Positions 1 to 64,000 are shown, numbered from the stretch's first letter. The stretch is 64,000 nt of DNA from an uncultured Verrucomicrobia subdivision 3 bacterium (GCA_903870815.1 CAIQEI010000134.1:51-64050); one strand, 5' to 3'. Translations and numbers: made by a program. Notes: generated from the sequence alone by a model not told the origin.

Positions 1-2
1 AC

Positions 3-239
3 GTCGCCACGCTCATCGAGGCGGCGGACGCCGTGGCCAAGACTTCCGCGGTACAACTGGTGGAAGTCCGCCTCGCGATGGCGATGGGCGGGAAAGCCTT
101 CTGCTCGATGACCGGTGACGTGTCGTCGGTCCAGGCCGGCGTGGCAGCGGGCCGCGCAGTGCTGGCCGAGGCCGGCGTACTCGTGAACAGCGTGGTCATC
201 TCCCGCCCGCATCCCGACGTCTACCGCGAAGTGGTTTGA
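3..239 (+). CDS. Bacterial microcompartment shell protein (BMC-H, PduA/EutM/CcmK-like), C-terminal part; the 5' end lies outside the window
   Basis: The frame is open from base 3. VATLIEAADAVAKTSAVQLVEV...GDVSSVQAGVAAGRAV...VVISRPHPDV fits the BMC-domain signature (AxDAxxK, GDVxxV, IxRPH). Stop at 237-239. Confidence 0.8.
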   Translation, partial: VATLIEAADAVAKTSAVQLVEVRLAMAMGGKAFCSMTGDVSSVQAGVAAGRAVLAEAGVLVNSVVISRPHPDVYREVV

Positions 240-241
240 TT

Positions 242-1138
242 TCAGCCGAGAATCGTCAGGACCACGCCGATCAAAATGCCAATGACCGCGGGCAGCTTGC
301 GCCAGCCGTTGGCCTCGTGGAAAAAATACAGCCCGCCCGCAAACGCCACCAGCGTGCTCGCCCGCCGCAAGCTCATCACAATAGCAACCAGCCCGTGGGG
401 ATTGCGCAGCGCACTGAAATACAGATAATCCGCCGCCAGCAGCAGCAGCGCGATGAACGGGATGCTCCAGCGCCAGGCAAATTCATTACGCGGCCACAGC
501 CGCAGTTTCCAACCCAGCGCGAACGGCCCGAAAAACACCGGCAGGTAAAGGGAGAACCAGCACTGGACCGTCGGCACAGAAAATTTCACCGTGCCTAGCA
601 GATACTTGTCGTAGAGCGAACTCACCGCGCCCAAAAATGTTCCCACCAGCAGGAGGCCAACCCATTTATTGCGGTGAAAATGGACGCCCTCGCGCGCGCC
701 AGCGACCGAGAGGCCCACGAACGAGCCCAGCGTGGTCAGGATGCCGATGGTTTCCAGAATGGTCGGGCGTTCGCCCAGAATCAGGATTGCGCCGAATAGG
801 GTAAGCAGCGGGCTGGTGGCGCGGAGCGGGGCGCCGAGCGAGAGCGGCAAGTGTTTGAGCGAGTAATAAGTGCCGATCCAAGACGCAGCGACGATACCAG
901 ATTTCAGCAGCAGTTGCAGATGCTGCGACCACGTCAACGCGTCCGGGACGAGCGCCGGCGGCAGCAGCCCCGGCCGCACCGCCTCCACCAGCAGCAGGCA
1001 CCCCCACACAGCCGCGCCGGTGAGCGTGCTAAAAAACAGCACCGGCGTCACCGCGTTCGCCCGCACCGCGTGCTTGATGCAGAGATCGTATAGGCCGAGA
1101 AAAAACGCGGACAATAATATGGCAACCACCCAGTTCAT
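242..1138 (-). CDS. EamA/DMT-family permease
   Basis: 298 aa, almost entirely hydrophobic helices arranged as two EamA-like halves. ATG start; no competing ORF of similar quality. Confidence 0.7.
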   Translation of the reverse strand: MNWVVAILLSAFFLGLYDLCIKHAVRANAVTPVLFFSTLTGAAVWGCLLLVEAVRPGLLPPALVPDALTWSQHLQLLLKSGIVAASWIGTYYSLKHLPLSLGAPLRATSPLLTLFGAILILGERPTILETIGILTTLGSFVGLSVAGAREGVHFHRNKWVGLLLVGTFLGAVSSLYDKYLLGTVKFSVPTVQCWFSLYLPVFFGPFALGWKLRLWPRNEFAWRWSIPFIALLLLAADYLYFSALRNPHGLVAIVMSLRRASTLVAFAGGLYFFHEANGWRKLPAVIGILIGVVLTILG

Positions 1139-1274
1139 CCAAAGCGGACAGGATAATTTCCCACCGCGCCGAAGGCGAACCCATAAACGCCCCGAACGTT
1201 GACCAGAGCATTTCCATCAAATCCGTAGCAATGGGCCGATGGTTCTGGTGGACAGCGGTCGCCGCGAGTCTTGC

Positions 1275-2846
1275 TCAGGCCGCCAGGTGCCTCGCCTGGC
1301 GCCGGGGCAGCGAACGGTCGCGCGCACGGAGGCTGGACCGGCTTTCCGCCGGCAGAAACTCCCGCAGGAACTCCGGCGCGTCCCGCCGGCCGGTGCGCTG
1401 GCAATCGCGCCAGAAAGCGGCCGCGACGAACTTCGCATCCAGCTGAATTTCGCGCGTCAGAAATTCAAAAAGCATTTCCATCAGCCGCGCCAGCGCGATG
1501 CTGTCCGTGCGGGCGATTTTCACGTAGAGCCAGTCGCTGAACCGGAGAAAACTGTGGAACGGCGAGGCGCCGTCAGGCCAGATCAACGGCACGGTGGCAA
1601 CGAAGTTGCCGCTATTGCCAACCAGGTCCCAATATTTTGCGAAGCGCCGCAGCCGCTGCAGCGCGGCGAAATCCAGCAGCCGGTTCTGCAAAATCTCATA
1701 AGGCGGATGCGCGTGGTAAACCATCCGCCATTCCGCGTCGTGCCGCACAATCGGAGTGCCGCGCAGCCGCTTCAAAATGCCGACCTGGATTTCCTGCGGG
1801 CCGAGGGCAATGAGTTGATCGAAGCCAGCGGCAAAGCTGGCCAGCGTTTCGCCGGGTAGGCCGACGATGAGATCCGCGTGAAGGTGGACGTTGGTTTGAT
1901 TCCGCAAATAAGTGAAATTGTCCGCCAAGCGTTCGTAATTCTGCCGGCGGCTGATGAGCGCGCCGACTTCGGGATTGAAGGTCTGGATGCCCACCTCGAA
2001 TTGCAGCGAGCCGGGCGGAAACCGGGCGATGACTTCGCGCAGCTCGGCGGGGAGACGGTCGGGGATCATTTCGAAATGAAAAAACATCCCCGGCTGGTAA
2101 CGCGCCAGAAAAAATTCAAGCAGCGTCCGGCTGGTGGCGAGGTTCAGATTGAACGTGCGGTCCACAAATTTGAATTGCTTCAGTCCGCGATCCAGCAACC
2201 GTTGCATTGCGGCGAGAAATTGGTCCAGCGGCACTGATCGCACCGGAATATCGAGCGACGACAGGCAGAATTCACAGGTGAAGGGACAGCCGCGCGACGC
2301 CTCGACATACACAATGCGGTGCGCGAGATCCGCGTCCGTGTAAAAATCATAGGGCAGCGCGAGGCGCGAAAATTCCGGCAGCTCGGCGGGAATGATTTTT
2401 GGAAGGGTGGCATGGACGCACTGCTGCTCGCCCTGGCCGAGCCGCAGCTCGGCCCTACCACTCAATAAAACCCGGCACACCTCGGCAAATTTCAGGTCCG
2501 CCTCGCCGGTGATGACGTGGTCGGCCAGCGCGACAATGGCTTGGTCTCCGGTTTCATAGCTGACTTCCGGGCCGCCTAAAACGATCTTAATCTCCGGCCG
2601 GACCCGCCGGATGGCGGTGATGACCTCGGTGGTTTCCTCGACATTCCAAATATAAATTCCAAAACCGATGATTTTGGGTTCGCGCGCCAGCAGCGCCCCG
2701 GCGATGTCGAGCGGGCGCAGGTTGATGTCGAACTCGGCGATGACGGCGCGCGGCTGGAGCTCGCCGAGGTTGGCAAAAAGATAGCGCAACCCGAACGCGG
2801 CGTGGATGAACTTCGCGTTGAGCGTGGTGAGGACGATGTCCGGCAT
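1275..2846 (-). CDS. B12-binding-domain radical SAM protein (DUF4080-type C-terminus)
   Basis: N-terminal Rossmann-like segment (KIIGFGIYIWN, IVLGGPEVS) followed by the CPFTCEFC CxxxCxxC cluster motif. I place the start at ATG 2846 (MPDIVLTT); the 51 upstream codons in the track look like read-through. Confidence 0.8.
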   Translation of the reverse strand: MPDIVLTTLNAKFIHAAFGLRYLFANLGELQPRAVIAEFDINLRPLDIAGALLAREPKIIGFGIYIWNVEETTEVITAIRRVRPEIKIVLGGPEVSYETGDQAIVALADHVITGEADLKFAEVCRVLLSGRAELRLGQGEQQCVHATLPKIIPAELPEFSRLALPYDFYTDADLAHRIVYVEASRGCPFTCEFCLSSLDIPVRSVPLDQFLAAMQRLLDRGLKQFKFVDRTFNLNLATSRTLLEFFLARYQPGMFFHFEMIPDRLPAELREVIARFPPGSLQFEVGIQTFNPEVGALISRRQNYERLADNFTYLRNQTNVHLHADLIVGLPGETLASFAAGFDQLIALGPQEIQVGILKRLRGTPIVRHDAEWRMVYHAHPPYEILQNRLLDFAALQRLRRFAKYWDLVGNSGNFVATVPLIWPDGASPFHSFLRFSDWLYVKIARTDSIALARLMEMLFEFLTREIQLDAKFVAAAFWRDCQRTGRRDAPEFLREFLPAESRSSLRARDRSLPRRQARHLAA

Positions 2847-3064
2847 CGCCCAGAATTTAGCAGCCGCCGCCGCGCGAGCCAAAGCGGAAATCCAGCAGCT
2901 GCCAATCCACCCGGACCATTCCGGCCGCCGGGGGACGGCCGGAGGAAGGGCCGATTCGGTGAAAACTGCCGGGGAACCAGTTTTTCCGCGGCAATCCAAG
3001 ATTAGGATTTGCCAATAGCGGTTTAGAATAATTTCCCGGCGGGTGTCATGTTTTGGTCACAGCT

Positions 3065-3394
3065 ATGAAAAAAATCGCACTCCTCGCAATCCCGGCGGCG
3101 TTCGCGCTCGCCTTCACCACCACCGCCATGGCCGCCGACGGCAAAGCGGTTTACACCGACAACTGCGCCAAATGCCACGGCGAAGACGGCAAAGGCGCCA
3201 CGAAGATGGGCACCAAACTCGGTGCGCGCGATTACACCGACGCGACCGTGCAGGCGTCCATCACCGACGACCAGGCATTCAAGTCCATCAAGGAAGGCAT
3301 GAAGAAGGACGACAAGACACTGATGAAGCCGTCCGAGCTTTCGGATGAAGACATCAAGGCCTCCGTCGCCTACCTGCGGACGTTCAAGAAATAA
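3065..3394 (+). CDS. Small secreted mono-heme c-type cytochrome
   Basis: Signal peptide MKKIALLAIPAAFALAFTTTAMA and a single CAKCH heme-binding motif. ATG 3065 is preferred over TTG 3053. Confidence 0.8.
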   Translation: MKKIALLAIPAAFALAFTTTAMAADGKAVYTDNCAKCHGEDGKGATKMGTKLGARDYTDATVQASITDDQAFKSIKEGMKKDDKTLMKPSELSDEDIKASVAYLRTFKK

Positions 3395-3543
3395 TCCGGC
3401 GGCAGTTCGCCCCGGCGAGAAAATTTGCGGCGCCCTGTTTTTAAGCCGGTGTGGTTTGACCGGCGGTGGTTTTTGCGGGGCGCCGCACCCCCTCGAAAAC
3501 GCTTTTGCCGCGCGCGCCGGTGGGGCAAGCTGGCACCCACGGC

Positions 3544-4830
3544 ATGAACATCGCCATCATCGGACTCGGTTACGTGGGCCTACCGCTGTGCCTGCAATTT
3601 GCGCGCAGCGGCGTACGGGTGCTGGGTCTCGACCTGGACGCCAAAAAAGTTTCCGGGCTCAATGCGGGCCGGAGCCACATCCGGCACATCCCCGCTGGTG
3701 AAATCAAAAAGCTCGTCCGCACCGGAAAGTTTTCCTCCGCCACCGACTTCGCCAGAATCAAAGAGGTGGAAGCGATTTTGATATGCGTCCCCACCCCGCT
3801 GAAAAAGAACCGGACGCCGGACTTGTCCTTCGTGCTGAAGACCGGCCGAAGCATCGCCCGCCATCTGCAATGCGGACAGGTCGTCGCCCTGGAATCCACC
3901 ACCTATCCCGGCACGACGGAGAATGAGCTGCGCGAGGTGTTGGAACGCGGATCGGGACTGAAAGCCGGAAAAGATTTTCACCTTGCCTATTCGCCGGAGC
4001 GCGAAGACCCGGGCAATCCCGCCAGCCGGGTCGGGGACATTCCCCGGCTCATCGGCGGCTACACGCCCGCCTGCCTCGCGGCGGCGGTAAAAGTTTATGG
4101 CCGGGCGGTCCGCATATTGATCCCCGTGGCTAACTGCCGCACCGCCGAGGCGGCCAAACTGCTGGAAAATGTCTTTCGCAGCGTCAATATCGCACTCGTC
4201 AACGAGCTGAAGGGGGTCTACGCCGCCCTGGACATCGACATCTGGGACGTGGTCGCCGCCGCACGCACCAAGCCATTCGGCTTCATGCCGTTTTATCCCG
4301 GACCGGGCCTAGGCGGCCATTGCATCCCGATTGACCCGTTTTACCTTGCCTGGAAAGCGCGGCAGGCCGGGCAGGAAACGCGATTTGTGGAACTCGCCGG
4401 CGAGATCAACCGCGCCATGCCCGGACGCGTCGTGGACCGCGTGGCGCAGGCGCTTGCGGGGCGGCGGGAAAAACTGCGCGGGGCGCGGGTGCTGGTGTTG
4501 GGCCTGGCTTACAAGGCCAACGTGGAGGACGACCGCGAATCGCCCAGCTATGTGCTGCTGGACCGGCTCAAAGCGCGCGGGGCAACCGTGGCATATCATG
4601 ATCCATACGTGCCGGTCATCAAACCCACGCGGGGGCATCCACACTGGGCGGGGGAAAAATCCGTGAAATGGAACCGGCGGACGATCTCGGGATTTGACGC
4701 GGTCTTAATTGCCACGGCTCATGACGCAGTGGATTACCAGCAACTGGCCGACTGGTCACCGTTGATCGTGGACACGCGCAATGTGATGGCGCAATGCCGG
4801 GTGACGCCAGGAAAAGTCTGGAAGGCATAA
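3544..4830 (+). CDS. Nucleotide-sugar dehydrogenase (UDP-N-acetyl-D-mannosamine/glucosamine dehydrogenase-like)
   Basis: MNIAIIGLGYVGLP Rossmann start at ATG 3544 and catalytic-Cys region GLGGHCIPIDP. This is the UDP-glucose/GDP-mannose dehydrogenase family architecture. Confidence 0.8.
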   Translation: MNIAIIGLGYVGLPLCLQFARSGVRVLGLDLDAKKVSGLNAGRSHIRHIPAGEIKKLVRTGKFSSATDFARIKEVEAILICVPTPLKKNRTPDLSFVLKTGRSIARHLQCGQVVALESTTYPGTTENELREVLERGSGLKAGKDFHLAYSPEREDPGNPASRVGDIPRLIGGYTPACLAAAVKVYGRAVRILIPVANCRTAEAAKLLENVFRSVNIALVNELKGVYAALDIDIWDVVAAARTKPFGFMPFYPGPGLGGHCIPIDPFYLAWKARQAGQETRFVELAGEINRAMPGRVVDRVAQALAGRREKLRGARVLVLGLAYKANVEDDRESPSYVLLDRLKARGATVAYHDPYVPVIKPTRGHPHWAGEKSVKWNRRTISGFDAVLIATAHDAVDYQQLADWSPLIVDTRNVMAQCRVTPGKVWKA

Positions 4831-4890
4831 AGTGCGGGCGGTTTCCGCTTGCCTTTTGGCGGCGGGGGGAAAAGACTTTCCCTTCATTAT

Positions 4891-5592
4891 ATGCAAACTC
4901 AAGACGCACCCACAGAATTGCTCATCAAGTTTTGGCCGTGGTTTGAAGCCAACCGCAAACGACTGATCGTCACCGCGGTGGCCGCGGGCGCGATTCTGCT
5001 CATCTGGTATTTCATCACCACCCAGCGGGAACAGAAGGCGATTAACGCCGGCCAGGCATTCACGACGCTACAACTGACCCTGCCGCCGAGCTCGACGGCG
5101 CAGCAGGTCGCGGAAGATTTCTCGCAGCTCGCCAGCAAGTATTCCGGCACACTGGCGGGGCAGCGGGCGCAATTGCAGGCAGCCTCGGTGCTGTTTGACG
5201 CCGGGCGCTACGCGGAGGCGCAAGCGCAGTTCGATAAATTTTCCGGCGCCAACCCCGGCAGTCCACTGGCGGCAGCGGCAAGGCTGGGCGTGGCGGCGAG
5301 CCTGGAGGCGCAAGACAAACTCGAAGAGGCCGCGACGGCATACCGCGCGGTGATCAGCAGCTACCCGGAATCCACGGAGGCGCTGCCGGCGAAATTTTCA
5401 CTGGGCCGCGTGCTGGAGTTGCAGGGCAAACTGACCGAGGCGACCAGCTATTACAAGGAAGTGACCCGTTCCCAGCTGGCGGGTTCGCTTGGCCAGGAAG
5501 CGGCCCAGCGGCTGGCGCAAATCCAGGTTAAACTCGCGGCCGCCAAACCAGCCGCGCCGGCCACACCTGCCTCACCCACCCTCAAGAATTAA
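4891..5592 (+). CDS. Membrane-anchored TPR-like protein (YfgM-like topology)
   Basis: N-terminal TM helix LIVTAVAAGAILLIWYFI followed by Ala/Gln-rich TPR-like helices. ATG 4891; the stop is adjacent to the ugd start. Confidence 0.55.
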   Translation: MQTQDAPTELLIKFWPWFEANRKRLIVTAVAAGAILLIWYFITTQREQKAINAGQAFTTLQLTLPPSSTAQQVAEDFSQLASKYSGTLAGQRAQLQAASVLFDAGRYAEAQAQFDKFSGANPGSPLAAAARLGVAASLEAQDKLEEAATAYRAVISSYPESTEALPAKFSLGRVLELQGKLTEATSYYKEVTRSQLAGSLGQEAAQRLAQIQVKLAAAKPAAPATPASPTLKN

Positions 5593-5593
5593 C

Positions 5594-6883
5594 ATGAAGC
5601 TGTCCATCATCGGCACCGGCTATGTCGGCCTCGTCACGGGAACCTGCTTTGCCGAGGTAGGCCACCAGGTCATCTGTGTGGACAATGACGCGGCGAAAGT
5701 AAAACTGCTCCAGTCCGGGGGAATACCGATTTACGAACCCGGCCTCGAAGAACTCGTCAAAAAGCACGTGGCCACCGGCCGGCTTCAGTTCACGAACAGC
5801 ACCGCCGAGGGCGTCCAGAATTCCGACGTGATATTCATCGCGGTACCGACCCCGCCGCAGCCGGACGGCTCGGTGGATTTGAGCTACATCGAACGCGTCG
5901 CCCGAGACATTGCGGCGGCGATGACGAGCTACAAGATCGTCGTGGACAAAAGCACCGTACCCGTCAAGACCGGCGAAAAGGTTTCCCAGACGATCAAACG
6001 CTACTGCCCGGCCAAGGTGGAGTTTGACGTGGTCAGCAATCCGGAATTCCTGCGCGAGGGTTTTGCCGTCGGCGATTTGATGAATCCCGACCGCGTGGTG
6101 ATCGGCGTGGCCTCACCGCGTCCCGTGGCCGCGATGCGGGAAATCTATACGCCGTTCAAGGCGCCCATCATCGTGACGGACATCAACTCGGCCGAGCTCA
6201 TCAAACACGCCGCGAATTCTTTTCTGGCGCTGAAGATCTCCTACATCAACGCCATCGCGACCGTCTGCGAGGCCGCCGGCGCAAACGTGCAGGAAGTCGC
6301 CCAGGGCATCGGCTTAGACGAGCGCATCGGCCGCCGATTCCTCAACGCCGGCATTGGCTTTGGCGGCAGCTGTTTTCCGAAGGACCTGAGCGCTTTCATC
6401 AAGATTTCCGAGCAGGTCGGCTACGAATTCAAGCTCCTCAAGGAGGTCCAGCGCATCAACGCCGACCAGATGGAGCGGTTCGTCAAAAAAATCACCGACA
6501 CGCTCTGGGTCTTGAAAGACAAGAAAATCGGCGTGCTCGGCCTGGCGTTCAAGCAGAACACCGACGACGTGCGTTCCTCGCCCGCGATCGACCTCTGCCA
6601 GCGGCTGCTCAAGGACGGCGCGACCCTGCGCGTCCATGACCCGAAAGCGATGGACAAGGCCCGCCCACTGCTACCGAATGTGACTTACGTGGACGACTTG
6701 AACGCCGTGGCCGAAGGCTGCGATGCGCTGGTGGTGGCGACGGAATGGGACGAGTTCAAGCAGCTGGACCTGGCCCGCGCCAAAAGCTCGCTGACACATC
6801 CCATCCTGTTCGACGGTCGCAACCTGTTTGACCCGGCGGAAATGGAGAAGCTCGGCTGGATCTACAAGAGCGTCGGACGTTAG
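5594..6883 (+). CDS. ugd: UDP-glucose 6-dehydrogenase
   Basis: MKLSIIGTGYVGLVTG, GFGGSCFPKD catalytic motif, 429 aa. Confidence 0.85.
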   Translation: MKLSIIGTGYVGLVTGTCFAEVGHQVICVDNDAAKVKLLQSGGIPIYEPGLEELVKKHVATGRLQFTNSTAEGVQNSDVIFIAVPTPPQPDGSVDLSYIERVARDIAAAMTSYKIVVDKSTVPVKTGEKVSQTIKRYCPAKVEFDVVSNPEFLREGFAVGDLMNPDRVVIGVASPRPVAAMREIYTPFKAPIIVTDINSAELIKHAANSFLALKISYINAIATVCEAAGANVQEVAQGIGLDERIGRRFLNAGIGFGGSCFPKDLSAFIKISEQVGYEFKLLKEVQRINADQMERFVKKITDTLWVLKDKKIGVLGLAFKQNTDDVRSSPAIDLCQRLLKDGATLRVHDPKAMDKARPLLPNVTYVDDLNAVAEGCDALVVATEWDEFKQLDLARAKSSLTHPILFDGRNLFDPAEMEKLGWIYKSVGR

Positions 6884-6915
6884 GTTTGGTTTGAAGTTTT
6901 TGATGTTTAGTTGAG

Positions 6916-7362
6916 ATGAACCGATCCGCTTCCAGTTCAACTCATGACACAGAATTAAAAACTTTAGGTATCATCGAAGTGAGCGCCGCACTCATCTTCG
7001 GCGACGGCAAACTGCTCATCACCCAGCGCCTCGCAAAAGCGCACCTCGGCGGACTCTGGGAATTTCCAGGCGGCAAACGCGAAGGATCCGAAACCTTTGA
7101 GGAGTGCCTCGTCCGTGAGATCCGCGAGGAACTGGGCGTGGAAATTTCGGTTGGTGAATTATTCGAAGAGATTCGCCACGACTATCCGGGCAAGTCCGTC
7201 CACTTGAAATTTTTTATCTGCCAGCTCCGGGCGGGCGAACCGCAGCCGCTGGACTGTGCGGCGGTAAAATGGGTCGATCAAGCCGGGCTGGCGGGGCTGG
7301 AGTTTCCGGCAGCGGACGCGCGCCTGCTCGGTAAGCTACGCGGCCATGTTTTTCCCGGTTGA
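6916..7362 (+). CDS. mutT: NUDIX hydrolase, MutT-like (8-oxo-dGTP diphosphatase family)
   Basis: Nudix box GGKREGSETFEECLVREIREELGV. Confidence 0.8.
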   Translation: MNRSASSSTHDTELKTLGIIEVSAALIFGDGKLLITQRLAKAHLGGLWEFPGGKREGSETFEECLVREIREELGVEISVGELFEEIRHDYPGKSVHLKFFICQLRAGEPQPLDCAAVKWVDQAGLAGLEFPAADARLLGKLRGHVFPG

Positions 7363-7450
7363 GGCAATTCCCACCTACTCGTCGCCGGGCAAATGGGCTT
7401 TCCGCGTCTGCTATTGAAAATTGGGGTGGCTTCTGCAAGGATGTCCCGGC

Positions 7451-7526
7451 GGGCCTGTAGCTCAATGGTTAGAGCAGAGCACTCATAATGCTTTGGTTCT
7501 CGGTTCGAGTCCGAGCAGGCCCACCA
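7451..7526 (+). tRNA. tRNA with CAT anticodon (elongator Met, or Ile2 if lysidine-modified)
   Basis: 76-nt cloverleaf: acceptor GGGCCTG/CAGGCCC, D arm GCTC-AATGGTTA-GAGC, anticodon arm GAGCA-CTCATAA-TGCTT, T arm CTCGG-TTCGAGT-CCGAG, encoded CCA. It lacks the initiator 1:72 mismatch. Confidence 0.9.
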
Positions 7527-7577
7527 AGCCGATTTACAACAAGGCGACCGGCAGCGCGCTACCGCGATATTCCAAAT

Positions 7578-9062
7578 TTATAGCTGCACAAGAACGGCAA
7601 GAAGCTTTTGACCAAAAAAAGTCCAGATTACCGCCGCCAGCGCGATGTAGGGGCCGTAGGGAATTCTAGATGACCATTCACTACGTTTCATCACAATCAA
7701 AGTCACGCCGACCAGCGAGCCGATGAGCGAACTCGCCATTAAGGAAAACACAGCGCCCTGCCAGCCGATAAATGCACCGATTGCCGCCATGAATTTCACA
7801 TCGCCCAGCCCCATCGCTTCACGAGGCATTACCATCCGATCGGTCACAACTTCCATGTACGGCACAGCTTCGGGATCAAACTCGGCAGCTCCAATTTTGA
7901 GTTTAAGCGGCGTCAACCGCACGGGCACATCGAGCCAGGAACTAAATTGCATTTCGACTTTTCGCGCCTGGAAGCTGATGGCGTCGGTTTTGCGGTAAAA
8001 AATATCGCCACTTTCAAACAACAGGTCAGCTGGGCACAACCACGCCTCCTCCGAGGTAAAAACCAGGTGCGTACCCGGCAGGATTTTGGGCTTAGCTTTT
8101 CGAGCCAGAGTTTCGAACAACGACCAAAACCCATCAGTCAATAACCGGAAACGATCCGGTTTAAAACCGATAGATTTTGCAATTTTGCCTGGCGATAGCG
8201 GCCGCACATAAACGGCTTCAAATTGAGGCAATTCAGCGCGATCCATTACTTCTTCGCCTAACGGGGTTTGGAAATAGATTTTAGATTTGGAAATTGCCAC
8301 CACCCCCTCGGGGTAGCAGCGATCGGCCAATTCAATTTTCATCGCCTTAAACACAAACCAACCCGTTGATCTTTGATAAAGCCGATCCAACGACAGGCGT
8401 TTTGGCGGATACGAGATGGCAGATTCAGTAAATTTCACCAGCGATTCCGGGTCGAGCTCCAAAAGATATTTTCCGAATAATAGTTTTCCCAACCGCAGCA
8501 CGGCGTAGACGATGCCTGCGCCGACCACGATGCCGACCAGGCTGCGCACCGTGCCCTGCCCCACCGATGCCGCGCCGTGCAGCGACGGCAGGAAAATGGA
8601 GATCAGCAAGCCCACCGCCGCGCCGCCAAAGGTGATTTCGTCCGGGATGATGAAATGCTCGAAGTCGATGAACGTCGCCACAATCAGGCCGGCGAGAAAC
8701 AGGCAATATACCCCCGCAATCCACGGTGACGTTGCCCCGAATACCAGCCAGCACCCGAGAAACGCCGCGCCCGTCAACAGCTCGACGATGAAGTAACGCG
8801 GTGAAATGGGCGCACCGCAGTTCCGGCAACGGCCGCGCAGCGAGAGCCACGTCAGCAGCGGCACGTTCAGATAAAACGGGATGGCGTTTTTGCAATGCGG
8901 GCAATGCGACGGCGGCGACACCACGCTGAGATCCAGCGGCATCCGGTAAATGCAGACGTTCAGGAAACTGCCGACGACGCAGCCGAAGGAAAAGAACACC
9001 AGCGACCAGAAATGAAACGGCACCACCGTCCAGTTGTGGGGATTGAAAATATTATCAAACAT
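7578..9062 (-). CDS. pilD: Prepilin peptidase (A24 family, PilD-like) with a large internal insert
   Basis: N-terminal Cys-rich region CPHCKNAI...CRNCG, first Asp region FIDFEHFIIPDE, second catalytic motif MGLGDVKF. At 494 aa it is about 200 aa longer than a typical PilD. Confidence 0.8.
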   Translation of the reverse strand: MFDNIFNPHNWTVVPFHFWSLVFFSFGCVVGSFLNVCIYRMPLDLSVVSPPSHCPHCKNAIPFYLNVPLLTWLSLRGRCRNCGAPISPRYFIVELLTGAAFLGCWLVFGATSPWIAGVYCLFLAGLIVATFIDFEHFIIPDEITFGGAAVGLLISIFLPSLHGAASVGQGTVRSLVGIVVGAGIVYAVLRLGKLLFGKYLLELDPESLVKFTESAISYPPKRLSLDRLYQRSTGWFVFKAMKIELADRCYPEGVVAISKSKIYFQTPLGEEVMDRAELPQFEAVYVRPLSPGKIAKSIGFKPDRFRLLTDGFWSLFETLARKAKPKILPGTHLVFTSEEAWLCPADLLFESGDIFYRKTDAISFQARKVEMQFSSWLDVPVRLTPLKLKIGAAEFDPEAVPYMEVVTDRMVMPREAMGLGDVKFMAAIGAFIGWQGAVFSLMASSLIGSLVGVTLIVMKRSEWSSRIPYGPYIALAAVIWTFFGQKLLAVLVQL

Positions 9063-9111
9063 GGCTGGTTAAGTCCAAAGTCCCCAGGTGCGCCGCCGGT
9101 CAAACTTGCGA

Positions 9112-10026
9112 CTATTGCTTCCCATAAACGCTCCCCTCCACCGCGCGCCGCATTACCGCCACCGGCGCGGGCTGGCCGGTCCAGATCGCAAACGCCTTCG
9201 CGCCCTGCTGCACCAGCATGCCGACGCCGTTGGCCGTAGGGCAGCCGGCGACCCGGGCGGCAGCCAGCAATTTCGTTTCCGCGGGCTGGTAAATCATGTC
9301 ATACACCGCGCGAGCTTGCTGCAAAGGAAATTGCTTCTCATCCAGAGGCAAACGGTCTTCCATTTTCAAGCCCAGCGACGTGGCGTTCACGAGCAAATCC
9401 ACGCCTGTTTTCGGATACCCAGTGGAAACCTTGACCGCCGGAAATTGTTTTTTTATTTCACCAGCAATCTCTTCGGCTTTGCTCGCCGTGCGGTTAACCA
9501 GGAAAATTTCCGCGACTTTTTCCGCGGCCAGTTTCAACGCCGCCGTGCGCCCCGCGCCGCCGGCACCCAGCAACACGACTTTCGCGCCGAGCAATTCTAC
9601 CGCCAGATCCTCACGCAGCGAATTCGCGAGACCGTCGGCGTCCGTGTTGAAGCCAACCGCGCGGACTTCACCCGGCTGGTGACTTTGGGTTTCTGACTTT
9701 GAACTTTGGACGTCAAACCGGATGGTGTTCACGGCGCCCCAAGTTTTAGCAGATACATCCAGTTCATCCACCAGGTCCATGGCCAGCAGCTTGTGCGGCA
9801 CGGTCAAGTTGAGCCCGGCGAAGTGCATCGCCCGCGCGCCGGCGATGGCGGCGGCAAGGTTTTTGGGATCTACTTCCAGGGCGAGGTAGCGCCAGTTCAG
9901 GCCGAGCGCGGCGAAGGCGGCGTTGTGCATCGCCGGCGAGGCGGAATGCCGGACGGGCGACCCGAGCACCGCGCACAGGCGCGTGGCGGCGTTGATGGGG
10001 TCTGGGCTGGGTTGCGGCACGCGCAA
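9112..10026 (-). CDS. aroE: Shikimate dehydrogenase
   Basis: LGSPVRHSASPAMHNAAF, NTDADG and LGAGGAGR motifs. Confidence 0.85.
   Translation of the reverse strand: MRVPQPSPDPINAATRLCAVLGSPVRHSASPAMHNAAFAALGLNWRYLALEVDPKNLAAAIAGARAMHFAGLNLTVPHKLLAMDLVDELDVSAKTWGAVNTIRFDVQSSKSETQSHQPGEVRAVGFNTDADGLANSLREDLAVELLGAKVVLLGAGGAGRTAALKLAAEKVAEIFLVNRTASKAEEIAGEIKKQFPAVKVSTGYPKTGVDLLVNATSLGLKMEDRLPLDEKQFPLQQARAVYDMIYQPAETKLLAAARVAGCPTANGVGMLVQQGAKAFAIWTGQPAPVAVMRRAVEGSVYGKQ
9681..9715. repeat. Heptanucleotide-periodic tract inside aroE
   Basis: GACTTTG GGTTTCT GACTTTG AACTTTG GACGTCA. It encodes the extra loop FDVQSSKSETQSHQ between the NTI and NTD motifs. Confidence 0.7.
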
Positions 10027-10141
10027 TTTATATGCGCCCAGCGCATGACTTCAAAGCGCAAAGTCCGGTGGTTTGAAGGAGGCACGCAAACTGCTGGTTA
10101 AAAACATCAATTTGCTAATGTCTTCCATAAAATATTTAAAT

Positions 10142-11263
10142 ATGGATCTGCCGTGGAGATCGGGCGGAAGGTGGGGATGGGCCGTGTCACTTATATTGAC
10201 GCTGTTGTCCACCCTTTCGACGCCGGCGTTGACGTTCAACGTGACCTACGACACCAGCGTGACAAGCCTGCCCAACGCGGCGCAGGAGGAGGCGGCGTTC
10301 GCGGTGGCGACCCAAACACTTCAGAGCCTTTATACCAATGTCATGACGGTCAACCTCACCGTGTATTGGGGCGCCACCGGCCCATTCACCAACGGCATCA
10401 ACCTCGGTTCGAGCTACACGGAATTCGTCGGCAGCTCCAGTTTCAAGTATCCGCAGCTGACAAATGCCCTGAACGCTGCCCGAACCACGTTGGCGGACAG
10501 CAATGCCGTGGCCAGCCTGCCCGCCAGCGATCCGACCGGCGGCAGCCTGCATTGGTGGATTCCCCGGGCGGAGGCGAAGGCGCTCCGGGTGTTGTCCGTG
10601 GCTACGAATGATCCAGCGGCCGATGGTGAGGTCGGTTTTGCGGCGAACGTGACCTATACTTTCACCGCCACCAACCGGGCGGTGCCGGGCGCGGCCGACT
10701 TCATCGCTGTTGCCGAACATGAAATCACTGAGGTGCTCGGCCGGGGGTTCGCCCTCGACTATGGTCTCAACGGGTACGAGCCCTACGACTTGTTCCGCTT
10801 CACCAACAGCGGAGCGCGTAGTTTCAACGTCAACGACTCGAACGTTTATTTCTCCGTGGATGGAGGCGTTACGGCTTTAAATTATTTTTACCCCGACGTC
10901 GCCACCGGCGACTTACAGGACTGGGAGTCGGGCGTTTCACCAGATGCCTACGATGCCTATCTGTACACGGGCGAAGAGGCGACCCTTTCCGCCGCCGACC
11001 TCACGGCGGTGGACATCCTCGGCTACCATTTGAATTTCATTCCGCCCCGGCTGACGGGCAATCTGCCGGGCAACGGTTCATTACAGCTGACTTTCACCAA
11101 TGTCAGCGGCCTGAATTTCAGTATTCTGGCCAGCACCAACCTGAACCTGGCCACTACCAATTGGACCGTGCTGGGCGCGCCCACCGAGAATCCCGTCGGC
11201 CACTATCAGTTTTCCGATTCGACCACCAACCCGACCCGCTTCTATCGCGTGCGGTTGAATTAA
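10142..11263 (+). CDS. Secreted hypothetical protein (zincin-like HEITE segment, beta-rich C-terminal domain)
   Basis: Hydrophobic signal-like segment WAVSLILTLLSTLSTPALT; AEHEITEVLGR resembles HExxH but lacks the second His. The start is uncertain (10073, 10118 or 10142). Confidence 0.5.
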   Translation: MDLPWRSGGRWGWAVSLILTLLSTLSTPALTFNVTYDTSVTSLPNAAQEEAAFAVATQTLQSLYTNVMTVNLTVYWGATGPFTNGINLGSSYTEFVGSSSFKYPQLTNALNAARTTLADSNAVASLPASDPTGGSLHWWIPRAEAKALRVLSVATNDPAADGEVGFAANVTYTFTATNRAVPGAADFIAVAEHEITEVLGRGFALDYGLNGYEPYDLFRFTNSGARSFNVNDSNVYFSVDGGVTALNYFYPDVATGDLQDWESGVSPDAYDAYLYTGEEATLSAADLTAVDILGYHLNFIPPRLTGNLPGNGSLQLTFTNVSGLNFSILASTNLNLATTNWTVLGAPTENPVGHYQFSDSTTNPTRFYRVRLN

Positions 11264-11307
11264 GCAGTTACCCAAAGATTAAAAACGTTCGCCGGTAGCG
11301 AAAGGGT

Positions 11308-12186
11308 TCAATAAAGCCAATCCCCGATCTTTCCCTCCGCATTCAGCGTCACGCCTTGACGGCGGAACGCCCAGCACATGTAGCTCACGCTCACGAAATA
11401 CGACGCCGGCACGCGGTTCGCCACGCAGATCTTCACGCCCAGCAGCGTCGTCTTGCCGCCGAAACCCATCGGGCCGATGCCGAGTTCGTTCGCGGTTTTC
11501 AAAATGTCCTGCTCCAGCGCGTCCAGCTTGGGCTCGGGATTCCGGTCGTCAAGCCGGCGGAGAAACTGCGTCTTGCTCAACTCGTAGCCGGTCGCTCGGT
11601 CGCCGCCGATGCACACGCCGAGCACGCCCGGACCACAGCCCTTGCCCTGCGCCTGCAAGACCGCGTCGAGGATCGCCCGACGGCAGCCGTCGAGGTCGCG
11701 GTTCGCATGCAGGCCGTCATCCGGCAGCGAGTATTGCGCGCCGACGTTTTCGCAGCCGCCGCCCTTGAGCGCCAGCCGCACGGTAATCCCGGGCGAGCAG
11801 TGCTGGTGAAAATGGAATGCCGGCGCGCCCGGCCCGACGTTGGTGCCGTCATTTTTGCCGGTGAGCGAATCCACGGAGTTCTGGCGGAGAAAACCTTTCC
11901 TAGTCGCCAGCGTCACCGCTTCGCGCGCCGTCTCGGCGAAAGTGACCTGGTCGTAGCCGACCGGCACGTCCACGTAAAACAGCACGCTGCCGGTATCCTG
12001 GCAGATCGGCTGCGACTTGGTTTTCGCCAGGGCGATGTTCTGGTCGATGATCCTGAAGGCATTGGCCGCGAGGGAATTTTTCCGCTCGTTCTCCAGGGAC
12101 GTGAGAATCGCGCGGTGGACATCGTCCGGAATCTCGGCGGACGTGCGACGGATGAGTTCCACGAGGGAATCAAGCAATTGGCTCAT
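11308..12186 (-). CDS. Fe-S hydro-lyase alpha subunit (class I fumarate hydratase / L-tartrate dehydratase alpha)
   Basis: CQDTGSVLFYVDVP and the KGGGCEN motif typical of the FumA N-terminal / TtdA family. ATG 12186 (MSQLLDS). Confidence 0.75.
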   Translation of the reverse strand: MSQLLDSLVELIRRTSAEIPDDVHRAILTSLENERKNSLAANAFRIIDQNIALAKTKSQPICQDTGSVLFYVDVPVGYDQVTFAETAREAVTLATRKGFLRQNSVDSLTGKNDGTNVGPGAPAFHFHQHCSPGITVRLALKGGGCENVGAQYSLPDDGLHANRDLDGCRRAILDAVLQAQGKGCGPGVLGVCIGGDRATGYELSKTQFLRRLDDRNPEPKLDALEQDILKTANELGIGPMGFGGKTTLLGVKICVANRVPASYFVSVSYMCWAFRRQGVTLNAEGKIGDWLY

Positions 12187-12331
12187 AAATCTGACAACAG
12201 CGTAAGACGTGCGGTCCAAACCGTCAATTGCGCGCAGTTGGGGATAGTTCCGGAAAGCGAGTTCCGCGAGTCCCTACGAAAAGAGCTGCTGGCCAGTTGC
12301 ATTTCATGCTGGCGCTGGCTTTAATCTGCGC

Positions 12332-14620
12332 GTGCAACCGAACGGCAATGCCACTTTCGCCGAAAAGTTTTTCAAGCCTGTGCGCTTTGGGATTTTCCTG
12401 GCGCTGTTAGTGTTCGCCAGCTTCCCGCAGGTGGTGCTCGGCCTGGAAACATTTGTCGCGCGCGACTTCGGATTTTTCGCCTATCCGCTCGCGCATTTCC
12501 AGCAGGACTGCCTGCGGCAGGGTCAATTGCCCTTCTGGGATCCCTACAACAACTGCGGTGTGCCCTTTCTCGCGCAATGGAATACAATGCCGCTCTATCC
12601 GCCGGCGCTGTTTTATCTGGCGCTGCCGCTGACGTGGTCGCTAGGGATGTTTTCGCTGCTCCATTTCTGGTGGGCGGGCTTGGGAATGTATTTTCTGGCG
12701 CGCCGCTGGACGGGCAATGATTTCGCCGCCGCGTTTGCGGGCGTGGCGTTCGCGTTCAACGGCTTTACGCTCAACCTCATCATGTGGCCGAGCCACATGG
12801 CCACGTTCAGCTGGCTGCCGTGGGTCGTGCTGCTGGCGGAACGCGCGTGGCGGGACGACTGGCAAGGGATCATTTTTGCCGCGTTTGCGGGCGCATTTCA
12901 GATGCTCGCGGGCGGACCGGAAATCATACTCTTCACCTGGCTCATCGTCTCGGCGCTGTGGCTGCAGCAGTTCATCCACGGCGAAACGCCGCGCGGCGCG
13001 ATGCTCTGGCGCTATCCGCTGGTGGTCGGGCTCGTCTTTTCACTCACGCTGGCGCAACTGCTGCCGTTTCTCGACCTCGTCGCGCACGCGCAACGCGAAT
13101 CCGGCTTTGCGGATTTGCGCTGGTCCATGCCCGGCTCCGGTCTGGCCAATTTGCTGGTGCCGATGGCGTTCGGCTCCACGGCCACGGAGGGCATCTTCTT
13201 CCAGCACGGGCAGTACTGGACTTCATCATATTACCTGGGCGTCGGCACACTCTGGCTGGCGTTGCTGGCGCCGTTGGGCCGGAGCGAACGGCGCGTGTGG
13301 CTGCTCGGAGCCATTACCGTCACCGGATTGATTTTAGCGCTCGGCGAAAACACGCCGGTGCTGCCCGCGCTGCGCCGGTTGTTGCCGCAATTGAGTTTCA
13401 TCACTTATCCGATCAAATACATCACCATGGCCATCTTCGCCGCGCCGCTGCTGGCGGCGTTCGCGCTGGTCGATATCGCGAAAGTGCAGAAAAATTTGCT
13501 ACCACTCGGCGGCGGGCTATTCGCGCTACTCGCGGGAATTTTATTCTGGACGCAGCAGGCCCCGCAACCTGGCGACGACCCGGCGGCGGCATTGGCCAGC
13601 GGCTTCTCGCGGGCGGCCTTTTTGATTTTCACCGGGGCCGTACTTTTCGTTCTGGCGAAAAACACCAAGTCATTCCTCCTCCGTTTCGCGCCACTGCTGT
13701 TGGTTCTGATCGCGTGGGCGGATGTCTTCACGCATCTGCCGGGACAAAATCCCACCGTGCCGCCGACCGTGTATGAACTAAACCTTGGTCGAGTCGTACT
13801 CGCCATGCGTCCGCAGCCGGAACTCGGCGGTTCGCGCGCGATGCTGTCCCCGGAGGCGGCCCTGGAACTGACCAGCTTCGCCGCCAGCGACGCCAAAACC
13901 AACTTCCTCGCCAAGCGCACCGGCTACTGCGCCAACGCCAACCTGCTGGACGGCGTGCCCAAAGTGGACGGCTTCTTCTCGCTCACGCCGCGCGAGTTTG
14001 ACAACCTGCTGTCGCTGATTTACAGCGTGACCAACGGCAACTGGGCGCAGCTTGAAAATTTCCTGGGCGTGTCGCAATTCACCGCGCCGGGCAATCCGCT
14101 GGCGTGGCAGGCGCGGACAAGTTTTCTACCGCTCGTCACCGCCGGCCAGAAGCCGGTTTTCCTCGACGACACCAACACGCTCTGGGCTTTTGGCCGAAAC
14201 GATTTTGACGGAACCAGAATGGTCTTCCTGCCGCCGGAAGCCAGACCGTTGGTGACGGTTTCCAACCGAACCACCGCCAAAGTTCTCAATTCCCAATTCG
14301 ACAACAACACCGTGGACGCCGTAGTTGAAGCCCTAGAACCATCGCTTGTCATTATCGCGCAAACTTATTTTCACAATTGGCAAGCGGAAGTGGATGGGAA
14401 AATGGCGCCGCTGTTCCGGGCGAATGCAGCCTTCCAAGCCGTGCAGGTACCGGCCGGCCATCACCGGTTGCATCTCTCCTACCGCGACCGCGCGTTTGAG
14501 ATCGGCGCAGCAATTTCCATTTGCATGTGGGTGAACTGCTTCATCACCCTGCTGCTGGTTATGCGCCGGTCCTGGCCACCGACACCACCAGACCCAGAAG
14601 AAGAAGAAAACTATTTTTAA
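12332..14620 (+). CDS. Large polytopic membrane protein, YfhO-like
   Basis: 762 aa with about 13 TM helices followed by a soluble C-terminal domain. The N-terminal region (FFAYPLAHF...LPFWDPYNNCGVPFLAQWNTMPLYP) resembles the YfhO family. GTG start. Confidence 0.55.
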   Translation: MQPNGNATFAEKFFKPVRFGIFLALLVFASFPQVVLGLETFVARDFGFFAYPLAHFQQDCLRQGQLPFWDPYNNCGVPFLAQWNTMPLYPPALFYLALPLTWSLGMFSLLHFWWAGLGMYFLARRWTGNDFAAAFAGVAFAFNGFTLNLIMWPSHMATFSWLPWVVLLAERAWRDDWQGIIFAAFAGAFQMLAGGPEIILFTWLIVSALWLQQFIHGETPRGAMLWRYPLVVGLVFSLTLAQLLPFLDLVAHAQRESGFADLRWSMPGSGLANLLVPMAFGSTATEGIFFQHGQYWTSSYYLGVGTLWLALLAPLGRSERRVWLLGAITVTGLILALGENTPVLPALRRLLPQLSFITYPIKYITMAIFAAPLLAAFALVDIAKVQKNLLPLGGGLFALLAGILFWTQQAPQPGDDPAAALASGFSRAAFLIFTGAVLFVLAKNTKSFLLRFAPLLLVLIAWADVFTHLPGQNPTVPPTVYELNLGRVVLAMRPQPELGGSRAMLSPEAALELTSFAASDAKTNFLAKRTGYCANANLLDGVPKVDGFFSLTPREFDNLLSLIYSVTNGNWAQLENFLGVSQFTAPGNPLAWQARTSFLPLVTAGQKPVFLDDTNTLWAFGRNDFDGTRMVFLPPEARPLVTVSNRTTAKVLNSQFDNNTVDAVVEALEPSLVIIAQTYFHNWQAEVDGKMAPLFRANAAFQAVQVPAGHHRLHLSYRDRAFEIGAAISICMWVNCFITLLLVMRRSWPPTPPDPEEEENYF

Positions 14621-14636
14621 TCAGGCTACCGGGGTG

Positions 14637-14673
14637 CAAAAAAAACACCACTGGCTCGCGCCAATGGTGTTTG
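14637..14673 (-). terminator. Rho-independent terminator for lpdA (weakly bidirectional)
   Basis: Stem AAACACCAcTGG / CCAaTGGTGTTT with loop CTCGCG. On the minus strand it is followed by TTTTTTTT. It sits between convergent genes. Confidence 0.7.
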
Positions 14674-14692
14674 AGAAAATAATTAAGCAGAA

Positions 14693-16114
14693 TTATTCCG
14701 CCGATTTCTTCTTGGCGATGGTGTGCGTCGCGTGTCCGTAAAACACCTCCGCGCATTCCATGAGCGTTTCGGACAACGTCGGATGCGGGTGCACGGTCAA
14801 CGCGATGTCCTCAGCGGTCGCACCCATCTCCATAGCGAGCGTCGCCTCGGAAATCAGTTCGCCGGCACCCGCGCCGCAGATGCCAACGCCCAGAATCCGA
14901 TCGGTGTCGGGATCAATCAGCATCTTCGTCACACCATCCGTGCGGTCGAACGACAGCGCGCGACCGGACGCCGACCACGGGAATTTGGCGACTTCGTATT
15001 TGACACCCTTCTCCTTGGCCTCGGCCTCGGTCAAACCGCACCAGGCGAGTTCCGGGTCGGTGAAAACCACGGCGGGGATGACAATATTCTCAAAAACCGT
15101 GTTCTCGCCGTGGATGTTTTCCACCGCGATGCGCGCCTCCTTGTGCGCCTTATGCGCGAGCAGGATACCGCCGGCGATGTCGCCGATGGCGTAAATGCTG
15201 GGATCGTCGGTTTGCTGATGATGGTTGACCTTGACGAAGCCTTTTTCGTCCAGCACCGCCTTGGTATTTTCCAAGCCGAGGTCGGCGCTGTTGGGCACGC
15301 GCCCGACAGCCACCAGGACGCGGTCATAAAGCTCGGTCAATTTCTGGCCGTTGAATTCGGACTCGACCTTGATCTGTTTGCCAGCGGTGGACATTTTGCT
15401 CACACGCGCTTTGAGCCGGATTTCCTTGAAGGATTTTTTGGCATTCTGGACGACCGGCCGCGCGAGGTCGGGATCCGCACCGGCGAGAATCGCGTCCAAG
15501 GCCTCGACCACCGTCACCTTGCTGCCGAGGGCGGAATACACAAAGCCCAGTTCCATGCCGATGTAACCGCCGCCGACGACGAGCAGGTTTTCGGGAATGT
15601 CTTCGACTTCGAGGGCCTCGGTGGAAGTCATCACCCGCGGGTTGCCGAGGTCGAACGCCTTGGGCATCGCCGCCACCGAACCCACCGCCAGCACGGCCTG
15701 GTCGTATTCAACGAACTGCTGGCCGGCGGCCGTTTCCACGCGCAGCTTGTTCGAGCCTTCAAAATAGGCCCGGCCCTGAACGACCTGCACGCCGCGCATT
15801 TTCGCCAGGGTCGCCACCCCGCCGCCAAGTTTTTCCAAAATGGATTCCTTCCAGGCGCGGAGTTGGTTCACGTCCACGACCGGCTCGGCAAAAGTGATGC
15901 CGCGATGCGCCGATTCACGCGCGCCGACAATCTGGTGCGTCGCATACAACAGCGCCTTCGAGGGGATACAGCCCCGGTTCAGGCACACGCCCCCGAGCCG
16001 CTTCTCGCGCTCGATGAGGATGACTTTCTTGCCGAGGTCGGCCGCATAAAAAGCCGCGGCATAGCCGCCGGGGCCAGCACCCACCACCACAATTTCAGTC
16101 TTGATCGAATCCAT
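14693..16114 (-). CDS. lpdA: Dihydrolipoyl dehydrogenase (E3)
   Basis: VVGAGPGGYAAA and the redox disulfide GGVCLNRGCIPSK; 473 aa. Confidence 0.9.
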   Translation of the reverse strand: MDSIKTEIVVVGAGPGGYAAAFYAADLGKKVILIEREKRLGGVCLNRGCIPSKALLYATHQIVGARESAHRGITFAEPVVDVNQLRAWKESILEKLGGGVATLAKMRGVQVVQGRAYFEGSNKLRVETAAGQQFVEYDQAVLAVGSVAAMPKAFDLGNPRVMTSTEALEVEDIPENLLVVGGGYIGMELGFVYSALGSKVTVVEALDAILAGADPDLARPVVQNAKKSFKEIRLKARVSKMSTAGKQIKVESEFNGQKLTELYDRVLVAVGRVPNSADLGLENTKAVLDEKGFVKVNHHQQTDDPSIYAIGDIAGGILLAHKAHKEARIAVENIHGENTVFENIVIPAVVFTDPELAWCGLTEAEAKEKGVKYEVAKFPWSASGRALSFDRTDGVTKMLIDPDTDRILGVGICGAGAGELISEATLAMEMGATAEDIALTVHPHPTLSETLMECAEVFYGHATHTIAKKKSAE

Positions 16115-16119
16115 AGAAA

Positions 16120-17415
16120 TTAAATCTTCACAGCTTCCTCACCAAAGTTTTCAAACGCCTTCACCAAATCCACCGTGAACCGCGCAGCGCTGCCGCCGTC
16201 AATCACGCGGTGGTCGTAGCTCAACGCCACCGGCGTGAGCAGCCGCGCCTCGATCTTGCCGTCACGCACCACCGGTTTCAGCGCGCCGCGGCCAAGGCCG
16301 AGGATGGCGACTTCCGGCAAGTTGATAATCGGCGTGAAATGCGCGCCGCCGATGGCGCCCTGGTTGGAGATGGTGAACGTTCCGCCTTTCATCTCGTCGG
16401 CGGTAATTTTCCGGTCGCGCGCCTTCGCGGCGAGCGATTCCAATTCCTTCGCCAGTTCGCACAGGGATTTTTTGTCCACGTCACGGATGACCGGCACCAT
16501 CAAACCCTGATCCGTGTCCACCGCAATGCCGAGATGGATGTATTCCTTGAGCACAATCTCGCCGGCGACCTCGTCGAGGCTGGAATTGAAAATCGGATGT
16601 TGCTTCAAGGTTTCCGCCACCGCCTTCAGCACGAACGGCGTGAGCGTGAGCTTGACGCCTTTGGATTCATAAGCCGGCGCAAATTTTTTCCGCAACTCAC
16701 CAACGCGGGTGAAATCAATGTCGTCAAACTGCGTCACGCGGGCGACGGAGTTCCAGCTTTCGCTCATCCGACGGGCGATGACCTTGCGCAACGGCGTGAC
16801 GGGCTTCTTGAGGATGGGCCCCCACTGAGAGAAATCAACCTGCACGGGCACGGGCTTGGCAGGAGCGGCTTCAGCCGGAGGCGCCGCCGCAGATCGAGCG
16901 GCGGACCGGATGAGCCGTTGGATGTAATTGCGCACGTCAGCGGCGACGATGCGGCCGCCGGATTCGCTGCCGGCGATCTGGTGCAAATCAATGCCCAGTT
17001 CGCGGGCCAGCTTGCGGATGGACGGCGAAGCGGTGGGGTTTTCGTTGACGATTCCATCCGCCGATTCAGCGACCGGCTGATCGTCGGTTTCTGGCGCAAC
17101 CGGCGCGGGCCGGGCGGCCACTTTTTTCGCGGCGGGTTTGGGCGCGGGCACTGCGACTGCGGGAGCGGCAGCGGCCGGAGCCGCACCGTCGGCAATGGTG
17201 ATGAGTTTCTGGCCGACGCCGATGCGGTCGCCAACCTTGACGTGGACTTTTTCCACGACGCCGGCGCCGGTGGATGGGATTGAGGCGACCGCCTTTTCGT
17301 TTTCCAGTTCCAATATGGCCTGGTCCTTGGCCACCGTGTCGCCCTCCTTAACGAAAATGCCAACTACGACGCCGGTATCGGCGCCTTCACCCAGCTTGGG
17401 AAGTTTTACATCCAT
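16120..17415 (-). CDS. 2-oxoacid dehydrogenase E2 dihydrolipoamide acyltransferase
   Basis: Lipoyl domain (LELENEKAVASIPS), Ala/Pro linkers, a subunit-binding domain (SPSIRKLARELGIDL) and catalytic DHRVIDG. ATG 17415 (MDVKLPKLGEG). Confidence 0.85.
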   Translation of the reverse strand: MDVKLPKLGEGADTGVVVGIFVKEGDTVAKDQAILELENEKAVASIPSTGAGVVEKVHVKVGDRIGVGQKLITIADGAAPAAAAPAVAVPAPKPAAKKVAARPAPVAPETDDQPVAESADGIVNENPTASPSIRKLARELGIDLHQIAGSESGGRIVAADVRNYIQRLIRSAARSAAAPPAEAAPAKPVPVQVDFSQWGPILKKPVTPLRKVIARRMSESWNSVARVTQFDDIDFTRVGELRKKFAPAYESKGVKLTLTPFVLKAVAETLKQHPIFNSSLDEVAGEIVLKEYIHLGIAVDTDQGLMVPVIRDVDKKSLCELAKELESLAAKARDRKITADEMKGGTFTISNQGAIGGAHFTPIINLPEVAILGLGRGALKPVVRDGKIEARLLTPVALSYDHRVIDGGSAARFTVDLVKAFENFGEEAVKI

Positions 17416-17967
17416 AAATTCGAGAGAAAGCTTGCCGCAATAAGGCGCGCTTTTCCAGCAGGAAATTTTTTGCCGTAGTCTGGACAAAAATTGTCCGGTT
17501 TTGGCTTAACATTGGTAGAGGCTGAATACCCCAGCCAACACCGGCAGTTTACGCTGCAACTAATTTTCGCTCAATAGCCCTGGAAGTCAAAGCGGGGAAT
17601 GCATAATTTCCACCCAAGGGAATAAACATTTTTTGTATAAACCAAACCTTGCCGGCGCGGTTTACCCGCTTAACCGGCCGCCCCGAAGCCTGGCGCGGAA
17701 TTGCATCACCGGGGAAATTTCAACGCCTGGCAGGGCGCAATCAAGCGAATATTTGACAAGGTTGGAGCGTTGCGGCACGGACGACTTCCGCTGGCTGGCA
17801 AGCGAGCAGCCTCTCCACCTGTCTTCCCATCCACACTTTCGTGCCAGCTGGTCGGTGTCTAGGCTTTAGACTATTTACGACCCAAGCCATAGCTGCACAA
17901 AAATGCAGGGTCCCAGGTCCGGCCAATCGGGAACCAAAGAAGCGCAGCCGAGCTTGGAAGCTTTAGC

Positions 17968-18366
17968 TCAATCGTATTGGCTGATGGTGATCAACCCGTC
18001 GGGATTAGTCACGTTACGTCCTTGAAGGAAGTAGATATGCTGGTAGCCGAGCTGGCGCAATTCTATAAACCACGGGGTGCCACGGTCGCGGAACTGGTCG
18101 CCGGGCCCGGATTCGGTGTAATTTTCGAGGATCACCACAGCCGTTTGATGTCGAGGCAGGGACATGGCCAGTCGCAAAAGCTTATCATCCGCCTCCTTTG
18201 GCGAGGTGATGGGTTGCACAATCTGGCTGGTGCGGGCATCCAAAGACCGAATGACAAGCATGTTATTGTCGATTTTATGGAACGCGACCGGTGCCGGCGG
18301 CGGCGTCGCGCAGGAAGTCAGAAAGAACGGCAAGGCGGTTAGGGCCAAAAGCAGGTTTTTAATCAT
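17968..18366 (-). CDS. Hypothetical lipoprotein
   Basis: Lipobox LPFFLTSC after a signal peptide; 132 aa; lower GC than its neighbours. Confidence 0.55.
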   Translation of the reverse strand: MIKNLLLALTALPFFLTSCATPPPAPVAFHKIDNNMLVIRSLDARTSQIVQPITSPKEADDKLLRLAMSLPRHQTAVVILENYTESGPGDQFRDRGTPWFIELRQLGYQHIYFLQGRNVTNPDGLITISQYD

Positions 18367-18552
18367 GCGTTTTATGAGCAGCTACAATGCCGAGAATAAT
18401 TTCTTAGAATTTGAAGAAATCGCCCTGAGTTCTGTCCCGATTTTTGACTGGCCCGATGAAACCGAACCCGAACTTGGAAAATACAACAATGAAAATCCTA
18501 CATCAAAAATTTTCGTCGCCAGCCGCCACCACAATTGATAGCTCTGCTGCCG

Positions 18553-20700
18553 ATGGAACTGCGTGAATTTGCACAACAGGTGCTCTTTGGCTCTTCGCTG
18601 GAAGAAAAACTACGCGCACCGGACGTCATCACCGATGAATGTCCCGGTACCGCGCTGGCCACTCCCGCCATGCCCGGCCGGCCGCAAAATTTGATTTTCA
18701 AGCCGCACGGCACCGGCAAAAGCAAATTTCCCGGACTGCACCGGCTGGAGCAAGAGTCTGAACGCGGCAAGCTGCTGCATTTCTTCGGCAACCACGAACT
18801 GCTCGCCACGGAGCTGATGGCGCTGGTGCTGCTCAAATTTCCCGACGCGCCCGCCCCTTTCCGCCAAGGAGTTTTCCAGACCCTCAAGGACGAACAAGAG
18901 CACACGCGACTTTACATCGCCCGCATGAACTCATGCGGCCTGACTTTCGGCGAACTGCCGGTCAGCGGCTATTTTTGGCGGTGCGTCGCGCCGATGGAAC
19001 ACCCGATTGATTACGTGGCCAGCCTCTGCCTCACGTTCGAACAGGCGAATCTCGACTTCGCGCGCCACTTCGCCAAAAGCTTCGGCCAGGCAGGCGACGC
19101 GGAAACCTCCAAGCTGCTGGAAAAAATCTACCGCGATGAAATCGGCCACGTTGCCTACGGCCTGAAATGGTTCCGGCGCTGGAAAAATCCGAACGAGAGC
19201 GATTGGGAGGCATTCTGCCGCACGTTGAAATTTCCGCTCTCACCGCAGCGCGCAAAGGGATTTACCCTGAATGTCGAAGGCCGCCGCGCCGCCGGGCTGG
19301 ATGCGCAATTCATCGCCGAGTTGAATGTGTATTCGCAGTCCAAAGGACGCACCCCGAGCGTTTTTGTTTTCAATCCATTCACCGAGGGCCGACTGGCGGA
19401 AGGAAAGACCTTTAATCCCACCCTGCCCCAGGCGCAGCTCGCACGCGATCTGGAAAATCTGCCGCAGTTTTTGTGTCGTCAGGATGACCTCGTGCTCGTG
19501 CAGCAGAAACCGTCCAGGGAATTTTTATGCCACGTCAAACAAGCCGGTTTCCCGCTGCCGGAATTCGTGGCAATTAAAGACGTTGGCGCCCTGCAAGATC
19601 GCAAGCTCGGCCGGCTACGACCCTGGGCGTGGGGACCGGACAGCGTGGAACTGCTTCATCCATTCTTTTCCAGTGTCAGCGGCGAGCAACGCAGCACCGA
19701 ACAACGGTTCAATCCCGGCCTCGCGCGGCTTTATTCCAAGGCGTGGAGCGCGGGGTTTTTACGTAAAATATTGTCCGGCAACACCGACCATCGCCTGCCC
19801 GCCGAGGTAACGACCTCGACTGCCTGGCGCGGACAGAGCGCCGCACCCTATCTTTGCAACGAAAACGAAGTTGGCGTGGCGGTCAATTCCCTTGGTGAGG
19901 CATTCACCGCAATTGCTGAAATCCGCTCACGAAGGCACCACAAAATTATCGTCAAGGAAGCGTTCGGCGTGGCCGGCAGCAATGCCCTGCGGCTGTTCGA
20001 ACCGAACCTGCTGGAATCTCAAAAACGATGGCTGGCCAAGGCGTTTGACCACCAGCGCGAACTGGTCGTCGAACCGTGGCTAGAACGCGAGGAGGATTTT
20101 TCGATCCAGCTCGAGATGACGGCGGGGGGGTTGAAATTGTGCGGCTACACCGGGCTGATCACCGATGCGCGCGGCCAGTTTCTCGCCAATATCGCGGAGT
20201 CGCACCATCACCAGCGGATACCGGCGCGGATCATCTCGCGATTCCCCGGGTCGGCGGACATCAGCGGTCGGCTGCTGGATTTTTACGGCGAAGTTTTCGC
20301 GGCGCTCGAGGCCGAGTTGCGCCGGGCGAATTTCACCGGCCCGATGGGCATCGACGCGTTTATTTACCGGGATGCGGGCGGCGCGATGAAGTTGAAACCC
20401 ATCGTTGAGATCAACCCGCGTTACACTATGGGCCGGGTGCTGGTGGAATTAATGCGACAGACGGGTCAGGGCGGGTTTGGCCGGCTCCGGCTGGTCAACC
20501 GCGCGCAACTTCGAGCGGAAGGCTTTGAAGCATTTGCGGACTACGCGCGTTCGCTGGTGGAAAAATTCCCGCTGCAGCTCTCCAGCGGGCCAGTCGGCCG
20601 AATCCATCATGGAACACTGTGCCTAAACGATCCGGCTCGGGCAGAGGTTTGTCTCGCGGTGTTCCTGGTGGGCCGCACGGCGGCGGAAATCGGCGCGTGA
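18553..20700 (+). CDS. Fusion protein: DUF455 ferritin-like di-iron domain plus ATP-grasp-like domain
   Basis: The N-terminal ~245 aa carry ExxH-type ligand motifs (NHELLATE, KDEQEHT, FEQANLD, RDEIGHV). The C-terminal ~450 aa carry ATP-grasp-like blocks (KIIVKEAFGVAGSNA, ELVVEPWLE, GPMGIDAF...IVEINPRYTMG). Confidence 0.65.
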   Translation: MELREFAQQVLFGSSLEEKLRAPDVITDECPGTALATPAMPGRPQNLIFKPHGTGKSKFPGLHRLEQESERGKLLHFFGNHELLATELMALVLLKFPDAPAPFRQGVFQTLKDEQEHTRLYIARMNSCGLTFGELPVSGYFWRCVAPMEHPIDYVASLCLTFEQANLDFARHFAKSFGQAGDAETSKLLEKIYRDEIGHVAYGLKWFRRWKNPNESDWEAFCRTLKFPLSPQRAKGFTLNVEGRRAAGLDAQFIAELNVYSQSKGRTPSVFVFNPFTEGRLAEGKTFNPTLPQAQLARDLENLPQFLCRQDDLVLVQQKPSREFLCHVKQAGFPLPEFVAIKDVGALQDRKLGRLRPWAWGPDSVELLHPFFSSVSGEQRSTEQRFNPGLARLYSKAWSAGFLRKILSGNTDHRLPAEVTTSTAWRGQSAAPYLCNENEVGVAVNSLGEAFTAIAEIRSRRHHKIIVKEAFGVAGSNALRLFEPNLLESQKRWLAKAFDHQRELVVEPWLEREEDFSIQLEMTAGGLKLCGYTGLITDARGQFLANIAESHHHQRIPARIISRFPGSADISGRLLDFYGEVFAALEAELRRANFTGPMGIDAFIYRDAGGAMKLKPIVEINPRYTMGRVLVELMRQTGQGGFGRLRLVNRAQLRAEGFEAFADYARSLVEKFPLQLSSGPVGRIHHGTLCLNDPARAEVCLAVFLVGRTAAEIGA

Positions 20701-20777
20701 CGGGCAGAAAGCGGGCGGAGATTTTTTCGATCAGCTGGCCGATACGTGATCTCAAACACGTCAACAAACAAGCCAGA

Positions 20778-21959
20778 TTATGCAGCTTCGATTTTAATAG
20801 CCGGCACTGTGAAGAAGAACGTCGCACCTTTGCCCATTTCGCTTTCCACGCGCACCTCGCCGCCGTGCGCCTGCACGATGTGTTTCACGATGGAAAGGCC
20901 GAGACCCGTGCCGCCTTGATCGCGCGAACGCGCCTTATCAACCCGGTAAAATCGCTCGAACACCCGGTCGAGCGCTTCCGCCGGGATACCCGGCCCGTCG
21001 TCCTGCACGAAAATCTCCAGCCTGCCGTCGGCCAGTGTTTTCCCGGCCACCCGCACCGCACCGTTCGCGCGGCCGTATTTAATGGCGTTGTCCACCAGGT
21101 TGGCGAAGACCTGGTCAAGCCGGTTCACGTCGGCATGCGCGGTGAGCACCGGCAGGTCGTTCACCAGCTCCACGTTTTTGTTGTCGGCCTTGGAATGCAG
21201 GTCGACAAAAACCTTTTCCACGAGCGCGCTCAAGTCGACCGGCTGCAAATCCAGTTTCATCCGGCCGGATTCGAGGGCGGAGATGGTCAGCAAATCCTGG
21301 ATCAACAAATCAAGCCGTTGCGTGTTGCGCTCGATGATTTTCAGGAAACGCTCGGCCACCTCGGGATTGCCGCTCGCACCATCCAGCAGCGTCTCGACAT
21401 AGCCCTTGATGAGCGAGAGCGGGGTGCGCAACTCGTGGCTGACGTTGGCAACGAACTCCTCGCGTGTGCGCTCGAGCTGCTTGAGCCGCGTCAGGTCGCG
21501 GAAGACCAGAATCGTCCCATCGCGCTCGCCGGCGGCGTTGGTGATGACAGCGGCGTTGACCTGCAGCCAGCGCTCGTTCAAGTCCGGCAGCTTGATTTCG
21601 AAATCCAGCACCTGCTGTTCCGCCTCCACGCGCCGAACCAACTCGTCCAACTCGTGCAGGCGCAGCGCCTCGACGATGGTTTTGCCGCGCAACTCCGTCT
21701 TGAGGCCGAACAAGTTTTTGAACGCGCGGTTGACAAGGTAAACTTTCCGGCTGCGGTCCAGCAGCAGCAGGCCTTCCAGCATCGAATTGAACAGCACCTG
21801 CTGTTGAGCCTTGGCGTCGAGCGAGGTCTGCCGCTGCTGGCGCTGGGCGGCCTCGATCTCCGCCGCGCGCTGCTCCTGCTGCGCCTGGAACTTCGCCCGC
21901 CACCAGAGGTGGAGAGCGGCGGCACTAACCACGGCAAGGATGGTCAGGGCTGGCCACAT
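20778..21959 (-). CDS. Sensor histidine kinase, PhoR-like (TM, PAS, HisKA, HATPase)
   Basis: H-box SHELRTPL, N/G boxes DNAIKY, DDGPGIP and GTGLGLSIV. ATG 21959 (MWPALTIL); the upstream 49 codons in the track translate a repeat element. Confidence 0.85.
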   Translation of the reverse strand: MWPALTILAVVSAAALHLWWRAKFQAQQEQRAAEIEAAQRQQRQTSLDAKAQQQVLFNSMLEGLLLLDRSRKVYLVNRAFKNLFGLKTELRGKTIVEALRLHELDELVRRVEAEQQVLDFEIKLPDLNERWLQVNAAVITNAAGERDGTILVFRDLTRLKQLERTREEFVANVSHELRTPLSLIKGYVETLLDGASGNPEVAERFLKIIERNTQRLDLLIQDLLTISALESGRMKLDLQPVDLSALVEKVFVDLHSKADNKNVELVNDLPVLTAHADVNRLDQVFANLVDNAIKYGRANGAVRVAGKTLADGRLEIFVQDDGPGIPAEALDRVFERFYRVDKARSRDQGGTGLGLSIVKHIVQAHGGEVRVESEMGKGATFFFTVPAIKIEAA

Positions 21960-21976
21960 GACTGGGGAAAGGGAAA

Positions 21977-22080
21977 TTGAAGAAACATTGAACACTGAAC
22001 ATTGAACGCTGAACACCGGATCAAACCGGCCCGCCAAACTTTCAACGTTCGGAGTTCGATGTTTAGTATTCGATGTTCCC
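21977..22080. repeat. Intercistronic heptad-periodic imperfect hairpin element (copy 1)
   Basis: The left arm AACATTGAACACTGAACATTGAACGCTGAACA (21984-22015) pairs with the right arm GTTCGGAGTTCGATGTTTAGTATTCGATGTT (22047-22077) over about 24 bp, including T:G wobbles. Both arms are built of 7-nt units. Confidence 0.75.
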
Positions 22081-22083
22081 GCT

Positions 22084-22764
22084 TCACTCAACAAACCGAT
22101 ACCCAACGCCGCGCACCGTGTCCAGATGCTTTGAGGCCGGGCCGAGTTTTTCGCGGAGCCGGCGCATGTGCGTGTCCACGGTTCGCGTGTCGATCAGGCT
22201 ATCGTATTCCCACACGTCGCGCAAAAGCTGGTCGCGCGACTGCACCCGGCCCGAGCGCTGGGCCAGCATCACGAGCAGCTTGAACTCCGTCGCCGTCAAC
22301 TCGATCGGCTTGCCCTTCCAACTCGCGATGTGGCGCGGGAGATCGACGAGCAGATCACCGTAACGCAGTTGCTCCTTCGGCTTTTCCTCGGTCTGGAAGC
22401 GGGCCAAGATCTTTTTCACGCGCAGGAGCAGTTCGCGCGGGCTGAACGGCTTGGTCAGGTAATCGTCCGCGCCGAGTTCCAGGCCAAGCACGCGGTCAAT
22501 TTCCGCCGCCTTGGCCGTGAGCATGATGATGGGGACCTTGGCCGTGGTGGCATCAAGACGCAGCGTCTTGCAAATTTCAAAACCGTCCATCTCCGGCAGC
22601 ATCACATCCAGCACGATGAGATCGGGCGTCTGCGACCGGGCCTTCTTAAGGGCCTCCGCACCATCCACGGCCGTGGTGACGGCATAGCCAGCCTGCTTGA
22701 GGTTGAACTCGACGAGCTCCACCGCATCCGGCTCGTCATCCACCACTAAAATACGCGGTTTCAC
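22084..22764 (-). CDS. OmpR/PhoB-family response regulator
   Basis: Receiver domain (VVDDEPD, DVMLPEMDG) plus a winged-helix domain (TVRGVGYRF). GTG start at 22764. Confidence 0.85.
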   Translation of the reverse strand: MKPRILVVDDEPDAVELVEFNLKQAGYAVTTAVDGAEALKKARSQTPDLIVLDVMLPEMDGFEICKTLRLDATTAKVPIIMLTAKAAEIDRVLGLELGADDYLTKPFSPRELLLRVKKILARFQTEEKPKEQLRYGDLLVDLPRHIASWKGKPIELTATEFKLLVMLAQRSGRVQSRDQLLRDVWEYDSLIDTRTVDTHMRRLREKLGPASKHLDTVRGVGYRFVE

Positions 22765-22772
22765 ATTGCCAG

Positions 22773-22838
22773 TGTGACACGCGGTGATTCGTCACACAAT
22801 TTCATTCCGGTGACAACCGTGTGACGATTGGGTGACGA
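22773..22838 (-). promoter_or_regulatory. Pho-box-like direct repeats plus a dyad upstream of the response-regulator gene
   Basis: On the gene strand: TCGTCAC-N4-TCGTCAC-N4-TTGTCAC with an 11-bp period (plus-strand GTGAC at 22810, 22821, 22832). There is also an inverted repeat TGTGAC (22773-22778) / GTCACA (22791-22796). Confidence 0.45.
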
Positions 22839-22984
22839 ACCTGCGAATACCCGTTCAATTGACGCCGCTACCGCGCCACCACTATTTACGAGCCCTCCGG
22901 GCGGCGGTTGGAGCCGGTCGCCTGCGGAAAAGCCGGGGCGACATTCCGCTTTCGCGGAGCCAAATATTTTGTCACGCTCAGTTC

Positions 22985-24397
22985 ATGCCGATACCCGTCA
23001 TCAGCATCGCGCAGATGCGCGACTGGGAAGCCGCCACCTGGGCCACCGGCCAGACCGAGGCCGAGGTTATCCGCCGCGCCGGCAAACGCGTGGCCCGCCG
23101 GGCCCGCAAGCTCACCCGCGCCGGCGACACGATTCTTTTTCTAATCGGCAAGGGCCACAACGGCGACGACGCCCGCGCCGCCGCCAAGCAGCTCGAAGGC
23201 CGCCGCGCCGAGGTGCTAGAGGTTTTCCTGCCAGACACCGACCTGCTCCCGCTCGAATCCGCGCTCAAGGAGAAACACGCCCTGATTGTGGACGGACTGT
23301 TTGGCATCGGTTTGAACCGTCCGCTCTCCGAGGCGTGGCAGAAAATCATCGTCGCCGTCAACGCCAGCCAGATTCCCGTGCTGGCCGTGGATGTCCCCTC
23401 CGGCCTCAACGCGGACACCGGCGAAACCTTCGGCGCGGCCATCGCGGCGACGGTCACGCTCACCATCGGCGCGCCGAAAACCGGAATGCTCGCGCCGGCC
23501 GCTTGGCCGTTCGTCGGCCGGCTGGAAGTGGCGGATGAAGTGGGCCTGGTCCCCTGCCCGCTCCAATCGGATTGGCAGTGTACGCGACCGGAGGATTTTG
23601 AACATTTTCCGCCCGCGCGACCGGTGGCGGGCAACAAGGGCAGCTTCGGTCACGCCGCATTGGTCGCCGGAAGCTTCGGTTATCACGGCGCCGCAGTGCT
23701 AACGGTGCGCGGCGCGCAACGCGCCCAGCCGGGGCTGACGACGGTGTTCACGCAGGAAAACATTTTTCATCCGGTCGCCGCGCAGTTGCAATCCGCCATG
23801 GTGAATCTTTGGAAGCCGGATGCCAAATTACCGGAGAACACTTCGGCGCTGCTGATTGGACCGGGTCTGGCGGCGCCGGAAATCTTCACGGTGATGAAGG
23901 AATACACGCGCCGGCAGTGGCGCGCGGCGGTATTCCCGCTCGTCGTGGACGCCAGCGCACTGGACTTTCTGGCCGCGGAACCGTTCCAGAAAAATTTGAT
24001 CCGCGTGCTCACGCCGCACCCAGGCGAGGCAGCGCGGCTACTCAAGACCACGGCGGGGCAGGTGCAAACAGACCGCGTAGCGGCGTTGCGAGAAATCTCC
24101 CGGAAATTCGGCGACTGCTGGGTGGTGTTGAAGGGGCACCAGACGCTGGTCGGCCGCAGCGAGGGGAAAATTTTTGCGAACGGCTCCGGCAATCCTCACC
24201 TAGCGCAGGGTGGTAGCGGTGATTTGCTGTCCGGCTTCATCACCGGCCTGCTGGCGCAGCCAGCGCTGGCAGCGGACGTGGAGAACACCCTGCGCTACGC
24301 CGTCTGGCAGCACGGCGCGGCCGCGGACAAACTCACGCTGACGCGCGGCAACTGGACAGTGGAAGATCTGGCGGCGGAAATCGGAAATTCGCGGTGA
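22985..24397 (+). CDS. nnr: Bifunctional NAD(P)H-hydrate repair enzyme (epimerase/dehydratase)
   Basis: YjeF-N part (GKGHNGDDA) plus a carbohydrate-kinase part (GHAALVAGSFGYHGAAVL, GGSGDLLSGFITGLLAQ). ATG 22985. Confidence 0.85.
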   Translation: MPIPVISIAQMRDWEAATWATGQTEAEVIRRAGKRVARRARKLTRAGDTILFLIGKGHNGDDARAAAKQLEGRRAEVLEVFLPDTDLLPLESALKEKHALIVDGLFGIGLNRPLSEAWQKIIVAVNASQIPVLAVDVPSGLNADTGETFGAAIAATVTLTIGAPKTGMLAPAAWPFVGRLEVADEVGLVPCPLQSDWQCTRPEDFEHFPPARPVAGNKGSFGHAALVAGSFGYHGAAVLTVRGAQRAQPGLTTVFTQENIFHPVAAQLQSAMVNLWKPDAKLPENTSALLIGPGLAAPEIFTVMKEYTRRQWRAAVFPLVVDASALDFLAAEPFQKNLIRVLTPHPGEAARLLKTTAGQVQTDRVAALREISRKFGDCWVVLKGHQTLVGRSEGKIFANGSGNPHLAQGGSGDLLSGFITGLLAQPALAADVENTLRYAVWQHGAAADKLTLTRGNWTVEDLAAEIGNSR

Positions 24398-24404
24398 GCC
24401 CGGC

Positions 24405-25457
24405 TCACTTAACCTTTTCAATCTGAAAGCGGGCCGGGTCGTTGACGCCGAGCTGGAGCAGGACAGCGTTGGTATAAATCTGGTAATTGATTCGGGGCGG
24501 CGGGATGCTGAACAACTTTCTTTGGCGGGCGAGTTCCTTGAGCGCGAGCGTGTCGAGCGCCACGGGATCGCGGCTCAACCAGATCTGGTCGAGCACGGCG
24601 GCGTATTGCAAGTAGCTCGCGGGTCCGCCCTGATACTGGCCGAGCAGCGCGTCGGTGACGTTCAACACCACGCGGTCGCCCACGCTGGGCAGCGCGTAGA
24701 TTTCCGGCAGCGCCACCGCCAGCCGGTCGGGGTCGCCCTCAAACCGGCGGGTGTTGTCCACGCTCCCGAGGGTCAGGCTGAAAAAATGACCGCACAACCC
24801 GGCATCATTTTCGTTCAGCAGCGGCGCGACGGAGATAATCTTGTTCAGCTGCCGGCTGACGAGTTTGGAGACAAAGGATTTTTTACCGACGCCGTCGCCC
24901 TTCTGCCCGAATTCGGAATCACCCCACACCAGCGAGCCGACGACGGGCGAGTCAGGCAGGTAGTAGACTTTTTCGTCGTAGCCGGCCTCAACCGCGCCGG
25001 CCACACGCACGCCCAGCTGCTCGCCAAGCTGGAAATATCCGGCGGCGCGCAGGTCATCCGCGTGCTTGTCCCAAATGATGATTTTGTCCGACGACAAGCC
25101 CGCCGCGAGCAGCCCGCGCACGATGGCCGCGACCACGGCGGGGCGCGTGCCGGACAGCGGACCCGGCTGGGAAAATACCTTGATGCCGACGGTGTCGTTG
25201 GTGTGAACCAAGCTGCGCCAAGCGTCCGACACGCTGGTCGTGCGAGTCAGGGTGAACAGCCCGAGATCAAAGGCGGCGGACACGCGGGCATCATCCGCGA
25301 GGAAGGCGGACTGCAGACCGACGCCGTCCACCTCGACGATGCGGGCGGTGAGGTTCGTCGCGTGCAGTGGAAAAGCATCCGCCGCACCAGCGGAAAAACC
25401 GGCGAGGCAAACGGCCAGCCAGAGGAACGGCAACGGCAGCCGGCATTTCCTAATCAT
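24405..25457 (-). CDS. DUF362-domain protein with signal peptide
   Basis: Signal-like LPLPFLWLAVCLAGFSAGAADA. The body resembles DUF362 (VGIKVF..., IIIWDKH). ATG 25457. Confidence 0.55.
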   Translation of the reverse strand: MIRKCRLPLPFLWLAVCLAGFSAGAADAFPLHATNLTARIVEVDGVGLQSAFLADDARVSAAFDLGLFTLTRTTSVSDAWRSLVHTNDTVGIKVFSQPGPLSGTRPAVVAAIVRGLLAAGLSSDKIIIWDKHADDLRAAGYFQLGEQLGVRVAGAVEAGYDEKVYYLPDSPVVGSLVWGDSEFGQKGDGVGKKSFVSKLVSRQLNKIISVAPLLNENDAGLCGHFFSLTLGSVDNTRRFEGDPDRLAVALPEIYALPSVGDRVVLNVTDALLGQYQGGPASYLQYAAVLDQIWLSRDPVALDTLALKELARQRKLFSIPPPRINYQIYTNAVLLQLGVNDPARFQIEKVK

Positions 25458-25571
25458 AGTCGCGAACCTAATCTTAAACTGCTCCCCCACTCGATTAAGA
25501 TTAGGATTACGACAAAAACGGATCTGGGCGTTTCTTGACACTTTCGAGCGCGGATGTTACCACCACGGCGG

Positions 25572-27323
25572 ATGTCAGCAAAAATAAATTCAGTTCGGAG
25601 CGCAGTTTTATTGTTTGCGCTGGCGCTGGCAGTAGCCGGTTGCACACCAGCGGGGCCGCGCGCGCTGCTCAAAGGCAAGAAATACCTCGACCGCGGCGAC
25701 TACGCCGAAGCCGTGGCGCAGTTCAAGACCGCCACCGAATTGCTCGCGACGAACGCGTCGGCGTGGAATTATTACGGCGTGGCGCTGCAACGCGCCGGCC
25801 AGCCGGACGAATCCGTGAACGCCTACCACCGCGCGCTGGAACTGGATCGCGACCTGTTCGAGGCGCGTTTGAACCTCGGCACGTTGTTCCTCGAACAAAA
25901 CAAACCGGACGCGGCGAAGGCGGAGTTCACCGCCTGCACCCTGCGCCGTCCCAACGACCCGACCGGGTGGGTCAAGCTCGGTTTCGCGCAGTTGAAACTA
26001 GGCGAAACCGGACCGGCGGAACGAAGTTTCAGCGCGGTATATCATCTGGACACCAACAATGCCGAGGCGCTGAATGGTTTCGGCCTCGCCCGCATCCAGC
26101 GCGGCAAACCCCAGGATGCCGCACTTTTTTTCAATAAGGCCGTAAATATCCGACCGGATTATGCCGCCGCCATCCTGAACCTCGCGACTGCCAATCAGGA
26201 ATATCTTCACGACAACGGGGCCGCGCTGAAAAATTACCGCGCCTACCTCGCGCTCACGCCCCGGCCAGCCAATTGGGAGGAAGTGAACACCATCGCCGAC
26301 GCGCTGGAAAAAAGTCCCGCACCGGTCGCCGCCATCCCGCCGGCAAACCCGCCGGAAGCGAAGCCCGTTCCGCCGGCGGTTGCGGCGGCGGCGGAACCAA
26401 AGCCGCAACCTAAAAACACCGCGGTTTCAGGCTACCGCCCGGCGCAGTCGCCCCGGACCCAATCAGGAGCGAAGCCGCTGGTTTCCAATTTTCCGCCGGC
26501 GCGTCCGATTTCCCTCCCGCCAGCACAAGTGGTGCAGGTCGCGCCCGAACCCAATATCGTGACCACGCCCAACGCAACCGCGCCCGCGATGGAACCGGCG
26601 ACGGATGTTACGGCTCCGGCTCCGGCCCGGAAACCGGGCCTATGGCACCGGCTATTCGGTTCCTCCACCCCGGATAATTCAGCCAATTCAAAATTTGTGG
26701 CCAACGGGGTCACACCCCTGCCAGGCGAAACCCCTGCCCCGACCCTGCCGGCCGCCGGAGAGAAAAAGCCCGCCCCGGTGGTCATCATCCCACCTGCACC
26801 GGTCGATTTTCCGCGCTACAATTATCTTACCCCGCGGCCGCCAGCCGCCGGCGACCGGCGCGCGGCCAGCGGCGCCTTCACCCAGGCGCGGATGGCGGAG
26901 CAGGACAAACAATGGCCGGAAGCGCTAAAGGATTACCGCCAGGCGGTGGCACTGGATCCGTCGTGGTTCGAGGCGCAATACAACGCCGCCGTGATCGCGC
27001 ACCGGCTGCGGAATTATTCCGCCGCGCTCGCCGGCTACGAGACGGCGCTGGCACTCCAGCCGGATTCCCTGGATGCGCGCTACAATTTTGCGCTGGCACT
27101 CAAGGGAGCCGGCTATGTACCGGACGCGGCGGACGAGCTGAAAAAAATCCTCGCGACGGATCCCGGCGAGACGCGGGCGCACTTGGCGCTCGCCAACCTT
27201 TGCGCCCAATCGCTGCACGACCCGGCGCAAGCTCGGCGGCACTATCTCAAGGTGCTGGAACTCGACCCGAAGAATCCACAGACGCCGGACATCCGGTTCT
27301 GGCTGGCGGCGAACCCGCAGTAA
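25572..27323 (+). CDS. TPR-repeat lipoprotein with a Pro-rich central linker
   Basis: Lipobox LALAVAGC; TPR repeats at both ends (AWNYYGVALQRAGQPDESV..., YNAAVIAHRLRNYSAAL...); about 200 aa of Pro/Ala-rich spacer. Confidence 0.7.
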   Translation: MSAKINSVRSAVLLFALALAVAGCTPAGPRALLKGKKYLDRGDYAEAVAQFKTATELLATNASAWNYYGVALQRAGQPDESVNAYHRALELDRDLFEARLNLGTLFLEQNKPDAAKAEFTACTLRRPNDPTGWVKLGFAQLKLGETGPAERSFSAVYHLDTNNAEALNGFGLARIQRGKPQDAALFFNKAVNIRPDYAAAILNLATANQEYLHDNGAALKNYRAYLALTPRPANWEEVNTIADALEKSPAPVAAIPPANPPEAKPVPPAVAAAAEPKPQPKNTAVSGYRPAQSPRTQSGAKPLVSNFPPARPISLPPAQVVQVAPEPNIVTTPNATAPAMEPATDVTAPAPARKPGLWHRLFGSSTPDNSANSKFVANGVTPLPGETPAPTLPAAGEKKPAPVVIIPPAPVDFPRYNYLTPRPPAAGDRRAASGAFTQARMAEQDKQWPEALKDYRQAVALDPSWFEAQYNAAVIAHRLRNYSAALAGYETALALQPDSLDARYNFALALKGAGYVPDAADELKKILATDPGETRAHLALANLCAQSLHDPAQARRHYLKVLELDPKNPQTPDIRFWLAANPQ

Positions 27324-27365
27324 AATTTCGCTGGCATTTCCCGGCGGACGGTTTAATGATTGGGC

Positions 27366-28052
27366 ATGATTGCGGCTGCTACCCAAAATATTGCCTCGGG
27401 CAAATTATGGTTCAACTGGTTTGACGTGACGCTGGTGCTGGTGATTCTTTTCGGCTACTGGCGCGGACGTAAAAACGGAATGACCAAGGAATTTGTGCCT
27501 GTTACCCTATGGCTTACCATGGTCATCGCCGGGGCCTTCGGCTACGAACTTCTCGGGGACCTGCTCATCAAGCAGGGCGTGGTCAAAAGTGTGTTCGGCA
27601 AGCACTTCAATGAACAGACCGCCGCCTACGTTTCCAGCTATCTCATCATTGTGGTGCTGGTGTTTGTGGTGTTTTCCCTTTTTAAACGACGGCTCAATAC
27701 CAAACTTGAAGGCAGCAACGTATTCGGTTCGAGCGAATATTATCTCGGCATGGTCTGCGGCATGCTACGCTACGCCTGCATCCTGATTTTTGCCCTGGCG
27801 CTGCTCAACGCGCCGTATTACTCGCTGGCGGACAAGATTGCGGCCGAGAAATTCAATAACCGCTGGTTCGGCGGTGGTTTGTCCGGTTACAATGGAGATT
27901 TCTTCCCCACCGTGAGCGAACTGCAAACCTCCGTCTTCAAGGACTCTCTCAGCGGGCCGTTCCTGAAGGATAATCTTTCCGTATTGTTTGTGATCAGTGG
28001 CAACCCCGCCGGTCCACCGGCCAAAACCCCGGTCATTTCCATCGGGCAGTGA
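27366..28052 (+). CDS. cvpA: CvpA-family membrane protein
   Basis: WFDVTLVLVILFGYWRGRKNGMTKE start, typical of CvpA; 4 TM helices. Confidence 0.7.
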   Translation: MIAAATQNIASGKLWFNWFDVTLVLVILFGYWRGRKNGMTKEFVPVTLWLTMVIAGAFGYELLGDLLIKQGVVKSVFGKHFNEQTAAYVSSYLIIVVLVFVVFSLFKRRLNTKLEGSNVFGSSEYYLGMVCGMLRYACILIFALALLNAPYYSLADKIAAEKFNNRWFGGGLSGYNGDFFPTVSELQTSVFKDSLSGPFLKDNLSVLFVISGNPAGPPAKTPVISIGQ

Positions 28053-28071
28053 CCGCGCAGGGCGCCGAGCC

Positions 28072-29913
28072 ATGGCCGGTTTCCTTTCCCCCGCCACCCG
28101 CGAGCAGATCCGCGCCGCCAGCGATATCGTGGACATCATCGGCGCGTATGTGCCGCTGAAAAAAAACGGCGCGAACTTCACCGCGCTCTGCCCGTTCCAC
28201 AAGGAAAAATCGCCGAGCTTCAACGTCAATCCGCACAAGCAAATCTTTCATTGTTTCGGCTGCCACAAGGGCGGCGACGTGTTCACCTTCGTCAAGGACT
28301 ACGAGAACATCGGCTTCATGGACGCCGTGCGACGGCTGGCTGAGCGTGCGAAAATTCCGCTCGAATTTGAAAACACGCCCGGCGCGCAGGAGTCGCGGCA
28401 TCTCAAGGACCAGCTGCTCGACATCCACGACCAGCTCGCGACGCGCTGGCAGAACTGCCTTGCCAACGAGGCCGCCGGCCAACTGGCGCGCGACTACCTA
28501 GCCAAACGCGGCGTGTCGGCGGAGGCGATCAAGCTCTTCCGCCTCGGGGCGGCGCCGGAAGTTTGGGACGACACGGTGAACTGGGCGCGCAGCAAGAGCT
28601 TCGACCTCGCCACCGTCGAGAAGGCCGGCTTGATCATTCGCAAGGAAGAAACGGGAAATTACTACGACCGATTTCGCGGACGGCTGATGTTTCCGATTTG
28701 CGACGAACAAGGCCGCGTCATCGGTTTCAGCGGTCGCGTCTTGTCCGGCGACGAGAAGACCGCGAAATACGTCAACTCGCCGGAGACGCCGATCTTCACC
28801 AAGAGCAAAATCTTCTTCGGACTCGACAAGTCCAAGCGCGCCATCCTGGACGCCGGCTGCGCCATCATCTGCGAAGGCCAGTTGGATTTGATCGCCTGTT
28901 TCATGAACGACGTGCAAAACATCGTCGCCCCGCAGGGCACGGCCTTTACCGAACAGCACGCCCGCATCATCAAGCGCTACGCCAACGAAGTTGTGCTCTG
29001 TTTCGATTCCGACAACGCCGGCCAGAACGCCATCGTGCGCTCACTCGACCATCTGCTCGCCTCCGGCCTCGCCGTGCGCGTGGCCGTCGTTCCTGCGCCG
29101 CATGATCCCGACAGCTTCATCAGAGCCAACGGCGGCGTGGCATTCGGCCAGCTCATCAAAAACGCCGAGGGATTTTTTGACTATTACTTGAATCGGCTCT
29201 GCGCGACGAATGAAATAAATTCCGACAAAGGCCGGCTGGCAATTGTGCGCGCCATAGCTGAGGCCGTACATAAGACGGGCAATGGCGTTTTGATTGACAC
29301 CTACGCGCAAAAGACAGCTCTAAGGTTGGGCGTTGCCGTGGATGCCATGCGTAATGAATTTTCAAAAGACAAACCGCGGAACGCCATCGTCCGTAATGAT
29401 GATGAACTGGAGGATTCTTTCCTCACCGATGAAGCGGAAGCACTAAACCGCCCGTCACAAGAGGAATTCACCTTCATAAAACTACTCCTTGAGAATGACA
29501 ATTTTATCGAATGGCTCTCAAAAATAGTAGATTTCAATTGGCTCCCGTCACATATTTCACAGGAGATTTTCCGGCGACGCATACTATGTTTTGAAACAAA
29601 TTCATGGGCTGGGCTGAACGAATTCTTAGACAAATTTGACGAACCAACTATTCAGTCTTTCATAACAGAATGTTTGACCAAGCCGCTAGTCCCCAATACT
29701 GATGGCTACAAGAACCCAAGAAAAACTGACCTGCCTAATCCCGAAACGCAGCTTGCCGACGTTACATTGAAATTGAGAAATCAATTTCTTGACAATCAAA
29801 TCGCTGCGCTCATGCCAAAGGTTAACCAAGGAACTGTAAGTGAAACAGAGAAGCAGTTATGGTTGAATTTGCGCGCACAGAGGCGCCTGCCCCTTTCCCA
29901 GTTGGAAAAATAA
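28072..29913 (+). CDS. dnaG: DNA primase
   Basis: Zinc finger CPFHKEKSPSFNVNPHKQIFHCFGCHKGGD and TOPRIM region (EGQLDLI, FDSDNAG). The C-terminal third is AT-richer and less conserved. Confidence 0.9.
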   Translation: MAGFLSPATREQIRAASDIVDIIGAYVPLKKNGANFTALCPFHKEKSPSFNVNPHKQIFHCFGCHKGGDVFTFVKDYENIGFMDAVRRLAERAKIPLEFENTPGAQESRHLKDQLLDIHDQLATRWQNCLANEAAGQLARDYLAKRGVSAEAIKLFRLGAAPEVWDDTVNWARSKSFDLATVEKAGLIIRKEETGNYYDRFRGRLMFPICDEQGRVIGFSGRVLSGDEKTAKYVNSPETPIFTKSKIFFGLDKSKRAILDAGCAIICEGQLDLIACFMNDVQNIVAPQGTAFTEQHARIIKRYANEVVLCFDSDNAGQNAIVRSLDHLLASGLAVRVAVVPAPHDPDSFIRANGGVAFGQLIKNAEGFFDYYLNRLCATNEINSDKGRLAIVRAIAEAVHKTGNGVLIDTYAQKTALRLGVAVDAMRNEFSKDKPRNAIVRNDDELEDSFLTDEAEALNRPSQEEFTFIKLLLENDNFIEWLSKIVDFNWLPSHISQEIFRRRILCFETNSWAGLNEFLDKFDEPTIQSFITECLTKPLVPNTDGYKNPRKTDLPNPETQLADVTLKLRNQFLDNQIAALMPKVNQGTVSETEKQLWLNLRAQRRLPLSQLEK

Positions 29914-29968
29914 AATCGGCGTCATCCTCGCGAACGACGCCGGGCATGCCTCGCTTTATTTAATTTAT

Positions 29969-30424
29969 TTATTTCGCGCCCTGGTCAACCCATGCGCGGA
30001 TCAGGCTGATTTCTTCAGGCTGGAGCGGCTTGATACCTTCCTTGTTGTGCAGTGGCGGCATCCAATCCTCCTGGTCCCTCGTAATATGCTCGGTTGATCT
30101 CACCATCAAACTTTTGGTGCTGTCGCCGGGCGTGAGAATTTTGCCTTCCTTGCCGCCCTTGAGCACCCCCTCAAGGGTGTCCAGATGAAGACGGGCCTTG
30201 GCGCGGTTGCCGCTGTGGCAGTCCACGCACGAGGCGTCAAGGATTGGCTTGATGTCGGCGGCATAAGTCACGCCGACCTTAGTGGAAGCAGGAGGCAATT
30301 TGCCGTCGCTAGCGCCGTGGCTTGGAGGCGTGGCAGGCCTGTCGTCATCATCATCCTCGGCTAACGCGACTAATCCCAAATTCATGGCCATGGCAAACAA
30401 GGCAATTGTTACCGGGATTTTCAT
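29969..30424 (-). CDS. Standalone Planctomycete-cytochrome-c (PSCyt1) domain protein, paralog A
   Basis: Signal peptide, CVDCH heme motif, and MPP...L.PEEISLIRAWVDQGA C-terminus. Confidence 0.7.
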   Translation of the reverse strand: MKIPVTIALFAMAMNLGLVALAEDDDDDRPATPPSHGASDGKLPPASTKVGVTYAADIKPILDASCVDCHSGNRAKARLHLDTLEGVLKGGKEGKILTPGDSTKSLMVRSTEHITRDQEDWMPPLHNKEGIKPLQPEEISLIRAWVDQGAK

Positions 30425-30488
30425 CGAAAAATTCGGGTTGATTACTATGGAATCCATCCGGAGAGATTCCGACACCAAAGTGCCAAAA

Positions 30489-30899
30489 TTATTTCGCGCC
30501 CTGGTCAATCCACGCGCGGATCAGGCCGATTTGTTCCGGCGTCAGGGTCTTGATACCGGCCTTGTTGTGGACCGGCGGCATCCAAGCGTCAGGATCCTTC
30601 GTCAGATGCGCGACGGCCTTGATAAGGAAGCTGTTGGCGCTGTCTCCGGGATTCACCACCGGCCCCATTTTGGTCCCTTTGAGCACGCCCGCGAGGGAGT
30701 CCATGCGGAGGTGGGCCTTGGGCCGGTCGCCGGTGTGGCATTTAACGCAGGAGACGTCGAATATTTGCTTGATTTGGTTGGTGTAAGTCACACCAATCTG
30801 GGTTGACACGGGCGGCAGTTTGGCGTCCTGGGCGGACGCGCCGGCGGACGCCGCAAAATTTGCGGCCAAAGTCAGGAGGATGAGGTTAAATGGCTTCAT
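30489..30899 (-). CDS. Standalone Planctomycete-cytochrome-c (PSCyt1) domain protein, paralog B
   Basis: Signal peptide MKPFNLILLTLAANFAASAGASA, CVKCH motif, and MPP...TPEQIGLIRAWIDQGA C-terminus. Confidence 0.7.
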   Translation of the reverse strand: MKPFNLILLTLAANFAASAGASAQDAKLPPVSTQIGVTYTNQIKQIFDVSCVKCHTGDRPKAHLRMDSLAGVLKGTKMGPVVNPGDSANSFLIKAVAHLTKDPDAWMPPVHNKAGIKTLTPEQIGLIRAWIDQGAK

Positions 30900-31010
30900 A
30901 GTTGGTACGGCAATAATCTGTGGCAAAGACCCCGCCGCCGTCAAAAGGTTTCACTAAAAATCTGCATTAGCCGGCTTGCAGACGGACCTGGTTCCGGCAA
31001 AATCAACCCC

Positions 31011-31856
31011 GTGCAAACCGAGAGTCTTTCCGACGCCCTGCTGGTCGTGCTCGGCCACGGCACGGAAATGAACGCGGGTTCCGCCGGGCCGGCCCTGCAA
31101 CATGCGGCGGAACTGCGCCGCCGGAAGATTTTTGCGGAAGTCCGAGCGGCCTTCTGGAAGCAGGAACCGCAAATCAAAGATGTCCTCGCAGAAACAACCG
31201 CGCCGCGCGTTTTCATCGTTCCCCTGTTCATCAGCGAGGGCTATTTCAGCACGGAAATCATTCCGCGGGAACTGGGCTTCAACTTTCCGGACAACTTGAC
31301 ACTCGCCGCTCAGCACTCGTCGCGATTTTACTGCCGTCCCGTCGGCACGCACGAGAGCATGACGAACGTGATTCTATCACGCGCCGCCGAAGTCGTGAAA
31401 CGGTTTCCGTTCCCGCGCGCCCCCAAACCGGCGGAGACGACCCTGTTCATCGCCGGCCACGGCACGGGCCGGAATGCCAATTCGCGCAAGGCGATTGAGC
31501 GGCAGGCCGATTTGATCCGCGCCCGAAATCTTTACGCCGGCGTCCATGACATTTTCATGGAAGAAAACCCGCGAATTGGCGATTGCTATGCGCTCGCGCA
31601 AACGAAAAACATAGTCGTCATCCCGTTTTTCATCAGCGACGGATTGCACGTGGTCGAGGATATCCCGGTATTGCTGGGCGAACCGGAACGACTGGTGAAG
31701 GAACGCCACGCCGCCGGCCAGCCGACCTGGCGCAATCCGACGGAGAAGCAGGGCAAGCTCGTCTGGTATTCGCCATCGGTCGGCACCGAACCGCTCCTGG
31801 CCGACGTAATCTTGGAACGCGTCTATGAATCCTCAAGGAGCGCGGGTGGAAAATAG
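31011..31856 (+). CDS. cbiX: Two-domain CbiX/SirB-type sirohydrochlorin chelatase
   Basis: Duplicated LVVLGHGT...IVPLFISEGY and LFIAGHGT...VIPFFISDGLH blocks. GTG start. Confidence 0.75.
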   Translation: MQTESLSDALLVVLGHGTEMNAGSAGPALQHAAELRRRKIFAEVRAAFWKQEPQIKDVLAETTAPRVFIVPLFISEGYFSTEIIPRELGFNFPDNLTLAAQHSSRFYCRPVGTHESMTNVILSRAAEVVKRFPFPRAPKPAETTLFIAGHGTGRNANSRKAIERQADLIRARNLYAGVHDIFMEENPRIGDCYALAQTKNIVVIPFFISDGLHVVEDIPVLLGEPERLVKERHAAGQPTWRNPTEKQGKLVWYSPSVGTEPLLADVILERVYESSRSAGGK

Positions 31857-31924
31857 AAGATGGCGAAACCTGCCCGCCATCCGCTATCCTCCACCAGCAA
31901 TCCTCACGTTGACGACATTCAATT

Positions 31925-33001
31925 ATGAAAAAGCTCCGAATTGGATTCTTAAGCACCGCCGGCATCGGGCGGAAAAACTGGAAGGCCATTTTCAACTCCG
32001 GCAACAGCGTCGTCGCCGCGGTGGCCAGCCGAGACGCGGAGAAAAGCCGCCGGTTCATCGCCGATTGCCAGCGCGAGTTCGCTTTCACTGAAACTCCGCG
32101 CGCCCTCGGCAGTTATGAGAAATTAATCGCGTCGCCGGACGTGGACGCCATTTACTTTCCGCTGCCGACCGGCCTGCGGCGGGAATGGGTGCAGCGCGCG
32201 GCATACGCCGGCAAGCACATCGTATGCGAAAAACCGTGCGCCGCCAGCGTTGCCGAGCTGGAAGCGATGCTCGCCGCGTGCCGTAAAAATTCCGTGCAGT
32301 TCATGGACGGCGTGATGTTCATGCACAGTCCCCGCATGGCTAAAGTCCGGGAAGTGCTGGAGGACGACAACAGCGTCGGCGAAATCCGGCGGATATCCTC
32401 GGCGTTCAGTTTTTCCTCCAACGAGGACTTTTTCCGCGACAACATCCGCGCCGACGGCACACTCGAACCCGCCGGCTGCCTCGGCGATTTGGGCTGGTAC
32501 AGCATCCGGTTCGCGCTTTGGACGATGAACTGGGAGTTGCCGCGGGAAGTCACCGGTCGGATCCTTTCCCAGTCCGGTGATTTCCCGGACCGACCGTCCG
32601 CGCCATCGGAATTCTCCGGCGAACTGCGCTACGCCAACAACGCTTCCGTGGAATTTTACGCTTCGTTTCTCGCCGCGAAACAGCAGTGGGTTCACGTCAG
32701 CGGCCAGAAAGGCTGGCTGCGCCTGCCGGATTTCATCCATCCGTTCAATAGCTACGAGCCGGCATTCGAGGTGAACGAAAAAATCATCACACTGGCCAGC
32801 GACGTGAAATGTCCGCCGGGCACGGATTCGATGGCGCAGGGCCACCCCACCTCGCAGGACGCGCGGATGTGGCGCAATTTCACGAACCAGATTTTCTCCG
32901 GCAAACTCAACCACGACTGGCCGCTGTGGTCGTTGCGGACGCAAACGGTCTTGGACGCTTGTCTGGCAGCCGGGCGAAATGGATCAGCGGTGAAGCTTTA
33001 A
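31925..33001 (+). CDS. Gfo/Idh/MocA-family oxidoreductase
   Basis: N-terminal Rossmann segment KLRIGFLSTAGIGRKN and the EKP motif (HIVCEKPCA). Confidence 0.8.
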   Translation: MKKLRIGFLSTAGIGRKNWKAIFNSGNSVVAAVASRDAEKSRRFIADCQREFAFTETPRALGSYEKLIASPDVDAIYFPLPTGLRREWVQRAAYAGKHIVCEKPCAASVAELEAMLAACRKNSVQFMDGVMFMHSPRMAKVREVLEDDNSVGEIRRISSAFSFSSNEDFFRDNIRADGTLEPAGCLGDLGWYSIRFALWTMNWELPREVTGRILSQSGDFPDRPSAPSEFSGELRYANNASVEFYASFLAAKQQWVHVSGQKGWLRLPDFIHPFNSYEPAFEVNEKIITLASDVKCPPGTDSMAQGHPTSQDARMWRNFTNQIFSGKLNHDWPLWSLRTQTVLDACLAAGRNGSAVKL

Positions 33002-33060
33002 GCCAAGCTTCAGCCCGGCCCGCAAAACCAGACGACAACCAAAGACAGCGCTTTCGCGCG

Positions 33061-33095
33061 CATTTCCATCTTCCATCTTCCAGCTTCCATCCCCT
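33061..33095. repeat. Intergenic heptanucleotide tract
   Basis: CATTTCC ATCTTCC ATCTTCC AGCTTCC ATCCCCT, immediately upstream of tyrA. Confidence 0.7.
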
Positions 33096-33100
33096 ATCCT

Positions 33101-33991
33101 GTGGCCGTGCAATTTCGGAAAATCACCATCGTCGGCGTCGGCTTGCTCGGCGGCTCGATCGGGTTGGCGGTCCGGCAACGCCGGCTTGCCGGTGAAGTTG
33201 CCGGTTACGTCCGGCGGGCGGTCAGCTTAAAGGACTGTGAAATAACCGGGGCGGTTGACTACGCCACGACTGATCTGCTGGCCGCGGTTTCCAACGCCGA
33301 CCTCGTCATCCTCTGCACGCCACTGGCGCAGATGCGTTCGCTGGCGCAACGAATTCTGCCCGCGCTCAAACGCGGCGCCATTGTCACCGATATCGGCAGC
33401 GTGAAAGCGGATGTGGTTTGCGGATTGGAATCACTCATCAAAAAATCCGGCGCTCATTTCATCGGCAGCCACCCGATGGCTGGCGGCGAAAAAATGGGGG
33501 TGCTGGCCGCTCGCGCCGATCTGTTCGAGGGCGCGATCAACATCCTCACGCCGACCAAAAAATCCAATGCCACCGCCATCCGCAATCTGGAGCGGTTCTG
33601 GCAAGCTCTTGGCACACGAACAATCCGGCTGGACGCGGCGCAGCACGATCTGCTCGTGAGCCGTTCGAGCCATCTGCCGCACGTCGTGGCCGCGGCGCTG
33701 GTGAACCTGGTTTTGAATCCGGCCAGCCCCAAATCGCAGGCAGAACTCTGTGCGACCGGATTTCGCGACACCACGCGCATCGCCTCCGGCTCGCCGGAGA
33801 TGTGGCGGGACATCGCGCTGGCCAACCGCAAGAATCTCGCCCGCGCGCTGGACACGTTCGCGATGGAGTTGAAGAAATTTCAGGAGGCGTTAAAAAGCGG
33901 CGACGCCAAAGCCGTGGAAGCATTCTTCACCAGCGCCAAATCGCGTCGCGACAACTGGTGCGCCTGCCTGGCATCAACTTCGTCGGAATAA
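33101..33991 (+). CDS. tyrA: Prephenate dehydrogenase
   Basis: ITIVGVGLLGGS Rossmann segment and SHPMAG motif. GTG start. Confidence 0.85.
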   Translation: MAVQFRKITIVGVGLLGGSIGLAVRQRRLAGEVAGYVRRAVSLKDCEITGAVDYATTDLLAAVSNADLVILCTPLAQMRSLAQRILPALKRGAIVTDIGSVKADVVCGLESLIKKSGAHFIGSHPMAGGEKMGVLAARADLFEGAINILTPTKKSNATAIRNLERFWQALGTRTIRLDAAQHDLLVSRSSHLPHVVAAALVNLVLNPASPKSQAELCATGFRDTTRIASGSPEMWRDIALANRKNLARALDTFAMELKKFQEALKSGDAKAVEAFFTSAKSRRDNWCACLASTSSE

Positions 33992-33998
33992 ATTCCCG

Positions 33999-35327
33999 AT
34001 GCCGCTACCCGACCTCATCGAAATCGTCCCGCTCGACAAACCGGTGCGCGCGGAAATCACCGTGCCCGGCTCCAAGAGCATCACCAACCGCGCGCTGATT
34101 CTGGCGGCGCTGGCGGACGGCGAGACGGTGTTGAAGGGTGCACTTTGGAGCGAAGACACTCAGATCATGGTCGAATGTCTGCAGGAACTCGGATTCATGG
34201 TAAACGTGGAACCGGAACCAGCGGAAGCGTGCAACCGCACCATCACGGTTTATGGCCAAGGTGGCGCGGTGCCGCGCGGCGGCACGGAAGCGCAGCCGCT
34301 GGATTTGTTCGTGGGCAACGCGGGAACGGCGGCGCGGTTTCTGGCCCCTTTTTTGTGCCTGGGCAGCGGCGTTTACCGGCTGCACGGCGTGCCGCGGATG
34401 CATGAGCGTCCGCAGGCGGCGCTGTTTCAAGCCCTGCGCGAACTCGGCTACCGTGTGGAAGCAGAAAAGGGCAACGACAAGCTACCGGTGAACATTTGGG
34501 GAAAAGCGGAAAGTGGGAAGCGGAAAGCGGGAACGAGGTGCCAAGTCAGCATCGGAGAAAGCTCACAGTTCGCGTCAGCATTGCTGCTTTCGGCGAAGCA
34601 GGGAAATTGGGAGATTGAAATCGTTGGCGAAAACGCTGAGGAATCGCCGTATGTGGCGATGACCCACAAGCTGCTGGAAGCTTTCCCGAAACAAGGCGGG
34701 GTTTTCCAAATTGAGCCAGATGCCAGCAGTGGGAGTTATTTTGCAGGGGCAGGCGAACTTTTGGGAAACCGTGAATGCAGTCCAATAACTGTAGCTGATT
34801 GGCCCACCTCCAATTGGCAAATTGATTCCCAGTTTATTAGCGCATTGCCTTTGCCTCCGGTTCTTTCACGCGGAGGGCAATTGGATAATGGGATTATTCA
34901 GCTTGGAGATAGCATTATGACAGCAATTGTCATGACTCCATGCTCCGTTGAGCCTTGCAAGTTTTTTGACCTCGGCCGCCTGCGCGTACAGGAATGCGAG
35001 CGCGTCGTCGCGTTGCGGACGGAGTTGAACAAGTGCGGCGCGAAAGTGGTCGAGGAAGGCGACACGCTGACAGTCTGGCCGTCGGCCTTGCACGGCGCGG
35101 AGATTGAAACCTACAATGACCATCGCATGGCGATGTGTTTTGCGATTCTGGGATTGAAAGTTCCCGGCATAAAAATTAAAAATCCCGCCTGCGTGAAGAA
35201 GACCTTCCCGAATTTTTTCCAGAAGCTGGCCACGCCGCCGCCGCACGGTTTGGGTGCGGAGATTTGGGAAGTCAAAGACGGCCAGCGCACACGGAAATTG
35301 AGCGGCGATGATTTATTTGCGGATTAA
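33999..35327 (+). CDS. aroA: 3-phosphoshikimate 1-carboxyvinyltransferase (EPSP synthase)
   Basis: PGSKSITNRALILAALA, LFVGNAGTAARF and DHRMAMCFA motifs. Confidence 0.9.
   Translation: MPLPDLIEIVPLDKPVRAEITVPGSKSITNRALILAALADGETVLKGALWSEDTQIMVECLQELGFMVNVEPEPAEACNRTITVYGQGGAVPRGGTEAQPLDLFVGNAGTAARFLAPFLCLGSGVYRLHGVPRMHERPQAALFQALRELGYRVEAEKGNDKLPVNIWGKAESGKRKAGTRCQVSIGESSQFASALLLSAKQGNWEIEIVGENAEESPYVAMTHKLLEAFPKQGGVFQIEPDASSGSYFAGAGELLGNRECSPITVADWPTSNWQIDSQFISALPLPPVLSRGGQLDNGIIQLGDSIMTAIVMTPCSVEPCKFFDLGRLRVQECERVVALRTELNKCGAKVVEEGDTLTVWPSALHGAEIETYNDHRMAMCFAILGLKVPGIKIKNPACVKKTFPNFFQKLATPPPHGLGAEIWEVKDGQRTRKLSGDDLFAD
34503..34537. repeat. Heptanucleotide-periodic tract inside aroA
   Basis: AAAGCGG AAAGTGG GAAGCGG AAAGCGG GAACGAG, encoding KAESGKRKAGT. 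It uses the same GCGGAAA unit as 51891-51911. Confidence 0.7.
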
Positions 35328-35400
35328 ACGCAGCGGCGACCCGGCAGAGCGACGCTGACTGAATAATTTTGCTGCGCTGCCGAGGCGCAGCTACGACAAA

Positions 35401-36072
35401 ATGAATTTGAAAAAACATCCCATGGTCATTGCCATTGACGGCACGAGCGCGAGCGGCAAGAGCACCAACGCCAAGCTCGTGGCCAAGGCGCTCGGCTATG
35501 TTTACGTGGACACCGGCGCGATGTATCGCACGCTGGCGTGGTATTGCCTGCAGAAACACGTCGACGTGCGCGAGGAAAAAGCCGTCGCCGCCGCGTGCCG
35601 CCAGTGGAAAGCCAAGCTGGACTGCCACGTGAAGGACGACCTGCCTTCGATACGGCTGCTGGTGGAGGGCTACTTTCCGGAAAAGGAAATCCGCACGCCA
35701 GAAACCGCCGCCGCCGTGGCGCTCGTCGCTGCCGTGCCGAAGGTGCGCGATTGGATGAAAAAAACGCAGCGCGACTGCATCCAGTTCGGCAACCTCGTGA
35801 TGGAAGGCCGCGACATCGGCACGAATGTGTTCCCGGAGACGGATTACAAGTTTTACCTCGACGCGTCACTGGCCGAGCGTTCCGCCCGCCGCGCCGCCGA
35901 CGGCGTGCACGAAAATCTCGCCGCGCGCGACCAGCGCGACAGCCAGCGCGCCGTTGCCCCGCTAATGATCGCGCTCGGCGCAGTGGTGGTGAACAACTCC
36001 GGCCAGACACCAAATCAGACCAGCGGACTGATCATCGCCGAAATCAAAAAACGCCTCGGCGAAAAACGATAA
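35401..36072 (+). CDS. cmk: (d)CMP kinase
   Basis: IAIDGTSASGKST P-loop and VDTGAMYR. Confidence 0.9.
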   Translation: MNLKKHPMVIAIDGTSASGKSTNAKLVAKALGYVYVDTGAMYRTLAWYCLQKHVDVREEKAVAAACRQWKAKLDCHVKDDLPSIRLLVEGYFPEKEIRTPETAAAVALVAAVPKVRDWMKKTQRDCIQFGNLVMEGRDIGTNVFPETDYKFYLDASLAERSARRAADGVHENLAARDQRDSQRAVAPLMIALGAVVVNNSGQTPNQTSGLIIAEIKKRLGEKR

Positions 36073-36156
36073 GGCAGGATTGACGATGGAGCATGGCATA
36101 ACCAAATCGCGCCGACGGCAGCCCGGCATCCACGTTCCATCCGCCATGCCCGGGTC

Positions 36157-36795
36157 ATGAACTTTTCCTATCGCATTGGCTGGACATGTTTCCGCGCGAT
36201 GTATGCCACCTATTTCCGGTGGCGCGTCTTCGGGGCGGAAAACGTTCCGCTGCAAGGGGGCGTGATTCTGGCCTCGAATCACGCGAGTTTTCTCGATCCG
36301 CCGCTCGTCGGCTCCGGCTTGAAGCGCGATATCAATTACCTCGCCCGCGAAAGTTTGTTTCGTTATCCCGGCATCGGGGCATTGTTGCGTTCGTGGAATT
36401 CCGTGCCAGTTGACCGCGACGGCGGCGGCGCGAAAGGTTTGAAGAAAATCCTCGACCGCTTACTCGCCGGCAGCGGCATCATTTTATTCCCGGAAGGCAC
36501 GCGGACGAAGGACGGCAATCTGCAACCGGCGCGTTCCGGCATTGGCCTGACAGTAATCAAGTCTGCCGCGCCGGTGGTGCCGGTGCGCGTCTTCGGGACG
36601 TTTGAGGCTTATGGCCGGAACCATAAATTTCCGCGGCCGCATCGGGTCACGGTAAAATATGGCCGGCCGATGAGCTTTGAAGCATTGCGCGCGGAGGCGA
36701 AAACCTGCGACAAGACGCGACTTAAAGAAATTTACCAGCAGGTTGCCGACGAAATCATGACGGCGATTGCAAAACTGGAACCAAAGCCGGATTGA
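36157..36795 (+). CDS. plsC: 1-acyl-sn-glycerol-3-phosphate acyltransferase
   Basis: NHASFLDP (HX4D) and FPEGTRT motifs. Confidence 0.85.
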   Translation: MNFSYRIGWTCFRAMYATYFRWRVFGAENVPLQGGVILASNHASFLDPPLVGSGLKRDINYLARESLFRYPGIGALLRSWNSVPVDRDGGGAKGLKKILDRLLAGSGIILFPEGTRTKDGNLQPARSGIGLTVIKSAAPVVPVRVFGTFEAYGRNHKFPRPHRVTVKYGRPMSFEALRAEAKTCDKTRLKEIYQQVADEIMTAIAKLEPKPD

Positions 36796-36879
36796 TTTTC
36801 CGGAGGGACAAGCAAGTCCCTGAAACCAGAAATGATTGGTACTCATGGAACTCACCCCTCCGATTCCCCCCGAAGGGGA

Positions 36880-37212
36880 TCAGATTCCCAAGTCAGAAAG
36901 CGTTTTGCTGATGGCGTTCACAATCTGAACCAGGCGCGGGTGCGACTGTTCAAAGCCGCCGGCGGATGATTGCAGGCCCTTAATGGAAAGCTCGCGCAAC
37001 TCGGGGTTTTGATCCACGCGCGTGGCCTCATGCGCGGACAGCTTGGCAAAGCCGGCAATGCTGTCGGCCTGTTCGCCGTGGGTTTCGGAAAGATTGGCGA
37101 CCTCTGTCTTCAACGTGCCAAGCAGTTTCAGCAGTTCCTTCTTGCGTTCGGCGCTGACGGATTCCGCGCCGCTGATTTTTTCCTCAATCTCGCTGATGGT
37201 TTTTTCAATCAT
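36880..37212 (-). CDS. Small coiled-coil protein (DUF4404-like)
   Basis: 110 aa, helical and charged. ATG 37212 (MIEKTISEIEEKI). Confidence 0.5.
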   Translation of the reverse strand: MIEKTISEIEEKISGAESVSAERKKELLKLLGTLKTEVANLSETHGEQADSIAGFAKLSAHEATRVDQNPELRELSIKGLQSSAGGFEQSHPRLVQIVNAISKTLSDLGI

Positions 37213-37271
37213 GTTCAGAGGAAACTTACCCTGCGTTTTGAATCCGGCAAACAAAATCACCAGCGGCCGAC

Positions 37272-37916
37272 CTAGGGCAAGAGCGGCTGGACGACCTCCC
37301 AAATCTGGGCGCAGACCGCCGCCACCGGCTGCGCGCCGTTGACGAATTTGACGCGCTGCGGTTCGCCCGCCGCGAGGACGCCATAGCCGTGAGCGACCCG
37401 CTCGAAAAATTTCCGGTCCGCCGCCTCGATCCGGTCACGAACAACCGGCAGCGTGGATTGGCGCAAACGGAGCCGCTCGGCGCTGACTTCCGCCGGGACA
37501 TGAAGAAACAACGTCAAGTCCGGTTTCGTTTCGCCGACGGCAAACTCGATGACGGATTTCACCTTGGCCAGGTCCAATTCGCGGCCGTAGCCTTGATACG
37601 CCATCGTGGAATCGTAAAAGCGGTCGCACAAAACAATCTCGCCGGCGACCAGCGCGGGCCGGATGACTTCGCGGACGAGCTGCGCGCGACTGGCGTTCAT
37701 GAGCAGCAACTCGGCCTCGGCGGTCATCGCGTGATTTTGCTCGCTATGCTTGAGCGTATGGCGGATTTCCTCGCCGATGGGCGTGCCACCCGGCTCACGC
37801 AAGGTGCGTACTTGCCGGCCGAGCGCGCCCAGGCGCTCCGCCAGCAGTGCAATCTGCGTGGACTTGCCGCAGCCCTCGGTGCCTTCAAACGTGATGAACA
37901 GGCCTTTCATTTTCAT
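37272..37916 (-). CDS. tmk: dTMP kinase
   Basis: P-loop FITFEGTEGCGKSTQ. ATG 37916 (MKMKGLF); the 126 upstream codons in the track run through a repeat and into cysS. Confidence 0.9.
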   Translation of the reverse strand: MKMKGLFITFEGTEGCGKSTQIALLAERLGALGRQVRTLREPGGTPIGEEIRHTLKHSEQNHAMTAEAELLLMNASRAQLVREVIRPALVAGEIVLCDRFYDSTMAYQGYGRELDLAKVKSVIEFAVGETKPDLTLFLHVPAEVSAERLRLRQSTLPVVRDRIEAADRKFFERVAHGYGVLAAGEPQRVKFVNGAQPVAAVCAQIWEVVQPLLP

Positions 37917-37919
37917 GGG

Positions 37920-38009
37920 GAAAACATTCAACATTGAACATGCAACTTCCAACTCCGAAGGCCACGCACTCGGGCGTTCGGAGTTGAAGGTTGGGCGTAG
38001 AATGTTTTC
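37920..38009. repeat. Intercistronic heptad-periodic imperfect hairpin element (copy 2)
   Basis: GAAAACATTC...CAACTCCGAA (37920-37959) pairs with TTCGGAGTTG...GAATGTTTTC (37977-38009). Two perfect 10-bp blocks flank an internal loop. It shares the AACATTGAACA and CGTTCGGAGTT motifs with 21977-22080. Confidence 0.75.
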
Positions 38010-38014
38010 ATAAT

Positions 38015-39418
38015 TCAATTCTTCTTCAGCTTGATGCCCTTCGGCGTGTCTTCGATGACCCAGCCTTTGGCTTTCAACTCGTCGCGGATGGCATCGGCGC
38101 GCTTGAAATCTTTGGCCTTTTTCGCAGCGGTGCGCTCGGCGGCCAGCGCGGAGATTTCGGCGGGAATTTCCGCTTCCGAATTCACGCCGACGCCGAGGAC
38201 GGAATCCACTTTTTCCCACGCCGCCAATGCCGCCGCCGCCGCTGGCGCATTCATGGAATTCTCGGCAAGCCGCTTGTTGGCTGCCGACACCCACTTAAAG
38301 ACGGCGCCCCAGGCGGCAGAAATGTTGAGGTCATCCGCCAGCGCGGCGGAAAACTGCTCCGGCAATCCTGATTCCGGGGCAGCAGTGACGCCGCCGGCCA
38401 GTTCGCGCAGTTTGCCGACACATTCATCAATCCGGGCCAACGCCGTCTTGGCACCGTGCAAACCGTCGAGCGTGAAATTGAAGGTCTCGCGGTAATGTGC
38501 GGTGAGCAGCAGATAACGCACTTCGCGGCCGGTGAACCCTTTGGCCAACAGATCGCGCAGCGTGAAAAAATTGCCGAGCGACTTGCTCATCTTCCTGCCT
38601 TCAACCAGCAGGTGTGCGCCGTGCAGCCAGAATTTCACAAATGGCTTGCCAGTAGCGCCTTCGCTCTGCGCAATTTCGTCCTCATGATGCGGAAATTTCA
38701 AATCCTCGCCGCCCAGGTGCAAATCAAATGTCTCACCGAGCGCCTTGATGCTCATGGCGGAACATTCGATGTGCCAGCCGGGCCGGCCGGCGCCGAAAGG
38801 ACTTGGCCAGAACACATCGCCGTCGTCCGGCACGCGCGCTTTCCAGAGCGCAAAGTCAGCGATGGATTCTTTTTCGTATTCATCTGAAGCAACGCGCTCG
38901 CCGGCGCGCATTTCATCCAGATTCAACTTCAACAACTGCCCGTAGTGGCAACCGCAGCCCTGGTATTTGGCGATGGAAAAATAAACCGAGCCGTCGTTGG
39001 CCTGGTAAGCGATGCCCCGCGCAATCAGCTTTTCAATGAGCGCGATGATTTCCGCGATCGATTCCGTGGCGCGGGGTTTCTGGTGCGGCTCGCGGCAACC
39101 GAGGGCTTTCAGATCGTCCAGGAAGGCGGCTTCGAATTTGCCGGTGAACTCGCGCAGCGTGGTTTGGGTTTCCCGGACGCGCTTGATGATCTTGTCCTCC
39201 ACGTCGGTGATGTTCATGACGTGCGTCACGTCGTTGCCGGAAAATTCCAGTGTGCGGCGGACGAGGTCGGCGAAGACAAACGTGCGCCAGTTGCCGATGT
39301 GCGCGAAGTCATAAACCGTCGGCCCGCAACAATACATACCGACTTTTTTCCCGCCGGCGTCGAGCGGTTTGAATTCCTGCACGGAACGGGTCAGCGTATT
39401 GAACAGTTTGAGGGCCAT
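38015..39418 (-). CDS. cysS: Cysteine--tRNA ligase
   Basis: HIGN (HIGH) and KMSKS motifs. ATG 39418 (MALKLFNTL). Confidence 0.9.
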   Translation of the reverse strand: MALKLFNTLTRSVQEFKPLDAGGKKVGMYCCGPTVYDFAHIGNWRTFVFADLVRRTLEFSGNDVTHVMNITDVEDKIIKRVRETQTTLREFTGKFEAAFLDDLKALGCREPHQKPRATESIAEIIALIEKLIARGIAYQANDGSVYFSIAKYQGCGCHYGQLLKLNLDEMRAGERVASDEYEKESIADFALWKARVPDDGDVFWPSPFGAGRPGWHIECSAMSIKALGETFDLHLGGEDLKFPHHEDEIAQSEGATGKPFVKFWLHGAHLLVEGRKMSKSLGNFFTLRDLLAKGFTGREVRYLLLTAHYRETFNFTLDGLHGAKTALARIDECVGKLRELAGGVTAAPESGLPEQFSAALADDLNISAAWGAVFKWVSAANKRLAENSMNAPAAAAALAAWEKVDSVLGVGVNSEAEIPAEISALAAERTAAKKAKDFKRADAIRDELKAKGWVIEDTPKGIKLKKN

Positions 39419-39659
39419 TGCAGCGAGCAAGTTAAAGGGCGGCGCGCGAAAGCAAAAGGCGATTTTTCCACGGGTTGTGAGCTAGAAAGCGGCGGTGAAC
39501 CGCGCGCAGTCCAGATACAAGCGATTGACCAGCGATTGCCGATTTGCGCGAACGCCTGGACTGCGGTTGCCTCAGCACCACTTTTCAACGAACGACTGGC
39601 GATAAGTTTCCATTGCGGCGAGGGCGGCATTTGTTAAGGTGGATTCGAACTGGAAACTT

Positions 39660-40934
39660 ATGCGGCTCTGGCGTTTCATCGCGGTAGTTGGAATCTTCTT
39701 CAGTGTGGCGGTCAACGCTGCGCAGGTCGGGCTGATCAAAATTGACGGCGCCATCGGCCCAGCGACGGCCAGCTACATCAGCCGCGCGCTCGAAGTGGCC
39801 GCCGCGCAACAAGACGAATGCCTCATCATCCAGCTCGACACGCCGGGCGGCCTGGTGGATTCGGCCTCGAAAATCGTCGAGTCATTTTACGCCGCAAACA
39901 TCCCCACGGTGGTCTATGTGTCGCCGGCACCGGCGCGGGCGGGCAGCGCGGGCGTATTCATCACCATGGCGGCGGACGTGGCCGTGATGGCGCCGCACAC
40001 GCGCATCGGCGCGGCGCATCCGGTGGAGTTGGGCGCCAGCGGCGGCGTGGAAAAAACCGACGATGTGATGAAGCAGAAGATGGAGAACGACACCGCCAGC
40101 TTCGCCAAATCGATCGCCGACAAACGTCATCGCAACGTGAATTGGGCCAAATCCGCCGTGCTGGAAAGCGCCTCCATCACGGCGGAAGAAGCGCTGAAAA
40201 CCAATGTCATTGATTTCATCGCGGACGACCTGACGGATTTGCTCAAGCAACTGGGCGGCCGCGAAATCAACGGCAAAAAGCTCAACACCGCCAAGGCCAC
40301 CATCGTGGAAATCCCGATGAACGCGTTTGAACGCTTTTCCCAATTATTTTTGCGGCCGGAAGTGATGTTCATCCTGATGCTGATGGTGATTTACGGCATC
40401 ATGGGCGAGTTGAGCAGCCCGGGCGCGATTCTGCCGGGCGTGGTCGGGGCCATGGCTCTGATCCTTGTGCTCTACATGTCCGCGATTCTGCCGGTCAATG
40501 TCACCGGACTCGTGCTGATCGGGCTGGCGGTCATGCTGTTTCTGGCGGATGTTTTTTCGCCGACGCACGGCGTGCTGACGACGGGCGGCATCCTGTCCTT
40601 TTTCCTCGGAGCGATGATGCTGTTCAGCCAGGCCGGGCCGGGTTTCGGGCTGTCGCTGTTCTGGATTTTCCCAGCAACGATTTTAACGGCGGCGTTTTTC
40701 ATATTCGTCGTCAGCAAAGGTATTCGCGCGCAGTTCAAACCGGCCCAGACCGGCACTGGAACGATGCTGGGGCGGACGGTGAACGCGCTTTCGCGTATTG
40801 ATTCGGCGGGCGGCAAGGTGTTCATTGAAGGTGAAACGTGGAACGCGGTAAGCCCGGTGCCGGTGGAAGCCGGCCAACCCGTCGAGGTGACGGGCATCAG
40901 CGGACTGACTTTGCAGGTAAAACCAAAAAACTAA
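39660..40934 (+). CDS. NfeD-family membrane-bound ClpP-class serine protease
   Basis: ClpP-like N-domain ([15 protein letters not shown]), 4-5 TM helices and a C-terminal OB-like NfeD domain. It lies upstream of an SPFH gene. The start is 39639 (GTG) or 39660 (ATG). Confidence 0.8.
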
Positions 40935-40948
40935 ACAAACTACATATT

Positions 40949-41725
40949 ATGGAACAACTCATCGCTCTAGCCCTTCGCGGCGGGATAATTTCGGTCGTCG
41001 TCGTCATCGTCATTCTGGCGGTTTTCATTCTGCCGCAAGCCATGCGCATTTTGCGCGAATACGAGCGCGGCGTGATTTTCCGGCTCGGTAAACTGCAGGG
41101 CGCGAAAGGGCCGGGGCTGATTTTCCTGATTCCCATGATCGACAAGATGGTGAAGATGGATCTGCGCGTCGTGACCATTGACGTGCCCAAACAGGAGATC
41201 ATGACCAAGGACAATGTGCCGGCCACAGTGGATGCGGTGATATATTTCCGCGTCGTGGACCCGAACGCGGCGGTGGTGAAGGTGGAAAATTACTGGAAAG
41301 CCACATCGCTCATCGGGCAGACGACCTTGCGCAGCGTGCTCGGCCAATCGGCGCTGGATGAACTGCTGTCCCAGCGCGACATCATCAACCAGAAATTGCA
41401 GGAGATCATCGACAAACAGACCGAGCCATGGGGCATCAAGGTCACATCGGTGGAAGTGAAAGAAGTAGCGTTGCCCGACAGCATGAAGCGCGCGATGGCC
41501 AAGCAGGCCGAGGCGGAACGCGAACGCCGCGCGAAAGTGGTGAATGCCGAAGGCGAATTCCAGGCCGCCGAAAAAATGGTGCAGGCCGCCGGCTTGATCG
41601 CGAAGGAACCGATTGCGCTGCAATTGCGCTATCTCCAGACCATGCGCGAAATGGCTAGCGAACATAACACGACGACGTTCCTGCCGCTGCCGATTGACTT
41701 GTTCAGCGCGTTTTTGAAGAAGTAA
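40949..41725 (+). CDS. SPFH/band-7 (stomatin-like) protein
   Basis: TM anchor followed by [16 protein letters not shown]...; classic NfeD partner. Confidence 0.85.
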
Positions 41726-41741
41726 AGCAGCTGGCTTCCCG

Positions 41742-42785
41742 ATGATTTTCCTGAACATCGGCATTTTGGTGTTGGTGGCGGGCGGCGTATGGTGGCTGAC
41801 CGGCCTGGACAAAACCGGCGGCGGCGAAAGCAAACGATCGCATCATGTTTCACGGACGGTTCGAAGCCTGATGGTCTTGCTTTTGGCGGCGGCGTTTCTC
41901 CTGCTGGTTGAACAACCTGATTTGGGCGCCGCGGGCATCCCGATGCTGATAGTCATTCCCATCTCCATCGGGATAATTTTACGCAGCGGCCTTTCCGAAA
42001 TTTTAACTCAAGGCTTCCTCCGGATCATTGACCCGGAACTCCATGATAAGCGCCCATTTGATCCAGGAAAGAGCAGGCACTACATGGACAAAATTGCCCA
42101 TTTGATCCACAACGGGCGGAGAGAAGAGGCGGTCAAGCTGTGCGAGGAACTCAAGCGGTCCGGCGAGGTGGACATCTCGACGCTGGAAATGACGCTGGAG
42201 TTTCTCGGCGTGAGACAAGACCGCGTGCAAACTCCCAAACCGCTGGCCGAGGCCGCGCGGCTACGGGAGCAAGGAAAATTCGCCGAGGCGGAACAACGGC
42301 TCAAATCGCTACTGGCGAAAAACCCGGCCGATAGCGGTGCGACGATGATATTGGTCCGGCTTTACGCGCAAGATCTACGGCAGCCGGCGAAGGCGCATGA
42401 AGTCTTGCAGCAACTGGAAAAACAGCCGCACGCTTCCACAGACCACATCGAGTTTGCGCGGCGTTCAATCGGCGAATGGAGCAGACCAAAGCTGAAAACC
42501 ACAGAACCGGCTGCACCGCCGGAATCGGTTGATGAACTGCTAGCGCAGGGATTCGGCGGCACGGCGATTGAACTGCTGGAGGAGAAAATCAAAGCCCAGC
42601 CGCAGGATTTTGAACTGCGCCTGAAGCTGGCGGAAATTTTCGCGGCGCATTTTGGAAATTTTCCACGCGCGGATAAAATCATCCGGCAGATGGAAGCCGG
42701 GTCAAATTTCAGTCCAAAACAATTGGAATTGGCGAATGCCAAGCTCAAGGAATGGCGCAAGACCGGTCTCATGCGCGCGACATAA
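41742..42785 (+). CDS. Membrane protein with C-terminal TPR-like helical domain
   Basis: Three N-terminal TM helices, then helical repeats (REQGKFAEAEQRLKSLLAKNP...). Confidence 0.55.
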   Translation: MIFLNIGILVLVAGGVWWLTGLDKTGGGESKRSHHVSRTVRSLMVLLLAAAFLLLVEQPDLGAAGIPMLIVIPISIGIILRSGLSEILTQGFLRIIDPELHDKRPFDPGKSRHYMDKIAHLIHNGRREEAVKLCEELKRSGEVDISTLEMTLEFLGVRQDRVQTPKPLAEAARLREQGKFAEAEQRLKSLLAKNPADSGATMILVRLYAQDLRQPAKAHEVLQQLEKQPHASTDHIEFARRSIGEWSRPKLKTTEPAAPPESVDELLAQGFGGTAIELLEEKIKAQPQDFELRLKLAEIFAAHFGNFPRADKIIRQMEAGSNFSPKQLELANAKLKEWRKTGLMRAT

Positions 42786-42821
42786 CTTGCAAAACCTTTC
42801 GTTTGGAACCTAAATTCAATC

Positions 42822-43067
42822 ATGCCACTTTACGAATACGAACTGTGCGAGGGCGAATGCAAAATCTGCGGCGGGACGTTCACGCTCAACCGGCCGCTGT
42901 CGGCCAAGCCGTTGACGAATTGTCCAGCCTGCAAGAAGCCGGTGCGCAAAATCATTTCCGGCTTCAGCACGCCGCACAAGCTCAAGCCGCTGTCCATCTC
43001 GGACGCCAAAAAGTCCGGCTTCCAGGTCTATAAACGGCTTGGCAAAGGCGAATATGAAAGGCAGTGA
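42822..43067 (+). CDS. FmdB-family zinc-ribbon protein
   Basis: MPLYEYELC..CKICG...CPACK (CxxC-CxxC). Confidence 0.75.
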   Translation: MPLYEYELCEGECKICGGTFTLNRPLSAKPLTNCPACKKPVRKIISGFSTPHKLKPLSISDAKKSGFQVYKRLGKGEYERQ

Positions 43068-43150
43068 AGCCGAGGGAACCGGCGGCACGGTTTTTCCTGT
43101 TGAATTCCTTTTTGACAAAGTTGCCCATTGCTTTAGCGTGTAATGACTAG

Positions 43151-44146
43151 ATGTATATTTTCCCGTCCAGATTGGTGATGTTGGCGGCATTCGTGGCGAT
43201 GGCGTTTTCGGCGCCGGCGCAGCAGACGATTATTTTCTCCAAACCGGCGGATCTGTCATCGACCAAGGCAAATTCCTTTCTGTCCGGCTCCCAGCACCAA
43301 GCCGGTGATTACAATGCGCCGCACTCGTTGTTCAATGATTACACGCCAGACCTGCCTTTGCCGAAGCCCATCATGCGGAACAACAACGATGCCTCGGTTA
43401 AAGACGCTCTGGACCGGCAGAAGAACTGGACGCTGCTGACGCCAGAGCAGATTCTCGGCATCCAGACGCCGGAGCAAATCCTGGGCGTGCCGGACCGGTC
43501 CGGTGAAAAAGGCCTATCGCTGGAGGAAAAGTTTTTGCTGCGCGAGCAAAGGTCGGAGGCCATGACGACCTCCAACAGCCGGGCCGGGAATGCCTACTGG
43601 CGGGAAACGAGCGATGACAATCCGTTCGCGGTTAAAAAACAGAACGATGAGAACAATCCCTACCGCCAGACAACGCAGCCGGGGTTGCCGGGGACGAGAA
43701 ATTTCAACCCGCTTTTTAACTTAAACGAACAAAGTCCCGGAGCCGTGCCGGAGGAGAAACAAAGATCCCATTGGAACAGTGTTTTTTTTCAACCCAGCCC
43801 GCCGAAGCCGGATCCCGAGCAAGTGGCCGACATGGAACGGTTCCGGGCACTGATGCAACCGAGTCTGCCGCCGGATACTGCGCCGGGATCAACGCGTTAT
43901 TCCGCGACACCCGCGCCGGCGCCGGCACCGGATCCGTATCTTCAAGCGGTACCGGTGGTCAATCCGGCGGGGCGGGACATTCCACCGCTGGCAAACGAAT
44001 ATTCCCGGCCCACGGGCATCAATCCGCTGCCGGCCGTCAGCACACCCGTGCCCAAGCCGGTGGCCGCCAAGCCCAGCTGGCAGGCACAACCGCCGCCGTG
44101 GACCTTGTCCGGGCCGAAGCCGCATGCTCCCAACTGGAGTTATTAG
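43151..44146 (+). CDS. Secreted Pro/Gln-rich hypothetical protein
   Basis: Signal peptide LVMLAAFVAMAFSAPAQQ; low-complexity body; internal TPEQILG duplication. Confidence 0.5.
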   Translation: MYIFPSRLVMLAAFVAMAFSAPAQQTIIFSKPADLSSTKANSFLSGSQHQAGDYNAPHSLFNDYTPDLPLPKPIMRNNNDASVKDALDRQKNWTLLTPEQILGIQTPEQILGVPDRSGEKGLSLEEKFLLREQRSEAMTTSNSRAGNAYWRETSDDNPFAVKKQNDENNPYRQTTQPGLPGTRNFNPLFNLNEQSPGAVPEEKQRSHWNSVFFQPSPPKPDPEQVADMERFRALMQPSLPPDTAPGSTRYSATPAPAPAPDPYLQAVPVVNPAGRDIPPLANEYSRPTGINPLPAVSTPVPKPVAAKPSWQAQPPPWTLSGPKPHAPNWSY

Positions 44147-45888
44147 TAGGCGGAGGTGCCGAGCATAACCTGCTCGAGCGTGGAAATCCCATCGCGGGCC
44201 CGGTCTAGCGCCACCATGCGCAGCGTGCGCATCCCCTGATTGACGGCGAGCTTGGCCATTTCCCGGGTGCTGGCACGGGAGATGATGAGTTTGCGGATCT
44301 GGTCGGTGATGGTCATGGCCTCGATGATCGCCATACGGCCGACGTAGCCGGAATTCTTGCAGCGGTCACAGCCCCGACCGCGGAAAAGTTGCACGCCGTC
44401 AAACACCACGGGATCCATGCCGAGGTCCTCAAACATTTTCGCCGGATACGTCACCGGTTCCTTGCAATGGGAGCAGATGCGCCGCATCAGCCGTTGAGCG
44501 CAGGAAAGGATGACGGAGGATGAGATTAAAAACGGCGTGATGCCCATGTCATCGAGGCGCGCGATGGCCCCGGGCGCATCATTACAATGCATCGTGGACA
44601 GCACCTGGTGACCGGTCAGCGCTGCCTCAATCGCGATTTCCGCGGTCTCGGTGTCGCGGATTTCCCCGATCATGATAATGTCCGGGTCCTGGCGCAGAAT
44701 CGAGCGCAGCGCGTTGGCGAAGGAAAGGCCGATGTCCTTCTTCGTCGGCACCTGGTTGATGCCGGGAATCTGAAATTCCACCGGGTCTTCCACGGTGATG
44801 ATGTTCCACTGCGGATTGTTCAACTCGTTCAGCGCGGAATAAAGCGTGGTGGTCTTGCCGGAACCCGTCGGGCCGGTGACGAGAATCAGGCCGTGCGGGG
44901 CGTCAATGGCGTTCTTGAACTGCTTGAACGTCCCGTCGTCGAGGCCAAGCTTGTCGAGGCTGGCGGACAGGTTGGATTTGTCGAGGACGCGCAGCACGAT
45001 TTTCTCGCCGTGCACGGTCGGTAGCACCGAGACGCGCAAATCGAAATCCCGTCCACTGACCTTGACCCGCATGCGCCCGTCCTGCGGCAGGCGGCGCTCG
45101 GCGATGTCGAGGTTCGACATGATTTTGAAACGCGAGGCGAGCGCCAGTTGCAACTGTTTCGGCGGCGGCGTGGCATCCAGCAGCACACCGTCAATGCGGT
45201 AGCGCAGCCGCATCACTTTTTCAAAGGGCTCAAGGTGAATGTCGCTCGCGCGATCCTTGATGGCTTGCAGGACAATCAAATTCGCGAGCTTGATGACCGG
45301 CGCTTCCTCGCTGGACGCAGCCAGCTGGTCCAAATTCACCTCGTCCCGGGATTCCCTGATGGACTCGATGGTATCGGCTTCGCCCTCGGCGTCGCTGCGC
45401 TTCTGCGCGTCCTGAATGATGTCCTCCATGGACCCAGTCTTCGTGGCGTCGATGGCATTCAGCTTGTCCGTGATGGCCTTTTCCGAGGCGATTAGCGGCG
45501 TGATCTCCAGCTTGGTGATGCGCTTGACGTCGTCGAGGGCCAGAACATTCAACGGATCCGCCATGGCGAGGAACAGCCGGTTATCCAGCCGGCTGACGGG
45601 AATCACCTTGTGATTGTGGGCCGTATCGCGCGGCACCAGATCCACCACTTCGGGCAAAATATTGAGGCGCGTCAGGTTGATGGGCGAAACATTCAGCACC
45701 CGGCCCATGCTGACGGCCAGATCGTCGGGGCTGACATACTGTTTATCCTTGTCGATCAGCAGTTTTACCAGCCGGGCGCCCTCCTTTTTCTGGCGGTCCA
45801 GCAACTCCTCAATCTGGTTCGGGCTCAGTAATCCGTCCTCGACGAGGGCATCGGCGATACGTTCGGCAAATGACTTGATTTTAGCCAT
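44143..45888 (-). CDS. pilB: GspE/PilB-family type IV pilus / T2SS assembly ATPase with MshEN-like N-domain
   Basis: Walker A GPTGSGKTTT, Asp/His boxes, tetracysteine CSHCK...CDRCK. N-terminal RIADALVEDGLLSPNQIEELLDRQ. ATG 45888. Confidence 0.85.
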   Translation of the reverse strand: MAKIKSFAERIADALVEDGLLSPNQIEELLDRQKKEGARLVKLLIDKDKQYVSPDDLAVSMGRVLNVSPINLTRLNILPEVVDLVPRDTAHNHKVIPVSRLDNRLFLAMADPLNVLALDDVKRITKLEITPLIASEKAITDKLNAIDATKTGSMEDIIQDAQKRSDAEGEADTIESIRESRDEVNLDQLAASSEEAPVIKLANLIVLQAIKDRASDIHLEPFEKVMRLRYRIDGVLLDATPPPKQLQLALASRFKIMSNLDIAERRLPQDGRMRVKVSGRDFDLRVSVLPTVHGEKIVLRVLDKSNLSASLDKLGLDDGTFKQFKNAIDAPHGLILVTGPTGSGKTTTLYSALNELNNPQWNIITVEDPVEFQIPGINQVPTKKDIGLSFANALRSILRQDPDIIMIGEIRDTETAEIAIEAALTGHQVLSTMHCNDAPGAIARLDDMGITPFLISSSVILSCAQRLMRRICSHCKEPVTYPAKMFEDLGMDPVVFDGVQLFRGRGCDRCKNSGYVGRMAIIEAMTITDQIRKLIISRASTREMAKLAVNQGMRTLRMVALDRARDGISTLEQVMLGTSAY

Positions 45889-45890
45889 GG

Positions 45891-46739
45891 TCAGCGGAAG
45901 GCTTTGCGGAGGTTGCCGATGATGTCGATCGGTGCGGAGATATACCACAGCAACCGATGCGTGGTGGCCTCGGCCAGTTCCTTGGCCGCCTGCTGGTTGA
46001 AGGGATTGGCCGTCGCCACCAGAATCGACTTGCTCATGCGGTCAATCGGCAGCACACACCAGCGCCGGCACACATCCGAAGGAAACCCGCGCGTCAGGTC
46101 CATTTCCACGTCGTAACGATTCAGCGGCAGATACGCCACGCGCGACTTGTCCGAAATCAACCGCAGAGACTTGTCCATCTGAAAAATACCCTTCTCATGC
46201 AGCATCTGGATGAACGGTTCCACCGGATCCGTCGGCGCCAGCGCCACATCCACGTTCCGCCAGCACAAGTCAAAATCCCCGGCCGTGATCAATTTGCTCT
46301 CGACGTAAATTTTATACATCGTCTTGCGGCCATCATCCACCTCATCGGACGCCGCGGACCTCGTCTTGCGGCGCTGCACCGTTGTATCCGACACCGACGC
46401 CATCGAAACCTGATCGGCCGTCGGCTGCACCACGGCGCTGCTGGCCTTGTCTTCGATCTGCCGCAAAGCCGCGCGCACATCCGCATCATCGGGCCGCCGC
46501 TGCAGCACCGTCTCATATTCCAGGATCGCCGACGACAACTGTCCCTGCTGCAAGTACGCCTGCGCAATCCGCTTGGACGTGTTCACCACGTCATTCTCGC
46601 GACTGAGTTTGGAGTAGGCCTCCTTGAGGATTTCCAGCGATTGGGTGTCCGACGGCTGCGACTGCACAATGACCTCGAACATCTCAATTGTCTGCATCAA
46701 TTGAGCTTCCTCACCGGCATTTAATGTGGGCGTCGCCAT
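45891..46739 (-). CDS. TPR plus T2SSE_N (GspE N-terminal-like) domain protein
   Basis: N-terminal TPR-like helices (AQAYLQQGQLSSAILEYETVLQRRPDD). The C-terminal part (CVLPIDRMSKSILVATANPFNQQAAKEL) resembles the GspE/PilB N-domain. Its stop lies 2 nt before the pilB start. Confidence 0.6.
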   Translation of the reverse strand: MATPTLNAGEEAQLMQTIEMFEVIVQSQPSDTQSLEILKEAYSKLSRENDVVNTSKRIAQAYLQQGQLSSAILEYETVLQRRPDDADVRAALRQIEDKASSAVVQPTADQVSMASVSDTTVQRRKTRSAASDEVDDGRKTMYKIYVESKLITAGDFDLCWRNVDVALAPTDPVEPFIQMLHEKGIFQMDKSLRLISDKSRVAYLPLNRYDVEMDLTRGFPSDVCRRWCVLPIDRMSKSILVATANPFNQQAAKELAEATTHRLLWYISAPIDIIGNLRKAFR

Positions 46740-46749
46740 GCTTGTCTCC

Positions 46750-46765
46750 AGCAAATTCGAAGCCA
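46750..46765 (-). promoter_or_regulatory. Sigma-54-like -24/-12 element (tentative)
   Basis: The gene strand reads TGGCTTCGAATTTGCT, with GG and GC in the consensus TGGCAC-N5-TTGCW spacing. It ends only ~11 nt before ATG 46739. Confidence 0.25.
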
Positions 46766-46907
46766 AGTTAATTGCCCGCCGCCGCCAAAGCAATCAAACA
46801 AAAATCGAACCGATTTTAAGCCAACCGAATGGCCTGACGAAGTCTTCAACGGGTTTCGTGGGATCAAATGGCATGATATATCTTTCGTGTGGGCGGTTGA
46901 CTGCCGG

Positions 46908-47120
46908 GTCAACCGCGTTTTTTACGTCGTTCAACAACCTGATTAACGTGGTCGAGGACGTTTTTTACGAGGTCAACCACGTTAATTTCCCCGTCCACCA
47001 CGTTCTTTGGATGGTTCAGCCACGCTTTTAACGTGGTGCAGGACGTTAATAACGTGGTCGACGACGTTATTTGGGCGGTCAACCACGTTATTTACGTGGT
47101 TCAAAGACGTTAATAACGTG
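46908..47120. repeat. Array of ten tandem 20-22-bp dyad-symmetric units (iteron/operator/centromere-like)
   Basis: Unit boundaries are 46908, 46929, 46951, 46972, 46994, 47014, 47036, 47057, 47078 and 47099. Consensus GTCNACNACGTTWWTWACGTG, with an internal dyad ACGTTA-N-TAACGT. An AT-rich tract follows directly at 47121-47180. Confidence 0.85.
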
Positions 47121-47504
47121 GTTGTTTGTGTTCCAAGCATCTTTATTCAAGATATTTATGATTATTTTGGCGTTTTGACTGTGGTGGCCGTTCCAGGCGG
47201 TGGGGGCTTTAGCTTTGGCAGCGGTGGTGGCTTTGTCCTTGGGGTCTACAATCCGGCTCCCCAAATCATCGACGATGGCTTGGGCGCCGGGGACGCCGAA
47301 ACGCGCGAAGCTTTTTGAACTGCGCCGGCAGAGTGGGAGCGGCGACGGCGATTTCGGACAGACAAGAAACATTCGGGAAGCGAATATTTTCCGTGCTTGC
47401 GAAAGCGGCGTGGCGCTGCGCTTCCCGTCGAAGCCCAAAACCGGTGCGGTATTCCCCGCAGCCAGATTTGGCCGGCCCACCCCGATTGCCTCCCGCCATG
47501 CGTG

Positions 47505-47640
47505 CCGTGTTTGCTGGGAACTTTTTCACGACCACCGGCTGCTTGAACACTGCTCGACAAGTTTACGGCACCGGCCTAAAGTCAAACTCATGAAATTGGA
47601 TAGACTGAACAACCGGTCTTCCATTCTTAGTTAGGCAGCA
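47505..47640 (+). repeat. Inter-ORF module, copy R1 (5'-truncated)
   Basis: Aligns to 47925-48062 at roughly 85% identity, including the promoter-like hexamers, the hairpin and GTTAGGC. Confidence 0.8.
47554..47582 (+). promoter_or_regulatory. Sigma-70-like promoter within module R1
   Basis: TCGACA-N17-TAAAGT. The identical hexamers and spacing recur at 47976-48004. Confidence 0.45.
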
Positions 47641-47649
47641 TTACACGCT

Positions 47650-47886
47650 ATGCACAAATCGGGCACAGATTATTTGAAGAAGAAGCGGAGCCAGTCGGCT
47701 GTCACCATCCCGATCAGCATCGCCCTCCTTGGTTTTATACTTTACAGTAGTTGGCAGCTTGACGCGCCGTGGAACATCACGCTCATGTGCCTCAGCATTC
47801 CGGTGCTGTGGCTTGTGATTGCTGTCGGTTCATGCCTTTATACCGGACGCCAAATTAAACGAGAGTCAGACGATGATGCTGCCTGA
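47650..47886 (+). CDS. Small two-TM membrane protein (hypothetical)
   Basis: 78 aa with two clear TM helices (VTIPISIALLGFILYSSW, ITLMCLSIPVLWLVIAVGSCLY). ATG lies 14 nt after GTTAGGC. No obvious SD. Confidence 0.5.
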   Translation: MHKSGTDYLKKKRSQSAVTIPISIALLGFILYSSWQLDAPWNITLMCLSIPVLWLVIAVGSCLYTGRQIKRESDDDAA

Positions 47887-48062
47887 TATGAGAATAGACT
47901 GCGAGTTCCCAAAGGTCCGCTAAAGTTTCCCGGCCGTTTCGCAGGGGTTCACGCTGCCGGCCGCTTAAACGCTGCTCGACAAGTTTACGACACCGTCCTA
48001 AAGTCAAATTCACGAAAATGGATAGACTGAACAACCGGGCATCCATTGTTAGTTAGGCCACT
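47886..48062 (+). repeat. Inter-ORF module, copy R2 (full length, ~177 bp)
   Basis: Its 5' part matches 48486-48580 and its 3' part matches 47505-47640. Confidence 0.8.
47976..48004 (+). promoter_or_regulatory. Sigma-70-like promoter within module R2
   Basis: TCGACA-N17-TAAAGT, the duplicate of 47554-47582. Confidence 0.45.
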
Positions 48063-48068
48063 TGCGTT

Positions 48069-48464
48069 ATGTCACGTCGGAAACGCTACATTTTGATTGC
48101 CGGTGCCGGGCTTTTGGTGGTTGTCGCGCTTGCTTTTCTCACAAACCCTTCGTCGCCATCGGGTCGGTATGTTGCGAATCCCAATCTCGCGCTTGAGGGC
48201 GATTTTTACTGGCAGTTTTCCGGTGGCCACGCGAGGATTGTTTATGACGGTGGTAGTGACCAGACCGGCACATATTCATTCACGAACGGCAGTTGGTTTA
48301 TTGACACTTCCGGATCTATTCACGCTCCGCAGCATCTCTGGCGGATTGAGTGTTCTTGGTTTGGAGTTCAGCTTTACGACGAGACTGGTAAGCGGGTTGA
48401 TTCAATGCGTCGCCGAATCATTCCCTGTTTACGGCCAGACTGGATGCCTGATTGGATGCAGTAG
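48069..48464 (+). CDS. Small N-terminally anchored hypothetical protein
   Basis: 131 aa; TM anchor YILIAGAGLLVVVALAFL followed by a Gly/aromatic beta-like domain. ATG lies 11 nt after GTTAGGC. Confidence 0.5.
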   Translation: MSRRKRYILIAGAGLLVVVALAFLTNPSSPSGRYVANPNLALEGDFYWQFSGGHARIVYDGGSDQTGTYSFTNGSWFIDTSGSIHAPQHLWRIECSWFGVQLYDETGKRVDSMRRRIIPCLRPDWMPDWMQ

Positions 48465-48485
48465 AGTATAATGACCAGTGGCGTA

Positions 48486-48580
48486 ATATGAGAATTGACT
48501 GCAAGTTCCCGAACGTCCGTTAAAGATTCCCTTTCGTTTCTCCAGGTTTCAAATCCCGCCCGTCCTCAATTCAACGCGAT
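48486..48580 (+). repeat. Inter-ORF module, copy R3 (3'-truncated)
   Basis: ATATGAGAATTGACTGCAAGTTCCCGAACGTCCGTTAAAGATTCCC matches 47886-47931. Similarity decays before the promoter/hairpin part. Confidence 0.75.
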
Positions 48581-48848
48581 GCCGCGGCGGATGAAAGTGG
48601 GGATGTCCAAATCTTCGCCGCGATGGAGCGTGGGCTCGCTCTTGTCGAACCGGCCCCGGGAGATGATGGTCAGCGGCAATTGCCCCGGCACGGCCTTGTT
48701 CCCCGCCCGGCGGGCGCGTGGGCGGGCCGCCGCTTTCGCGGGCTAAAAGCGCGATCGGTTGGGAGCAAGAAAAACCAAGTTCGCTTTTGCTTTCGCCGGC
48801 GCCGGCTTCCTGTTAAAACTTTTTCAGGTGGAACCACCCCAGCCCAGC

Positions 48849-51800
48849 ATGTCTCCCGTCACCGGCAAACGCCTCCTGCGTTTTGTTGGCGACAAAATCC
48901 TTTTCACCATCCGCGCCGGCCCCAACGTCGCCGGGCAAAAGAACTGGTCCGCCCGCCTCCGCACGAACCTGGGCCGCGCCGCCGCCCGCCGCCGCGAAAT
49001 CATCTCGGCCCACGCCGGGCAGGCGGTGGTGGCCAATTCCTCCTGGCGAGATGTGCCGATGCAGCCCACCGCCGACGGCTGGCAGATCGAGCTGCCGCTG
49101 GCCGAGGTGGGCTACTTCAAGGCCAAGGCCTATCTGCTGGATGAGAAAAACTGGCAGCACTGGCCGGACGGCGCGGACGTGGGCATTTCCGTCCACCCCA
49201 ACTTCACGCGCACGGCCGGCACCCTTTACTGCGCCTTCACGCGCCTGTTTGGCGCCACCAAAAAACTGGCCGCCACTGCCGATGAGCGAATGGACGCCCA
49301 ACTGAAGTCCCTCGAAGCGCTCGGCTACGCCACGCTGCCGCCATCGGGAAAATTCCGCGACCTCACTCAACAACTGCCCTTCATCGTTAACCAGCTCGGC
49401 TGCCGCATCATTCATTTGCTGCCCGTGCATCCGACGCCCACGACGTACGCGCGCTTCGGCCGTTTCGGCAGCCCGTATGCCGCGCTGGACCTGACGGCCG
49501 TGGACCCCGCGCTCGTCGAGTTTGACCAGCGCACCACGGGCATTGATCAGTTCAGCGAACTCACCCATACCGCCCATGCGCTGGGCGCGCGGGTGTTCAT
49601 TGATATTGTCATCAACCACACGGGCTGGGGCTCCACCTTGCAGGAGAATCATCCGGAGTTTTTTCTAAAAAAGCCAGACGGCGAATTCGCCAGCCCCGGC
49701 GCGTGGGGCACGGTCTGGGAGGACCTGGTGGAACTGGAACAGCACGATGTGCGGCTCTGGGACATGATCGCCGATTCGCTGCTGACGTGGTGCCGGCGCG
49801 GCGTGGACGGGTTCCGCTGCGATGCGGGCTACAAAATCCCGGCGCCGGCGTGGCAATACATCGTGGCCCGCGTGCAGGATGAATTCCCGGAAACAATTTT
49901 TCTGCTCGAAGGCCTCGGCGGCTCGTGGGACGCCACGGAACTGCTGCTCACGGAGGGCGGCATGCAATGGGCCTACTCGGAGCTGTTCCAAAATTATTCC
50001 GGCCGCGAGGTCGCGTGGTATCTCGACTACGCCAACCGCCAGAACACGCGCGTGGGCAGCTACGTGCATTATTCCGAGACGCACGACAACGATCGCCTCG
50101 CCAAAAAGGGGCGCGCGTGGTCGCTGCTCCGCAACCGCCTGTGCGCGCTCACCAGCCCGAGCGGTGGCTTCGGCTTCACTTGCGGCGTGGAATGGCTGGC
50201 CGCCGAGAAAATCCGCGTCCACGGCAACACCGGCCTGAACTGGGAGGCGGCCGAAAATATCGTCCCCGAACTCGCCCGGCTCAACCGGCTCGTCTCCGAC
50301 CACCCGTGTTTTTTTGACGGCGCCAAACTCACGCGCCTGAGCGCGCCGGATTCGCCGGTCTATGCGCTGCTCCGCGAATCCGCCGAAGGCAAGGACTCGG
50401 TGCTGGTGCTGGTAAATACCGAGGTTGAAAAGGAAAGCGCGCTGGCGCCGGCCTCCGCCGAGATCAAATTTCAGATTTCAAATTTCAAATTCGACCTGCT
50501 CGGCCAGCCGTTGCCAGTCTTGTCCGTCACCAAAGAGGTGACCACGGTCACGCTCGCGCCGGGCGCGGCTTTCTGCCTCGCGCCGACGGAGAAGCCGGCC
50601 GGCTTGAGCGGCGACGATTATCGCCGCGCCCGGGCGCAGGCCGCGTGGGCTCTGGAGTCGCTCAATAAAATCATCGCCGCCGAAACCATTGACGGACTGG
50701 ATTGGCAGTTGCTCGCGGAGCAGGTCGGGCGTTCGCCGAAAAACTTTCTCGCCGCCGCGAGTGAATTCGCCGCGCGCCCGGTTAAGACTCCGTTCTCCCA
50801 AGTATTGGCGGAGGTCGCCGCCGGTAACGTTTTTCCGCGCGTTGTCGGCTGGACCCTGATTGACGCCCGCCGCGTCACGCTGGTGCCGCCCGGCCATTGG
50901 CTGTTGATTGAAGATTCCGCGCCGTTCCGGGCGACGCTGGAAACACGGAATGCGGAGGGCGGAGGGCGGAATGAAGGCATCAGCGCAATACACGTTCAAT
51001 CCATTGCCAACGGCGAGGTTCATATTGCCTGCTTCGCGCCGGGCCAGCCGGACGGTGACACGCAGTTGACCGTGGAACGTTACGCCACCACCGCGCAAAA
51101 AGTTTCCGCAGCCGTCCGTTTTCTTTCCGCCATTCCGCGATCCGCAATCCGCAATCCGCAATTCGACGACCTGGTCCTGCTCACGAACGGCATCGGCGGC
51201 ATGGCCCGGCTGTGCGTTGACCTCGGCCGCGTTAACTCCAAATACGACTGCGCGCTCGGCGCGAACCTCAACCCCACCGTGCCGGTGGACCGCCATGTTT
51301 TCGTGAAGCGCCTCCGCGTCTGGGTGAACGCCGACGGCTTCCTTTCGCCGCTCGATTTCAAGAATCTCGGGTCGTTCCAGGCCGGCGCCACCGCCGTCTG
51401 GAATTTCGTGGCCAACGCCGGCGACGGACGCACGGTGGAGATCGAACTGCGCGCCGCCATGACGGCGGGCGAGAACACGACCGTCTTCCACTTCCTCCGG
51501 CCATCGGAAAAACGCGCGGGCGGCAAGCAGCTCCCCGCCAGCGCCGAGGTGAGCCTCACCGTGCGCGTGGATATCGAGGACCGGAATTTTCACAGCGAGA
51601 CGAAGCGCAATGGCGGCGCCGATTTTCATTTCGCGTCCAACTGCCGCGAAATTACAAATCGCACCGGGTTTGAATTCACCCCGGCACCGGACCGCCAGCT
51701 CCGGGTGGTCGCCGACGCCGGCGAATATCATCCGCAGCCGGAGTGGTGCGAGAACATCCCGCATCCGGTGGAACAGACGCGCGGCCAGACCGGCAGCGGC

Positions 51801-53198
51801 GACGCCTACAGCCCCGGCTGGTTCGAGCTGCCGCTGGCTAAGGGCGCGGACATCACCCTGGTGCTCACGGCGGAACCCGGGGAAATCAAAAGCGAAAAGC
51901 GGAAAGCGGAAAACGAAAAATCCGAAACCACATTTGCCACGCAACTGGAATCTGCGGCGAGACAATTTGTCGTCCGGCGCGACGCGGGCAAAACCGTCAT
52001 TGCCGGCTATCCGTGGTTTCTCGACTGGGGGCGCGATTCGCTGATTGCGGCGCGCGGGCTGCTGGTGGCTGGCATGACCGACGAGGTGAAGCAATTAGTC
52101 CTCACGTTCGCCAAATTCGAGAAGGACGGCACGCTGCCAAATACGATCCACGGGAATGACGTTTCCAACCGCGACACCACGGACGCGCCGCTGTGGTTCG
52201 CCGTCGTGTGCGAGGAGATAGCCGAGATTCATAATCCGAAATCCAAAATTAAAGATTTTTTTGCCACGCCAGTGGACGAAAACGGGCGCACGATCCGCGA
52301 GGTGCTGGAGAGCATCGCGGAAAATTATGCCAAAGGCACCCCCAACGGCATCCGCATGGACACCGATTCTGCGCTCATCTGGAGCCCGAGCCATTTCACC
52401 TGGATGGACACCAATTATCCCGCCGGCACGCCGCGCGAAGGTTATCCGGTGGAGATCCAGGTGTTGTGGATCCGGCTATTGCGGTTGCTGGAAAAAATCG
52501 CCGGAGTTCAATCTGCAGCGGGTTCGGCGGACACGCTGAAGCGTGAACTCCAACAAAAGAAATGGCGCGACCTGGCCGACCACGCGACGGCTTCGTTTGA
52601 AAAACTATTCTGGCTGGAGACACAGGGATGGTTCGCCGACGTGCTGCTGGCCGGCCCGCGCGTTATCGCGCGTGACGCCACCGCGAGCGATGCATTACGG
52701 AGTAACTGTCTGTTTGCCGTAAGTCTCGGCCTCGCCGCCGGCGAACGGGCAAAACGTTGTGTCGAGGCGGCGCAGAAATATCTCGTCGTACCCGGTGCGC
52801 TGCGTTCGCTCGCACCACTGCCGGTGACTGTGCCATTGCCAATCGAACGTGACGGATATCTTTTGAACCATCCGGCTGATCCCTATTGGCCCCGTTACGA
52901 AGGCGACGAGGACACGCGCCGCAAACCGGCCTACCACAACGGCACGGCATGGACCTGGACGTTCCCGACCTTTTGCGAGGCGCTGGCGCGGGCGTGGGAT
53001 TTTTCTCCGGCGGCGGGTGGGGCGGCGAAAAGTTATCTGGGCAGTTCGGAAAAAATCCTGAATGAGGGCTGTCTCGGCCAGATTCCGGAAATCCTGGACG
53101 GCGACGCGCCGCACACACAACGCGGCTGCGATGCGCAGGCGTGGGGCGCGACCGAGGCGCTGCGCGTTTGGAAATTGTTGGCCGGGAAAAACCCCTGA
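48849..53198 (+). CDS. Fusion of GH13 alpha-amylase-family catalytic domain with glycogen-debranching (amylo-alpha-1,6-glucosidase, GDE_N+GDE_C) domains
   Basis: GH13 regions: FIDIVINHT, GVDGFRCDAGYKIP, IFLLEGLGG, YSETHDND. GDE parts: YSPGWFELPL, AGYPWFLDWGRDSLIAARGLL, AYHNGTAWTW. ATG 48849; 1449 aa. Confidence 0.8.
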   Translation: MSPVTGKRLLRFVGDKILFTIRAGPNVAGQKNWSARLRTNLGRAAARRREIISAHAGQAVVANSSWRDVPMQPTADGWQIELPLAEVGYFKAKAYLLDEKNWQHWPDGADVGISVHPNFTRTAGTLYCAFTRLFGATKKLAATADERMDAQLKSLEALGYATLPPSGKFRDLTQQLPFIVNQLGCRIIHLLPVHPTPTTYARFGRFGSPYAALDLTAVDPALVEFDQRTTGIDQFSELTHTAHALGARVFIDIVINHTGWGSTLQENHPEFFLKKPDGEFASPGAWGTVWEDLVELEQHDVRLWDMIADSLLTWCRRGVDGFRCDAGYKIPAPAWQYIVARVQDEFPETIFLLEGLGGSWDATELLLTEGGMQWAYSELFQNYSGREVAWYLDYANRQNTRVGSYVHYSETHDNDRLAKKGRAWSLLRNRLCALTSPSGGFGFTCGVEWLAAEKIRVHGNTGLNWEAAENIVPELARLNRLVSDHPCFFDGAKLTRLSAPDSPVYALLRESAEGKDSVLVLVNTEVEKESALAPASAEIKFQISNFKFDLLGQPLPVLSVTKEVTTVTLAPGAAFCLAPTEKPAGLSGDDYRRARAQAAWALESLNKIIAAETIDGLDWQLLAEQVGRSPKNFLAAASEFAARPVKTPFSQVLAEVAAGNVFPRVVGWTLIDARRVTLVPPGHWLLIEDSAPFRATLETRNAEGGGRNEGISAIHVQSIANGEVHIACFAPGQPDGDTQLTVERYATTAQKVSAAVRFLSAIPRSAIRNPQFDDLVLLTNGIGGMARLCVDLGRVNSKYDCALGANLNPTVPVDRHVFVKRLRVWVNADGFLSPLDFKNLGSFQAGATAVWNFVANAGDGRTVEIELRAAMTAGENTTVFHFLRPSEKRAGGKQLPASAEVSLTVRVDIEDRNFHSETKRNGGADFHFASNCREITNRTGFEFTPAPDRQLRVVADAGEYHPQPEWCENIPHPVEQTRGQTGSGDAYSPGWFELPLAKGADITLVLTAEPGEIKSEKRKAENEKSETTFATQLESAARQFVVRRDAGKTVIAGYPWFLDWGRDSLIAARGLLVAGMTDEVKQLVLTFAKFEKDGTLPNTIHGNDVSNRDTTDAPLWFAVVCEEIAEIHNPKSKIKDFFATPVDENGRTIREVLESIAENYAKGTPNGIRMDTDSALIWSPSHFTWMDTNYPAGTPREGYPVEIQVLWIRLLRLLEKIAGVQSAAGSADTLKRELQQKKWRDLADHATASFEKLFWLETQGWFADVLLAGPRVIARDATASDALRSNCLFAVSLGLAAGERAKRCVEAAQKYLVVPGALRSLAPLPVTVPLPIERDGYLLNHPADPYWPRYEGDEDTRRKPAYHNGTAWTWTFPTFCEALARAWDFSPAAGGAAKSYLGSSEKILNEGCLGQIPEILDGDAPHTQRGCDAQAWGATEALRVWKLLAGKNP
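50463..50490. repeat. Heptanucleotide tract in the debranching-enzyme gene (1 of 4)
   Basis: ATCAAAT TTCAGAT TTCAAAT TTCAAAT, encoding IKFQISNFKF. Confidence 0.7.
50946..50973. repeat. Heptanucleotide tract in the debranching-enzyme gene (2 of 4)
   Basis: CGGAATG CGGAGGG CGGAGGG CGGAATG, encoding RNAEGGGRNE. Confidence 0.75.
51131..51165. repeat. Heptanucleotide tract in the debranching-enzyme gene (3 of 4)
   Basis: CATTCCG CGATCCG CAATCCG CAATCCG CAATTCG, encoding IPRSAIRNPQFD. Confidence 0.75.
51884..51925. repeat. Heptanucleotide tract in the debranching-enzyme gene (4 of 4)
   Basis: AATCAAA AGCGAAA AGCGGAA AGCGGAA AACGAAA AATCCGA, encoding IKSEKRKAENEKSE. Confidence 0.75.
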
Positions 53199-53282
53199 AA
53201 TGCCGGCGGCGGGCGGAACGATTTTGAACACGTTGATTTTCTTCGTGTCCATTCCAGCGGTTTCGTGGTTTAATTTCACCGC

Positions 53283-53837
53283 ATGAAATTGTCGCTCTTG
53301 TCAGTATTACTCGGCCTCGGCATGGGGCTGCCGCAGGTTTATGGCCTAGCCAAACCGGCGCAACTCGCCGCGGCCGCCCGTAAATTTCCGCGCAACTTCG
53401 TGGCGGGCTGTGTCCTGATGCTGCTGGCCACGGCCTGGTTCGTTTGGAACGTGAATGGCGAGCCGATTGCGGACTTCTCCGCCTTCAAGCCCTACATGGT
53501 CGGCGGCTTCGCCGCGGTCGGAGTGCTGTCGTGCCTCTTTGTCCGCGATTTCCTCGCCGTGCGCGGACTGGCCGTGCTGCTGTTGCTGCTGGGCAAATTG
53601 ATGGTGGACACCGGTCGGCCGCACCTCGGAGAATCGCCGTTCGTGCTGGTCATCCAGGCTTGGGCCTATGTCCTCGTCGTGGCCGGCATCTGGTTCACCG
53701 TCACGCCATGGAAACTGCGCGACCTGATCGGCTGGTCCACAGCCACCGAAGCGCGCACGCGGTTTTTGAGCGGCTTGCGGCTGGCGTTTGCGACGTTCGT
53801 CCTGATCCTCGGCCTGACCGTTTTCCGCACAATGTAA
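53283..53837 (+). CDS. Hypothetical polytopic membrane protein
   Basis: 184 aa with about 5 TM helices. Its stop lies 1 nt before the pdxH ATG, suggesting translational coupling. Confidence 0.55.
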   Translation: MKLSLLSVLLGLGMGLPQVYGLAKPAQLAAAARKFPRNFVAGCVLMLLATAWFVWNVNGEPIADFSAFKPYMVGGFAAVGVLSCLFVRDFLAVRGLAVLLLLLGKLMVDTGRPHLGESPFVLVIQAWAYVLVVAGIWFTVTPWKLRDLIGWSTATEARTRFLSGLRLAFATFVLILGLTVFRTM

Positions 53838-53838
53838 A

Positions 53839-54543
53839 ATGAACCTGGGCGATTTCCGCGAAGATTACCGGCGTGGCGCACTCGACCGCGCGGCGCTGGA
53901 CGCCAACCCGCTCGCGCAGTTTGAGGCGTGGTTCCACGACGCGACGGGCGAACCATCGCAAAGCCGCTGGCGGAAGATCGGCATCGCGCTCTACAAACTG
54001 TGGAGCGCCATCGGTAATCATCGTCCCGCCGACATCAACGCGATGACGCTGGCGACGGTGGACCCAAACGGCAAACCCTCGACACGAACGGTGCTACTGA
54101 AATCCGTGGACGACCGCGGCTTCATCTTTTTCACGAACTACGATAGCCGCAAGGGCCGCGAACTGGCGGCGAATCCGAACGCGGCGCTGACCATTTTCTG
54201 GCAAGAATTAGAGCGGCAGGTTTGTGTGGCGGGAACCGTGACTAAATTGCCGGTGGCGGAATCTGAGGCGTATTTCCAGAGCCGTCCGCGCGGCAGCCGG
54301 CTGGCCGCTTGGTCATCCAACCAAAGCGAAGCCATTCCCGACCGGGCCGCCCTCCAAGCAAAATGGCAGGAGATGGAGAAACGATTTCCCACGGGTATTC
54401 CCCTGCCACCAAACTGGGGCGGGTTCATTTTAAGACCAGAACGGATTGAATTCTGGCAGGGGCGTCCCAGCCGCTTGCATGACCGTTTTTCCTACACGCG
54501 ACAGCCGGATGATGCCTGGAAATTAGAAAGGCTCGCGCCGTAA
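53839..54543 (+). CDS. pdxH: Pyridoxamine 5'-phosphate oxidase
   Basis: FFTNYDSRKGRELAANP and RIEFWQGRPSRLHDR motifs. There is an extra ~20-aa segment near the N-terminus (SQSRWRKIGIALYKLWSAIGNH). Confidence 0.85.
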   Translation: MNLGDFREDYRRGALDRAALDANPLAQFEAWFHDATGEPSQSRWRKIGIALYKLWSAIGNHRPADINAMTLATVDPNGKPSTRTVLLKSVDDRGFIFFTNYDSRKGRELAANPNAALTIFWQELERQVCVAGTVTKLPVAESEAYFQSRPRGSRLAAWSSNQSEAIPDRAALQAKWQEMEKRFPTGIPLPPNWGGFILRPERIEFWQGRPSRLHDRFSYTRQPDDAWKLERLAP

Positions 54544-54590
54544 ATTTTTCGACCACGCGCCCAAAGTGGCGGGCATCACTTGAGAACAAA

Positions 54591-55454
54591 TCAGAATTTA
54601 TAGCTGATACCACTGACGAGCTTGATGTCGTTTTTATCGCGGCCGGCCGCCGGCTGGTTGTTATAATTTTCCACCAGAAAAGTTTTCAGGCTGACTGACT
54701 TGGAAATGGAGGATTCAATGCCAATCTCGGCGTTTACGATGTAGTTGTCCAATTTGTTGACCTGCGGCAATATTTCGGCGTTTTCCCAGAGCCGCGCGTT
54801 GTAGCCAGTGAACTTGTGCTCAAACCGTTCTGCCAGACGCAGGGTGGCGTAACTATCATCCACGTTGCCCAGGCGCTCGCACACGAAACTGGAACCCAGT
54901 TCAACCGCGAGCGCGGTGTTGGTTTGCTTGATCAAATAATAACCGGCACCGGGACCGACGGTGATGCGGTATTGCAAGTCGGCGACGCCATCGTGCAACC
55001 CTTCCACGCGGGCATAGGCATAGATCCGTTCATTGAACAAGTGGTTGTATTGTCCGAATCCGTGGACGGTGTCCACGTCCTTCACGGCGTTGTTCACGCC
55101 GTAGGCACCATCAGCGCCGAGGCCGAATTCGTTGTCGGGCGTCTTTTTATGCGTCTGCGCTCCGCCGGTGACCAGCAGGGTGGAACTATTGCCGCGCGTC
55201 AGGGTGAGACCGGCAGAAAAGCTGCTTTCCCATGGGTATTTGATCGGCTGAAGCATCTGGTTGGCGGCAGACTCAAATGGCGGTTTGGCATTTCCGCCGG
55301 CTGCGGGCAGGACATTCGTCACGGTAACGAAGTTGGTTTCCGTTATCGTCACGACATTGGTCACGGTAATGAGGTTGGGTTGCGCGACCGTATTAACCGG
55401 TAGCGCCAGCATGGCGGTGACGGTGATAAACAAAATGGCAATCGTTTGGTTCAT
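54591..55454 (-). CDS. DUF481-family outer-membrane beta-barrel protein
   Basis: Signal peptide, then alternating beta-strand pattern; ends in ...SGISYKF (C-terminal Phe). The N-terminal TVTNV repeats are encoded by ~21-nt DNA repeats. ATG 55454. Confidence 0.6.
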   Translation of the reverse strand: MNQTIAILFITVTAMLALPVNTVAQPNLITVTNVVTITETNFVTVTNVLPAAGGNAKPPFESAANQMLQPIKYPWESSFSAGLTLTRGNSSTLLVTGGAQTHKKTPDNEFGLGADGAYGVNNAVKDVDTVHGFGQYNHLFNERIYAYARVEGLHDGVADLQYRITVGPGAGYYLIKQTNTALAVELGSSFVCERLGNVDDSYATLRLAERFEHKFTGYNARLWENAEILPQVNKLDNYIVNAEIGIESSISKSVSLKTFLVENYNNQPAAGRDKNDIKLVSGISYKF

Positions 55455-55461
55455 ATACAAT

Positions 55462-55492
55462 GGCCGCACAAAAAACAGGTTTTGGTGCGGCC
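55462..55492 (-). terminator. Strong hairpin downstream of gyrA (terminator-like, no clear U-tract)
   Basis: GGCCGCAC-AAAAAACAGGTTTTG-GTGCGGCC: 8-bp GC stem extended by AAAA/TTTT. Confidence 0.45.
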
Positions 55493-55513
55493 AGGGCAAG
55501 CGAGATTGAAGGG

Positions 55514-58171
55514 CTATTTTTCCGGACCGTTTTCAACGGCGGAATCTTCCTTATCCTCACCGATCACCGACGCGATGGCCTGAAGCTTGTCGCCGGCATC
55601 AAGGTTGACGAGTTTGACGCCCTGCGTGTTGCGACCCGCCTCACGAATGCCCTGCACGGGAATCCGCACCATCTGACCACCGGTGGTGATGAGCATGATC
55701 TCGTCGGTGTCCCGCACGGTGAGCGAGCCGACCACACCGCCGGTCTTGTCGCCGGTTTTCATCGTGATGATGCCCTTGCCGCCGCGCGACTGGGCGCGGT
55801 ATTCGTCAAAGCCCGTGCGCTTGCCGATACCATTCTCGCCGGCAACCAGGAGCGCAGCGTCGGGGACGACGATGGCGGCCGCGACCACCGCGTCGCCTTT
55901 TTCCAAACTGATGCCCCGGACACCACCGGCGGCGCGACCCATCGAGCGAACGTCGGCTTCGTGGAACCGAATGCTCATGCCCTCCTTCGTAATCAAGACG
56001 ACATCGTCGCCGAAATCGCCTTCGCCGACGCTGCCACGCGTCAATTTCACTTCAATCAGGGTGTCGCCAGGATCGATGCCGATGGCAATGATGCCGCCCT
56101 TGCGGACGTTGGAGAATTCATTCAGGGACGTTTTCTTCACCGTACCCTGCTGCGTGGCAAAAAACAATTCGCCGGACTGCTGCCAGGTAATATCCGCCTT
56201 GTTTTCGTCGGTTTTCGAGAGAATGCGGATCAGCGCAGCTACCTTCTCATCGGCTTTCAATTCCAAAAGGTTCGCTATGCTACGGCCTTTCGCGGCCCGG
56301 CCCATGTCCGGAATTTCATGCACCCGCTCGACATACACGCGGCCGGTGTTCGTGAAGAACATCAGGTAATCATGGGTGCTGGCGGTGAACAGGTGCTCAA
56401 CAAAATCATTGTCATCCGGCGTCTCGCCCTCCTTGGTCGTCATGCCAATCACGCCTTTGCCGCCGCGGCGCTGTGCCCGATATTGGCTGACGTTCGTACG
56501 CTTGATCAGGCCGTTGTGCGTGAGGGTGATGATAACCCCCTCATTAGCAATCAGGTCTTCGATGGCAATCTCGCCCTCGTCGGGCACAATTTCCGTTTTG
56601 CGCGGGGTGGCGTGTTTTTCTTTGATCGCCTTGAGTTCAGCCTTGATGATCGCCATCACGCGCGATTCCTTCGCCAGAATGTCGAGCAGGTCTTTGATGA
56701 CTTCGATCAGCGCCTTGTATTCCTTGTCCACCTTGTCGATTTCCAGGCCGGTCAGCTGATACAGGCGCAATTCCAGAATCGCGTCCACCTGCCGCTCGGT
56801 CAACGCGTAACGGCCGGCCTGCAAGCGCGCTTCGCTGCGGATCAAGATGCCCCACTGCTCCACCTGCGCGCGCGACCACTCGAACGCGAGGAGCTTCACA
56901 CGCGCTTCCTCGCGGTTCTTGCTGGAACGGATGATGTGGATGAATTCATCGAGATTCGAGAGCGCGACGATATAACCTTCGAGCAGCTCGGCGCGTTCCT
57001 CGGCCTTGCGCAGTTCAAAACGGGTGCGGCGCAATACCACTTCGCGGCGATGCTCAATGTAGCACTGGATGATTTCTTTCAGATTGAGCGTCTTCGGACG
57101 CCCGTGATCAATCGCCAGCGAGTTGACGCTGAAGGAAACTTCCAGTTGCGTGTGTTGAAACAGTTTGGCGATGACGACCTTGGGGTTGGCGTCACGCTTC
57201 AATTCAATCACGAGCCGGCAATGCTCGTCGGACTCGTTGCGCATCGCGGAGATTTCCGTGATGATTTTTTCATTCACGAGGTTCGCGATCTGTTCTTCAA
57301 GTCCGGCGCGGTTGACGTTGAACGGAATTTCCGTGATGACGAGCTGCTCGCGGTTGCCCTTCATCTCCTCCAAGCCAATGCGTCCGCGCAGCTTGAGGCT
57401 GCCTTTACCGGTGGTGAAATAATTTTTGATGCCCTCGATGCCGCAGAGAAATCCGCCGGTCGGAAAGTCCGCACCCTTGATGAATTTCATCAGCTCGGGA
57501 ATGGTGATCTCCGGCTTGTCAATCTGGGCGCAGATGCCGTCCACGACTTCACCCAGATTGTGCGGGGCCATGTTCGTCGCCATGCCGACGGCGATACCGG
57601 TGCCGCCATTGACGAGCAGGTTCGGAAAGGCGGCGGGGAAAACTTTCGGCTCGGTGAGACGCTCGTCGTAGTTGGGGACGAAATCCACCGTATCCTTGTC
57701 CATGTCCTGCATCAGGGCAGCGCCGAGATGCGTCAGCCGCGCCTCGGTATAACGCATCGCCGCCGGCGGATCGTTTTCGACCGAACCGAAGTTACCTTTG
57801 CCGTCCACGAGCTTCTCGCGCATCGCCCACGGCTGCGCCATGTGCACGAGCGTCGGATAGATCACCGCTTCGCCGTGCGGATGGTAGTTGCCGGAGGTAT
57901 CACCGCAGATCTTCGCGCATTTATAAGGCTTGCGTCCGGGGAACAGCGAAAGCTCGTGCATCGCATAGAGGATGCGCCGCTGCGATGGTTTCAAGCCGTC
58001 GCGCACGTCGGGCAGCGCGCGCGAAATGATCACGGACATCGAGTAGTCGAGGAACGAGTTCTTGATCTCGTCGGCGACGTTGATCTTGGAAATCTTCTCG
58101 CCCTGCGTGTAAGCGCCGCCACTTGGCTGCGGTTGCGGTGCGGGCGGTGTCGGTTCGGTTTCGTCTGGCAT
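55514..58171 (-). CDS. gyrA: DNA gyrase subunit A
   Basis: ISRALPDVRDGLKPSQRRILYAM, active-site AAMRYTE, C-terminal beta-pinwheel repeats. Confidence 0.95.
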   Translation of the reverse strand: MPDETEPTPPAPQPQPSGGAYTQGEKISKINVADEIKNSFLDYSMSVIISRALPDVRDGLKPSQRRILYAMHELSLFPGRKPYKCAKICGDTSGNYHPHGEAVIYPTLVHMAQPWAMREKLVDGKGNFGSVENDPPAAMRYTEARLTHLGAALMQDMDKDTVDFVPNYDERLTEPKVFPAAFPNLLVNGGTGIAVGMATNMAPHNLGEVVDGICAQIDKPEITIPELMKFIKGADFPTGGFLCGIEGIKNYFTTGKGSLKLRGRIGLEEMKGNREQLVITEIPFNVNRAGLEEQIANLVNEKIITEISAMRNESDEHCRLVIELKRDANPKVVIAKLFQHTQLEVSFSVNSLAIDHGRPKTLNLKEIIQCYIEHRREVVLRRTRFELRKAEERAELLEGYIVALSNLDEFIHIIRSSKNREEARVKLLAFEWSRAQVEQWGILIRSEARLQAGRYALTERQVDAILELRLYQLTGLEIDKVDKEYKALIEVIKDLLDILAKESRVMAIIKAELKAIKEKHATPRKTEIVPDEGEIAIEDLIANEGVIITLTHNGLIKRTNVSQYRAQRRGGKGVIGMTTKEGETPDDNDFVEHLFTASTHDYLMFFTNTGRVYVERVHEIPDMGRAAKGRSIANLLELKADEKVAALIRILSKTDENKADITWQQSGELFFATQQGTVKKTSLNEFSNVRKGGIIAIGIDPGDTLIEVKLTRGSVGEGDFGDDVVLITKEGMSIRFHEADVRSMGRAAGGVRGISLEKGDAVVAAAIVVPDAALLVAGENGIGKRTGFDEYRAQSRGGKGIITMKTGDKTGGVVGSLTVRDTDEIMLITTGGQMVRIPVQGIREAGRNTQGVKLVNLDAGDKLQAIASVIGEDKEDSAVENGPEK

Positions 58172-58203
58172 GATTGGTAAAATGATTCTATACGGTCTAA
58201 AAA

Positions 58204-58629
58204 TTAAGCCTCCGGGAAAATGCTGAATCCCATCAAATGCGCGGCATCACGCATTCTTCCGTCGGTTGTCGCCAGTGGAAAATCGTGGCACAAATCCGCC
58301 GTCGCCAGATGGATCGCGTCCAGCGGGCGCAACGGCACTTTGGGATGACAGCGTTCCAGCAGATGCGTGGCCTTGCGCAATACGATGGAATTCATTTTCT
58401 CGATGCGGATTTCTTTCGACTCGATCCGCGTCTCAAATTCCCGCCAAGCCCGCTGCCGGTCGACCGGCGAGATCTTCACGGCGCGCTCACGAGCGAGCAA
58501 CGCCGAGAAGACTTCGGTTTGCGCCAGTTCCGAGGTCACTAACGGCTTGCCCTCCAGCGAGCCGATGAAAAACTCACTATCGGGTTCAACGACCAGCAAT
58601 TTGACGATGATGCAGGAATCCAGATACAT
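58204..58629 (-). CDS. vapC: PIN-domain toxin (VapC family)
   Basis: 141 aa with acidic PIN residues in MYLDS, TSELAQTE, LDAIHLATA and TTDGRM. Confidence 0.8.
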   Translation of the reverse strand: MYLDSCIIVKLLVVEPDSEFFIGSLEGKPLVTSELAQTEVFSALLARERAVKISPVDRQRAWREFETRIESKEIRIEKMNSIVLRKATHLLERCHPKVPLRPLDAIHLATADLCHDFPLATTDGRMRDAAHLMGFSIFPEA

Positions 58630-58632
58630 AGC

Positions 58633-58995
58633 TTACCAACCCCGCTCATCGCGACCTTCGCGGATAATCTCCTCGGCCGTCGGACCGCCACGCCACGGCG
58701 GCATTTTCTTCAGGTGTTCCCGGGTACCATTGAACACCTTCTGCGAAGCTTTTTTTTCCACGGGCGACAAAACGGCCTTTGGCACACCATCCGAAGTGAT
58801 GGTGACTTCCTGACCAGCTGCCACCAACTCCAGAAGGGCCGAAAGCTTGGCTTTGGCCGCGCGCACGGGAATCGTCAGGCCAATTCCCGGCATAGTAACC
58901 GTTTCACGCATCACCATCGGCTCAGAAGATTCAGGCATCACCCCCAAAGCTGGGGTGCTTTTCTTATTTAGCGGCAATAAGGCTGTTGTTTTCAT
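58633..58995 (-). CDS. vapB: Antitoxin (Phd/YefM-like N-domain), partner of VapC
   Basis: AKAKLSALLELVAAGQEVTITSDGVPKAVLSP resembles the Phd/YefM fold. Its stop lies 3 nt from the vapC start. The start is 58995 or an internal Met (M20/M27/M29). Confidence 0.7.
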   Translation of the reverse strand: MKTTALLPLNKKSTPALGVMPESSEPMVMRETVTMPGIGLTIPVRAAKAKLSALLELVAAGQEVTITSDGVPKAVLSPVEKKASQKVFNGTREHLKKMPPWRGGPTAEEIIREGRDERGW

Positions 58996-59001
58996 CGACT
59001 A

Positions 59002-59030
59002 AATGTAGTCACATGTGACCACATTGTCAA
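59002..59030 (-). promoter_or_regulatory. vapBC promoter with palindromic operator in the spacer
   Basis: The gene strand reads TTGACA (59030-59025), a 17-nt spacer and TACATT (59007-59002). The spacer holds the perfect 12-bp palindrome GTCACATGTGAC (59008-59019). ATG 58995 lies 6 nt after the -10. Confidence 0.6.
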
Positions 59031-59036
59031 ATCTAT

Positions 59037-61565
<2,529 letters not shown>

Positions 61566-61791
61566 TTAAATCCGGATATAATTTGGTGCGCCAATGAACT
61601 CTAAAATACTATAAAAATCCGCCCGTTTCCACAATGCGAAATTGCGGATTTTTTGCCCGAAAAACACCATTAGTTGTGGCTGTTTTAGCTTGCCAACCAA
61701 ACATATGGTGTCCCCTCCTTCCCGACAAAAGGAAACATTCTGGCTGAAAATCCAACTCGCTTTTTCCGCGCGCGGACTTTATTTTCGCACG

Positions 61792-64000
61792 ATGTCTTTG
61801 AAGCAAAGTTTTCTCGATCATCCCGATCAGTTTAGCCGCCGCCACATCGGCCCAAATGCCGCCGAAACCGGAGCGATGCTTGCCCTGCTCGGCCTGACGA
61901 ATCTAGACGGACTCATTAACGCCGCGGTCCCAAAAAAAATCCGGCGCGGTCACGAACTGAATCTCCCCGCTGCGCGCAGTGAATTTGATGCACTCGCCGA
62001 ACTCAAACTTATCGCCGGTGAGAACAAAGTTTTTCGTTCGTTCATCGGGCAGGGTTACTACGACACCATCACGCCGCCGGTCATCCAGCGCAGCGTCCTC
62101 GAAAACCCGGGCTGGTACACGCAATACACCCCATATCAAGCCGAGATTTCACAGGGCCGCCTCGAAGCGCTGCTGAATTTCCAGACGCTGGTCACCGACC
62201 TCACCGGCCTCGACATCGCCAACGCCTCGATGCTCGACGAAGCTACCGCCGCCGCCGAGGCCATGACCATGTGCGCCCGGCTCAAGGAAGGTCGCAGCCG
62301 GTTCTTCGTTTCCGAAGCTTGCCATCCACAGACCCTCGAAGTCGTCCGCAGCCGCGCCGCCGCGCTCAAGATTGAGGTCGTAGTCGGCAACCACGAATCC
62401 TTTGCCTTCAACGAAAACGTTTTTGGCGCGCTCGTGCAATATCCCGATACGTATGGCGCGATCCACGACTATTCCAACTTTGCGGAAAAAGCCCATGCAG
62501 CTGGCGCGCTGCTCACCGTCGCCACGGATTTGCTGGCGCTCACGCTTATCCAGCCCCCCGGCGAATTCGGCGCGGACATCGCCGTGGGCAGCGCGCAGCG
62601 CTTCGGCGTGCCGCTCGGCTATGGCGGGCCGCACGCGGCATTCTTCGCGACGCGCGATGAATTCAAACGCCATATGCCCGGCCGCATCGTGGGCGTGTCC
62701 AAGGATTCGCGCGGCAAACCCGCGCTGCGCCTCGCGCTCGGCACGCGTGAGCAGCACATCCGCCGCGAAAAAGCCACGAGCAACATCTGCACGGCACAAG
62801 CGCTGCTGGCGAACATGGCGTCGCTTTACGCCGTCTACCACGGCCCGGAAGGGTTGAAGAAAATTGCGGAGCGCGTTCATGCGCTGACGCAAATCTTGGC
62901 GGCTGGGTTGGAGAAGATCGGCTTCGCCGCTGGGCAGGCGGGTAGCCTGCGCTACTTTGACACGCTTACCATCACCCTGAACGCCCAGCGCGCCGCGGCC
63001 ATCCGGATAATCGCCGCAGCGCATCGGATAAATTTTCGAGTGATAGATGATAAGACGGTTGGTATCTCGCTCGACGAAACCACCAACGCCAGCGACCTGG
63101 CCGAAATCTGGCAAGTTTTCAACGGCGACAAGGCGGTAAGTTTCACCGTAGCAGAATTCGCTGCGAATCGGCAATCGGGAATCGGCAATCGGCAAACTCT
63201 CTTTCTCCAGCATTCCGTTTTCAACCGCTACCACAGCGAGACGGAAATGCTGCGTTACATCAAGCGGCTCGAATCACGCGACCTTTCGCTCACGGCCTCG
63301 ATGATTCCGCTCGGCTCCTGCACGATGAAGCTGAACGCCGCTGCGGAAATGTTTCCCGTGTCATGGCCGGAGTTTGCAAAAATCCACCCGTTTGCGCCCC
63401 TGGCTCAGGCACGCGGCTACCAGATTCTATTCCAAAACCTGGAAGACTGGCTGGCGGAAATCACCGGCTTTGCCGGAATATCTTTGCAACCCAATGCCGG
63501 TTCGCAGGGCGAATATGCGGGCTTGCTCGTCATCCGCGCCTACCACGAATCCCGCGACAACGCACATCGCAACGTCTGCCTGATTCCCACATCCGCGCAC
63601 GGCACGAATCCGGCCAGCGCTGTCATGGCCGGCATGAAAGTTGTCGCGGTCGCGTGCGACACCAACGGCAACATTGACGTGGCCGATCTCCGCGCCAAAG
63701 CCGAAGCGCACCAGACCGACCTTTCTTGTTTGATGATCACTTACCCGTCCACGCACGGCGTGTTCGAGGACAGCATCCAGGATATTTGCGCCATCATCCA
63801 CGCCCACGGCGGGCAGGTTTACATGGACGGCGCGAACATGAATGCGCAAGTCGGCTTGACCAGCCCCGGCTTCATTGGCGCGGACGTCTGCCATTTGAAT
63901 CTGCACAAGACGTTCTGCATACCGCATGGCGGCGGCGGTCCCGGCGTCGGCCCGATTGGAGTGGCGAAACATCTCGTGCAATTTCTGCCGAGCCATCCGG
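61792..64000 (+). CDS. gcvP: Glycine dehydrogenase (decarboxylating), single-chain P protein; the 3' end lies outside the window
   Basis: My own translation from ATG 61792: [21 protein letters not shown]...[46 protein letters not shown]...[17 protein letters not shown]...[16 protein letters not shown]. The frame is open to base 64000, so it is absent from the supplied ORF track. Confidence 0.92.
63154..63195. repeat. Heptanucleotide-periodic tract inside gcvP
   Basis: GAATTCG CTGCGAA TCGGCAA TCGGGAA TCGGCAA TCGGCAA, encoding [14 protein letters not shown] just before the conserved [16 protein letters not shown] block. Confidence 0.75.

Follow-up and report, generated by a model that had tools for sequence, protein, structure and literature searches.

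The stretch of DNA analysed here, referred to hereafter as the window, comprises 64,000 nucleotides from an uncultured Verrucomicrobia subdivision 3 bacterium. It carries an array of short palindromic repeats between two divergent genes. The features that define the locus are listed below.

44143-45948, minus strand: PilB/GspE-type ATPase
45891-46740, minus strand: TPR plus MshEN-domain protein
46796-46804, no strand assigned: left copy of a duplicated flank, AAACAAAAA, from the alignment
46805-48766, no strand assigned: lineage-specific insert of 1,962 bp that holds the array and small-ORF cassettes, from the alignment of relatives
46907-47120, no strand assigned: array of ten 21-22-bp units, from TRF, manual segmentation, conservation and lag statistics
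48759-53198, plus strand: amylase / glycogen-debranching enzyme (GDE), 1,479 aa
48767-48774, no strand assigned: right copy of the duplicated flank, AAGAAAAA, from the alignment

The locus was compared with 80 orthologous loci, nearly all of them labelled Verrucomicrobiota, subdivision 3 or Limisphaerales, and a few of them MAGs with other labels. In about 55 of the 66 informative loci only a short spacer separated the divergent TPR-MshEN and GDE genes, and in the closest relatives the equivalent of window position ~46804-46817 directly abutted that of ~48767-48770, which identifies 46805-48766 as an insertion. The array therefore lies in a lineage-specific insert, and its motif was absent from all 80 orthologous loci. 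Relatives carry a single AAAGAAAAA(A), which is duplicated here at both ends of the insert; this 8-9-bp flanking duplication looks like a target-site duplication, while a terminal inverted repeat of the insert was marginal (P = 0.03). The GC content of the insert is 0.534, compared to 0.591 for the whole window. Two loci from other samples of the same population (L090 and L091, 99.5-99.9% identical) contained the insert with an array that was base-for-base identical to that of the window. Identity in three samples indicates that the array is stable, and a hypervariable contingency locus, for which no copy-number variation was seen, was rejected.

No Rep, Par, recombinase, DNA-binding or regulator gene was present among the called genes within about 10 kb on either side, in agreement with an earlier note on this DNA that had reported no adjacent rep, par or obvious DNA-binding gene. 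Relatives of the insert were not found among 72,556 plasmids, 50,697 phages and viral contigs. The earlier note had offered three options for the array; the best-fitting of these is the relic of an integrated element, as the array sits in a 1,962-bp insert that is missing from relatives with the ancestral arrangement.

The array is real, dyad-symmetric and periodic far above chance. TRF placed it at 46907-47122 with a period of 21, 10.1 copies and 63% matches, and reported periods of 85 and 64 as well. Manual segmentation gave ten head-to-tail units with the consensus GGT(T)CAACCACGTTATTTACGT, starting at 46907, 46928, 46950, 46971, 46992, 47013, 47035, 47056, 47077 and 47098 and measuring, in order, 21, 22, 21, 21, 21, 22, 21, 21, 21 and 22 bp. 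The ten ~21-bp units described in the earlier note were thus recovered, as was the variation in their length, though the range proved to be 21-22 bp and not 20-22 bp. The 22-bp units are units 2, 6 and 10, which begin GGTTCA or CGTTCA, and the other seven are 21 bp long. Because every fourth unit is long, the true higher-order repeat of the array is 85 bp, or four units. Consistent with this, identity within the array was 0.71 at lag 85, 0.62 at lag 64 and 0.53 at lag 21, compared to 0.25 ± 0.03 in shuffles. The best lag-21 identity elsewhere in the 64 kb was no higher than 0.415, so that the array is unique in the window.

Two nested dyads give the array about twenty half-sites. The intra-unit dyad, written CCACGTTA-N-TAACGTGG, is exact (ACGTTAATAACGT) in unit 7 (47043-47055) and unit 10 (47107-47119), the two units named in the earlier note; the second dyad, claimed there for the unit junctions, is written ACGTGGTC|GACCACGT and was seen most clearly at 47052-47067 (ACGTGGTCGACGACGT). 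Complementarity at the dyad positions was found in 36 of 60 cells. The half-site GGTCAACCACGTTA, allowing up to two mismatches, occurred five times against 0.21 expected, always within the array, and no isolated operator-like copy of either dyad was found elsewhere in the 64 kb. The motif is thus confined to the array within this distance, unlike the generic dispersed repeat that the earlier note had raised as a way in which its reading could fail. Sites spaced by 21 bp, at 85 bp per four units (~10.6 bp per turn), would all face the same side of the helix. The A/T tracts of the array also recur every ~21 bp, for which reason it is probably intrinsically curved.

Two further features adjoin the array at its ends.

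46893-46916, plus strand: terminator-like hairpin with a 10-bp stem and a T-run, of which the right arm and T-tract are unit 1
47109-47180, no strand assigned: AT-rich tract directly 3' of the array, from base composition

Unit 1, together with the GCGGTTGAC that precedes it, was the sole unit of the ten to qualify as a terminator-like hairpin. The tract 3' of the array is very AT-rich, as the earlier note had said, but its claim to be the most AT-rich ~60 bp in the window has to be lowered by one rank: 47109-47168 has a GC content of 0.267, the second-lowest of any 60-bp window in the 64 kb, the lowest being 0.25 at 10088. A CRISPR array requires repeats of at least ~23 nt plus unique spacers about as long; here whole units of just 21-22 bp abut one another, and the earlier note was right to set this identification aside.

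A period of 21 equals seven codons, and on each strand one frame of the array can be read as a regular peptide of heptads: V-x-x-V-x-x-x for the plus strand, H-V-x-N-V-V-D for the minus. A gene caller had placed a 97-aa ORF, P0001, at the array, and we considered whether a decayed gene for such a heptad-repeat protein might lie here. Each 22-bp unit shifts the reading frame, giving three +1 shifts with stops at regular four-unit intervals (frame 0 to 1 to 2 to 0), so that no reading frame persists, as had been claimed. Moreover, the 85-bp super-repeat is not a multiple of 3, and no reading frame could survive growth by blocks of this size. Frame-corrected heptads from both strands were compared with 5.8 billion proteins by k-mer/HMMER, and the only match was P0001, the window's own ORF; when the minus-strand ORF that starts with ATG was run through HMMER exhaustively against 1.84 billion representatives, nothing matched. 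None of the 80 relatives had an orthologous coding sequence. In two related arrays described below the coding reading fared no better: the open frame of L084 reads identical DNA units in different registers, and the L067a array showed no 3-periodicity in its conservation and has open frames that lack start codons. The array is non-coding. A protein-coding gene or pseudogene was rejected on the broken frames, the 85-bp block and the outcome of both protein searches, and the decayed coding sequence that the earlier note had named as another way in which its reading could fail is close to excluded. The spurious gene call P0001, which is present in public protein sets, is corrected by this result.

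We searched the window and the 80 loci for other arrays with an unbiased lag scan (lags of 10-60), keeping those with at least six units and a period of at least 15 bp that lay outside real genes. The non-coding arrays had periods of 21, 21, 21, 21 and 16 bp. The window array belongs to a recurrent class, counted from four arrays in about 1.4 Mb, in which the period is exactly 21 bp and the palindrome is specific to each array. One relative (L067, 81% protein identity) has its own insert of ~926 bp at the same point, right after CCAAAGAAA. Its array L067a consists of 18 consecutive units of exactly 21 bp with the dyad GGCAAAC-N2-GTTTGCC and shows no indels over the 18 units despite 28% divergence. 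The same relative has a second array, L067b (L067 3660-3830), whose eight units each combine GGGA-YR-TCCC with 11 variable bases; an 84-aa ORF and a 236-aa ORF flank it, and the ~1.5-kb segment in which it sits has no counterpart in the window. The fourth array, in L062, is built of GCCGGAA-N3-TTCCGGC units and lies beside a confirmed REP-associated tyrosine transposase (RAYT). The palindromes of the sister arrays (GGCAAAC-N2-GTTTGCC, GGGACGTCCC and GCCGGAA-N3-TTCCGGC) differ from one another, and the fact that arrays so unlike in sequence share a two-turn period speaks for a structural constraint of the protein-DNA kind. None of the sister arrays has an adjacent AT-rich tract, and no plasmid, phage or viral relatives of them were found. 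Nothing specific on a class of 21-bp palindromic intergenic arrays was found in the searchable literature.

Conservation along the unit differed in strength between the arrays. In L067a it was strongly position-specific (P < 5e-5, with 3 invariant columns against 0.05 expected) and mirror-symmetric about the dyad. The window array gave P = 0.06, with 4 invariant columns against 2.3 expected, which means that this copy could be decaying neutrally.

Compared to shuffled sequences, both strands of the array folded very strongly (z = -5.6 and -6.0), as any array of palindromes automatically does. Pairs were therefore counted across units. At the junction dyad 68.8% of positions were paired compared to 68.4% in shuffles, and at the intra-unit dyad 65.0% compared to 68.6%, with no double changes; neither dyad showed compensation, and in L067a covariation was no more than marginal. 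A hairpin constraint on the window array was therefore rejected. Since pairing is not maintained, an RNA or single-stranded DNA hairpin is disfavoured and either duplex recognition or neutral decay is favoured.

These results bear directly on the idea that the array acts as RNA or single-stranded DNA, either as a transcribed hairpin array (a multi-terminator or an RNA decoy) or as the substrate of an HUH/Y1 enzyme such as a RAYT. The folding scores, the terminator-like first unit and the bona fide RAYT next to the L062 array speak for it. We nevertheless consider it very unlikely, because the folding is of the automatic kind, compensatory substitutions are lacking at both dyads, nine of the ten units do not qualify as terminators and no Rfam match was found in 46000-49500 at E ≤ 1. 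Nor does the window contain a RAYT, GTAG-headed REPs near the array or dispersed copies. A tblastn search of the window and 79 other loci found no RAYT gene, and the one REP-head match in the window is a stray at 12270. REP/BIME clusters and REPINs, which are mobilised by RAYTs (PMC3733652, PMC3116915), resemble the array in being intergenic clusters of short palindromes in alternating orientation, and one sister array is located by a RAYT. REPs, however, are dispersed in many copies per genome and have GTAG/CGTC heads, whereas the window motif is headless and occurs, within 64 kb, in the array alone. A REP/RAYT cluster was rejected for this reason and because the window has no RAYT.

One metagenome scan, made with a two-dyad pattern, returned eight loci. 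Two of them, L084 and L088, have an array of ACGTGGTTGACCACGTT-based units, 21-22 bp long and about eight in number, immediately behind a stop codon. Both are assigned to Bacteroidota by a T9SS sorting domain (37.9 bits, cut-off 23) and have a GC content of 0.41-0.48. Over three units they match the window array at 46 of 60 positions, with a score of 55 compared to 16 ± 2, and the similarity was still significant after the segment used for searching had been masked. Judged by this similarity, the same repeat family is present in another phylum. The L084 array likewise starts as a hairpin plus T-run directly after the stop codon. Three more loci (L085, L086 and L089) represent an AT-rich element made up almost wholly of tandem arrays, with about 14 near-identical units of CACGTTATTRACGTGKTTACC.

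The remainder of the insert begins, after the AT-rich tract, with a GC-rich region of ~350 bp that has no credible ORFs. A basic 94-aa ORF (47266-47550, minus strand) was considered as a partner protein and rejected, as its codon-position GC is flat, its codon score is negative and it has no homologue. Beyond this region lie two cassettes, each consisting of a 102-nt leader, a small ORF and a 71-nt trailer.

47535-47636, plus strand: cassette leader copy 1, with a promoter-like TCGACA-17-TAAAGT; its GTTAGGC end is 13 nt before the ATG of the 78-aa ORF
47650-47886, plus strand: 78-aa ORF, cargo, with two hydrophobic (membrane-spanning) stretches judged by eye; no family
47957-48058, plus strand: cassette leader copy 2, 89% identical to copy 1, with its GTTAGGC end before the 131-aa ORF
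48069-48464, plus strand: 131-aa ORF, cargo, whose sole homologue (46% identity) is in L092 and L093

The leaders end in GTTAGGCC, 12-13 nt ahead of the start codon, and neither cargo ORF belongs to a Pfam, PHROG or NCBIfam family. Leader copy 2 is homologous to L067 ~3210-3267 (z = 7.4), just upstream of the 84-aa ORF in the insert that carries L067b. Because they share this leader, two or more of the inserts that carry arrays are members of a single family of modular accessory DNA.

The cassettes invite comparison with those of integrons. As in integron cassettes and CALINs (attC clusters without an integrase, which need no integrase nearby), small promoter-poor ORFs are separated by a conserved element of ~100-170 nt that ends in GTTAGGC, and the homologue of the 131-aa ORF lies amid canonical attC-shaped palindromes in L092 and L093. 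The insert has two copies of GTTAGGC, which fits the attC R' core GTTRRRY. Its candidates for R'', GCCTAAA and TCCTAAA, are imperfect matches to RYYYAAC, and the window leaders fold weakly (z from -1.8 to +0.7); the two elements in L092 differ, with strong folding in one (z = -4.0) but not in the other (z = -0.8). No intI or other recombinase was found among the called genes within ±10 kb, and the 21-bp array itself is unlike any attC. The cores and their context are suggestive of attC identity for the leaders, while the hairpins are weak.

The contiguous two-turn repeats next to an AT-rich segment recall a replication origin. Origins of the iteron type, among them R6K gamma, pPS10, P1 and RK2, share with the array the 21-22-bp period beside an AT-rich segment; those of R6K gamma and pPS10 in particular have contiguous 22-bp iterons in this position. 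The array could be what is left of such an origin: a small plasmid or a phage-like replicon would have integrated here, and its rep gene would since have disappeared. The lower GC content of acquired DNA would agree with this. Phased repeats of ~17-22 bp and an AT-rich segment are present, but neither a Rep gene nor a DnaA box accompanies them: the ORFs of the insert are an orphan of 78 aa and the 131-aa ORF with its single homologue, no DnaA box (TTATCCACA, up to one mismatch) was found in 46700-47700, that is, within ±500 bp, and there is no skew switch at the array. The units are fully dyad-symmetric where iterons are normally direct, ten is a high number, the sister arrays do not adjoin AT-rich tracts and nothing similar was found among the plasmids, phages and viral contigs searched. 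We regard a relic of this kind as improbable. An active iteron origin, to which the earlier note had likened the array, is made unlikely by the same missing Rep gene, DnaA box, skew switch and episomal match, and a chromosomal origin was rejected because DnaA boxes and a skew switch are lacking.

Plasmid centromeres offer a second comparison. The sopC site of the F plasmid consists of 12 direct repeats of 43 bp, and within each of these SopB binds a 16-bp inverted repeat (PMC3177203; review PMC5016525). The site resembles the array in its tandem direct repeats, a dyad motif in each unit, a copy number of about 10-12 and a less conserved region between dyads. The array differs in that its unit is 21-22 bp instead of 43 bp, it has no adjacent genes of sopA/sopB type, it lies in a chromosomal 2-kb insert and binding to it is putative. 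Among type II and type Ib centromeres, parC of R1 is made up of two sets of five iterons, parC of pSK41 of contiguous tandem repeats and parS of pSM19035 of 7-10 contiguous heptads, and parH of TP228 was also compared (PMC2241845, PMC5016525, PMC3130281). These too are contiguous, short, helix-phased repeats, often with AT-rich spacers or overlapping promoters, and small RHH dimers cover them cooperatively. The parR/parM, parG/parF or omega genes that belong to them, however, lie immediately downstream, and none is found within ~10 kb here. In sum the tandem motif geometry of a plasmid centromere fits, while an operon for an NTPase (ParA/ParM/TubZ) and a binding protein was not found within ±10 kb. 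Since it has no partner gene, DnaA box or episomal relative, the array cannot be counted as a member of the sopC, parC or iteron systems.

Two promoter matches lie to the left of the array.

46751-46765, minus strand: sigma-54-type promoter TGGCTTCGAATTTGC (TGGC-N7-TTGC) for the TPR-MshEN/PilB operon; the insert boundary is 40 bp away
46813-46840, minus strand: sigma-70-like promoter match at the left end of the insert, directed outward to the TPR-MshEN operon; a consensus match only

The sigma-54-type promoter was found in 51 of 78 orthologous loci, where the chance rate is 0.008 per 120 bp. The array lies about 140-355 bp upstream of it, which is within enhancer range, and the insert has separated the promoter from its ancestral upstream DNA. 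Together with the presence of another 21-bp dyad array in the same spacer of L067, this raises the possibility that the array serves as an upstream enhancer, operator or insulator for the sigma-54 TPR-MshEN/PilB operon or for the displaced GDE promoter. The comparative evidence is contrary. No motif cluster was found at the orthologous sigma-54 promoters in the 80 loci, and the roughly 55 of 66 informative relatives with a short spacer do without an array. The L067 array is unrelated in sequence and 350-730 bp away, the L067b and L062 arrays have no visible sigma-54 promoters, and no gene for an enhancer-binding protein is nearby. In addition, ten to eighteen sites are far above the number in known upstream activating sequences. 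The enhancer role for the pilB unit suggested in the earlier note is thus at odds with the relatives, most of which lack an array at the orthologous promoter, the sole array-bearing one having a different sequence; we give this role little credence.

Our best explanation, which we hold tentatively, is that the array is a set of phased dimer-binding sites on mobile cassette DNA, similar to the centromere and iteron arrays of plasmids, but no gene for a partner lies close by, and in this DNA the array may be vestigial. We propose that the array was brought into the chromosome on the 1.96-kb insert, which would be a mobile insert of cassette type. Its ten or so dyad sites (twenty half-sites), 21 bp apart on one helix face, would be bound side by side by dimers of a sequence-specific protein encoded elsewhere. 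The bound dimers would build a higher-order nucleoprotein complex, for which the array would be the multimerisation platform, either now or in a previous host or replicon, much as sopC, parC, iterons and omega operators serve as platforms. We infer that a protein binds, what protein it would be and what the complex would do. Several observations argue for this reading: periodicity and dyads above chance in non-coding DNA, the shared 21-bp period, a repeat family that spans phyla, the mobile context and, in L067a, indel-free units with strongly non-uniform, mirror-symmetric conservation. Against it are the lack of a candidate binding protein within ~10 kb (the adjacent basic 94-aa ORF has neither codon signal nor homologue), the lack of either dyad as an isolated operator in 64 kb and the lack of anything similar on plasmids, phages or viral contigs, for a class of four arrays in about 1.4 Mb. 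The weak position-specific constraint on the window copy and its absence from all relatives suggest that this copy may be vestigial, and in this chromosome the array may be a passenger.

The main rival to a platform for bound dimers is a palindromic minisatellite devoid of function and of specific protein binding. A hairpin plus T-tract unit would have been amplified by slippage or unequal recombination, first into a four-unit, 85-bp block that was then duplicated and drifted. This would explain the window copy well: unit 1 is the right arm and T-run of the hairpin at 46893-46916 (the start of L084 is similar), the 85-bp higher-order repeat shows block duplication, significant position-specific conservation (P = 0.06) and covariation are lacking, this array, which none of the relatives has, is dispensable, and a partner gene is lacking. 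It does not account for the 21-bp period, L067a or the cross-phylum family. Slippage gives no reason why four independent, unrelated arrays should have a period of exactly 21 bp, nor why 18 units of L067a should be free of indels and conserved in a strongly non-uniform, mirror-symmetric manner. The persistence of one unit family in two phyla, and an array that is identical in three samples at constant copy number, also stand against it. We consider a minisatellite somewhat less likely than the platform reading.

A broader form of the platform reading is that these arrays make up a class, not described before, of non-coding 'two-turn' palindrome arrays that move horizontally (21 bp, 8-18 units, each family with its own dyad), carried on cassette-type inserts in Limisphaerales and also in Bacteroidota, each being the assembly site for a cognate dimeric protein encoded in trans. 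We think this unlikely. Possible roles for such a class would be a chromosomal centromere-like, silencing or insulator platform, or a cis site that mobilises cassettes. If the arrays are indeed protein-loading platforms, they would be cis elements of the centromere or iteron kind that are chromosomal, uncoupled from a partner gene and moving between distant phyla on cassette-like inserts, which would suggest that Verrucomicrobiota have a DNA-binding system or a means of mobilising cassettes that has so far gone unrecognised. Even if they are minisatellites, the spacer between these two conserved, divergently oriented genes has been documented as a hot spot of small insertions. An exact 21-bp period combined with differing palindromes also provides a simple rule for finding further arrays.

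The other loci returned by the metagenome scan, L082, L083 and L087, have single sites that may be chance matches. The site in L082 is a perfect 21-bp palindrome, GACCACGTTATTAACGTGGTC, in a promoter-like context, and a PadR gene adjoins the site in L083, which we note as a lead only.

The 1,962-bp insert that carries the ten-unit array and the small-ORF cassettes (window 46805-48766) lies between the TPR-MshEN/PilB operon and the gene for an amylase/glycogen-debranching enzyme (GDE). A relative, L067, also has an array at this position:

L067, 9290-9670: independent insert of about 926 bp with a 21-bp array, in the intergenic site that also holds the window's insert

This second array consists of 18 units of 21 bp without indels, with the dyad GGCAAAC-N2-GTTTGCC, and its conservation is mirror-symmetric and strongly position-specific. 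The corresponding spacer is also enlarged in six other orthologous loci (L030, L022, L071, L080, L031 and L042), which makes the site an insertion hot spot.

The insert adjoins a promoter:

Window 46751-46765, minus strand: sigma-54-type promoter, TGGC-N7-TTGC, ahead of the TPR-MshEN/PilB operon

This promoter is kept in 51 of the 78 orthologous loci. In the window the insert starts 40 bp upstream of it, so the promoter has been cut off from its ancestral upstream DNA. Public gene calls place a 97-aa 'protein', P0001, over the promoter region and the array (46726-47031, plus strand). It is an open frame without homologues and should be regarded as a spurious gene call. Just past the AT-rich tract that follows the array, a 24-bp unit, GCGGTGGGGGCTTTAGCCTTGGCA, is present in two copies (47197-47242).

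The small ORFs of the insert are organized as follows:

Window 47535-48551: two modular cassettes, each a 102-nt leader, a small orphan ORF and a 71-nt trailer

The first ORF encodes 78 aa and the second 131 aa. The leader contains a promoter-like TCGACA-17-TAAAGT and ends at its 3' side in GTTAGGC, 12-13 nt ahead of the ATG; a homologous stretch is found in L067 (~3210-3267). In L092 and L093, the loci with the only homologue of the 131-aa ORF, that homologue is surrounded by attC-shaped palindromes. The cassettes may be integron-like (CALIN) or belong to some other cassette system.

Non-coding arrays of 21-bp units were also found elsewhere in the relatives:

L067, 3660-3830: unit GGGA-YR-TCCC plus 11 variable bases
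L062, 1585-1770: unit GCCGGAA-N3-TTCCGGC

The L062 array adjoins a REP-associated tyrosine transposase, which is flanked by REP hairpins headed by GTAGGGAC.

Among the metagenome loci recovered with the dyad pattern, three from Ga0247843 (L085, L086 and L089) share an AT-rich element made almost wholly of assorted tandem arrays with units of 21, 31 and 33 bp, most of which contain CTCGTTTTA or CACGTTATT. It further contains a poly-A run and arrays arranged as a long inverted repeat. It could be the telomere or terminal region of a linear replicon, either eukaryote-associated or viral. In L083 a dyad-like site, TAACGTGGTTTTACCACGTAATAAACGTGGTC (968-994), precedes the gene for a PadR-family regulator by ~40 bp. 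The search pattern could have hit this site by chance; the gene beside it offers a lead to the type of protein that reads the window's dyad motif.

Eight heptanucleotide tandem repeats, an unusual density for 64 kb, occur in the window (at 21984, 33064, 34503, 37923, 50464, 51134, 51888 and 63166), each with about four copies (28-32 bp). Three of the eight lie within the GDE ORF, where the L067 orthologue differs. Another strain-variable segment of the window is 41728-42821: it spans ~1.1 kb, whereas the near-identical strain contig L091 has ~105 bp in its place, and identity to L091 is just 91% over the 587 bp on its left.
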